This document shows positions 1 through 64,000 of a DNA stretch of 64,000 bases, in pieces. Under the pieces are notes generated by a model. The model saw only the letters and a program-made list of their open reading frames with translations. It was not told where the DNA came from and did no database searches. A program made the position numbers and the translations under genes. Where the stretch lies: positions 186,001 through 250,000 of the forward strand of contig JBFLGF010000001.1 in assembly GCA_050230475.1 (NCBI GenBank). The letters are read 5' to 3'. Source of the stretch: Ancylonema sp. (taxonomy: Eukaryota). Each line of letters begins with the position of its first letter. The first letter of the stretch is position 1.

Positions 1-3000
1 TGCTTCTACTTCCCCTGTCGCCCCCCCTCTCTCTCCACTCTGCCACTCCATGCGTGCCTTATCAAGTTGGGAGCAGAGGTGGTGAGTTTGGGGGGATGCC
101 ACCTGCTGCATCCCCCGTATGGCCCTCATCATGCAACGCTCCTCTTCACAACGAGACTCCCACACCCCCTTCTCCTCCACGTTGGCCAGCACCACAAAGC
201 GACTGTCCCTCTTCCTTGCCCTCCCCCTGCTCTGGATGAGTGCCGTCATGGAGACAGCTCCGTCGAATCGTATCACAAGGTTGCATGCGGGCACATCCAG
301 GCCTTCTTCTGCGACACTGGTGGCCACCAGAATGCGATACACCCCGGAACGGAACCGATCCAGCACGGGCTTCTGCTCCTCTTGCCAGCTCATCCCGTCA
401 AACCCAGAGTGACCGACCAACGTGGCTACCTTGAGCTTCTTCAGGGCTTCTACCTGCCCCAACATCTTGGCCACAAGCTTGGTTGTGCTTTTCTTCTGCA
501 CGAATATGAGCACACGGGAGTTGGAATTGTGGCGGAGAGATTTCGTGACCTCATCTATCACAGCAGTCATCCTGCTAGACCACTCCTCCCTGTCTCCCTC
601 CCCCACTCCATGACCTGTCCACGAAAGCGGCCATCTCAAGTCCCGGATGATCTCCAGCTTTGCCGCTTGCTCCTTGGAGCACCCCACCCTCTTCCAGTAT
701 CTGCACAGTTCCCTCCGTGAAGCCGAGGGGCTGTACACGTGGCACGTCCACAGCATGCTCATCATTTCCAGGGCGTGCTGCACCACGGCACGCAGGGGAC
801 CCGCCTTGCGGGCAGAGGCGAAGTCCTGAAGCTTCCGCAGTTCCCCCCTCAGGTTTCCCTCCACCAACTCTGCTGAGAAATTGGAGTCTAACTGGAAGTA
901 GTCACTGGCCACAGCCATCCTCTGCACCTTGGCCAGCAGAGTGTTCAAGTACCCCACCAACTCCCGTTTGAATGCCTCCTCGTCTGCAGAGGGCACCACC
1001 GGCACACACTCTGTGTCGGCTCTGGCAGTGAGATCTTCCAACTGCTGCCAGTAGAGATTCGGTACCCGGAATTCGGCGCCGCAGAAGGCCTGGGACAGGG
1101 AACGCAGCTGGATACCTGTTTGCGCCATGGAAATCTTGCCACCTGGGGACGCTGTGAGACCTGGCACATCACAGGGCAGGTCGCATACTGCAATGAGATC
1201 TAGAGAGGACAGTCTTCTGGCATTCACAGTTGCACAGGACGTGTTTGCAGATTACGAGGTATCAATCAGTTTGGGACGACCATAAAATTCAGGGCATCTA
1301 AATCGATGAAGGGACCAACGAGAGGGATGTGCAGAACCTCATACAACATTCTCGGAGGTGGAGGCAACACCACGCTTTTCAAAATCATGTATCTGGTGTT
1401 GCATACCTTTTTTACCATAATTGTATGGTCAAAATTGCACGCACTACCAGATACATAATTTTGAAGACTGAAAGTCTACAAACATCTACACACATGATTG
1501 AAGTATGAGTACAATTACACGAATTGACACCCACACCCTCACAACTCACCTAGAAGACGGGGCCTGTCCTCCAGGAGGCAAGGACGGAAATGTTCATTCA
1601 GGATACGAGCAAAAGGGTGGGTCTTGGAAGCGTGGTGGGCTTCATCGAATACCAACAGGCTGCACCAAGAGAGAGGGAAGCCCGCTGCCAGCTTGTTCAG
1701 AAAGACCTGCGCTGTCATGGCCAGCACGTCGTAATCATCTTTGAGGGACATTATGTCGGCAGCAGTGGAGAGGTTGAGCGAGGAGGAATTCTCTCCGGTG
1801 TATTCCTGCAAAAAAACGAAGAGCGGCAGTGGAGAGGCTGAGCGAGAAGGGATTTTCGTCAATGTATTTCTGGAGGCAACCGAAGAGCAGCAGGTATGTG
1901 GTTTACACAAGCTGTGATCCCGCCCATGTGCTGCTTTACACACCTGAACCCGCAGACCGGCATCCACCCTAAGTACTTGTGCTTGCTGATGCACAAGCGG
2001 CACCCTATCTGCCAGGAATACGACAAAACGTTTGGGATTGCAGTCCACCATGCAGCGGGCCACCATCCCCGCAACCAATGTTTTGCCAGTCCCCGTGGGC
2101 AGAACCACAATCCTCGAACTTCCCAGCATGGCCTCCACATATAGCTCCACCTGGTCGTTCACAAGGTAGTACTTAGGTTCAATGTGGAGTGATGGGAGAA
2201 AACGATCAAATGTGTTTTGATTCAGCAATCAGCTTGCTTGCAGCCAAGTTATAAACAGTTACCATTTTTTTTGTGTTTAAATGCCCCGATCAAACTGGAG
2301 TAACAGTGGCAACTGGTTCATACCAACCATGGATGACAATGTGGACAACAATCACTGTTTTGCGCGTGGCAGGTTTTCCATTGGCGCTGAAATGAAGAGA
2401 ATCAAATAATTTCAACACAAATGGGACCCTGTTGGCGGTTTTGCCCCATCGGTAGTTGCAACAGGTGGGCAGCCTGCCTGACCATGGTTGTCAAATAGAT
2501 GCTGCATAATAATGGCTCCTCAAATATGGCAGCCTGATGATGCCTGCATGAAAAGGCAGTAGGTCCGGGCCGCATGGGTATTACTTGGTAACCACCTGGT
2601 CACTGGTAATCACCTGGTAATCACTTGGTAACCACCTGGTCACTGGTAATCACCTGGTAATCATGCGGCACCCTCCCACAGCGGATGAACGGGGCAAGAT
2701 TCAGCGAGGAGATCACTTCGGCAGACGGGCGATTCAAGGGGGGGGCTACATTGAGTGCCTCGGCTTCTGTCGGCTGGGGGTCCCAGCCTGCCGGCCAAAT
2801 GGACTGCACGCGACGCTCGATGCTGGGAAACATGTCGAGCGCACCCCGCCATTTCTTCACTTTGAACAAACTCAGGCGTGTCTTCTTGGCGGAAAAACAA
2901 AGGAGGGGTTCCTCAGCTGACCCGACCTTACTCTCGGTCCCCACATCCATGCTACATTCATTGTGTATTATCTTTCTGGGATTGAAGCGACGGCTTTTGT

Positions 3001-3163
3001 GGTCGGGATGAGGGACAAGGTGAATAGTCGTGGCCCAAACGGACTCCTCCAGCTCCGGTTTGACGATAAGGTGCCACGCATCGGCCCCTTGGTCAAAAAA
3101 ACAGAGTGAGGACTCCGGCAAGATTATTGCCTCACAATTATGACAGATCAAGCTACACGCCAT
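1..3163 (-). CDS. RIG-I/Dicer-family DExD/H-box RNA helicase with N-terminal RIG-I-CTD-like zinc domain; 3' end lies beyond window start
   Basis: Exons 3163-2654, 2150-1944, 1805-1550 and 1160-1 join in frame at GT-AG junctions. Motifs: PHDYQ|VELY (Q), LPTGTGKT (I), DEAHH (II), GLTASP (III), LIFVQKK (IV), ATSVAEEGLDVPACNLVIRFD (V), QSRGRAR (VI), then a pincer-like helix EERCMMRAI. Exon 1 begins LICHNC...WHL...PHPDHK...KIIHNECSMDVG...KKW. The last exon stays open to base 1. Confidence 0.9.
2581..2660. repeat. 40-bp tandem duplication spanning the first splice donor of the helicase gene
   Basis: 2581-2620 and 2621-2660 are 39/40 identical and are built from tggtaa/cacctgg sub-repeats. Confidence 0.9.
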
Positions 3164-3784
3164 TCGGAAGACTACTGAATAGGCATCTTGGGCTATTCAC
3201 TCTAGCTGCTGCCTGTACGCGCCACCAGTGGCAAGCGAGTATGTTCAGTCGACACCGTCAAGTTTCAATATTGCAGCGACATTATTCATTCTTTCCTGTC
3301 AGCTGCAAGTGCATGTCTACAGAAAAACTCTGGATGAAAAACAAGGTGTAAATGCAGACATGGCACGATCCTTGTCCATGTTTACATGGCTGATCAAAGA
3401 TGCACAACGAGAGCCACTCCTGACTCCGACATTGAGCTTCACGTCCGAGACGCTTGGCGGATTCCGCATCTTCGGTTCGCGATGGGGGGTTGTCTTCAAG
3501 TCTAAAGTTAAGACTTGAGCAACTCTTAAAAAAAAGTTTATTTCCGCCTAAAGTAGCAACTTGCTACCGGGCAGCTACCCCTCTACCGATTTCCTACCGA
3601 TTTAGTTGCCCTAACCGGGTGGTCATCGGAAGGGGGTGGGGCCACGGAAGGCGGTAGGGAGCGGTAGGGAGGCGGTAGTTTTTTTTTTTTTTTTTCTTTT
3701 TTCGTCCCCCCCCTCCTCGGATGTGAATACTTAGATTGAAGGGATTTGCTCTAATAAACAAGCTACCCCGTTGCTAGTTACAAC

Positions 3785-5751
3785 TAGCGTTGTGAATGTT
3801 ACGTTCACACCTTACACTTACACTCGTACGTAAAGTGTAACGTAACGAAAAACGTAAAATTACAACTAACTAATACGTTTTATGCATACCGTACTGGGCA
3901 CCGTATATGATTTTTAATCAATTACCGAAACCCGAAAGTAATCATTTAAATTAATTACTTAATGGTAGAAAAAGGAAATCATTAATAAAACCCGTTTTCG
4001 GAATCATTTACGGGAAATTCGGGGTCACCTGGATGTGACTCTACAGTAAACCATTGATATAGTGACAATTTTATAGACAGGGGAAAATAATGTCACTATA
4101 TCGAATGCCAGGGGTGTCACTATACACTAAATAGTGACATTTGATAGGGCGACATTGAGCCAATGTCACTATATCGAAGGAAAGTGGAATTTAAGTTATT
4201 TTGAGCAACCAAATCAGGTGTGCAGAGTTTTTTACTGGAGAAGGTAAGTCAATTATATGGCGTTTTACCCGTTTTTTTTAATATCCACTTGCTTCAAAAA
4301 CCCTCTTTGAAGTAATAATGTCAGGACAGGTATAAAATATTAATTCAGACAGGTTATTAATTTATTATTAATTTATTTTCTATTATATTTGGGAGATTAT
4401 TGATTTTCACAACGTTAATTTGGACAGGTTTCACCCTAAAGTGACATCTCAATAGTAAAATCTGGGAAAATTTGGTCACTAAAACGTGTGTCACTATAGC
4501 GATTGTCACTATATCGAGTGAATTTTTATATAGGATTAGAAAAAGGGCAGAAAAAATGTCACTGTATCGTGATTGTCACTCTATCGAGTGTCACTATATC
4601 AAGGGTTTACTCTAGATGTGATGAAACTGGGTACACGACAAAGCAGGCAGGTGGGTACACGACGTCAGAAGCTACGTACCGGGCCCTAAAGTCCCACGAT
4701 ATGGGAAATATTACCGATTAGACGCGCTACACGACAAATTAAGACCATCCATAACGATTAAATTGTTGCCGGTCGAAATATCGCGACTGGTACAAGTGCT
4801 TGCCACGTGCACTTGTGACGTCAAAATGTACAGTAAACATGTAAGAATGACCCAGATAAAGACAAATCATTTGATTTTTGATTTCTAAACAAGGAGATCT
4901 TTCACGCTTTTTATTCCTACAATCCGGAATCATCCCCGAAAATCATTGATAATAATTAACGGATTCATGGAATCATTACCATAAATCATCGATAATAACT
5001 AACGGAATCCCGGGATCATTTTGAAAAATCATTACGAAAATAATTAATTTTGGAAAAACAGAAATCATGTAGGATGCCCAGGACGGCAACTGGTAAAGTG
5101 CACGTCCACATGTACACCATATATTATCGCACGCTCAAAGATCCGACGCCGTGGATCCACGTATCCAACCCTCGTTGTCAGAAACGTCTTCGCGAGGTCT
5201 CCCATATAAAGTTTCTTATACACAGTATAATAAATATTCGCTATAAGAAACTTTTCCTTCAACATTTTTGGGTTTCTTATATCGGGGATTAAATGTACCC
5301 AAATCTTATGTATAAATGGCTCAATCGTCTCCAAGACTGCATCTTATGTATAAATAGAGCCTCGTTTCTAAGATCGGGTAACTCGTTGTCTCTCTGCCAG
5401 TCAGTCTGTCACCATGATTATTACATTATAGTGATTGGATTCAATAAACTCGAACCTCATCGAATCTGGCGGCTAGCGAAATGTCATTTGTCAATACAAG
5501 GTCGATGTTATCCTCGCAATCGTCATTTACGGTAGATTCGTGGTTAAATATCTTACATGTAATGAAAAATTACAATGTAAACTATGTACATTACCGGTAA
5601 GTGTAATTTACCCATGTAAATTAAATTAAATTAAATTAAATCGTTTCGCCCGATGGTAATTTTCCAAAAATAAAAACGTAATTTAAGTTACGCGTTAAAC
5701 TACCGTTGTTACTACAGTCAAACCCAAAAATACCGTAATTTCACAACGCTA
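3785..5751. mobile_element. Non-autonomous hAT-type DNA transposon containing a nested MITE
   Basis: TIR TAGCGTTGTGAA ... TTCACAACGCTA; perfect 8-bp TSD GTTACAAC (3777-3784, 5752-5759); many subterminal AATCATT/GTAA motifs. Confidence 0.85.
4044..4612. mobile_element. Tc1/mariner-pogo-type MITE nested in the hAT element
   Basis: TA-flanked; ~24-bp TIR CAGTAAACCATTGATATAGTGACA / TGTCACTATATCAAGGGTTTACTC; repeated internal TGTCACTAT motifs. Confidence 0.85.
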
Positions 5752-6094
5752 GTTACAACATCACGATTTGAAACTCTTCACTTCAATAGAGGATCGACCA
5801 AACACACAAACTAGACAATATCGCATTGGCGTCTTCGTCGTTTTCGTCTTCGTCGTTTTTTGTTTTCCTTTGTTACTTTGTACTAAAGGTTTTTTTTTTT
5901 TTTTTGGTTAAGTAAAATTTGGACTTATAATATGAACGTACTAATACTATTAATTTCAAACTATTTTAAAATTTATATTATATCTATTTGGGTTTTACTC
6001 CAAATAGAAAAACGGATGGAACGTTGTCGCAATTGCGACAACTGTTTGAGAGGAACGTGTAAATGTGAATCTTTATGAAAGCGATCTCGAAATA

Positions 6095-6663
6095 CAATAA
6101 ATCCTGTCTTAATTAATACTGTCTTAATTAATAATCAGTCTTAATTGATAAAATTTTCCGGTCCCGACCTTGGGCGAGTGTAATTATTACCAAACCTCTC
6201 AAACGCGATAACTAATATTTTTCCCCGGTCCCGCCTCTATGCTGATTAACGTGCTAATGAATAATGTACGGAATCCGTACGTATCCGTACACAGTATTTG
6301 TAAGAATAAGGGATTAAAAATGTGAGGGAGGGGGAAATTTAAAAAAAAAACTGAAAAAATCCGGATTTTCCTTCAAAAAACCGAATTCTTAAAAAAAAAT
6401 AAAAAAATTTAGAGTAATGCGGGTTACAAATATGTTGGGTTGGCTCATGTTAGAACTAGGTTTAAATCATTACAATTATGACTATGAATACGTGAAAATC
6501 CACGTTTGAGATGATTCCGACCTGGATATGAGGCCGTTGCCCCTCGTTTTCCCATAAAAGTTGGTTTTAGGTCATTTCGAACCGATCCCGTTTTAGATAA
6601 TAACCTGTCTTAATTACTAATATTTTACGGTCCCGACATTATTAATTAAGACAGGTTTTAATG
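6095..6663. mobile_element. Tc1/mariner-pogo-type MITE
   Basis: TA-flanked; TIR CAATAAATCCTGTCTTAATTAATA / TATTAATTAAGACAGGTTTTAATG. Confidence 0.8.
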
Positions 6664-8922
6664 TACGTGAATTCAAAATGTGAAGTTGGAATTAGAAAAT
6701 CATGTTCTCAACTTGGATGGAGGACCGAATAAATACATTATCGAGACAAGAAAGCATTGATATTTTTTCCGATTTGTTTTTTCTACATTTGTTTTTCTTA
6801 CATCATACCAAACAAACTAACTAAAGACCTATACCGAAAATCAGAAACTAACCCATTTGTATCATTGAAGTCCCTAATGCTTGCTTCTTATGTTTTGTTC
6901 CCCAAGGCCCCTAGAACTAGATTCTACGAGGAAAGCCTCCCCGTTGAAGTGAGTCCACTCCACTTCCCTTCCTACAACGATATCACTTATACGGTCCCCT
7001 ACACAAACATACCAACGATGGCGATCGGGTGATATGTGAATCATAAAGTGCGATTGCAAACGAGAATATCTCGGCCATCGTGGCAAATATTTCACTCCAA
7101 TAGATATAGAGCATTGTGGGCGTTGAATACAATGTCTCTGATTGGGTCTCTCACGAACTCGGTGCTTTCATATTGAACATGTTTCCAAGATATTGTTGTG
7201 CTTCATGAATTCATATCCCCCCTTAGCTCCATATTTATAACTTACGGATAGGGAGATACCATAAAAACATTCGAAATTATTGAACTCCCCGCCCATTCCC
7301 TTCTGTACTTCCTTTTCTTCCCTACCGACCCTTGTTGCTGCCCCAACCCCAACCTACCAAACCCGGCACGGTCGGGTCAAATTCCTTACCCCATTCTTCA
7401 TATGTAAGCTCGGTAGCCCGCCCGATAGGCTAAAATCGTACGATAGGTGGGCGGTAGGGGGTAGGGCGGAGTCGCCAACGCTAATCCATAAGCATTAACG
7501 GCCCCAACCCGTAAAATTCCACCCCGCTTTTCGCTCCGTACATGTTTGTCATGCTCGCTTCTAGGCGTGGGAACAATATTTTCCGGTTACTCGGAAAGGT
7601 ATATTCAGGTCTATACAATGTCTCCATAGTTATACGATCCCGAACCGCTTCGAGCCCGACCTTAGATTGAACGTGTCCGGAGGTCATATGCATGAGAAGA
7701 TTGCGACAAACATTTTTTATTTTGGTGTATTTTGACATTTTGACCCAATAAAAACATGGAAGCAGTAAACGGCATTCGATAATAAAATATACAAAACCGT
7801 AACCATGAATATATATTGTGTTTTGTTATGAGCGAATACGATTCTGCTCCATTATTGTTAGGCACTTTAGCAATCATCTACTTAATTAAGTTGCAAATGC
7901 AAGAAGGACAAAGTTATCGGGTTGATTCCTGACCTACAACGTATAAATTCTTGTTGATTGATCTCACCTTTTCCATAGAAACAATAACATCTTCATCGTT
8001 TCCATGCAATTTCTTGAGAAACGGCGAAATTCGATTGAAATGTTAGCTTGTTATTAAAAATATCACCTTGAACAAAGAAATAACATCCCCTTCATAATAT
8101 TCAGAAGTCGAAACTACTCGCATTCCTGGTATGCGTATGATGCGAAAGATAGTTGTCAAGCTTCCCACTCATAAGATTGCACCAAGCCCTAGGATCGCGC
8201 AAAACATCAGCGAATTATCATTCGCAACAACACGCAACACGCAAAAATTTCCGCAACAAATGACTTTCGAGTGTTGTATTTTCTACACACCTCGAGTGAC
8301 TGGCGAACAAAATTTGAATCTCCCCCCCCCCAGAAAAAAACACCATGTTATATTGGATGTAGCACTCGGATGTTATTGCGGGAAAGTCCCTTAACATGAG
8401 CCGATTCACGCTGTTCAAACCGGTTCCTTCTTGGGTCCAGTTCGGACCCAAGAGGGGAACCGTTTGAGTCAGATTGGTTCTAAACCAAGTTTGATGTAGG
8501 GAAATCTGGTTCTATATTGGAAAACATTTTCCAAGAGTACATTTTCTTAGTGTGCATCATTTGCTAAGAAACATATCAATTTGGTAGGAGGAGAAAAACA
8601 TGAAGTTCAACATTTAGTCCGCAATTCGAGTCTTGGATTTCCCCGTAGTCATGCAACATTTCTTGTTTCTATAGACTTTATCTACACTTGTGAAGCTTCT
8701 TCACATACAAATGTTCCTCTACATGTTCCAAGTATGGTATCCTACACCTACCGTTCTATCGAACTTCCGATCTCGAATATTTTCGTTGCTCCGGGTAGGT
8801 GGGCTCACAAACCAACAATACACAATAAACACATATTCACAAGTTTACAGTATATACATATAATGCACACTACTTCAACTTCCATAAGGCTCCTTCCTAG
8901 CCACTCATCTTCAGCCTTGTGA

Positions 8923-11289
8923 TTATTGTGGCGAACTTTGAAATAACGTCACAGTTGCAATCTGTTTGTTTCTCATCACCTGCACACACATCAACTCCCG
9001 TGCACAAAATCACTCATTTGCAAAGAAAACACTCCACTCCTTCCCAAAAGCAACAAGAGCAACAATAACGGTACACCTTTCTGCACGTACTCTCAAAAAT
9101 CTGATGGAGACAAGCTTACCTCAAACGCTATGTCTCGGTATCCATAAACAAACGTGGGTCCGAATGGATTGGTTCCGGATCCCCGAGTTTGAATCGCCGC
9201 TCGCCCGCCACTCCCCAGACATTCCTACACCTCCCTCCCAACCCCCAACCCCAACACGACAGTGAGGAGGTGTGGACCCAGCTGCCAGCTTCCCCCCACC
9301 TCCTCTCTCCCCCCACCTCTACTTGGTCCCATTTGGTGTCTGCAGTAATGGGAGGGGAGTTGGAGGGCAAGGGGATGGAGAAGTTGCATTTGATATAGTT
9401 GGTGAAATCTGCCGCCCCGGGGCAGTTGGTGTGCAGCACAAACTTTTTAACCCCACAGCTCTGCCCTCGGGAAGTGAAGAGGATGTCTATCCCTCGTCGG
9501 AAGTAGGAGAATACAGTGTCCGTGGGGGGGGAGAGGGGGGGGGAAGACGCGTGGGAGTGGATGAGCATGGCGTCACCCTGAATCCAGCCCCCTCCCCAAA
9601 CGCAGTCAGCAGGGGGCAAGGATGGGGAGCCAGGAGGGCGGGCTCACCTGCTTGGGGCTGATTGAACACGGACGGCCCAGCTCTGACCACACGTCCTGTC
9701 AAAACGAAAGCAGGGCTGGTTGGTTGGTTGGTTGGTTGGTTGCAAAAGAGGGGGTTGATCTGCGGACCTGTTGGGAAGATCCAAAACCGATTTTCTGCCC
9801 CCCCACAGTAAAGAACAGCCCCTCTGCCAGCTGCGCCACCAAGGACAGCAAATGGGGCACAGGATGAGGATCCGTCCATCCATCCATCCTGCTTCCCTCT
9901 CGCAGGACATACTCACTTTCGCCTGGACTTCCTCCATGTACACGCTGCCAGGTGGCAGGGGAGGAGGCAGTGCCCTGCCTGACAAGGACCCAACCTCCCC
10001 TCCCCCACCCTCCATGGCGGTGGAGGCGTAGAGTTGAATGCGGGAAGCCACGGGGGTGGTGCCGTCGGGAAACTCGAGGGGAAGCTCCGCTGCACACGCA
10101 ACCCCACGTGACATTCAACACGCGGTATTCAACTTTTCAAGGGCTGAGAACAGACCCTCACTGTCGCGATTTGAAAGGAAGTCAGAGTACTTGGGCGGAA
10201 TGGGAAACTTCACAGCCACTCCCTGCAAACAGAAGTAGGTTCAGTATCCATGCGGGTGTGGAGGAGCAGCGCAGGGACGGAGCAGGGACTGGGTACCGGG
10301 TAGAAGAGAGTGTAAATGCCTTGCTTGCAGTCGAAGTGCCCTGGGAACGTGGGGCCGAGAACAGAGTAGACACGGACAAAAGTGGCGGCAGCAGTCGGAC
10401 CCCTGCAATGACCCTCACAGATGAAGTCATGAGCTCATGTGCTCTTCTGTCGAAAGCCTGAGTTTCCTACCCGATAGTCGAGGTGGCATAACGCAGCTGA
10501 AGGCGAGTGACGTCGTAACTTTCGATCAAACGCAACCTCTGCAGCGAATGAGATACAGATTCAGTCTAAATGTTTGCTTTGTGCCGAATCCACCCTTAAG
10601 CTCATCTGTGTATTCGGGTAGCCAGTGAGAAGTGGGGAGTGGAGTGAAGGTACGGAAGGGCACACCTGAGAAACAGGGTGGAAACGCAGATGCAGCCCAA
10701 GGTGTGGAAATGCAACCGAGATATCCCATAGTAGGGGCTCCTGGCAACACCATTCAATCGGACACGATATCGATGGGATTCGTGTGCCGAAAAGAAGATC
10801 GGTGAGCAGGATCAGGGGCAGGAGACGATACTCACCTCATCACTATACTTGACTTGCGTACTGTCACACAGCGCTCGCTGCTGCTCCACTCGGGCAAGGG
10901 CCTCGCACAGAGGCATACCTGCGAGCCGTCCACGGAGATAACATCTCCATCCTCTCATGCGACAAGTACATCCACGCATTTTCTGCCGCACCACGCATCG
11001 ACTTTGGATTTTTTTGTATATTATCTTATCGAAAACAGTAAATAGACAGTAAATACTGAACCACACAACCAGGATTATACGTATCATTCGTCTCGTCTCG
11101 GAGGGTGGTATCTCCTAAACCTCATCGAGCAGGGTGAAACGTCTGTATACAATAGCCATAGCAGCAGAAGCTATTAGCTTGATAAAATGCGTAGATAAAG
11201 CAGCATCACGCATGTCAAACCACAATCGTACCCAGGTTAAAAAGGCCTACGCCTACGCCGGGCCGTATTTCCAGAGTGGAAAGTACCAT
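8923..11289 (-). CDS. PHAF1: UPF0183 / PHAF1 (C16orf70, At3g51130-like) family protein, multi-exon
   Basis: Spliced peptides [156 protein letters not shown] match the remembered plant UPF0183 sequence. ATG at 11289, TAA at 8925-8923. Confidence 0.9.
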
Positions 11290-11843
11290 ACTGAGTAAGT
11301 CAAAGTTAAACAGTCTCTTTATGAATGAAGTTGGTTATGCTCATGTAAAACTACCGTTGCTCTGATAGGAACATTGAAAAACAGCACCTCCATCAGTGTT
11401 CGGTGGGAATCGTTTTTCCACCCTTCCACACGTTACAATTTGCCCTTAGCAAATTGTTGAGCCTAAAGCATAAAGCCCCCCCCAGTCCCCCACGGTGATT
11501 AATTTTGCGCGTTTTATACTGGTAACCCCCCAATTATTTGTGAACTTTTATTTTTCGCAGGTGCTTTTTTAACTTTTTCACAAAAAGTAAAACCCGAAAT
11601 CAAAATTTTGGAATCGCGTCTTGTTCCCGGTCCGGATTAAAAGATTCGGTGATTTTAGTTGGACAACTAAAATCAACGACTGCCACTTTGCCATGATGCA
11701 GAATCTGACACGTGGATATCAACTCTCCGAAATTTATTCAGAGCGAGCGTCCCTTCAACGCCTTCCATCAGGAGCGCGAAGAAAAGGTCGCTTCCTCCCT
11801 GCCATTCCTGTTCCCCCTGCCTACTGTCTCGGCAACCGCAATC

Positions 11844-14789
11844 ATGGTTCCTGAGGATAGTCCTAATTACTCTCCAGGCATCTCAATGCTTCGCACGAAG
11901 CGGGGACTACCAATATGCACATTGTCCCAGACGTGCTTGGCTCACATTGAGGAATACTTTTCTCAGGTATTCCCTTTACCGACGCACGCGGTGATATAAG
12001 AGCTGTTCGTCGCAGATCGCCAAGATAAAAAAAAACTCTGCTCACGTGTTGGTGTGATTTCGATGCAGACACTGAGCTATGCACGCAATCCACGGGTGGC
12101 ACTGCAAGCTGCAGCAGCTGACCCCACTTGCGTGCTTGCGAACGTTTTAGCTGCAAGCTATTTCATGGGAGACCGCCATCTTACTGAGTACTACCTTGCT
12201 CGGGCTCTCAATTATTTGGTACAAGCGGGATCTGCTGCATTGTCTCTTGCTTTACCTGTTTCACCTCTGCTGGATGTGAGTCGTGTGGATCGTAAATCGT
12301 GAGTCGTGAGGTCATGAATGATTGCCCCAGTATGGTTCGGTCCAGTATTGTTGGGTAACTGGGTGCAGCAGAACACCACCATGCAATCAGCTTCGCAAGA
12401 ACACCCAAGAACATCCAGATCGACGCACAGGCTGATAGATTCGGTAGTTCGACTCGGGATTTCGCAGGATTCCTGTTCTCCGTATGAAACGCTTGTGGCT
12501 CGTTCAGTAGAGGCGATGATTCGGGGGGACATTGACGATTCTATTGCCCTCCACCAACAGGTATTGGTACTCGTTACTGATGCAACTGCACAATAGTTCC
12601 CTTCACACGCCGTTCATGAACGTGAGAGGAGGAAAAAATAGGGAGGAAAAAATGAACGGAATTGTCTCCGCTTTCAATCACACAATAAAGCGTCTTGCGA
12701 CCTGGTAGCAGAAACCGCATGTTTTGCGGTGACGCAGGCAACAGCTCATGTGTGCTCCTTTCTCTTGCGCAGCTCGCCCTCGAGTACCCCGAGGATCTGT
12801 GGTCTCTCAAACGCGGCCAGCTGGTCTGCTTCTATCTTGGCCGCCAGGACCTCATGCTCAGTCTCGCACAGAAGGTCTCAGTCGCACCACCATCCCGCCC
12901 TGCATCCAATTCTCCTCCCATCTCACTCTTCCCATTCGTACTTCACCCCCTCCAGGCTTCGGATCGCAATCGTGGCGAGCCCTTTTTTGGCGGCATGCTC
13001 GCGTTCGCCCAGTTGGAGTCGGGGCTGCTGGCAGAGGCACACCAGGCCGCACGGGAGGCCATAGCCATTTTGCCCACCGACGTGTGGGCCCAGCATGCGG
13101 TGCGTTCCTTTCCCAACTGACCTTCACCGTGGACCAGACTTCCTTCCTTACTTGGAAAAAAAATGTGGAGTGTTTTTTCAGCTTCTTCATGTGGCCCAGG
13201 AGGGTGGGCGCTACGAGGAGGTTTATGTGTGGGCAAGGAAGTGGGGAAAGCAATGGGAGGAAGGCAACGCGTTTCTGTGAGCCACCACTCAGGATGAGGA
13301 GTACGAAGTGTGATGTATGATGCATGATGGATGATGTATGATGTATGATGTATGATGTATGATGTATGATGTATGATGTATGAGGTATGATGTATGATGT
13401 ATGATGTATGATGTATGAAGTGTGATGTCTGATGTATGTCGTATGATGTGTAATGAACGATGTATGATGTATGTCGTGGTTGTGGGTCAGTTCCTCCCAC
13501 GCTTGGTGGCACGTGGCCCTCTGCCATTTGGAGGAGGAGGAGGTGGAGGAAGCTCTTCGCATTTATGACCCAAAGGTGGTGGGAAGTCATGTCCACACAC
13601 CCAGCCTGGTGAGGTTGGGGCCGGAGTTGGGGTGCGGTGGGAGGAGATGAGATTTCTAAGAGTCCATCGTTTGGTTGCAGCAATCAGGTGGTGCTTAATG
13701 CTCTCCTCTTCCTCCTCCACCTTGAGGTTGCGGGACACGGCACTGATGTGGACTCCAGGCTAGAAAATTTGAAGCTGGATTGTGCCGAGGTGGTGGGTGC
13801 GGATGAGGTGCTGCTGCAGCTGATGGCCTGCTGGGCTGCTGCCCGACTCTCCAGGCCCCCAGAACAAGCGGAGGCCATTTGTGGTGCCTTGCAGCAAAGG
13901 TGTAGTGAACAAGACGGCTGTTCTTGGGTGGCTGCCAGGGCTTGTCTTGGACCAGAGTGGAGGAGGAGTAGTCTGGGCGCAATTCTAGTGCCGGTAAGCA
14001 GGCAGGCCTGGGGGGTGGCCAAGAGCTGCAGATGAGACGCGGGTGGGGTGCAGATGGCAGAGGCTGTCATACAATTCGGTCTGCGTCGCTACGAGGCGGT
14101 GGTGGAGAGGATATCAGAGCCGCTTGAAATGAAAGCTCTGAAGCCGCTAGGTGGTTCGGATGAGCAGCTGGATACGCTGATGGTGATGCAATGTGCCGCA
14201 TTCCTGGAGGCACAACAATGGGAAAAAGGTGACGGCGACGAGGCCAGGCTTGGGGACCCCTCGACGGATATTGGCTCCGATGGGTTGTCCCTTGCTTGCT
14301 TGCAGCGATTGTGATGTTGAGGGAGCGGTTGAGGCTGCGGCCGCACCTCAAGCTTGCAAAGCGGCTGTTGGTGAGATTTGTAGGTTCTAGTGTGTGGAGC
14401 TGTGCTCGTTATGTGATGCTAATGGATGATGGTGTCACACACTTGGTGTGAGAGAAAGCTCACAGCACTTAAGTGTAGATTGGTTGTATATCAAGTCCGT
14501 GAATTATTGTAGTGTTCTTGTGTAGTGTAGTTGAACAAGTCCTGCAAAAGGTACATGGCTTAGTCAGCATGTGTAAACCAAGGGGTCCCTATTCATTACT
14601 GTTGTATGTCAAGTCAGTTTGGAACGACATGTGCATGTGAAAATTACAGGCCAATTGGTGTAGTATTCTCATTGTTTTCAATATCTATTGCGATCTGATG
14701 TTTGCTGAGTTGCAAGTTGTTCGTACTCTTTTGTGCAGACTCGCGCTTTAAAAGAAGCACCATCCGTCATTTGCACCTACAGGGGGTAA
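11844..14789 (+). CDS. TTC38: Tetratricopeptide repeat protein 38 (TTC38)-like, multi-exon; start and last exon tentative
   Basis: Peptides CLAHIEEYFSQ|TLSYARN..DPTCVLANVLAA, YPEDLWSLKRGQLVCFYLGR, GMLAFAQLESG..AREAIAILPTDVWAQHA, SHAWWHVALCHL, PLGGSDEQLD, AIVMLRERLRLRP fit plant TTC38. Last exon 14739-14789 is inferred from splice signals only. Confidence 0.8.
13314..13472. repeat. (TGTATGA)n 7-bp microsatellite in a TTC38 intron
   Basis: About 20 tandem, partly degenerate TGTATGA units. Confidence 0.9.
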
Positions 14790-14869
14790 AACCGTAAAAT
14801 TGATATTTTGTGTATCATTTGGTTGCTTCTATTGTTTCATGGATGTACAAGTCCGGATATTCTCCCGCC

Positions 14870-15615
14870 TAGTGGCTATACATAATGACCCGGGTTTGCT
14901 AAGAAACCACCACTTGACCCAACCCGCGCACCCAAAAGAAAATTTCCCACAATCCTGAAAAACATTTAGCATCTGGTGACCCACATTACAGAACGACCCA
15001 CTTTTTATTTTATTTTTATATAATGAATTATATAATATGACCCGACCCACCCTTTTCATGATTATTTGCGGCTCATTATATGTGGCCAGCATAGTGGGTC
15101 TCCGAGTCGGAAAATATGCGCGCCGGCTTGGAGCCGGGCTCGCAAAATCCGCAAGCGGAGCGGGACCCACAGGGGGAAAAAATCCAAACAAATGGTAGCC
15201 CCGTCCCCCCTTAGCTGGACTTCTGTCTTTGCGCGGTACTGTTTCATTACACTTTGTATTCCGTCAGAATCCCGTCCCTGTTCGCAATTCCTCCTTGTCG
15301 ATGGCAAGCTACAATTCTGTTGTATAGTATGTCTCCCGTTCGTCGTGTTTTCCCGTACCATCGTTGTTCTCCCAATCCTTCGTAAGTGTGACACTAGTGT
15401 AGTTTGTGTGATCAAACTATCAAGTCAACAATTCAAGTATTATGCCAAGTCACCTATCCTTATCGACACGTTGACTACTCTTATCGACATGTCTGCCACG
15501 TCTGCCAAGTAAAATCACAATTATATCGACGGGCAAAACGACAAAATCGACAAAACAAAACTTCGGCCCTAAAATCGATAGAAAGACAAAAGTTCACTGA
15601 CCCTAAAAACTAACA
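14870..15615. mobile_element. Cluster of TE fragments: pogo-type MITE copy (~14870-15089), left part of the CATAGTGGGTC hAT family (~15090-15395), Copia LTR fragment on minus strand (ending 15615)
   Basis: Similar to 52369-52614, to 25650-25985, and to the LTR start TGTTAGTTTTTAGGG at 56390 respectively. Confidence 0.6.
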
Positions 15616-16349
15616 CGGATCCATGCAAGCGTACTCATTTTCTATGTCTTTGTTTCGCCTTCGGGGAGTCACACAAGTCACGACATCTTTTCCCCGTTTA
15701 ATTACGAAGTTAACATGTTAAATATCGTAATACATCTCGTAAGTGTGTCAATAAGTATGAATGCAGTTGTCCTTACCAATCATGTCCTTCACAACATTCT
15801 GGAAAGCCAACACACAATGTAGTAACAAACTTAGTTGGTCCGCATTTGATGGGGTTATCTCCGATCCGGCGCCCATCCGGATTGGGCACAACTTTGGGTG
15901 GTTCATGTATGGATCGAGGTTGAACAAATGTGTTCCTGGTGTGGGGATTATTTGCAGATATTTAGGTGGGCGATCACACAAGCTCGTATTTCGCTTAGGG
16001 CTTGCAGCCAATGGCTCAGACCACACATACAACTCGTTCAGACCAATTGCATCACATCGTTGTTTTGCCGTGTGACCATCGTCCTTTCCAAATTAGAAGT
16101 AGAGACGATTTTAAATTGCAAAACAGAGTCGACTTTCGGGTAAATAGTACTTCAATTTCTAGCCACAAGAAACCCAAACTCTCAGCGAGAAGAAAAGGAA
16201 GCGCAAGAAAAAGAGTGGAGTACAATTTGTGGCTCTCATCCGTTCTCCACATACCCACCAGCACATACCAACACCACTCCCGGAAGTATGCTTACATTGC
16301 AGCCTCTTGGCCTCTTACCCCATGGCCTCCCACCTCTTGTACTCATTCA

Positions 16350-19300
16350 ATCTGCGTCAAACTTGGTCAAAGAAATGAGCAAAAGCGATTCCAGAACCAC
16401 CCCCTGCCCCCCTGAATGCGACCAGCTGCTCCACTTCTCCCCAAAAATATGCGACTTACTTTCTGATTCAGGCACTTACTCCTGCCTGTCACTTACTCCT
16501 GCCGCGTTCGCAGCAGAGCCCCCTCTGTCCGGTCCAGTCCTTGTCCGGTCTGCACCCCCCCTTCTCACGGAGATGCTCGAGGTAGAGGACAACTTCTTCC
16601 CCCTTTTGCCGTACGGGGGCAGAGAAGCTCCCCTCCTCCCCCCCCAGCCATCGCAATCTGTGGACGATGGCATCAAACCCTGCCAGCTCCACTCGGTCGC
16701 GCAACACACCAAAACTGCGCAGAACAGAGAATAGAGAACAGAGAACAACTCATAACCTGAAGCCTCCCTCTCGTCCCATATCCCCTCCCCCTGCCCCCTC
16801 CCTGCTGCCTCTCTTACCGCGCCGTGCATCGGATCCATTCCAGTATGCACAGGAGGGCACCTTGGGAGGCGCCCTTGACTGCCACAGGCCACATGAGCTC
16901 ACGAATGCATCGATTGTAGCACCACTCCCAACCCTGCACCACCACACCTGCCACATCAGCATCTACTTCCCCCCTACTTGTACCGTTTCTCGACCTGAAG
17001 TTACTTCTCTTTCCCCTTACCAGCTGCGCAGCCAGCACTTGGAGGCACAGCCCCACCTCCCGTGCCACCGCCCCCCCTCCTCCCTCCAATGCTTGAGAGG
17101 CAGCGCGAGTCACAGCCCCCATGGCCTCCTCCAGATTGCCCCCTTCCGTCCCAACTGCCCTCAGCACCATCTCGTGCAGGTGGGCCGTGGGAGAGGAGGA
17201 GGCGTGGTTTAGGAGGCCTGTGGCAACTGCAGTGACCCAGTTGGGTGGACACAGGCTCCAGCAGAGCACGTGATGGAGCAGGCCCCACACCTCCCCTGCT
17301 CTGCCTTGTTGGCAGCAGTGGGCCGCATAGTCTTGGGCGGAACGCAGCCCCTCGGAAGGGGAGAGGGGGGGAACAGCTCCGTGGACCAGCAACCGACCCA
17401 TGGCCACCTCCTCCTCCACCTCCTCCTCCTCTTCCTCCTCCTCCACATTCCATGCGCTCAGAGAAATCTCTCCACTTCCATCCTCGCCCCCTCCCCCTCC
17501 CCAGTGGGGCGGCGGGGAAGGGAGGCGGGGGAGGGGCGTGCTCTCCAGCCATGCCCTCAGTTCCACTTCATCTTCGTCTTCTTTCTCCTCTCCCCTGTCT
17601 GGTCTTCCTCCCATGGTACTCCTAGCATGCTCTCTCTCATCCATCCCACAGCTCACAGCTACCACCTCCTTCTCCCCTTCCTCCACCTTTCTGCCCTCTG
17701 TCCGATTCGTGGCACATGCTTCTGCCGGATTCATGTCGTCTGCACGTTCCCTCTCCCCATCCTGCCCCTTTGATTCCTTGAGCAACCCCTCCAGACACTG
17801 CACCATCTCCGCCACCCCCCCCAAATCCGCCTCCTTCACGTCCTCCCCGTCACTACCCCACAGCGCACTCTCTATGTCGATTCCAAACTCCACCTCCCCT
17901 CCTGCCAGGATCCCTGCCCCACCTCTTTCTTCCACAACTTCCTCCAATCTTGGGGTCTTCCTGGCTTCCTCCCCCACCTCCCCTCCTTTCCTCTTTCTCT
18001 CCCCTCCTTTGGTCGACCTCACCTTCCCCAGCGCCTCCCCAATGCTCCCTCGGATCGCAGTGAGCAGTTGGAGAAGGTGCTCCACCTCAACGTCCACCTC
18101 ACCCAGAGTGGGAGAGGGGTCCACATTGTCTACTTCCCCCTGCCTGCACCCTATCACCACACCATCTGGGCTGCCTGCGCTCCCCCCCCCCTGCAGCTCT
18201 ACGCTGAGTTCCGAACAGATGTCTACCGCTGCCTTACCGATGCAAGATGCGGCGCGGAGTCCCTCCACCGCGGTGGAAACCTGCGAAGGAAAAAACAGAT
18301 CCCGTGTCACCAATCACGGGTCGCCTATGTACACAAAAGTAGACGGGTGCAAACCTGCGTGTCATGTAGGTGTATCTATCGTTACCTTTGTGAGAGGATA
18401 CCCCTTCAGTGGCACTGCGTCGCAGCGAGATGAGAGTAGATTTGTAAAGGTATGCACGGTGTGAGGTATGCAAGGAGTGGGAAGGGAACATGCAGGGCAC
18501 GAATATGAAGCACAACAACGAAGTCCGACACCTGTTGCTAGAAAACATACGACCACATATTCAAGGTTCTATTTCTCCACACGAGTTTTGTACTGTTCAG
18601 GGCATCGATGGGTCTATCAAGTGCGCGTCCCGCACGTGTTCCGCACGCGTGCGCTCGCGCACAGTGCTGACCCATAGGCGTTAAAATTATATTATTATTA
18701 CCCGGGGGGGGGGGGGTACTTCCTACACCCCAACGGTGCCGGGATGTTTCCAAAATGAAGTGTATTTGGTGAACCGGTTACAACGTGGCAGTATTCAATT
18801 TAGGGCCTAAGACGTTATATCGAACTACTTACAGTGCAAAATGGTCAGTACTCACTACTTAGTCAAATTTCGACGTCCGAAAGTCGATTACAGAAATTGT
18901 CTCGGTGCGGCACGCGTGCCGCACGCGTGCGCAAATCTTGCGCACGGTGCTGACCCATCTATGGTTCAGGGTGGTTCAATGCGGTAAATACTTCGATGCA
19001 CTTTTAAGTATACAATTCGGTAGGATTTTGTATGCAGGTAATCTGTACGGATACCGCACGAGTGATTGGGTGTGCAGTTATTCAGCCAGGAGGATATTAA
19101 AGTCTGTGGCAATGTATCTGTAGAGGGAAATCCTGAGGTCGAGAATGAGAAACTGGTCGAGGGTGGAGGTTGTGCAGTAATAGAGGGATGCAGTTCGTCA
19201 GTTTTTCTTGCATGTCTGTAATTGTGAGTGTATGGGTATTTGTGCATGTATGTCGATGTATGTAGACACGTGTGTATGTAGATATGAACGAATGAATGAA

Positions 19301-20754
19301 CGTATGTGTGTATGAAAGGATGAATGTATGCATGTTTGTATGTTAAGTGCATGCATGAGAGTATGCATTCATTTAGTCATACAATCACGTATGTATGTAT
19401 GCATACATGCATGGCTGTCCGTGTGTATGTAGGTCTATATGTATGTATGTATGTATGTATGTCGTTATATATTTGTAGCATGTGAGAGTATTTGTACATG
19501 TTTTGCTGCTGATATGTTTCTAGAAATCCTACTCCCATCTGCCCACCATTTCCATCTGCCCGATCATTCCTGTTCCAGACTTCCGACCTGTTTCTGGAGA
19601 CAATCCCGTTCCGCGGATGCCACGGCCAATGAGCGTTCTGCTTTCATGATGGCTTCCTGTTCCGCCACCTGGATGCGTATCTCACGCGGTCCTTGCTCCC
19701 CCCTCAACTTCAAAAACTGCTCCCGAGCTTTTTTTCTCTCTGCTTCCGCCCTCTGACACTCCTTGTCCGCCCGAGCAGCCTCCTGCGCTGCTCGAGCTTC
19801 AGCCGTCTCTGCTCGCTTTATGGCTGCCTTGGATTGGTCTCGGGCGACAACCAGGTCTGCAATCAGCACCATGCCCGAAAAAAGGAGTTGCACAATGATC
19901 ACACATCGATTCTGGCGACTGAAAGCTCTACAACTCACAGCCAGGATACCGCACAGCCGTGAAGACTGACTTGTCATCTAAAACTCCTCCGTGCTGATTG
20001 TGGATCAATCAGAGCTTCACGAAACGCTTTCTTCCAAGCAAATTTCCAATATATCATGAAATCTTTCCCCATGGGCCACTCAGATGTATTCTATAAGTAT
20101 ACCGCATAATCTCCCGGTGGATGTGTTACACCAGATAACAAAAGTTTGATCATGCCACCATGCCAGGTGTCGAGGTTCTCGAAACGAACAGCGGTACCTG
20201 CGTCCCTGCTCTACAAGATCTGGTCGCATTGAGGTTGAAAGCGTGAGTTGTGAGGTGTGAAGTGAGAAGGGTGCATTCTGGGGCTGGAAGAACGTCGGGT
20301 CTCGGGGCTATGTACTACCTTGCCGAGCGGCCCTGAGCTGCTCTTGAAGAGAGTTTGCCTCATCCAATCGGGCCCGAACCAAATCCATAGCTTGTCGCAG
20401 TTTGGCTCGACCCTTTTCGCTCTTTTCTCACCGCTCGGATAGCTGCATTCCAGAAGACATGGTAGAAGGAGGAGGATCACTATCCGGCTGCAGACTCGGT
20501 GAGATAATACCGACAGAGAGGAACACAAAGGGACTACAGATACGCAACAATACAGTCACAAGCTAAGATGACAGCAAGTCTATTCTTACGCAAACCACAA
20601 AACTGAAGCCGGTCTATCATAGGGTGCAAGCAGTGAGTCTTACTTTCGCACAAGGGGAGCATCCTGGCTGCGGCATGATCAATGGAGCAGCTGGCTTCCC
20701 ATCTCCACCCGGCCGATCCCCTTCCTTCTCCATCACCGTACTGCCATGCGACAT
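16350..20754 (-). CDS. MEE22/EMB1611-like (ICE1-like) coiled-coil protein, multi-exon, possibly disrupted; 3' end approximate
   Basis: Exon 1 (20754-20644) ends GCSPCAK; exon 2 reads LSER*EKSEKGRAKLRQAMDLVRARL; coiled-coil exon ~19860-19564; long acidic exon ~18280-17025; C-terminal LQVLAAQL|GWEWCYNRCIRELMWP..CTAR|FGVLRD resembles the remembered MEE22/ICE1 C-terminal motif. In-frame TGA at 20430-20428. Confidence 0.55.
18603..18963. mobile_element. hAT-type MITE in an intron
   Basis: TIR CATCGATGGGTC / GACCCATCTATG; perfect 8-bp TSD GTTCAGGG (18595-18602, 18964-18971). Confidence 0.9.
19240..19470. repeat. Degenerate (ATGT)n/(ATGA)n microsatellite in an intron
   Basis: Tandem TATG/AATG tetramers. 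Confidence 0.75.
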
Positions 20755-21975
20755 GGCTCCTCTGAAATCCTACACCGTTAAGACATCTCCGTCCAACTCG
20801 CCTGCAGAAGTCACTCCCCCAAGCGCAACTCCAGCGCTGGGGAGTGCAAGGCTGATGCAATGAATGCAGAAGGTGTCACACGCGAGCTGCCCAAAAAAGA
20901 TGGACCTGACGAAGAGGCTGGGTTCGGTGAGGGGGGAGTCGGTGAGCGCGTGCCGACCGCAATTAAAACTCGCGCGCGCTCGGGACGCGCTTGGCAAGTT
21001 AACAACTGTCGACCGCCAACGGCTGATCGCCAGCCGCCGGTTGGACGACCGCCGGTTAACATGACCTCTGTTCAAATCGTGCAACCGCTATCCAACACTG
21101 GTTTGACGGCGATTGGAAAACACCGGAAAGGTGCCGAGAAAATACGGTGCGAAAGAATATGGTGAGAAGATATGTCACCATATCCCGAATATGGTTATAT
21201 CCCATTTGTAGGATTGCTGTTGCAGGATTGATGATTCCTTTTTATGATCGTTGATTTTTTTTTCTTCACACTAAACCAACCAAAAAAAAAAAAAAAAAAA
21301 AAAAAGCGAAGTATGCTTGCTGGCTTACTCATGTCGCGGTCCACACCTCCCCACTAAAAACATAAGATTCCATCGATTCTATTTTTACCGGATAACCCTC
21401 CCAAACCTTATATTTTTTTGCTCGATTTATCGAGTCCATCATTCGAAGAGCGTCAATCATATTAGCACGAAGCGACCGTTTTCCATCGGAACCGGTTCCG
21501 ACATGGAGCCGGTTCGGAACCGCGCGAACCAAATGTTTTTTAAGGTTTTCCTCTTTTCCGCGGAATATCAAAACCACAATTACTGAGGGGTAACATATGA
21601 CAACCGGGATAGACCATTACGACAGCCCATCAATTATGGTTAGTACAATCGCAAGTATTGTTGAATGTATTGGTCATACAAAATCAAATGCCGATTCAAA
21701 TGTTGATTTCGAAACAGGATGGCGCGGAGTTTGCTTTTTACAAGTTCCTTGATCGCGTTATTCCAAGATGTGGTGCATTTTTGTTCACTCATTGCAAGCG
21801 TAGGAGTAGATGCAGTAGGAGCATAGAAGTACATGCATTTGTATTGCATTTTATCGGTAAAACAAACGAGGGACTGAAAGAATATAAATGGTATGTAGAT
21901 AATATTTACATAAGGGAAAGGAAGGAAGGAGGAAAAGTGCATTAGGAATGTCTATCATCTAAAATATTCCGACTA

Positions 21976-22555
21976 CCGTACCAGCCAGAGATAATGCGCC
22001 AGCAAATCGGAAAATAAATTATTAATAGTAGGCTCCAAACAGTTGCGCCATCCAAATTTAAATTAATTAGTACGCGCCAAGAGTGTGCGCCAGGCAAATT
22101 TTAATTAATAAAAATGATCCAAAAAATAGATGCGCCAAGTGTTTTCCTTATTAATTAATATGATCCAATCGAACTTGCGCCATTATATAGGGACATGAGG
22201 GAGCTTTCAACCCTAGGGTTCTGGGCTCTGCGATCCCAACGACCTTCCAAAATGGGCCAAAAACCACTTTATGTACACGAGCCCGGGGTTCCGCAGCTCG
22301 AAGCTCTGGAGCGTGGAGCTATTCTTCATTACAAGCGCCTCTCGACATAGTGATAATTGAAATTTAATTCTCGATGTGAGATCATAATATTCGCTAAATA
22401 ATATAGTTGCGCCAAAATCCCCTCGATTTAATTATTTATTTGCGCCAATAGGGTGCGCCAGCGTGGTCAAAGTAATTAATTTAGTATGCGCCAAAAACGT
22501 GTGCGCCAGGCAAAATGGTAATTATTTTTTGGCGCGTTATCTCAGGCTGGTACGG
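21976..22555. mobile_element. Tc1/mariner-pogo-type MITE
   Basis: TA-flanked; TIR CCGTACCAGCCAGAGATAATGCGCCA / TGGCGCGTTATCTCAGGCTGGTACGG; about 11 internal GCGCCA motifs. Confidence 0.85.
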
Positions 22556-24453
22556 TATCGTAGAAGGGAAATGATAAATGAAATTCGAATCCACAAATGG
22601 TAATGTATTCCTAGAGAGAACATTTACGACATGATTTAGAGTGGACGGATAGGAATCCAATTATCTTCAGATTATCATTTTATGGATGTTGAGAACATAT
22701 ATTGAACTTTGTAGTTTGGAAAAGTAAGAAGTTTGATGGTAGGGAAGTTATTGCAGCGCAATATATTTTTATCAGCATCAAAGTTTCGTCAATAAAATCA
22801 AGCAATGAAATTGAAGGAGTGAAATGCTAAAATTGGGAGAATTATAAAACAAGCGACGTTATGTGATTGTTGTAAATATATTCTTCAATACGTAAACATT
22901 TTGACATGAAGTTACTAGGGCTTCATGGAAATGAGGAGACACGTATTCAATAAAGGCGTTTTTTGAATGGGAATAATTATATATTGACAAACATGACAAA
23001 ACATAGAAATTTACCCAAAAATGAGAGTTTGTATACAAATGGACAAGAGTCCACTTAGACTTTAGAAGTTTATAATAGTGTCCTTACGATGTATATCAAA
23101 TTTTTGTTTTTTTTTTTTAATGATAGCTTGTGTTGAGCGAAAAAAAAAAAAAAAAAACGTGCCAATTTTTTCTATTAGGCATTTAACCTCTTAATAGTTT
23201 AGTGAAAAAACAAACACATATACTTCAATGATTCGAAACCATAGGCCACCAGTCCATCGAATCAGTGACGTGTTGTTTGGAGTCGGCCGCCCGGAATGAT
23301 GTTTTCAACACTTTGTCACAATTGTTCTTGAATGTTTCTCAGAATAATGCATGTGGTAATGCTCATGGTGGTGTAGCGATGATGTCGACTAGGTTGTTAT
23401 CGATGATGTTCGTAGATGGTAGAAGGGTCTCTGGTGGACTTAGTGGTCCGGCTGCTCTCACTAAGGGGTATTGCAGATTGAGTCTCTGCTGAGGTATCAA
23501 TATTATATCTATCACACGTCTCAGCGGTCTAGTGAAATTCACTACTTAACGCTGAGGGCAAGCTAACAGATGGTTTACAGTACAAAAGTCTAAGAAAATA
23601 TTGTAAAGCAAACAAGATAGTCTGGTGCAGACTATCAAGGTTAACAGTCGTAAGAGTTACTTTCGGTGCGAAAGCAAAGTATCGACGGCGCGTCGATAAA
23701 AGATGCTCGCTCAGAAAGAGCGTCAGCAGACAGGTGTAAACAACAGATGCTGGCTCGGCGCGAGCGATGGCAAACACACACACAATTGAAATTGCCGGCT
23801 CGGAGCGAACGCAGGCAAATCGACAGATGTTTCACACACACACACACACGCACGCTTGCTGGCTCAAAGAGAGCGTCAGCGAATCGATGTAAGAAATTAC
23901 AGTCGATAGTAAGGCTGGCTCAGAAAGAGCGTCAGTCACAGATTCGGATGAATCACGAATACACACACACATATTGCAAAGAATGATTTGCAAACTTACC
24001 GTCTGGCTGACGGATGTCTTTAAAGAAAGAGTAAGAGTGTCCTTTGTTGGACTTCGGCCTATGTATTCGGATGCTTGAGCATTGTGGCTGCATTACGCAA
24101 GAGTGCATACCGAGTATGCAATATAGCACAATATGTCACGTCACCGCTATTGCCAACGCATAAAAGTTGGCAATGGCGGTGACGTGGCATATTGTGCTGT
24201 CATTTTGTACTGACTATGAATTATTCGATGGCTGGTGAATGCTATCGAGTGTAATATCGTGAAAACTTATGTGCTCTACCCACAAGGCTTCGTTCGGTGT
24301 GTCGAGTTACAGGGCGTGTCACCTTGCCCGGTACGTTACTTTTCATTTAAAGCAAGTTGCGGTCGTGTGAGCTGCGGCACCGCAATCAACTAGACGCGGT
24401 TGAGGGGAGCGATGCTCGGTAGCTGCATGCCATCCGGGCGCGACTATGTAAGT

Positions 24454-24819
24454 CATAATTGCACGGACCGGCAAGAATGGTTTTGTGGACCGCGGTCAAA
24501 CCGGGTCCGGAGTCGGGAACCGGTCGGACCGGGGATGTTTCAAGGTTTTTGTATTTCCCGTCAACATTCAGGGGAATGGACGTGTCGGAGAACTTGTAAG
24601 GTGTTAAATATTCTTTCGTTTTTGTAAAATACACAAGCCAAAACTATTAACAAATATTTTTTTCTCTCGTTTTTTCACCCTACGGTAAAGCTTTCAAAAT
24701 CCCGAAGGAAAAGCCGGAAGTATCCTACTACCGCCGGTCCGACAGTTTGATATAGAAGGACGAATCCCGGTCCGGAACCGGTACCTCCGAACCCCGGTCC
24801 GCCGGTCCATGCAACTATG
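24454..24819. mobile_element. hAT-type MITE
   Basis: TIR CATAATTGCACGGACCGGC / GCCGGTCCATGCAACTATG; perfect TSD ATGTAAGT. Confidence 0.9.
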
Positions 24820-24893
24820 ATGTAAGTACGGTGTGTGCCTAGGGAGATGGCATGGCTATAGTGTACCTTGTACGGCGGTTGGCCCCTTGTTAT

Positions 24894-25249
24894 CATAGTT
24901 GCACGGACCGGCAAGATTGTTTTTTCGGACCGCGGTCGGACCGGATCCAGAGTCGGGACCCGGTTGGACCGGGGATCTTTTAGGGTTCCCCCCCAACCCA
25001 GCAATTTTCGGGGGGAAATGTTCATTTCGGGTCTACAGTTTGAAGGTCTACATTTTTCTTACATTTATGTACAATGCCCAAGCCAACACGATTCACACAA
25101 TGGATTTCTCCACGGTAAACCTTCTAAACTCTCGACATAAGGACCGAAAGTATCCTACTACTGCCACTCCGGCATTTTGGCCGCAAAGGGCGGACCCCAG
25201 TCCGGAACCGGGACCTCGAAACCCCGGTCCGCCGGTCCGTGCAGCTATG
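24894..25249. mobile_element. hAT-type MITE, same family as 24454-24819
   Basis: TIR CATAGTTGCACGGACCGGC / GCCGGTCCGTGCAGCTATG; degenerate TSD CTTGTTAT/CGTGTTGT. Confidence 0.8.
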
Positions 25250-25649
25250 CGTGTTGTAGGGATGACTTGTACGGTGTAGCGTTCAATCGTGTAGCCGTAC
25301 ACGATCGATACGAGTACGACATACCATACATTTTTGTGTAGTGCATTGTTGTGTGGTACTCATGCACAAAACGTGGTTTTTGTACAAAGTAGCCTCCTTG
25401 TGTGGTCCAAATCGTTGTTCCTATTCGTCTTCATTGCAAAACAATCAATGCCACAAATCGTGTTGTGCGGAGATGATACCTTCGGTTTCTTCAAAACGGT
25501 GTGATGTAATAGTGATTTATATTAATGATTGCCGAATTCTGGGATTCCGAGAATCCGCAATTTCGGTAATATTATCCAAGAGACCAAAGCATAAACCACA
25601 AGCACACGTTGAAAAACCAACGAGTTCAAAAAAGGAAGGTGGTTAATAT

Positions 25650-26588
25650 CATAGTGGGTCCGCGAGCCGGAAAATATGCGCGCCGACTCAAAGCCAGAGC
25701 GCGCGCGCGTCGGCTCGTAGCCGGGCTCGCAAAATCCGCGAGCGGAGCGGGACCCACTGAAAAAAATAAAAAAACAAATGATAGCCCCGTCCCTCACTAA
25801 GCGGTGGACTATTATGCTTGCACACTATTTTTTCATAACACTTTATATTCCATCATTATCCCGTCCCCGTTCGAAATTCCCCCTTGTCGTTTGCAAGCTA
25901 CAATTCTGCCGTTTAGCACTTCTCCCGTTCATCGTATTTTTCCTTACCATCGTTGTCCTCCCGCTCCATCGTAATGTGTGACACTCATAGATTCAATTTG
26001 TCGTTTGTGCCGCAGAATCTGTCAGTTTTTTTTTGTAAATCTCGCATCTGACGGGTGAGCATTGTTCGGGAATCCTTTCTAATGGTGGTGGAACGATTTT
26101 CATGTGGCAAGAGGTGGGGATTTTGTAAACATATCTCCCCATCCATCTGTATTTGAGAGCCCGTCGGTATGTACAGTCTCTTTGTTGTGGTGTCAAGTCT
26201 GGTAAGTATGCATGAGTTTCGAGAAGTGTCATTGTGGCATTGTCATCCCAAAGGTCCACTAGACATCTTCTGGTGGTGGTGCACCTTGGTGAAAACTCAA
26301 AATAAGATGGTGGACTTTGACCCGTGGGTGAGGTCTGCATGTAGTAGCAAGGTGTTTTCTCTCCTATCCGCCCCGTCCCTTCCCCAGATGTCGTCCGATT
26401 CCCGTAATGTCTGAAGGTCTAAGATTCGATACAAAATCATTCAGTTGCCGGAAAAATACCGGATCCGACGGACACAATCTCTCTAGTAACCATCAGAATA
26501 TGGTTACTATGTTCCGGCTCGGAGCCGGCTCGCACGTGCGCCAGCTCGGAGCTGGGCTCGCAAATTTCGCGAGCGCAGACCCACTATG
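25650..26588. mobile_element. Non-autonomous hAT element carrying a Gypsy pol-like fragment
   Basis: TIR CATAGTGGGTC(C/T)GCG; TSD GTTAATAT/GTTGACAT (6/8); internal minus ORF 25993-26340 has DLWDD..QRDCTYRRALKYRW..VPPPLER, resembling the pre-integrase region of Gypsy pol. Confidence 0.7.
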
Positions 26589-26797
26589 GTTGACATAAAC
26601 CTCTAAACGAATTGTGACTGGCACTCCATCTCTCATGAAGAACACAAGGAATACATACAATCACGCTCAATAGCCAATCGCTGCGTCTACAAAGCTATAA
26701 TGCTACAAAACAATCAAATAAACATAGATCTACAATTCTAAAAAATGAAAAGCTCTCTCGTACAAACCAAACGCCAGCTTTAGTGTGCTTGGTCTAC

Positions 26798-28814
26798 CTA
26801 TTGCCCGATTGGGAAGCCTGGCAATACTGTTTTATACAAGAAGCTTAAGAACCCTGTTGTGCCCAAAAGGCCTTTGCCTGTTGTGATCTCAATAAGTAGC
26901 AAAAATACAAAGCCTGCCATTGCTGCTCTACCGTTAATCAACTCATTCTTTGGAGTGAATCCAAAGCCACCCTCTGTCTCGTCCACAACCATCCTCACCT
27001 GCACACCATTTCAGATTTGTCAAATACTTTCCCCTAACATACTTTGGAGACAATCTAGTATTTATCTGGATTGATTGTGGCTGAGAGGCCTTGCAGCTAT
27101 AGAGAGTCGCTCACACTATGAGGAATCTAAATCTGGACATATCAGAGCCATAGTTTTTCTTCGCTGTCAGGACCATGTCAAACAACCAGATATGAGCCCC
27201 TTCTGGATTTTTTTTCCAAAAGCTGGATTCAAAATCAAAAGCAGGGCACGAACAACCATCAGGTTCTCAGCAGCACTTTCCCCAGCCTTCCATCCCTCAT
27301 AACGGACAGTTGGATACACAGTTTCGAGCTTTGTCTACTGGTTCCAACACCTATCATATAGAGGTTCAGAGCAGGTGTTGATCACTCCTGCCGCCTCTAC
27401 GGAGCAATAAAGTACAGGTGACAACCTCAAAATTAAAAACCCTGCTGGAAATATGCAATACTTAGAGGAGGCAAGTCCAGAATGCACGGACATTCGTCAA
27501 CCTTAGAAAAAAGAAAGGGGAGGTCGAGATGCGCTATTGCAGAACTCACCTCATCAACAGCCACATCCGTGGCTGTCCTCCCAACATTAATACTCCCGCC
27601 AAAAACCAGCTCAGCCCCGTACTCTGATTGTGACTCAGACTGGACGCCGACATCTACGCAGATTTGGTACTCCTCGATTTTCACCGGGTACACCACCATA
27701 TCTCTCAGGGACTTGGTGAGAGCTCGCAGCACAACGTTCTTGGGATGCCATTCCTTCACCTGCCCCGTCTTCAGGTCGTAAGTGGAGTCCGTGCTTGGGC
27801 ACACAATGCAACCATCCTGCAGACAGACTCTAGCGTCAGCTGAGATCCAATTAGATCGGTAATGCAGAAGGCCCAACCATCAGGCCAGTTTGGATAGTTA
27901 CAATTCATTAGTTAATTTTTGCCTCCATTTGTCAGCTATTCCTGTAGTTTGTTGATTTGTGGACAGGGCTTCAGCTGGTCGGGTATTGCTTGCGGCATGT
28001 CTGAAGCAGTGCCAAAGGACACATGGCACATGTGTAAAGGCACATTTATATATATGAGTTTGGCCGGGAAAATGAGGACGTGGCTGGCAATTCTGAAGTT
28101 TCAGTCTCAAGATTGCACACTGCCCGGAATGAGGTAGATTGCAAACACCGTCTTCATTTACATTCGGCAGCAAAGCCAGCAGGATGACATAAGATACGAA
28201 ACATTTTAAAATAATAACCAGAAAGTTTCACACTCTAGTGAAGACTTCAAGGTTTCCCATGTTTAGAAGCTGCATCGGTGGCTTCCTCCAGGGTTTCGTC
28301 TCGAAAGCGCTAGTAGAAGTCACACGCGTCCAGAATAAAGATATTTCATTCTCATGTCGATGTATTTGTTTGCAACGCACGGCAAGTTTGGGAAAGCTCT
28401 TGTGCGACCTGAATGACTTTTCGTACGGACCTGTGTGAGTTTCGCATTTATGAAGCCTTCTGCATACGCTCCCTCGGCAGGCGAGCTGTTCTCAATGGCG
28501 TAAATCTCATTCCGGTACCATAATAACAAAATCGTTTCACCATCTTGTCTCACGAGTCGGCGTTCTCCTTTCGGCAGTGCCTCTATAGGAATTACTGGAA
28601 CCCAGTTACCTTCTTGCTTTTCTGCCACGGACGTGCTGGCAGCTTCACACAATACTGGCGAAATGAACCTCGTAGGTGCAATCCTTTTGGACGATATGGA
28701 TCGCGTTCTGAAAGAGTGAGTTGGTTTAATACACCGTGAGTTGACATTTGAAAGAGCCCCTGGACCTGCAGACAGAGCTGGAAGTCCATGCAGCTTCAAA
28801 ATTGACGCTGCCAT
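26798..28814 (-). CDS. PSB33: PSB33 (TEF5/LIL8) thylakoid Rieske-like plus LHC-like protein with chloroplast transit peptide
   Basis: Exons 28814-28431, 27816-27550 and 26998-26798 are in frame: WVPVIPIEALPKGERR..LLLWYRNEIYAIENSSPAEGAY..LTQ|DGCIVCPSTDSTYDL..VDE|VRMVVDE..GFGFTPKNELINGRAAMAGF. Confidence 0.95.
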
Positions 28815-29062
28815 TGAATGCTGTATGCTTCTTCTCTTCCTCGTCCCTAGTTGTTGCCACTTCTCTTGTTGTTGCGTTTTCTCTGTTACACCCTGTTAAC
28901 AACAAGCCCGGCGCATCTTATTTTCGTTTATCGTACTGGGCACCGTAAATGATTTTTAATTAATTATTGAAACCCGAAAGTAATCATTTAAATTACGGCT
29001 TTGCTATACACAAGCACCTGAATTGCTATGCACAAGGGCGGCGCATCTACTTTTCGCTCGTN

Positions 29063-29181
29063 ATTCATCGACGGCTAACAATTATGACAAGTCATCACAA
29101 GTTGATTGCTGACTAGTACAAAGGTGCCACGTTGGATCGACGGATAATAAATGCTAAGCAAATCTAATTCAAATATGACAC
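29063..29181 (-). repeat. Fragment of LTR family C next to an assembly gap
   Basis: Near-identical to ~40645-40758; starts immediately after the N at 29062. Confidence 0.7.
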
Positions 29182-32100
29182 GTGACAACAAAACGGTGTA
29201 TTGAGGTACCGCGTCATGCACCTGATGTGCAGCTTGGGCTGCTTCACTGGCGCGGCGTTGTTGTTCCTCGAGCTCCGTGATTCGCTGGTCGCTGCAGTCG
29301 AAAATTGGAAATGTGGGAGCTGAGTCGATAGATTCTTTCCACTTAATCTGTGCGACTGGATCACTTGCAGGTAACGATTGTAAAGAGGGCAAGGGGATGG
29401 GTAGGGTAAGGTGTTGCCCCGTTTTAAATTTTCGACACTGTTCGATGGTGTATCCTCCCGCGCCATAGTGTTGGAAGAGAGCACCTTTACTGTATTTAGT
29501 GAGTCCGTACTGTCGTTGATTCGTTTGGTTTGGAGTTTTGGGTTGACCATAGGAATCTCCCTTTAATTGTCCTAAAGGTTGTCGTTGTCCGCCAATTTGT
29601 AAATGCGGAGGTCGGTAAGGTGTTGTCTAAGGTTGAACCGTCGATGTTTTCAATGTTTCGGTGGAGTCCTAGTGTGTAAGTTGATGTCGGTGGGAAGTTT
29701 GTGGATGGTGTAAAAGATGGAGAGGGATCTTGTCGATTTTGATACCGAGGAGTTTGCGCTCGTATTCCGCCCGCGGCGCGGATGTCTGCCTCTTGTTTTG
29801 CAAGGTATAGTTCACTTTGGTTCGCCTCCTCCATTATTTCTTTCCGTGTAAGTGGATTCCTTTGCAGTGTTTAGAAAAATCTTTCTTTGTTCTCTTTGAA
29901 ATACCAATTGTTGACGTGCGATTGTAAATTCACTGGAATTAATTGTAATAAGCGGAGCGCCAATTGTTCGGACACCATGGCTCTCGCTTTTTCAACGACG
30001 GTGGCTGCATCATTGTATCGAGAGTAAATTGATGCCACGGTGTCGGTTGGTGTAATTAGGATATTATCCAATTTGTTGAGATATTCCGCCGAGGATGTAC
30101 GGAATCTTTCCTTGATGCGTTTAATGAATTCCACGAGTTCATGTGGTTCGTCGAATGTTGGTTTCACCGGGGGCGTTAGTTTTTCATGCCGTCCTTGCAT
30201 ACGGTGGTAAAACATGTCCACGTAGTAGTCTCTCCATGAGTCCCGAATGTCAGACGTTTGAGAGTCGCTGGTGTTCTCTTCCATGAATTGTTGCCATTCA
30301 CGTTGTGCTTCACCTTTGCAATAAGCGCCGAGACTTTGAACGAGGTCCATTTCTGTGTATCCGGACCGTTTGTCTCGTTTTAGGATTGCGTGGCTTTGCA
30401 CGGCGTTGATGAATTCGTCTTGAACCGTACCAAGAGCTCCATGGTAGGGTGTAATAGGGGTTAAGCTCGTCATGCCGTCACCACACCCTCCAATACGATT
30501 GCGAGGTTTAGGTACGGAAGTGCTAGCCGGCGGATCGGGACTTGCCGGTGGTGGTGAGTGAAGGATCAGCCATAGTGGGCCAATCCCTTGCCTGCCGTAC
30601 AGGTCTTAAATTTGCCGGCTCTCCGACTTCTCGTGAGTTATATAAAAATCCAAACTGTCCGTGACAAATGGCAAGACACCAATAAACTAGAATCCCACTG
30701 GAAACAAAAGCGATGATGGTATGAATTATTTGTTATGAAAACTCCGTAGAGAATATATTGAATTTGCCTCACAAGCCGAGGACAAATCGGTTTATTCAAC
30801 CGAAGCGTAGGTTGACTTAAGTCTACTCGCTAACGTCATTTCCCGTGAACACAATAATGTGACTATTCATATTCACCCCATTGGTGCACACTCAACTATG
30901 CAAATCTAGTGCAACTTAGTCCGGTACTAGAGTAAACCGGTACGAATTCATAGTACTCGCTTCCGCGCCCATTGCGCCTAAGTGCAACCTACATAATTGT
31001 CGATTCACACATCCACATGCATATTGTATCGACTCACAACATGGACACACATGCACATTAGTCACATCTCCGGTCCACGCTAATTCTACAATTATGACTA
31101 TCGCCACAACTCGGCATTTCCCTTGATTAAAGCACTAATTTACTTCATTCCCCCTCTCTTTACTCCAAGTCAAATGCCCGATGACCTTATGCTTTGTTTA
31201 TTTTTGTTTTCTTCTCCTCCTCCTCCACAACATGTCCACTACATGTCTAGCACTCTACTCTCCTAGTGCTATCATACCCATAAGGCATTTTCCCTCTACA
31301 AGCACTTCCACCCCTACGTGCTTCGTAAGTTGGTCCGCCGCCATTGCCTTGGTAGGCACAAAGTGCAACTCCACCTCTCCACTTTCCACCTTCTCCCTCA
31401 CGTAATGAAACTTGATGCCAATATGCTTGCTCCTCTTGTGGAAGACCTGGGTTCTTGGCGATTTTCATAGCCGATTGATTATCACACAAGAGCAAGACTT
31501 TCTCACTCTCGACTCCCATCTCCCTTTGGTACATCCCCAAGTACAGTACACCCCCTCTTGAACCGCAAAAGACATCGCCATGTACTCCGACTCCGTGCCG
31601 TGGAGCTCAGCTCAAAGCCACCACCTCTTGAAGCTTGCTCCCCCACGAAATCGCCACTCCCGCACTCATGAAGACATACCCCGAGCGCCCCCTCTTAGTC
31701 TCCATGTCACTCCCGTAGCTCGCGTCGCGTCGGTGTAGCCCCACACCTCTACCTCCTCATCATTCCCGTAGAAGAGCCCCTTGTCAATTGTCCCCACCAA
31801 GTACCTCACTACCCTCTTCGCCGCCTCCCAATGCTTCACCCCCGGATTCTGGCAAAAACGGCTAAGTGTAGAAACCGCCATCGCAAGGTCGGGACGAGTC
31901 CAAACCGCGAGATACATGAGACTCCCCACGAGGTTCCGGTAGGGGTAGCGCGCCATCTCTTTCTCCCCCTCCTCCGAGGTGGGGGAGTCTTCCACCCCTA
32001 AGACCACTCCCGACTCAAAGGGGGTGGACACCGCCCCTTCCAAGTCCAAGCCGTACTTCCTCACCAAATCCTCGACATATTACTTCCTTTGCTTTGCCCG

Positions 32101-35100
32101 AGGAAAACACCCCCGTCTACTCCCCGAGTGATCTCTATCCCCAACAAGAAAACCGCACTCCCCAAGTCTTTCATCTTGAAGTTGTCACTAGGCCCCGCTT
32201 TGACCTGACCTCCCCGAGAGACTTAGACTTCACACTCTTCCACATAAGAAGGAGATCGTCCGTCTACATATAGATAGATGAAGACCCTCAAGTCTCCTAC
32301 CCCCACTACATACACTCCGTGATCCGAGAAGAACCGCTCAAACCCCATCGAAAGAAGCACCACATCTATCGTCTGGTTCCACATCCTCGGCGCCTGTGCT
32401 TCAAGCCATAGAGGCACTTCCACAAGCGCCACACTCTCCCTAACACACCCCGTACCCTGGTGCCCCCTCCGGAATTTCCACACGTACACCTCCTCTTCTA
32501 AGTCCGCGTAGAGAAAGGCCGTGCTGACGTCCATCTGGTCGAACTCCCAATTGTCGCTTGCCCCGAAGGCGATGAGCGCCTGAATGCTTTCATGTTTCGG
32601 ACTGTAGGAGCGAATGTCTCTTCATAGTCTCTACACCTTCCATCTGCTTGAACTCCCGAGCGACTACCCTCGCCTTGAATTTTTCAACGTTCCCGTCTTG
32701 GTCCTTCTTGATGCGGCGGAGCACCCATTTCATGCTAATGATCCGCTTGCCCTTGGGCCTCTCAACCTCCTCATACACATTATTCTCCTCCTCTAAGCTC
32801 CCCAACTCAGAGTCTAATAAAGCTTCCCTCCATATTCCTTTTGCTCAGGTCCTGCAAGTGCCTCAGCTACCGTGACAGGACAGACCAGGTCCACGGCTGG
32901 CCAGCATAGGAGTCTGCGAGCCGCAGCGGCGGGCCCCGCTGCTTGCTTGTGCGCCTGGGCTGCGAGCCCTGGCCTCCCTGCCCTGACCCCGTCGCTTGAG
33001 CCTGTGGCCCCGTACCCCCGGCACCTGAGCCCGTCAAAATTCCCTGGGAGCCCAGATCCCGTCGCAGAAACTGAAATCCCCCGTTGTCGTCGTAGTCATC
33101 ATCACCCGAATCTCTGCAGTTTCGTCGTCTTCCTCTTCTCATCACGGCTATCACTGACTAGGCTGGGGGTATCGTCATCATCGTCCTCGTCATCGTCGTC
33201 ACCGTCCTCACCCCCACCTGCAAGAGGTTGGGCTCCTTCCCCGCCTGCAGGGGGATGGGGAGGGGGAGGGGGAAAAGGGGGAGGGGGTGGCCCGTCGCCT
33301 GCGCCGTCCATCTGCCGCCCAGTTCTGGGGGATCTCCACACGCTCTGCCACGTAGTCACCCTGCAGAAGCTGCTGCCTCCACCAGCCCCCCTCCACGTCC
33401 TCATCGAAGTCTGCTCCGCCGACATTGTAGACTTTCCCCTTTCCCCTTGCCGACATTGTAGACTTTCCCCTTCACCGGATCCCAGACCCGGTACGAAGGG
33501 CTGCTGTCCGAGTAACCGAGTAGCACCCCCTCCCAGCGCACCTTTCCGAGCTTCCCTGCCCTGTCCCCCTTCTCGATGGGCGCATACACCTTGCAGCCGT
33601 AGGCCCGCAGGTGCGCCAAGGTCGGCTTCTTCCCACACCACAGCTCTTGCGGCGTCAGACCAGTAACCGGCCCCCGGTTCCTGAGGTACGATGCCGCCAG
33701 AAAAACCTCCCCCCAGCTTCCGCCCCCAAGCCCAGCCTCCGTCATCATGCTACGGACTCGGTCTTGGAGGGTACGATTGAGTCGTTCGGCGACCCCGTTC
33801 GCCTGTGGAGTGCGGGGGGGGGTGAACTCCTGGGAGATGCCACGTAGACGAAACCAGTCTTTTAACGTCTGCTTCATGAACTCCCCCCCGTTGTCAGTAC
33901 GGAACCGTCCCACCCGATAACCGGATTCGCGCTCTACCAACGTTGTCCACTCCTTCACCCTCAATTCGACATCAGATTTGTTCTTTAGCAGAATTACCCA
34001 TGATTTCCTGCTGTAATCGTCGATGAGAACAAACACGTAGAGCTTCCCACCCCAGCTGGCAGGCTTGATCGGGCCTGCCAAGTCAGCGTGAAGAGATCCG
34101 AGCGGCTTCCCTGCTCGGAAGGCTGGATCCTTTTGCGGGTGGGGTTTCGCCAGCGACTTGCCCAACGTGCAGCCACGGCAGACTCCCAGCTCCCCAACCA
34201 GGCCACCCTCCAGCCCCCTCACGAACCCTGGCCTCGCCAACTTGTGGAGGGTGCTAACCGCAGCGTGCCCTGTGCGCCTGTGAAGCAGCCCAATGTCCGT
34301 GGCTGCAAACAGCACCTCCGCGGTTGGCGCCAGAAAAACGGGTAGACGGCTGGGGGAGGGAGGGGGAGGGGAGGGCTGTCGGGTCCCTGGTCGGCGGGGT
34401 ACTGAATATTGCACGTGAGAGTGAGTCGTGCCGTGGCAGATTCCTCGAAGCTGCCCACGTATCGACCCTCACGGCTGACCATCCACACAACCCAGCTCCA
34501 CGGGATAGTTTAGACGCGTCCCAGCCAAACGCATTCTCTGCGTCGAGAACAGATGTACCGCCAACTCGGGGACCAATAGCACGTTGTCTAGAATAACCGG
34601 GATTGGGTACCCTTGCGGGTCGGTTAGCTCCAGCCGAACGGTACCCTCCCACGTGCAAATCACCTCCCCCACCACCTGGCGGATTCTGACTGGCCGAGCC
34701 AGCTTCCGCTTGTCCCACAGCATCTCGCAGAATCGTTTGCCACGTGGCGATTCGTGCCAGAATCTCCCAAAAATTGGGAACTCGTTGCAGAACCGAAGCT
34801 TGTGGCCTCGACCTCGATGACCTCGAGAGCGTACGCCTCCTCGAACTCACCATACTTCGCCTCCGCCATTGCGGATTGCATTTTCTTCCTCTGGGCGGCA
34901 AAGGAGACTACTCTCTTGACCTCCTTCGTGCCGCCCCCCTTCGACTCGTCGGCAGCGGACGTGCTCGGCTTGTCGCCCCCGTGGCGACAGGTCGCTGCCA
35001 GGTGCCCCTCCCGCCCGCAGGTGGAGCACTTCTTGTCGCGATACGGGCAATCAAGTGACTTGGCTTCCCGCAACAATAGCAATCGATGTCCTCCTGGGAT

Positions 35101-37141
35101 GCGCCACGTGCTCCGTGTCGATCGCCTCCCCTGCCGCCACGTGTGGCACCTCCTCTCGCTGACGCTGCCTCCCGCGCTGCTTCCGCTCCCGCCAAATCCG
35201 CGCTGCTTCCGCTCCCGCCAAATCTTCCGCTCCCGCCCCCAGTGAATCCGCCCCGGAATCCGCCCCGCTGCGAGCGATTTCCCCCTCAAAAGCTGTCACG
35301 TGCGAATGCAGCCTCGTTGTGCTCGCTTTCTTCTGCAGTATTTCGACGAATCTCTAGTGCCTTCATCGTCGCAAATAATTGCTCAGTTGTCGGAAGTGGC
35401 GTCTGACCCGCGACACTCTCCGACCACAAATTTTCCATCGAGGCGAGGGGGCGCGTCAGGAGCGCATTTGTCTTCTGAACTGGAGTAAGATGGACCTTCT
35501 ATAGAACGCAGTCGCTGGCGAGACCGTCGAATCGATTTTGCATGAGCTGAATTGTCTCGTTTCCCATGCTAAAATTGAAGAATCGATTTGACGCATTCAT
35601 CGCTAGAATTGAAGAGACGGGCTGATAATCTGCGACGATCTTCGCCCACTTTGCTGCGACAGTCGGACTGCGACAGAATAGTGCTGATAGCAACAGGGCT
35701 TTAGCGTAATTTTAACAGCATTGAAGTCGCTTTCGCCTCGTTCACCTCAAATTTCTCGATCTCAGCGTTTCTCGCGTCCACCATGGCCCTGCGTGACCGC
35801 AGGGACTCCAGTTGACGAGAGCGACGTAGCTTGCTGCGCCCGGGGCGCCAACTCCGGCTACTGCAACGACTCCTGCAGCGACGGTCAACGGTGGACCCGG
35901 AAACGGCGGCCGTTCCCTTGATGTGGGCCCACACCTTTTTTTCGCGAAACATGGGCTCCATGATCGCCAGCCACACGTTTATGTTGTCACCTGTCAACCG
36001 CAGACGTGGTTTCAGGTATTCGTCGCCCGACGCTCTGATGCCACTTGAAGGATCAGCCATAGTGGGCCAAGCCTGCCGTACAGGTCTTAAATTCGCCGGC
36101 TCTCCGACTTCTCGTGAATTACATACAAAGCCAATCCAAACTGTCTGTGACAAATGGCAAGACACCAATAGACTAGAATCCCACTGGAAACAAAAGCGAT
36201 GATAGTATGAATTATTTGTTATGAAAACTCCGTAGAGTATATATTGAATTTGCCTCACAAGCCGAGGACAAATCGGTTTATTAACCAACCGAAGCGTAGG
36301 TTGACTTAAGTCTACTCGCTAACGTCATTTCCCGTGAACACAATAATGTGACTATTCATATTCACCCCATTGGTGCACACTCAACTATGCAAATCTAGTG
36401 CAACTTAGTCCGGTACTAGAGTAAACCGGTACGAACTCATAGTACTCGCTTCCGCGCCCATTGCGCCTAAGTGCAACCTACATAATTGTCGATTCACACA
36501 TCCACATGCATATTGTATCGACTCACAACATGGACACACATGCACATTAGTCACATCTCCGGTCCACGCTAATTCTACAATTATTACTATCGCCACAACT
36601 CGGCATTTCCCTTGATTAAAGCACTAATTTACTTCAGTGAGTCGTGCGGGGTCTGTGTGTAAGGATTCGGTGATAAAGGCGGCGACCTTGGAGGTGATGA
36701 TCCAGGTCTCGATCCCGGAGGTGATAACGGCGGTGGAGGTGGTGTGGCTGCTCGTGACGGTGAGCCAACCACTCGTGGTGGTCGAGGTGGTGATACAGAT
36801 CGACCTCGTGGAGATGTAAGACGTGTGTACGGCGCACTATGTCTCCGAAGGAGTTCCACTACCGGTGATAAGTTTTCGTTTTGATTGTTGACTGGTGGAG
36901 GTAGCTCCAAGTTTGTAGGTCGAAAGTCTGGTGCTTCCGGTGATTTTTTTCGTAAAATATCCAGGTTGATATCTGCGACGTCCGATTTGATGTTGCTGAA
37001 ACTGTCGGAGTCACTATCGCCAAATATGTCTTTGGGTATAATAAAATCTTGTGTAGGAAGTCGGTCCAACGTTCCTACTGCTCCTTGGCTCTCCGGATTC
37101 GCCACTTTTTCGAGTCGACCTTCTATTCTATACCAGGGCAT
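29182..37141 (-). pseudogene. Gypsy-type gag-like ORF split by a Copia insertion
   Basis: Removing 30559-36636 plus one TSD copy joins ORF 37141-36637 in frame to 30553-29871 (..PHDSPPPASPDP..GDGMTSLT). Gag-like LGAYCKGEAQREW motif. One premature TAA, then the same frame continues to 29496. Candidate PBS TGGTGCCAAAACCC at 37657-37644. Confidence 0.7.
30559..36636 (-). mobile_element. Full-length Ty1/Copia LTR retrotransposon with frameshifted gag-pol
   Basis: LTRs 36046-36636 (5') and 30559-31147 (3'), TG..CA ends, TSD GTGAG; PBS TGGCATCAGAGC (36043-36032, tRNA-iMet-like); PPT AAAGAGAGGGGGAA. Gag zinc knuckles, protease DSG, HRRTGH..CRGC, integrase (DLAGP, RTDNGGEF, NGVAER), RT (MDVSTAFL, YVD, YRNLVGSLMYL) and RNase H (CDNQSA) in Copia order. 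Confidence 0.95.
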
Positions 37142-38482
37142 ATACTTGTGGAGCGATCAGCACTGCCACCAAGTTGATTATTGCGAGGTAGTGAAGAATG
37201 CAGGATCGAATAAAATTTGTAGAATCGTGGTAAGGCTGCAGAAGTTCATAGCTTATATGCAGAATTCGACTGGAAGCGTGGCTTCACTAAATTTGTCGAT
37301 GACTTCGAGTCGATCGATTTTAACCTGCACTTCCCCTCCTAATTTGATGTAGGCAGCTTCCACTAGTTAGTAATGTAAGTTGTTCGTAGCAAAAATCGAC
37401 GAGTTCGATGCAGCAGTTGTACTCCTCCACTCGTTGATGTCGCGCTCCTTGTAAATGTTCTTGAATTAACAATTTCAAGTGAACTAAAAAAAAATTTATG
37501 CAAAATAACAAGTGCAATGTTTCAACTCAAATGTGAATTAGATGAGTTGAGTTTGCAAGCAATAATCCTGTGTGGAAGCGTGTAAAGCACCTGTGATCAA
37601 GGGGTGGGGTAACAAGCCCACGCGTTTGATACGCAGTAAGTAAGGGTTTTGGCACCACGTGGTACCCCCAGATAGGCGTGTAAGTCTCTGAGCCGTGGGG
37701 CTATCTCAGAGGGGGGAACGAGAATAAATCTCAGGTGTAACCTTTATAGGAAGATCAGGTGGGCACTAGGTACTCACAGGGGATAGAGACGGAGCTCAAT
37801 GTAAGCGAACCACTGGTAACCATATGAAAATCTCTGACAGGGAGTAGTCAAAGCAGTCGAGAAATGTATTTTGCAAGAGCACTTCCAAATTACAAAGAAT
37901 GGTGTAAGGCAACTTCCAAGTGAACGGGTCACCCGAGGGAAGTGTGATATATCACGGGGTAAAGATAACAGTCTCTCTAATGTTAAGAGATTGGGGAGAG
38001 TGCAACCCGAAGGTGGTACACAGTGTAAGATTCATACCGGATAGAAGAGTCCGAAAAGACAATTTGTAAAACCGGCCTCACTACTGCAAAAACACTGAGT
38101 GGAGTGGTCAGACAAGTTAGCAAGGTTTGACCCTCGTTGGTTTGCAAGTTACGGACTTTATATACCGCCTGCGCAATCCCAACAAGCTGGCAAATCTCAA
38201 GGTTACGGCTTCGAGGCACGGCTTTTCCTTCGAACTGACGAACTTGCTGATCCGATCAGACAAGTTTGTGTTTGGTGTGTAATATTGTTTGACCGCTGAA
38301 GGGTCGTACTGTGTAAAAATGTCGGTTACCCGCAATAGGATCCTTCTGTGTAATAATTTGGGGTGTCGCTATGGACGTGACAACAGTAAAATCGTAACTT
38401 GCCACATGCCAGATGCAAAAATCGATATAGACTGATGCAGGTGGGAACACAAGTGTCCAGGATATGATGCAGATCTAAACAT

Positions 38483-39592
38483 TGTCATACTTATTCGAGT
38501 CGCACGCGCGGCACGTGTGTGCCGTACGGTCCCGGCCGGGTATTGACCCGGATACGGTTGATGCCGCTAGCATGCGGTCTGCGGTAGGGCGGTAGGCGGC
38601 TGGGGGCTGGCTTATTTATTTGTTTGCAATAGAGCGGCAGCGGGCGGGAGCCCGCTGAATTATTAGTTGTTCGATAGAACGATTAATATTCGAGGGTTGG
38701 CACGATTCGGGATAATGTTGGCCTGATTCGGGATAATCTTGGCCTGATTCGGGACAATGTTGGCCTAATTAGGGACAAGGTTGGCCTGATTCGGGACACT
38801 GCTGGCGCAATAGCGATCGCTATAGCGGGGAATTATTCGTGTTCGGTATAGCGGGCGTCTGGCCACTTGACGTTCCAGCGAAAAGTGGTCGGGTCCGGCT
38901 CCCGGATTGTGGGGTCATATAGTGCCATGCTGGCAGTAATGTGATTGGCCGATTGTGATCGTTAATGATTGCGGCTTTGGGTAGGATATGTTTGGACTAG
39001 ATGCATTCGATCGGACGCATGCGTACGGCATATATTACATTTCAGCGTACGAAAAGTACACGTGAGTCGGAAGTGCCTTGTTGGACTTTCGGACTACGTA
39101 TTCTGATGCATGAGCACTCTGGCTGCATTACGCCAGAGTGCATACAAACTAAGCTTTGGCAAGTGCGGTGACGTGTCGTGTTGTGATTACGTTGAGCCTT
39201 GGGTATGGCGATGTTAAAAGCTGATATCGTTGAGCGGATGCTAAATATCGTAGCGGTGATCATTTGTTGCGTACGATAGTGCGTTCGACGCGTATAGAGA
39301 CAGCGTTAGATATCTTGCCCGGTACGTTTGTGAGCATCAATTTGAAGCTCGTTGTGATCGCGCGAGTTGCGGCACCGCATGCCGTCTAGGCGCGGTGATG
39401 GGGAGAGGTGCTCGGTAAGTGCATGCCGTCTAGGCGCGGTTATGCGAGTACGGAGTGTGCCGGAGTGTGCCTAGGGAGATGGCCTTGCTATATGATAGCT
39501 TGTACGGTCGAGTGGACCTTGTTATAGTCACGATGTGTACGGTGTGCCTATACGTGCACGTATAGCCGTACACGATCGATATAGGTACGACA
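38483..39592. mobile_element. Solo LTR, family B, ~1.1 kb
   Basis: Ends TGTCATAC...GTACGACA; 4-bp flanks ACAT/ACAC; homologous copies at 24030-25321 and, inverted, at 55660-56330. Confidence 0.7.
38698..38802. repeat. 21-bp minisatellite x5 inside LTR B
   Basis: Units TGGCCTGATTCGGGA(T/C)AATGT, head to tail. Confidence 0.9.
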
Positions 39593-39999
39593 ACACCCTA
39601 ACAACAACAAAGACTCCTAGCTGTCTACGATGCCAGATATGATCAACACACATTTATTTATTTATTTATAGTTTTGAATCCAAGCTATAAGACAAGTTCA
39701 CAGATTACAGATTTCACGGATTTATACACAAATTACAAATTTTGCAACCTGGCAATTCTGCACGAAACATTTTTTTCACAGAATTCACAGAATTCTGTAA
39801 CACGACACGCAGATCGAAACAAAGTTCACAGAAAAATGCGCACGAGTAATTTTTCTACCTCTAACTGCAGCAGCGCGCTACGCTCAAAGCACACAAGATT
39901 GATGGCAGGAAAAAAAAATCTTACAATTTCAGCTATTTACCTTGAATATAAACGTCGACGCATAACTTCTGGTCGCCTTGTAAGTGTAGAATCTTCGGA

Positions 40000-40930
40000 A
40001 AGTTGATGGCCAGAGGCCCTTTCGCTGAATCTAGGGAGTTTGGCACGCTTGATTCGCGGCACTCATTGTAAACTATCACCTAAACGACGGCACGAAAGTC
40101 GCCTTGACTCGGCACCTCTCTCACTGCGGGCAAGCTGACAACGCGATAGTTCTACATAAGATTCTATATGCAGAGTATGCGATACAATAGTACAGTAAGA
40201 AAAACTATAGCTCTCGATCAGCGAGCATATATTTATGTGTAAGTCTGCACTACTTGTAATCAGCAGCAAAGAAACAGTGAATGTGCACACCGACTTGCGT
40301 CGTTGCAAATGTGTGAGTCACGAGGCTGCGTAGCAGGCAACGATAGTAAAGTACTGAGGGCGATAGCTCGATCATCCAAACGATGGTAATAGCAAGTAGC
40401 TGGATGCATATGCAAAGATTGCAAGCAAAGCAAAGTCACACACACAAGATACAATTACACGAGAGGCAAGATGGGATGCAAGTCTCTTGAGCGTTATATT
40501 CAGCGAAAGCTGAATTCCGAGTTTGGAATACGAAGGTTTTGTTCAAACTCTACAGACGACGCTAGACGCGTGTCGATCTACAATTCGATCTCACAAAATA
40601 TGTCTCGCGCGCAATTGTCTTATCTACAATATCTATCGTCGGATATTCATCGACGGCTAACAATTATGACAAGTCATCACAAGTTGATTGCTGACTAGTA
40701 CAAAGGTGCCACGTCGGATCGACGGCTAATAAATGCTAAGCAAATCTAATTCAAATATTGAGCGGGGGCGCAGGTTGACAACTGGAGCTCGGGAGCGGGG
40801 CCGGCGAGCGGGGTGGACATTGTGGTGCGGCGGAAATCTTGATTTGGCGCGGCGCAGACGTGATTTAATATAGGGAGAGGTTTAGTAGATATTAGGGGTA
40901 AAATAGCTAACGATCTCAGACGTCGTGATA
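40000..40930 (-). repeat. LTR family C copy inserted into element D; left boundary approximate
   Basis: 40715-40930 is the inverted homologue of 42420-42643, which starts TGTCACGACG. Confidence 0.6.
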
Positions 40931-42082
40931 GGGAACTTGTTTGCTGAGCAGACGGGTAAAGTAGCTGCAAGAGCTGGAGGAGTAGAAGTAGCTGCCGGGC
41001 GAGCCGGACAAATTGTCGGGCTAGGGATAGGAGCTGGAAGGTGGACTGTTGCAGCACCACGGGCAATAGGAGTAGCTGCAGGGTAGGAGCGCAGATTGGC
41101 AGGCTAGGAGTGGTAGCTGGCAGGCTTGTAGCATGAAAAGCATGAGGGGTAGAATCTGCTGCCGGGGTAGCTCCACGGATCGGCAAGCTAGGACTGGTAG
41201 CTGACACGTATGAAGCTTGATAAGTAAGAGCAGATTGAGCTGCTGGTAGGAGTGTAGGATCAGGATTAGAAGTTGTTGCAGCAGCAGCACCCGCCTTGTG
41301 CTTGGCGAGGAGAGCCTCTTTTAACTGATACTGCCACAACAAAAGTTGGTCGAGAAAGGGATCTAAATCTGTATCCAAATAGTCCGCAATGCATTCTTTA
41401 ACGTCAGTAAGTTTGAAACGAAGAACTAGAGTGTCAAATGTATGCGTAAATCCCGTCATCATTACTCGCGTCCATGGGGGCAGAATAAGAGTCTAAATGG
41501 CATAAGCCGAAGCCGAAAATGGCCAATTTTGTTGGTGAAAATCTATCACCGGGTGTGAAGGAGAAAAATCTCCAAGAATGAAGTCACACTAAAGAAACTC
41601 TATTAATATGAATTCCAAAGTTTTAATTCCTCTCAAAGTGTTAGGGGCGGATGCAAAGGCGTCCCTAGCAAGCAAGTTGCCAAATGCACACAAGCAACAA
41701 GATGGCGAAATGCCGGATAGGACAAGATGGCATGAGCCGGATGGAATGGTTGTGTTGATATAATGACAACTCGAAATGAGTGCAAGTACATGAGTTGATA
41801 GGAATGCTCTAAAGGCATTCCTATGGACTATGTATAGGAAGTCGGCTCAAATCTGAATCAAGACTACAAGTGGGACAACTAGAACTCGATATAAGAGTAA
41901 ATTGGAAAGCTAAGGGCAAACACTCGTGATAGGGACAAAGTCGCTAGGAACATATATCTCACTATAAAGGGGTAGAACTCGATATGAGGACAGAGTCGCT
42001 ACTAGCACTCTAGGGCTAGTAGCATGGTGTAGGAAGCACACTCTAGAGACACACTAGGGGCTATAGAGGGGCAGTTCTAACA
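40931..42082 (-). mobile_element. Truncated copy of non-autonomous LTR element D (5' LTR plus start of ORF)
   Basis: LTR 41639-42082 (TGTTAG..CTAACA) and internal 40931-41638 are the reverse complement of 59340-~60300; ORF HTFDT..LRFKLTDVKECIADYLDTDLDPFLDQLLL. Confidence 0.85.
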
Positions 42083-42419
42083 CCGCCCCCGCTCATTTCA
42101 TTCTGAGCTTCGTCGTTGACCGCGCCCTTTTTATTAAGTTTCGAGTAGTCAACCTTTGACTAGCTCACCTTTGTATTGAATTGATTACACTACGTGTCAA
42201 ACTTGTCAATTATATCAATCGTGACCGTAGCTCTTTAGATCCACCGCTCGGAATCAAATAGAGATGTCTGCAACCAATTATAGTGTGCGCGCCGAGTTGA
42301 TTTATATATTCCGTGCCGCGTGTATCCCAGCGAGCGCGTGAGTAGAATATTCGAGTTTGACAATAAAGACTCGTGTAACTTTTCAAACCTCAGCTTTCGC
42401 TCAATTTGACGCGGAATGG

Positions 42420-43010
42420 TGTCACGACGTCTGAGATAGTTAGCTATTTCCCCTAATATCTACTAAATCTCTCCCTATCTCTCCCTATAATAAATCACGT
42501 ATACATCGCGTCAAATCAAGAGTTCCGCCGCATTACAACTTCCGCCCCGCTCGCTGGTCCCGCTCCCGAGCTCCAGTTGTCAGCCTGCGCCCCCGCTCAA
42601 TATTTGAATTATATTTGCTTAGCATTTATTAACCGTCGATCCGAAAAAAAATACCGAAGTTATCGATTGTCTAACCTGTTGCGCAGTCAGAAATCACCTA
42701 TTTGAATTACCGAGCCTTCGCTCACCCGAGCAATCCATTCTCACATCTCTTTTGTTGTTGAGAAGCATCGATTGCGTGCTAATCACGAATCGACGCATAT
42801 TTTACTGCAATCTTTTGTCGCTCTCGTTACTTTTAAGCCGCCAAGTAAGAGCAACGTGTGATAGCTTGCTAGCAGTGAGTAGTATAGCGAATAAAGCTCG
42901 AACACTACCTCGTTTTGTGATTGTTTACAATCACTGCCGCGATTCAACCGAGCATTGTACTCGCAGTTACGATATTCCAGCCTCCTATCTATATTTCTAC
43001 TGCATCGACA
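42420..43010 (+). repeat. LTR family C copy; right end approximate
   Basis: Begins TGTCACGACGTCTGAGA; inverted relative to 40715-40930. Confidence 0.55.
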
Positions 43011-44375
43011 GGACCCCTTTCTGTCGATACTTTGAGTGCGATTACCCCTATAAAATGTGCAAATTTTCATTTATTATTTCATGCGTTTCATCTTCACACC
43101 AATACAATATATACCGTTCCTATGGGATTCTTAGCATGCATATGCAGGACTTAAATATCGTCGCCCAGTTAAGGCCACATTTAAAAAAAATCGTTTCATG
43201 CACTTCACCGGACGGAGCCAACTATATAGAATGGCAACGGCCGCCATCCACACCAAAAAAACGCGATTATCTTGCAACTCCCTCCACAAATCTCCCCTTG
43301 GATGTACACATAATACTTTTCACATGATACATCCGAGTAGTGTCCGTGTGGTGTATTGTTTCATGCATGACACCCTTGCACAAGGAGAAATGTTCGAGTT
43401 GTCCGGAATCGAGAAATTGAATATCTTTTTTCATGTTGGCCGTTAAATAATACAACATATGCATTTGACTTTGTATTTTTGTAAGTTTTTATACTCAAAT
43501 GTCTATTTAACCCCTGCACCCGCCATTTTTAGCGGGTCGGCAGGTGCATCGCGGGTTGGGCTTGTGGAAGGCCGGCGGAGGGCGGGTGGGGGATGCTGGC
43601 GGGTCGAAGGCGGGTGGCGGGTGGGTTTTCAATCCACCTGGAGGTGTTTGGCGGATGGGCCCCAACACTAATCGGGCGAGCCTTTTGTATAGGAATGAAG
43701 AAATCCCAGAGTCTTGTCATTATGTTGTGGCCGAACTTTTTCCCGAGGGTTAGGGTTGATATTAACGTACTTTTGGCTCGCGGTAAAGGGAAGATACCAC
43801 TGCCGATTTCCTACCAATTTCCGGCCAGCCCGGTATTGATGGCCAGCCCGGTTGAGCATTGGCACGGGGAAGGGCACTAGTAGGCTAAAGAGGACTTGGT
43901 AAGGAGACAATAGGGAGCGGTAGAAATCGAAATATTTTTCTTTTTGAGCTAGAAATCAGAGGTAAAAGTTACACCCTAAAAAAATTGCGGTCTCCTCCAT
44001 GGCTAGAACCTTAGTTCTCTGATCGATTTCTTTCTAGTAAATGGTGGTGGAGAAAAACCTCAATATAAGAAACCTAGAAAAGCGAGTATTCTAATACTTC
44101 GTATACAAAGCGACATATGGGAGACCTTCCGAGTTGCTTCTTATAACGATTTTAAATCACGTGGATCTGTGTCGTCCAATTTTTGGGCTTGCGATCAAGT
44201 TTTTTGTACATTTGTGCGTGTAGTTTTTGCATCAGAGGACATGAGACACGTTCGTGGTAATATATGAACACGCGTTTGTACGCGTAAATTATTTGTACAA
44301 AACAATTGCGGAAAAAATGTAAGGGGAATTAATAGACAAAGCAAACAATAATGCAACATTATTATCTAGAGGAGG

Positions 44376-46850
44376 TAGGGTTGGGTTTTAAAGCCTTTAA
44401 AACCCCCCCGGTCCATTTATAACCTTAAAAACTTTAAATCTTACAAACCTTAACTTGTTAATAACCCACCAAAGAGGTGTTTTCGGAGCCGGATCAAACC
44501 TATGAACTCATTGGCGACCTTCAATTCTGTCAATTATGAAGAAAAAATAACGTTTCACAAAATCATATATGTTGATATCTGCAAAGCCTCATTGATGAGT
44601 GTAAACTATTGTGACTTGTCATTGTATATCGTCTCTTCATAAATCTTTGTTACTCTCATGCACAAACATGTCCAAGGAAAGCGATGACCCAGTTGGTAGC
44701 CATAACCACTATGTCTTGAGGCAATTCCCCGATGTGGATAAATAGTGATAAAAGGAATAATAATGGATTTAGACGACGAAAGGACATCACAAATTCTCGT
44801 GCTCTCATTTCCATCTCATCCTAAAAAGGAAATGACTCTCGATTGTCATAAAACGAGTCTATAAACCATTAAAAAAAACTCATGAAATAGAAGTATAACT
44901 TACACTCCAAATGTGTTATACCACCTTGCAAATACATGCACCCTCGTTCTCGAGAGCACAGAAAGACCCCACAAATGCATTTTCATATAATCGATAGACT
45001 CTGGTTCCTTAAACAACAACTCTTGAACTACGAAAGGCGTTCGATTAAACGACAAACTAGGGATCAAGAACGATCGAACCGTGTCTACCCACGTACTCTT
45101 GGCCCTAAACGGTGTCTACGTTTGTGTCATCCAAGACCGATAGTGGCCCAAATATTTTTGACAACTTCGTCATCCTAATCACTTGTGAAACATTGTGGAC
45201 GCTAGCTTCGACAACTACGTCTTCTAATCCTTGCAACTCAAGCTCATGAAACATCTCGTTCACAGCAACATCAAACCCTTCTTGGTCTTCGACGACCGAG
45301 GGGGACACATGCGATTCTGGGTCGCCTTCTACAACACCCCGATCTGCTTTCTCCTCTTGAGGGTAATCCGATGACGCCCCGTCTCCCATTGATGTCACCT
45401 CTGCCGTGGCCGAGGATGACTCCGCACCCACTTCCGCCACCATTTCCGCCACCGACTCCGAATTCTCCACCCGCTGCTTCTTCCGTGGAATGGGAGGGCC
45501 GTGTAACATCGTTTTCACTTGAACCATCTTTGTGACCGTCTCATGATACATTCTCTTCCGAAGTTTTGAATGTACAATCCCAGATTGAGAGAAGAAGCGT
45601 TCGTCGCACGCTGCATTCACTCCGAGTTTGAAGGGCCGAAGTGCGAGCTTCGAGAGATCTGTTGTCCGTGCTTCAGTGACAACAAAACGCCGCAACTATC
45701 ACTTTTCGTGACAACCCAAGCAAAACCGTGATGGCGAGCAGATGGACCCGGGATATGTTTTTCCATGCATCAAAACTCAAGGTATAGTTTTTGTCAGCCG
45801 TGATAGCTTCATACAAAGAACCATGTTGTACATCGTACTCGGCGCCTAGCAACGGACCTGCAAGAAGAACACACGATACTTTTGAGTTATTTGTGAACTC
45901 TGAATAGAGCGAAGCGGAAGGACACGAAACAAGAGAAATGAACTCGAAATCCGTTGGTTTTTTGCGAAACAACATTTTATAAAACAGTTTGTAAATTAGT
46001 ACCTGATAGTTTCTTTCTATCACGCATCTTGATGCCGGCTTTACACATCTGAAACGCCAACTTCACGTAATGATTTTCGACCCAGCAAAATGGAAGATTG
46101 GCTGAAAGGGTCGCATGAAGTAAAGTCCGGTGAAATTTGTGGAGCTTCTCCTCATCAAACGGTAGAAATTCTCCTTCAACCACGTGCAACTTAGAATGTT
46201 TGGCATTGCCACCGCTTCCATCAGCTTGCTTTAATTCTACGCCAAGAATAGCGGCCTTCTGATTATTTGAAAGATTGGCGCAGGTTCGAATGTGCGCCTT
46301 CATGCTCTCATCGGCCCCCCCTGACTCTTGTTTTTCATTCCCCAGGTTTCGAATTAGTTCATGTTGCGAAGGCGACGATATTCAACATGACGACAATAAA
46401 GCGATCGCGAAGACAACCATGTCTGGAAATACACAGATGAGCTCCGTCCAACGTACCCACCTTCATGCATGTGGTAAATGACGCCCAAAAATAAACTTTG
46501 TTCTTCTTCTCCAACTTCGTGAAGTGTTCCCACATAGGCCCCACTGGCCTTCCCCTTCTTCGTGCGGCGGGAGCTTGACGAAGCATCCGAAAAGCATTAA
46601 CGGACTCGGCACTTGATATTTGATGATCTCAAGACCTAGTAAGACAGACAGAGAGCCGCTAAGGAACGAGGCAGCGGAGCGGAATAGACGATCTGCAGCC
46701 TAGTGGTTACGTGCCATTTTTAAGGGTTTTTAAGGGACCACATTTGAAGGGTTTTTAAGGGTCCGAAAATCCAAGGGGTTTAAAACCTTAACCTAAAAAC
46801 CTTAAGTAAGGGTCTTAAATAGCTATAGTTTTTAAGGTTGCCCAACCCTA
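44376..46850 (-). mobile_element. Internally deleted hAT transposon with transposase remnants
   Basis: TIR TAGGGTTGGG/CCCAACCCTA; TSD AGAGGAGG/AGAGGATG. Remnants: BED-finger-like MWEHFTK..C..C / MKAHIRTC, NLPFCWVEN, first catalytic Asp region LSFDAWKN, and dimerisation-domain NAACDERFFSQSGIVHSKLR. Most of the central core is absent. Confidence 0.85.
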
Positions 46851-47310
46851 AGAGGATGATTATTGAGAGGGATTAAATGCATGTATGATTAACTGACGTT
46901 ATTTTTTTTGGTTTACAACGGAACAATTTTAACATGGGAAGAAAAAAGGCGACAGAACTCTATTATATCAAAATTATTTTCATATGGAAGTTTCCTATAT
47001 CAATGTCTTAGATGTATGTGATATGTTCACGACAAAAAATCAGTCATTACGCGTCGATCATGTTCCTTAAATTTTGATGTGCTTCATCGACTCCTCCGTC
47101 TCGTATCACCCTTTGGCTCCTAATAAGATGCATATTCTCCTCTATTTATATTCTCCTTCAGCACATTATCCACAATGTACGGATACGGGATACCCGTAAA
47201 AAATGTGAAATTTATTCGATTGCGTCCGGTTCCCTACCGCACATTCACTTCTTTCCTACCCGTTTCCTACCGCCTCACCCCCTACTGCATATTTGACCCC
47301 GCGGTAGCTG

Positions 47311-48243
47311 CAATGCTCCCTCGATATTTTTATTTTTATTTCAAAAAAATTGTCCTTATATCGAGGTGTTCTAATACATTGTATAAGTACATTCACTGCT
47401 GGATTTCAAAATGTGTGTCCTTGTTTGAAAAGACTTCGTGAATGAAGCAAAGTAAATAAGCCACTATGTTGTTCACATGTTGCCTAGAGTAAGTTGCCTT
47501 GGCATCATCATCCAATTCAGCGGGGGTGTTGTGATGCAAGCTATACAAGTGCGTGAGGAGACGGATTCATTGCGACTAGCAAATTTTTTTTGCCCAACTT
47601 TATGGAGAGAGTTGGGAAGTATAAAGGTCGTCCTAAGCATCAAAGTCTTCGCATGTTTTGTTGGACATGGAGTCGGACATGTTGTTCATGTATGATCATG
47701 AATATCATGGACAATTGTTGAACGGCAAGACAAACCAATACTTGTCATTGGTTCCGAATTGTGAACCGCAAATAAAATACACATTTTTTTTAAATTCCAA
47801 CAAACTGGATACATCCAAATCCTTCTGTACATTTTCATGGTTTGAAATAGAGGCAAAGAGTGTCAGAAACAACTTCCAATATGGCATGACAAACGGACAC
47901 ACAGACTAATATCGACATGATTCGATATCGACAAGGATTAGCATAAAAGAAACGTTAAATACTAGTTTTCACCTATTCCCATCATTGCATCAACGTTTTT
48001 TTAATGATTTTTAGACTCTACATTTATTCTCGATTTCCATACATCGTTATATGCGAGACAAAAAGTTATAAACACAGTATAAGGACATTCTCTAACAAAT
48101 TTATGAAATACATTGTCTTTATGTAGAGTGTCGTTAGGCTTTTGTCGAGGACGATTTTGTATTAACTTTATAAAAGTTAAAAAATAATGCCCATATATCG
48201 TGGTTGTTCTTATAAGGAGGGTCCTGATATCGAGGGAGCAGTG
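47311..48243. mobile_element. Pogo/Tc1-type non-autonomous element
   Basis: TIR CAATGCTCCCTCGATAT / ATATCGAGGGAGCAGTG; TA on the right, TG on the left. Confidence 0.65.
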
Positions 48244-48497
48244 TACCGTGGTAGGCACGGTAGGAGTTACCGAGGGCCGTTTTATCGAGGGTTCATATTG
48301 TATACATCGTTGGTTCGAAAGGGGTTCTGTTCCTCACATCGGCTGGGGTTCAGATTTCAGGTTCAGTGACGCACAACAGGAGTAAACACAAGCATGGTAA
48401 TCTGAGAAGGGGGAACTTCCACCTAGGCCAGATCTGTGTCTTCAGGTCTGAGGAGTTTTGAGGATTGTTCACTGTGAAGTGATTGTCTTGCTAAGCG

Positions 48498-50989
<2,492 letters not shown>

Positions 50990-51802
50990 TTTTGACAATG
51001 TCTTTCCCACCTCAGTTGCCAAATGCACTGATGCAATTTGTATGATGACTGAGAAATTGGGAGGGTGAAGGCATGGGCATTCGTTCGATTTTTTTTTCCT
51101 AAGACAAGCAACGTCATTCTTTTGTAGTCTTTAGACTGTTGCTTTAGGACATAAGCATTCAGATGCGTTCTGTGTCCTTGCAGTCTCCTTGTGACCATTC
51201 ACCCGGCATGACAACAGCTGTCGTGCTTCGTTAGATGTCAGCGAAGCTGAATAGTCGGTGCCACGACTGATTGCGTGTAGGAAAGTAGCTCCGGACTCCG
51301 GGCTTTTGTATAAGGGGTAACTTCGTGCCAAGGCATGGTACTAGGAGCTCACAAGGAAGGTATTCCTACACCTCCACCACCTCAACAGGGTGTTGGAGTG
51401 CAATAAATTTGGCACGCCGTATGGCACAGGGACCGGCTTATGGGTTCAAGTAAAAACTTGAGCGAATATCATGTGCATTTAGAATGTGCAAATATCGTGT
51501 GCATCCGAGATTGTATGCATTAATGCAAAGCTTGATCACAAATGAAAATGTAGTCCTGGCATATGGTAAGCCGCTAGGGTGGCATAAAGATCATCTGGGG
51601 ATTGTAGGATCATCTGGGCAGTTGGTAGACCAGTCTGGAAAACTGTCAGACCGGTCTGGTATGTGGTCTGGATGCGGATGATTTTGTGGAAAACGACAAG
51701 AACCCTCGGGAGGCTTCAGTAATGGATTTGTTGATTAAATCGACATGGTGTGAGAATCCCTGAGACGAATGTAGTAAATCAACATGCAATGACCATCAGT
51801 AG

Positions 51803-52062
51803 CATAGTTGAGCGCACACATGTGGGCGGATTTGGCGCACATATTCCCAACATGTGCGCATCGCGCACCTCCTACAAAAAAAAACTTAAGTTAAACGCCG
51901 CCGCTCATGGTAGTAAGCAGTAGTACACGCGATTTTTGAAGTATTTTTTCCTAGTTGGGCGCGCAGATGTGAGCGGGGTTGAGCGCACATGTTCCGAACA
52001 TGTGCGCATCGCGAACATGTTCCGAATGCGTGCACGATTTTAGTGGTGCGCGCCCAACTATG
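51803..52062. mobile_element. hAT-type MITE
   Basis: TIR CATAGTTGAGCGC / GCGCCCAACTATG; perfect TSD ATCAGTAG. Confidence 0.9.
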
Positions 52063-52210
52063 ATCAGTAGTAAACAATATTCGTTGAACAAACCGAATTG
52101 TGGAGTAACCATGAGTGAAGTTCATTGAATGTTTGATTCGTTGAGTGAACTCTCTTGGTACTTTGTCATGGATGGTGGTTGTATAGGGGGGTCTTATCGA
52201 ATGCCAGGAC

Positions 52211-52521
52211 CATGCGTGGGCTCGCACAACCAAAATCGTGCACATGTTCAGAACATGTGCGCAATGCGCCCATGTTCGGAACATGTGCGCTCAACCCCGC
52301 ACACATAAGCGCGCCAATCTAGGAAAAAGTACTTAAGATAGAAAAAACGAAATATACATACTACCATACCGTAGTGGCCATACGTAATGACCCGGGTTTT
52401 TAAAAACGAACTAATTTGTCCAAAAAACCACCACTTGACCCAACCCGCGCACCCAATATAAAATCTCCCAAAATCCTACAAGATGTTTTTCATGTGATGA
52501 CCCACATCGTGGAATGACCCA

Positions 52522-52559
<38 letters not shown>

Positions 52560-52748
52560 CCCGTCCCATCCTTTTCATAATTATTTGCGGGTCATTATGT
52601 GTGGTCCAGTACGGTAGTTGCTTAATACTGTGCGCGGCGGCTCATCTCTTAACCAAAATTTCCAATTGGTATTTGCCAGGAGGTGCGCGATGCGCACATG
52701 TTCCAAACAGGTGCGCGTCACCCGCGCGCATGTGCGCACCCAAGTATG
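52211..52748. mobile_element. hAT-type MITE related to 51803-52062, with a nested pogo-type MITE
   Basis: Ends CATGCGTGGG / CCCAAGTATG; TSD GCCAGGAC/GCCACGAC. Confidence 0.75.
52369..52614. mobile_element. Tc1/pogo-type MITE
   Basis: TA-flanked; TIR CCGTAGTGGCCATACGTAATGACCC / GGGTCATTATGTGTGGTCCAGTACGG. Confidence 0.8.
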
Positions 52749-52756
52749 GCCACGAC

Positions 52757-53023
52757 CATAGTTGGGTCCCGCATGGCTCGGGAATTTCCGGATGCGTCCG
52801 GGACGCGTCGCGGATCCGGACGCTCTAGCCAAAAATAGAGCTCCGAGTACGACTAAGTAAAACACGTGGGCAGCACGGCAATTACCTTCCTCATGTGATA
52901 ATAACATGTTGAAACATCATTGAGTGCTAATTTTTAGTTAAAACCATATTTTTTATTGTTGGATCCCGGACGGTTCGGGAATCCGGACGAGTCCGGGATC
53001 CACGCGTTAGGGACCCAACTATG
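52757..53023. mobile_element. hAT-type MITE
   Basis: TIR CATAGTTGGGTCCC / GGGACCCAACTATG; flanks GCCACGAC/GCTAGGAC. Confidence 0.8.
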
Positions 53024-54748
53024 GCTAGGACAACCATTGTACAATACGTCCCCATTAGTCACGTGACATCAGGCAAAAGCGTCGTTGAGCCGGATCCATC
53101 CCAATTGCCGATCCGGATCAGCGCCCGTGTCGGAATCCCCATCGGATCGGGGTAAACTAGCGGGAAGTAAGAGAACCAACAACTTGAGGCCGTCTCGTTC
53201 CTTAATCTGCCAAAAGACGAATTGCATTTGCGGCTGCAGTTGCTGGAGCAAACGGGGTCTTTTTTTAAACATCTTTAGACCCTCGAGGTCTTGCAGATGA
53301 CCTAAAAACAACTTGTCCCCGGATATCTCAATTTGTGACAATTGTGTTATTACAACGTTTTGGTGGTTTTATACCACGATGGGTGCGTATGATCTTTTCC
53401 CCCCGTCGATTTTCAATCAATGTTCGGCGCCTCCGATTCAAATTGGAACCGGATCGGGTCAGATTCAAATCAGGGCCGGATGGTAAAGTCCTCGACTAGA
53501 TGGAACCCGCCCATGGAACCATACATCCGTCGCAGACCAATCAATTTGGTATCGGTGTGTGACCAATGACGTGCCGAATGGAGTCGACATGTAACTTTTT
53601 GATGAAGTTTGCAGAAACTAAAACTAGACAGAAAGAATATGAAAAAAAAAAAAACAAAAAAACAAAAAAAGGAACGAAAGAAAATGGAAAACTTTGTTTT
53701 TATCTTTTTCTTTTGGCCGATGAAATGGGCCATAGTCAAACGAACCGGCTGCATTTATTTTTTTGGGACAGGATCTGAGGTGCAACCGTTTCGGAACCGG
53801 ACGAACCGGGTGATTTTTAGGGTTTTCCTCCTTCTTGCGGTATGACATTTATTCCCTCCCAGAAGATGTGCGCGAGGAAAATATGTAATTATAAATGTTC
53901 ATGTTGGTGATTATATGTCACTTTCAGATGCTATAATTATTAAATATTTCAACGGGAAGATATGGCGCACCCAATGCAAGTTTTACTTTGCTTTCTTTCG
54001 CGCCATGGTGCAATTTTGTTGACCGGAGGCACCACCCGACCTTCCGCTCTGACACACACATCCGGCTTTAGAGACGCAAGGGATGTGGAAGGTTGAGGAG
54101 AAGATTTTAATTATAAAAGTAGTGTTAGAGCTTAAGAGCACGAGGTTAAAAAAAAAATACATGGTAAGATGAAGCATATGTCATGTGCCATTAGATTACG
54201 GGTAAAAACATATTCTCGTAACATCTTCACATGGAAGCATAATACGGAAATGGGAATGAGGAAATATATGACCGGAGATGAGCATAGTATGATCATAAAA
54301 TATATAACCATTTCATATTTCTTAAACATTTCCGATTTCTTTCATATTCCATTCCAGTTCTTTCAATACTTGTACATAAATAGAAACACAGTTTGTAAAG
54401 AAGCGAGCAAAGCAAACAAATCGACCAAAAATCATGAGGGTGTACTCACGGAAAATCATTTTGAGTGTTTTTTAACAATAGATATCATTTGTGTGTGTTT
54501 TTTTTTAAACAGATAGAGCATGACGAGCTTCACAAAAAAAAAAAAAATGTTTTTTGAATTTTTATAATCCCTAAAAATGACGTTCAAGTGAAAAAATGTC
54601 AAATCCTTTGGTTCATAACCGCGGCCACTTTTTTTCGGAACCGGTTCCATCTAAGATCCGGTTCAGAAACGGTTATGAGTTTGTGCATTTATGAAATTGG
54701 CTAAACGACTTTTATTTTTTTTTCTCCTGTGAAATCGAGCGTTCTTTG

Positions 54749-55160
54749 TGGCTCATACTCCTCGTTTGGGCTCACTAGAGTAATGTGTTGATTTACTTTC
54801 AACTGATACAAACACAAGAATTTGATCACATTTGTGTAACTATATGTGATGTATTAGTGTTCTTCACAAAATAACATTGATAAAGTGTTCACTTAAGACT
54901 AAGATGCACTCGAAGAAACACGTTAGGAGGTCTGATATAAAAAATCTTAGGGTAAATTTAGTAGCGCAAATATTGAATATTACAGAAATTGCAGCGATCT
55001 TTGCGGCTCATTCTCCTCATTTGGGACCACTAGAGTAATGTGTTGATTTACTTTCAACTGATACAAATACAATAATTTGATCACATTTGTGTGACTATCC
55101 GTGATCAATGAGTCTTCTTCACAAAAGAACACTGATGAAGTGCTCACTTAAGACTAAGAT
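54749..55160. repeat. Direct duplication of ~155 bp with ~255-bp period
   Basis: GGCTCATACTCCTC...CACTTAAGACTAAGATG occurs at ~54750-54906 and ~55004-55161. Confidence 0.75.
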
Positions 55161-55622
55161 GTCATGCCGCTAGAGATCGTTAGAAAGTAAAGTCTTTTTA
55201 ATTGTTGATCCGCTTGAAAAAATAGCAATTTTGGTAATTGTCGATTTTTAGTCGTTATATTGAACTCTGTCGTTATATGAGTTTCAATCAGTCAGACGTT
55301 TGATTTGATAATTTTATTATACTCAGTCAATCTAGAAAAGTCGGTGTACCACTTCTTAGATTTTAATTCGGAGTATTTTGTCGTATCGACGAGTTACTAG
55401 ATTCCTAGTGCGCGCCGAGCTTTATCTCAGTCAGCCAGCCTGGTGTTTAAACCGCCNACCCGCATACAGTCACATCTAGAATATTGCTCCCGGTTAGAGT
55501 TACCGGTTACAACTGGACTAGCACGCATAACATATGGCTATCCAAAATATTCTAACAACCCCTTCATCGACTCATTCCATCATCGATGATCCATTTACCA
55601 TCCGATCCCATCTGGCACGTCA
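55160..55622 (+). repeat. LTR family F copy spanning an assembly gap
   Basis: Starts TGTCATGCCGCTAGAGATCG and ends CCATCTGGCACGTCA like 57013-58435; N at 55457. Confidence 0.65.
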
Positions 55623-55659
55623 GCATTACGCCACAGTGAATGTACTGGTCCTTCTCCCT

Positions 55660-56330
55660 AGGCGCGTCGAGTGCACTATCGCATGCAAAAAATGATCACC
55701 GCTAGGAATCACAACATCCGATCATCGATATCAGCCATTAATATCGCCATAGCCAAAGCTCAACGCAATCACAAAGTGCCACGTTATCGCTCTTGCCAAA
55801 GATTAGTCGGTATGCAATCTGGCGTAATGCAAAAGAGTGCTCAAGCATCACATTACATAGTCCGAAAGTCCAACAAGGCACTTCCGACTCAATTGTACTT
55901 TCCGTACGCTATGATGCAATCTCCACCGTACGCATGCGTCCGATCGAACGCATTCAGTCTAAGTATATCCTACCCAAATTTTCAATCGATAACGATCGCA
56001 ATCGGCAAATCACGCCATTGGCAACGTATCGCTATATGACCCCTCAACCCGGGAGGCATGTACGACCGCGTTTCGTTGGAACGTCCCGTGGCCTGCCGAC
56101 CGCTATACGAGACACATATAATTCCCCGCTACGCCAATCGCTACAAATCGCGATGGCATCGTTACAAATTGCGACGGCAATCGAATATCAATCGTTTTAT
56201 CGAACAATTAATAATTCAGCGGGCCCCCGCCTACCGCACTAACGCAGACCGCATGCGAGCTGCGGCAACCATACCTGGGTCAATACCCGGCCGAGACCGT
56301 ACGGCACACACTTGCCGAACAAGTATGACA
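55660..56330 (-). repeat. Partial inverted copy of LTR family B
   Basis: Reverse complement of ~38483-39295; ends AAGTATGACA. Confidence 0.7.
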
Positions 56331-57012
56331 TCAAAGGGATTATACCCCCAAAAAAAAAAACTCGAACTCCGGGTGATATACATCAACGGTGTTAGTTTTT
56401 AGGGGCTGTGGACTGTTGTTGTTATATCGATTTGTCCAATCTGTTCGATGTAGTTTGAGTTTTTCTCGTTATTCAGCGAATTCCGGCCGAACTTGTAAGT
56501 AATGATTATGTCGACAAATTCTGGCCACTCAGCATAAGTGTCGATAAGTTTTAGTCGATGTGGCATAATGCTTAGTTGTGATTGGTGTTGACTCAAATAG
56601 TTTCGATATGTTGACTTAGACATTCTGTCGATCACACTCAGCTGTACTAAGAGTGAACTTGCACACAAGATCCTGACATCTGACTTTCTATCTCAAGCTT
56701 GCACTTTTGTTGTGTTAATGCTTGTAATGTCGTGATCAATTGATTCATGAGTTGATTTAGAGTTGAACTTTATTTTTGCAAAGATGGCAAAAGAAAGTTC
56801 TCACAGTGGTATCAGAGCAAGATACGTCATCCTGGACGGAGAGAAAGTCCATTTTCAAGCATGGCGATCCAAGGCCTCAGCGATCCTTGACGATGCTGAC
56901 AGTCTTGAGATTTGCAAGGGCACAGAGGTGGCACCAGAAGAAGTGTTTGCTAGATATGATGATGAGCACTGGACACTAAACGAAGCCGAAATGGACCAGT
57001 ACTCTGTCGATC

Positions 57013-58435
57013 TGTCATGCCGCTAGAGATCGTTAGAAAGTAAAGTCTTTTTAATTGTCGATCCGCTTAAAATTATAAATTTTGGTAATTGTAGAGTTTT
57101 AGTCGTTATATCGAACTGTGTCCTTATATGACTTTCGATCATTCAGAAGTTTGATTTTATAATTTTGTTATACTCAGTCAATCTAGAAAATTCGGTGTAC
57201 CACTTTTTAGATTTTAATTCGGAGTATTTTGTCGTATCGACGAGTTATAAATTCCCAGTGCGCGCCGAGCTTGATCTCAGTCAGCCAGCCTGGCGTTTTG
57301 ACCGCCGCACGTGTTAAATTAGAACTCTAGAATAGACAGTCACAATTAGCCGTCAGTCGATTTTTTTTTTTACCATAGATCAAGATAAGATCTAGATTAC
57401 CGCGCGCGTCGATTGTTCTAAAGCCTAAGTCGCTTTCTGAACTACCAGCTTCCGATGTCAGTTTACGCTGTCTGAATTTCAACAACTCTTGGCAATCGCC
57501 ATCTTTGCAATCTCTGTGAATTCGTGTATTATGCAATCGTCAACAATCGTTATCAAGTGTGCCGTTTCGCCTTTGATATTCTCTGTGAAGATTTGCAAAC
57601 TTCGCGTCGCTCCATCCAGCCGTGAGTTCTTCGAAATTGCTTGTTTGCTTGTGCGTGCTGTCGCATCTCAAGTAGTACAAAAATTTGTGTGCCGTTTGCA
57701 TACGCATCGTGTGAAATTCTGCCGTAGTCAGAATTATCGTCATCCTTACAAAATCTTGACCCTTGCAAGTCGTTGATTGTCAGCCGTTTTGCTGACGTCA
57801 AATATCGTTACAATTAGCTGCATCGTTTCGTGCGAGCTCAGTCAGACAATTCACCCTTTGAATTGCCTGCACTCGTTCCAGTTTATCAGTGAATCGTTTT
57901 ATTCACGACAACGTTTGATTCCCGAAACCAATAGTGAGTGCGCATCCCGACACAACCAACTATCATTCCTTCTGCACCCTTGTAGAAATTCTATAGCTAT
58001 TTGCCTTGCGTTCTCTTTATTAGTAGCTGTCAGTTTTTGTGAAGTACGATAACCTGCAACGCTTGATTAACCTTAGTGTTTTTTTCTAGACCTCCCACCA
58101 CTAAGCGTTGAGTGCATCTCAACTTTCGGCGAGTAGTAGCTACAACAAACTTCGTTGATAAGTCACATATCGTGCTTGAATTACATTCTTGTGTGGTCTG
58201 TAGGGATTCAACCTACACCAATCTACTCTAGTGAAATCCAGATGATGACCAAAGTCCCAATCCTGATGCCGCTCATCTAGACAAGCAGCCAAGACATCGA
58301 CCAACAACCGTCATTTTCATCGACGCAATAAATTATAAAAAGTCAAGTTTTGCAGATTTTTCCAAAATCTGTCGATTTCTTTGTTTTTGAGAGATTTCGT
58401 CGACAGGCTCTCTGCCGACTCCATCTGGCACGTCA
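57013..58435. mobile_element. Solo LTR, family F, ~1.4 kb, inserted in Copia gag
   Basis: TGTCATGCC...GGCACGTCA; 4-bp flanks GATC/GATA; removal restores the gag frame YSVD(L/M)KSFRKR. Confidence 0.7.
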
Positions 58436-58867
58436 GATATGAAGAGCTTTCGAAAAAGGACAAAGAAGGTTGTGATGCTGATCATGTCAATTGTCAGTGA
58501 AGATATTGCTACAGTGCTAGAACAGTTCAAAAGAGATCGCAAATCAATGTGGAATTACATGAAGGAAGAAAAGCTGGAGTTTTTTTCGATTTTGCGAGAG
58601 TGCACACACCAAAATTACACGGTCAGCAATGAAGACCACGTGATGACGTTGTTTGCCGGGATGGCAAGAACAAAGTATGGACTTCTAAAGCGGCTCTACT
58701 ACGGACAGAAAGAGGCACGTGGAATCGGCTGGATCTAGGCGCAGATGGGAGTCGACGAACTGGCTGACAAAAAAGAGCAAGAGGTTAAAGATTCAGACGC
58801 GCTGGTTGCTGAAGCCAACTATGCCAAGTGGTCATCTCGACGAAATTTCTCTAATCGAGGCAGATAT

Positions 58868-59262
58868 TGTTACGACCGTCGCCGTACTGTACTTTCAACG
58901 ACTTCACAACCGGACAGAATGTCCAAGATTACTAGTGGGCGATGGTTCGAATCCCGTCTCCTCCACTTTCCCGCTCACACGGATTTTCCGTGGGGGTTAA
59001 CAATTTATATGTTGAACGGCCCGCGTTCACATACGGGGTGCACCCTCGGGGAGAGAGTGCCCGTGGCGCGGAACATCAGCCCGGTCATTCTGGGGGTGCT
59101 AGGGGTTCTCGGGACGCGAACCCCTTGCGGGGGGGGGATAGTGTCAGGGAGGCATCTCGGTCTATATTGTATCCGTGCTGTCCAAGTCCCATCTTGGACA
59201 TTGTACCTTTTATGGCCCGGTTGTGAAGTCGTTGAAAGTACAGTACGGCGACAGTCGTAACA
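58868..59262. mobile_element. 395-bp TIR element with TGT..ACA ends (Ginger-like MITE)
   Basis: 46-bp TIR TGTTACGAC(C/T)GTCGCCGTACTGTACTTTCAACGACTTCACAACCGG with one mismatch; perfect 5-bp TSD GATAT. Confidence 0.85.
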
Positions 59263-59339
59263 GATATGGTGGCATCGACAATCGAGGAGGCAAGGGTGCA
59301 AGATGAGGAAATTTTGGAAGCAATCGTAGGAGCAGAGGT

Positions 59340-62144
59340 TGTTAGAACTGCCCCTCTATAGCCACTAGTGTGTCTCTAGAGTGTACCTCCTACACCATGC
59401 TACCAGCCCTAGAGTGCTAGCAGCGACTTTGTCCTTATATCGATTTATGTCCCTTTATAGTGATATATGTGCCTCAAGCGACTTTGTCCCTATATCGAGT
59501 GATTGCCCTTAGCTTTCCAGTTTACTCTTGTATCGAATTCTAGATATCCCACTCGTAGTCTTGATTTAGACTTGAGCCGATTTCCTACATATAGTCCATA
59601 GGAATGCCTTTAGAGCATTCCTATCAACTCATGTATTGCACTCTCCGAGTTGACCATTATTACCAAAACCAAAACATCCTTTCCGGCTTCGGCCACCATT
59701 GCCATTCCGGCCTTTCGCCATCATAGCTATTGTGCATTGCAATTAGCTTGCTAGGGACGTCTTTGCATCCGCCCCTAACACTTTGATAGGAATTAAAACT
59801 TTGGAGTTCACATTAATAGAGTTTCTTTAATATGACTCCAGTCTTGGAGTTTTGTCTCCTTCACACCCGGTGATAGATTTTCACCATCAAAATTGGACGT
59901 TTTCGCCTTCGGCTTATGCCATTTAGACTCTTATCTTGCCCCCATGGACGCGACTAACATGCATACATTTGACACTCAAGCTCTTCGTTTCAAGCTCAGG
60001 GACGTTAAGGAATGCATTTCGGACTATTGGGATACAGATTCAGATCCCTTTCTCGACCAACTTTTGTTAAGGTAAACTCATTTAAAAGCGGCTCTCATAG
60101 CCAAGTACAAGGCGGATGCTACTGCTGCAGCAGCTTCTAATCCTGATCCTACACTCCTACCAGCAGCTCAATTTGCTCCTACTTATCAGGCTTTAGGCCT
60201 ACCAGCTACCAATCCTAGCCTGCCGATATACGCAACTACCCCGGCACCAAGTCCTACCCCAACAACTGCTCCTTCTGCTCGTGCTGGTGCAGCAGTCCAC
60301 TTGCTAGATCCCACCCCTAGCTTAACACTTTGTCCGGCTAACCCGGCACCTACGTCTGCTCCAGCTGCCACAGCTGCTTGCTTGCCTACGCCCAACGCCC
60401 CGGCAGCTACCTCGTCTGCTACTCCTATTATTCGTCCTCGTGCTACTTCTACTCCTACAGTTATCCACGCTGCCCCAGCTCCTGCAACTATTGAAGCTCC
60501 TCCGCCTACTCCAGCTCTAGCTCCAGCTCAAGCTGCACATCGAGCTTCATCTACAGATGTCGTCGTGTTGCAACCTGCAAACCCCCCTGCCACAGTCCCA
60601 GGTCCCCTGCCCAAACTTACGGTTTGGGTAACGGCAGCTTTCCGAGCCACCACCTCTCGCACCGTCAGCTTCTTGCGGACGCCAGCCCTGACAATCTCCC
60701 TTCGCGCGGCGAGCGCAGTCTTGTTCCACTGTCCTGGACCATCCTAACGTTCAATTTTTGCAACCCGCCGCCCTACCAAACCACTAGACGATCCTTCCCA
60801 TCCCAGCCCTCGTTTCGACCCCCTTCGAAGCAAACTCCCATCCCATTTCCCAATTTTCAGCTCCCCGGGGAGTCGAACCCCGAGCAACGTGCTGATGCAC
60901 GCTGTTTTCCGCACAGCTGCAATCCCTTTCCCTTCCCAGTCCCTTTCCTCACCAGAGCCGCCTAGCTTGAAGTGCCACGTTACCTCTCCAACCAGCGGTT
61001 TGCGAACCATCTCCCTGCCAGCGGCAGCTACATGCTCCGCACGTGCAGCCTACGGGAGCCATTTCCTCAACCCCTATGCCTGGGGTGTCTCGCGTGGGAA
61101 CCCGGTTTCTGGTTCCCGTCTTCGGCTCGTCTCTGGCGACGTGGCCTCACCTCTTACCGTCAATGCCCAGGCTTGCATCCCCGCCGTACTCGGAACATTC
61201 TCGAACTTGGCAATGTCCATCTGCATCGGCTTTTCGCGGTTCGCCAAGTTTTTCCAGACTCTGTCTCCATCTCCGCCGTCCATTGTGGCTCTTCCGACGG
61301 CATCGCCACGCTCCTCATTTTTCCAATCCGCCAATAGGGCGTCCCTCTTGGCTCCGTCAGCCCTTATCCTCCACGTGGCGCCATCCTCTCCAACCCTAGT
61401 TTCTGACACAATTGGATCCGACGGTCGCTTCCGCGGATCCCCGATCTCCAATTTTCAGATCGTCTCCATCCAGCCGTCCCTTCACGGGTCCCCGCTCCCG
61501 GTTTCCAAGTTGACGGGAGCCCGATATTTTCCGCCCGACCCTGGGCTCATATATTCCTCTGCCGCGATTCCGGCCCTCATTATTCAGCCCGGAGCTCAGC
61601 CCTCCACCCGGTTCCCTTGGGCTCAGTTTTTCTCCAGCTCTGAGCCCAGCCGTCTGCCTTGCTTCTTTTTACGCGGCCCGCCGCGCCCTTGAGGGGGGGG
61701 TACTGTTAGGACTGCCCCTCTACAGCCACTAGTGTGTCTCTAGACTGTGCCTCCTACACCATGCCACTAGCCCTAGAGTGCTAGTAGCGACTCTGTCCTT
61801 ATATCGAGTTATGTCCCTTTATAGTGATATATGTGCCTCAAGCGACTTTGTCCCTATATCGAGTGATTTCCCTTAGCTTTCCAGTTTACTCTTATATCGA
61901 GTTCCATATATCCCCCTTGTAGTCTTGATTTAGACTTGAGCCGATTTCCTACATATAGTCCATAGGAATGCCTTTAGAGCATTCCTATCAACTTATGTAT
62001 TGCACTCTCCGAGTTGACCATTATTACCAAAACCAAAACATCCTTTCCGGCTTCGGCCACCATTGCCATTCCGGCCTTTCGCCATCATAGCTATTGTGCA
62101 TTGCAATTATCTTGCTAGGGACGTCTTTGCATCCGCCCCTAACA
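59340..62144 (+). mobile_element. Non-autonomous LTR retroelement D, 2.8 kb, without recognisable gag/pol and with a putative self-priming site
   Basis: 441-bp LTRs 59340-59780 and 61704-62144 (TGTTAG..CTAACA); perfect [21 protein letters not shown] at 61691-61700; internal Pro/Ala/Thr-rich ORFs. Confidence 0.92.
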
Positions 62145-64000
62145 GAGGTGGTCAAGGAGGACGAGGTGGCAGCAGTGGATCTAGTCGAGGTCATTCATGC
62201 TACACATGTGGAGAAACAGGCCATTACAATCGAGACTGCACGAAAAAAGATGCAGAGTGCAAGTACTCTGGAGCGATCGGTCATGTTGAGTTTACCTGCT
62301 TCGACAAAAAGAATGAAGCTCCACGCATGCAGAGAAAGGGAGTGCCATAGGGAGGTCTGCATTTGTAAGTGAAGCTGAGACGGAAGAAGATGACTGCTGC
62401 GGGTATGGTGAAGCTGTCGTTGCTAAAATTTGCGAGGGAAATGTAGCAGATCATGATGATGCATAAAAAGATTTTCTCTTTGACGATGGCTCCAATCATC
62501 AATCAAGTGGACAAAAAATCCATTTCAAGACTCTCGAAGACATTCCACATGAGGTTATTATGCATCACCTTGTCGGCACTGTTCGTGTCAAGCAATGGGG
62601 AGCAGTCGAGCTCGATACAGATAGAGAATGTGGCGGAGTGACTCTTCAGAAATGTTTGTACATCCCTGGCACGAGAGTAAATCTGTTTAGTGGGCAAAAA
62701 GCAAGGGAAGTAGGCTGGCCGTATACCTGTAGTGGAAAGACCGGGGGCATAAGTCCTGTCTTCAACAAATTTGGGAAGCAGGTCTGCACGCTACAGGAAA
62801 CATCGACATGTCGAAAAATTCTGATCTGCACTCCAATTCGACATCAAAAATGCATTGAGGGGGAGGTTGTTGTAGCTGCCATCGACATCAATCGACTCCA
62901 CACTAGGCTAGGGCATGCGAACGAGAGGGTGTTGAAAAATATGTTTCGAGATGAACTTGTGAGAGAACTTGAGGGAGGAATTTGAGGGGTCATGACAAAT
63001 TGTGAAGGCTGCAAGCTGGGTAAAGCTCATGAAAAATCTCATCCACGTCGAGAAGCACGTGCACGAGAGCAAGTGTGTCTTGGAAGAGTGTCGGTGGATC
63101 TGGCAAGGCCATTCAAACCTGCATCGATTAGGGGCGGAAACTTCAGCATCGTGATCGTCGATGAGTTCAACATAAAATCATGGGTAGAAATTTTGCGACA
63201 CAAAGATGATGCAGGCCCTCGTCTCAAGCAGTGGATTGCAATTCAGGAGAGAGTCTAGGAAGTGAGTGAAAAATCTGAGGTCTGATCGAGGTGGAGAATT
63301 CATCGATGGTGACTTCAAAAAATGGCTAAGAGGCTGAGGGGTCAAACATGAGACAACGCCACCAAACACACCTCGAAGGAATGCCATCACAAAAAGGATG
63401 AATCGAACTCTCCAAGATAGAGCACGATCGATGTTGCAACACATGCAAGTGCCTCCTGGACTCTGGGCCGAAGCAATCTCCTTCGTTTCTTACCTTCGAA
63501 ATCGCTGCCAAGTCAACGGTCTCTCCAAAACACCTGAGGAGCTCTGGTCAGGAGTTGTTCCAATAATTGACCATCACCGTTCGTTTGGCTGCAAAGTATA
63601 CGTTAGACTTGTGAAGCAAGAAAGAGAAGGGGAAATGGGAGCTCTGGCGTGGATGGGAGTGCTGGTCGGGTGGAACTCCGACAGTCCATGCCATCGAGTC
63701 TAAGACCCTGTGTCAAACAAAGTTCACAATGTTGGAGCTACACATGCAGATTTTGATGAGGATGTGAAAATTGGCTAATGGCGTGGCCAAAATGTTGGGA
63801 AGAAAGGAAAACTGCATGATATCCAAGAAGTTGCAAACATGATATGGCCGGATCTGCAAGAGGGTAGCTAAAGAGTGGGAGGGGGCAATTCTCGAAGTGG
63901 GCAACGGGTACAAGAAAATTTGAATTCCGTCGATGAACAGATCCCCGATGCTGTGGGAAATCCCTTGCTTCAGCTTTTGGGAGTTGTTTCTCCTCAGAAA

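Follow-up and report, generated by a model that had tools for sequence, protein, structure and literature searches.

Animal proteins of the RIG-I family are defined by a helicase accompanied by the domain PF11648 (PMC3793227). DRH-3 of C. elegans, which combines a helicase with a C-terminal domain (CTD), serves as a cofactor of RdRP, and its CTD binds 5'-triphosphate RNA (10.1101/2021.03.14.433363). Helicase and polymerase can also share one chain, as in Dictyostelium RrpC, a helicase-RdRP that is required for the 5' spreading of siRNAs (PMC3661229). The helicase-RdRP order has been described in oomycetes, Dictyostelium, Hydra, and Nematostella, where these helicases form one clade apart from those of Dicer (PMC4791657). 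The available part of that paper names no further groups for helicase-RdRP and contains the term "RIG-I" 0 times.

We analyzed a 64-kb stretch of DNA, referred to here as the window, at the beginning of which a gene on the minus strand had been read in a first-pass annotation as a RIG-I-like receptor (RLR) of inverted domain order. The gene appears intact under its predicted splicing, and both the gene and its RLR-type domain, which stands in inverted order, are real. Judging from sequence comparison, we estimate a probability of roughly 80% that it is the front part of a helicase-RdRP, the polymerase part of which would lie beyond the window edge. Most likely it is no new receptor and belongs, as a streptophyte representative, to a polymerase family already known.

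In our model, four minus-strand exons (3163-1) join into 711 stop-free codons, and the frame leaves the window at coordinate 1. Exon 1 (3163-2654, residues 1-170) is supported by the model, a predicted fold, and alignment to homologues, and comprises the zinc domain, a linker, and the opening half of the Q-motif of the helicase; the RLR-CTD-like zinc domain itself, as delimited by its predicted fold, lies at 3154-2789 (about residues 4-125). Intron 1 (2653-2151, 503 nt, GT-AG, phase 0), which like the other introns is a splicing prediction, divides the Q-motif between HDYQ and VELY. Exon 2 (2150-1944, residues 171-239) holds the remainder of the Q-motif, motif I (2102-2079, residue 187), and motif Ia, and is followed by intron 2 (1943-1806, 138 nt, GT-AG) and by exon 3 (1805-1550, residues 240-325), which carries motif II DEAH (1646-1632; DEAHH at residue 293). 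Intron 3 (1549-1161, 389 nt, GT-AG, phase 1) interrupts motif III (GLTASP, residue 325). Exon 4 (1160-1, residues 325-711) is open at the window edge and contains motif III, the helical Hel2i insertion, Hel2 with motifs IV to VI (motif V region at residue 604; motif VI, QSRGRAR, at 234-214, residue 634), a pincer-like helix (EERCMMRAI, residue 664), and the beginning of a Gly-rich linker. The earlier claim of an intact, intron-containing gene with all the SF2 motifs it named is borne out, since the frame and every motif are recovered in the four-exon model.

An alternative acceptor for intron 2 at 1870 was rejected because the resulting frame shift meets a stop, and an in-frame donor 18 nt inside intron 1 would possibly add six residues. 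The full-length protein of the window was absent from the protein searches and from the search of representatives. A four-codon upstream open reading frame at 3172-3186 (minus strand) ends 8 nt before the start codon, and an imperfect palindrome in intron 3 (1378-1465, 77% over 88 nt) is possibly a small transposon relic. A 67-nt repeat (93%) occurs at 3887-3953, upstream of the helicase gene, and at 28929-28995, upstream of a Rieske-like gene. The latter is an intron-split Rieske_2 gene at 27436-28895 (minus strand) with a transit-peptide-like start, which we take to resemble plant PSB33; its nearest Atlas cluster is mostly Streptophyta, which is no more than a lead. A DEAD-box helicase gene with Gly/Arg-rich ends at 48495-50986 (plus strand) is presumably DED1/RH37-like. 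Also present are pieces of Copia-type retroelements (RVT_2; Pol_BBD with gag_pre-integrase) at 31669-35295 (minus strand) and 62467-62982 (plus strand), and a weak PHAF1 match (E 0.002) at 9647-10114 (minus strand).

Sequence searches with the N-terminal domain of the window were uninformative on their own: exon 1 alone matched 0 Pfam families and gave no useful PDB sequence match, an Atlas search with exon 1 returned nothing above 0.77, and the window's own sequence falls below Pfam detection for PF11648. Its homologue P0006 exceeds the PF11648 cut-off (27.7 bits versus 25.6), and Ostreobium P0026 is narrowly below it. When a 13-row family profile was compared with the PDB, the domains of DRH-1, DRH-3, duck RIG-I, and LGP2 came out on top with weak E values of 4e-4 to 0.13, DRH-1 and DRH-3 being the best (4e-4 to 3e-3), and MsrB, Yippee, and Mis18 ranked lower. 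The AlphaFold2 model of residues 1-130 (pLDDT 89.5, pTM 0.83) retrieved only RLR/DRH entries among the Foldseek rows shown. In a structure search of 48,161 chains, its top nine matches were RLR/DRH domains (RIG-I/MDA5/LGP2/DRH; Z 10.2-12.8, rmsd 2.5-4.1, 103-115 residues aligned), followed by Mis18 as the next family (Z 8.1, rmsd 3.5, 91 aligned). An RLR-CTD fold in front of the helicase had been claimed beforehand, and the predicted model matches RLR/DRH domains first in both structure searches; the domain itself thus stands, at a length of about 125 residues in the predicted model rather than the ~110 first proposed. We regard the domain as beyond chance because its fold matches RLR/DRH first and because homologues place it before the same helicase. 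The lack of CARDs was also read correctly, as the N terminus is the zinc domain and exon 1 has no Pfam match.

The residues singled out by the first-pass annotation (C7, C10, H31, H52, K64, H67, C70, and W105) are all where it placed them. Across 43 aligned domains, C7 is kept in 42, C10 in 41, C70 in 43, H31 in 33, W105 in 30, and K56 in 23. Position 67 is Cys in 41 domains and His in 2, which makes the CCHC site a local variant: it holds for the window and not for the family. The matching of H52 and K64 to RIG-I fared poorly, as these residues are found in only 5/43 and 9/43 domains. K104-W105 is conserved, and the C-terminal K-K-W segment aligns with its MDA5 counterpart. A basic loop (K56, R58, and R59) lies in the appropriate region, although not aligned residue by residue.

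Exon 4 is recognized by Pfam as Helicase_C (6e-20). In its predicted model (pLDDT 83), a helical insertion separates the RecA domains and motif VI is followed by a long helix; confidence is low in the last 35 residues and for the second pincer helix. In Foldseek, MDA5 and DRH-1 were the top matches of this model (TMq 0.64-0.72), with RIG-I and LGP2 also among the best. As far as a predicted model can tell, the Hel1-Hel2i-Hel2-pincer match is one of RLR/Dicer-type architecture, not of RLR membership. Among proteins of 677-2000 aa, exon 4 finds its best homologues by sequence in helicase-RdRP fusions. The closest full-length homologue is Mesotaenium ME000353S05912 (P0257; 3411 aa), 41% identical over residues 10-707, an alignment that takes in exon 4 up to residue 707; the second closest is Riccia sorocarpa KAL3700286 (P0270; 2642 aa, 36%). 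Pfam finds RdRP and MTPAP-like domains in both and RNase III in neither, and tblastn of the two against the 64-kb window matched their N-terminal part only. The downstream "effector" is therefore most likely an RdRP with a nucleotidyltransferase, by extrapolation from these two homologues. That the closest named homologues are streptophytes also agrees with the green-lineage setting proposed for the gene.

We surveyed the family with a domain profile that found 211 representatives at E<=0.001, and architecture was counted in the best 150 of these. Among these best 150 of 211, the zinc domain precedes the helicase in 70/70 proteins showing a helicase, and an RdRP profile match is present in 31 of the 32 proteins of at least 1000 aa; it is on this last count that we read the gene as the front of a helicase-RdRP. 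The 31/32 figure leans toward the helicase-RdRP family because the profile seeds were mostly RdRP-bearing (10 of 12 homologues). Pfam applied to 20 of the long proteins identified RdRP in 19 and nucleotidyltransferase in 11. A search with the N-terminal half of the Mesotaenium protein brought in 47 new proteins, with the zinc domain in 17/20 that bear RdRP and in 0/27 others, 26 of which have RNase III. Named members of the family include proteins from Mesotaenium, Riccia, Mesostigma (partial), Bryopsis, and Ostreobium on the green side, and from Phytophthora, Pelomyxa, Phlyctochytrium, Oopsacas, Macrostomum, and Artemia elsewhere. The arrangement is thus not particular to algae or early plants, as had been supposed, being found in oomycetes, a sponge, a flatworm, a crustacean, an amoeba, a chytrid, and chlorophytes as well.

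Some family members have no visible RdRP. P0273, P0339, P0011, P0039, and P0009 (737-874 aa) may be shortened by introns or contig ends, and P0319 (2644 aa), which has domain and helicase, possibly carries a decayed polymerase. Four proteins of 217-374 aa (P0323, P0327, P0346, and P0351) end in the zinc domain with no helicase seen, and are possible stand-alone versions of the domain. The Mesostigma viride model P0301 (677 aa), which has the zinc domain and most of the helicase, is probably a split annotation. Scans of metagenome contigs and viral contigs confirmed no related loci, and the scan of prokaryote contigs returned at least two loci, a Dicer-like gene and an archaeal Hef. The Dicer-like gene (L001:990-6289) is split, looks eukaryotic, and sits on a contig from a Bryobacterales-labelled genome, a probable contamination of the bin.

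Helicase-core trees were built from hand-picked rows for which motifs I to VI were required, P0001 being added even though it is without motif I. With clade support taken from quick searches without bootstrap, the window fell within a 27-row clade (support 99) of RdRP fusions and three shorter relatives in FastTree (94 rows), and within the same helicase-RdRP clade (95) in a quick IQ-TREE search (44 rows). A 49-row tree with the new homologues united window, Mesotaenium, and Riccia (SH-aLRT 99) inside a 28-row helicase-RdRP clade (95). It is from this sister position beside a zygnematophyte and a liverwort that we judge the source to be likely a streptophyte. The window helicase groups with Phytophthora ramorum RDR1 and its relatives. 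A clade of the window with RLR/DRH was rejected in an AU test (72 log-units worse, p-AU 0.00086), which used 29 of the 49 rows under LG+G4 with long-branch and redundant rows dropped. The idea of an RLR, or of an undescribed stand-alone sensor, is not supported by these results, as all four trees place the helicase with those of helicase-RdRPs. RLR helicases fall outside the group of Dicer and helicase-RdRP at a support of only 92-93, and the trees give no direction of evolution. A set of invertebrate zinc-finger helicases (P0014, P0019, and 12 relatives), some named "RIG-I-like" by NCBI, has no PF11648 match and forms its own clade apart from RLRs.

It is unlikely, though still to be taken seriously, that the gene is a helicase-RdRP whose N-terminal domain is a structural or protein-binding module of the Yippee/Mis18 type, with no selection of RNA ends. 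Pfam at E<=0.05 is about even between the two across 43 family members (Yippee-Mis18 in 25, RIG-I_C-RD in 24), and from such sequence matches Pfam alone cannot tell an RLR-CTD from Yippee in the domains of this family. The residues of the triphosphate pocket are not clearly retained: the counterpart of DRH-3 R1016 appears to be Thr76 by profile alignment and structure numbering, which leaves 5'-triphosphate specificity unsupported. The domain is also near neutral in net charge (16 K/R, 15 D/E), though several RLR domains are likewise, and charge does not distinguish it from them. This module is opposed by the structural scores (Z 10.2-12.8 over 103-115 residues for RLR/DRH versus Z <=8.1 over <=91 for Mis18, MsrB, and cereblon), by the K-K-W segment shared with MDA5, and by the joining of the zinc domain to an RLR-type helicase in 70/70 proteins (best 150 of 211). 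Less probable again is a stand-alone, permuted RLR-like sensor of zinc domain and helicase, with no polymerase, that signals or passes RNA to Dicer via partners. Both parts do have predicted RLR-type folds, the window does not reach the 3' part of the gene, and short forms may exist, since P0273 (874 aa, from a 22-kb contig) combines domain and helicase and stops about 90 residues past motif VI. However, RdRP is present in both nearest full-length homologues and in 31/32 long matches (best 150 of 211), the alignment to the Mesotaenium protein extends into the linker (residue 707 of 711), and the AU test rejects a grouping with RLRs. A second, C-terminal CTD could conceivably lie beyond the window edge, as the 78 residues visible after motif VI fall short of the 86 after which the CTD match of one LGP2 begins. 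We give almost no credence to the gene being an ordinary Dicer or FANCM/Hef with an additional N-terminal domain; a conventional Dicer or FANCM was among the outcomes that the first-pass annotation named as refuting its reading. In the PDB, exon 4 has its best sequence match in Arabidopsis DCL1 (E 1e-20), but the zinc domain is found in 0/27 long homologues without RdRP, and the window stays outside the separate clades of Dicers (99) and of Hef (100), in trees that had no named eukaryotic FANCM.

There is also the matter of intron 1, and whether the front of this probable helicase-RdRP is spliced as modeled. P0222, 74% identical over residues 15-251, has REYQVELY in a single frame across the exon 1-2 join, and the intron 1 position is also read through in P0362 (a cluster mate of P0222) and in P0265 (43% identical). 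Where the window has intron 2, all three run on into intron sequence, the intron position being the same in P0362 and P0265. The tail of P0362 matches exon 3 in the wrong frame, and the three are most simply genomic sequences without intron 1. The sequence ACCAGGTG is an 8-nt direct repeat across both intron 1 junctions, and junction-like sequence is found in two 40-nt tandem copies at 2575-2654. On this comparison, intron 1 is likely a recent gain, since it is absent from relatives 74% and 43% identical. Intron 2, for its part, holds a 64-nt tandem duplicate, now decayed, of its own acceptor and of the exon 3 start (1826-1889 versus 1762-1825, 49/64 identical). Alternatively, the 503 nt could be an unspliced insertion separating the zinc domain from the helicase in a damaged copy, which we consider very improbable. 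The insertion is missing in two relatives, the direct repeats at its ends and the tandem junction repeats resemble a repair scar, reading through it runs into a stop, its acceptor has a weak pyrimidine tract, and a single extra residue stands immediately before motif I. The acceptor of intron 3 is equally weak, however, and the intron 1 edges are CAG/GTGA and CAG/G, so that excision gives the YQVELY of the homologues exactly, within 711 codons that have no stop or frameshift and in which the helicase motifs are all intact.

If the gene is the front of a helicase-RdRP, we can propose how it would act. A dsRNA end or stem would be gripped between the zinc domain and helicase as in RLRs, in permuted domain order, with ATP turnover serving to load, proofread, or move this module; Dicer would then receive dsRNA copied from the selected RNA by the polymerase on that chain, and such copying would amplify the silencing of transposons or viruses. 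Reasoning by analogy, we rate the chance that the zinc domain selects RNA as even. In the literature covered (mostly titles and abstract openings, with subscription journals outside its scope), we found no description of an RLR-type domain in an RdRP or of a streptophyte helicase-RdRP, and a sensor domain common to the whole helicase-RdRP family appears to be undescribed in the accessible literature. More speculatively, and with less confidence than doubt, the RLR zinc domain and helicase could be an RNA-end-sensing unit that predates animals and was kept sensor-first on a polymerase chain in eukaryotes at large, streptophyte algae and a liverwort among them, with animal RLRs as a rearranged, CARD-bearing offshoot of an RNAi module.

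Taken together, an RLR-CTD fold at the head of a widespread family of RNAi polymerases would link antiviral sensing with the amplification of RNA silencing, and it suggests how helicase-RdRPs may select their templates. If the idea of a sensing unit older than animals is true, streptophyte algae and a liverwort would have a RIG-I-type detector wired straight to silencing amplification. The RDRs known from flowering plants are helicase-free, and our results point to an RdRP type unlike them in these algae and this liverwort. The origin of RLRs also becomes testable, through domain phylogeny and binding assays.

The systems nearest to the window each have part of what we see. The animal receptors RIG-I, MDA5, and LGP2 (PF11648) have the zinc beta-sheet fold and the Hel1-Hel2i-Hel2-pincer helicase that are predicted for the window, whereas the window has its zinc domain before the helicase, has no CARDs (which RIG-I and MDA5 have and LGP2 is without), has His for the third zinc cysteine, belongs to another helicase clade, and is likely fused to a polymerase. 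Yippee/Mis18, MsrB, and cereblon (beta-tent) have in common with the window domain a core fold with two zinc-binding pairs, but align with lower Z over a shorter length and have neither the K-K-W segment nor a tie to a helicase. Like the window, Dictyostelium RrpA, RrpB, and RrpC, oomycete RDR1, and the Hydra and Nematostella RDRs have an N-terminal DExH and helicase-C in a non-Dicer clade according to the available parts of PMC4791657 and PMC3661229, the named sequences that we compared having not included the Dictyostelium proteins. These published helicase-RdRPs, in the same parts of those texts, include no plant or green-algal member and come with no mention of a RIG-I-like domain, and their RdRP is described where that of the window is inferred; the N-terminal domain of Phytophthora RDR1 is nonetheless the same as that of the window. 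DRH-3 offers a functional parallel, with a CTD and helicase acting with an RdRP in the production of secondary siRNAs (10.1101/2021.03.14.433363, available part). It is a separate protein in the RLR order, and the window likely has these parts on one chain and in the other order, so that what C. elegans does with DRH-3 and a separate RdRP is the same job that we propose here for a single chain.
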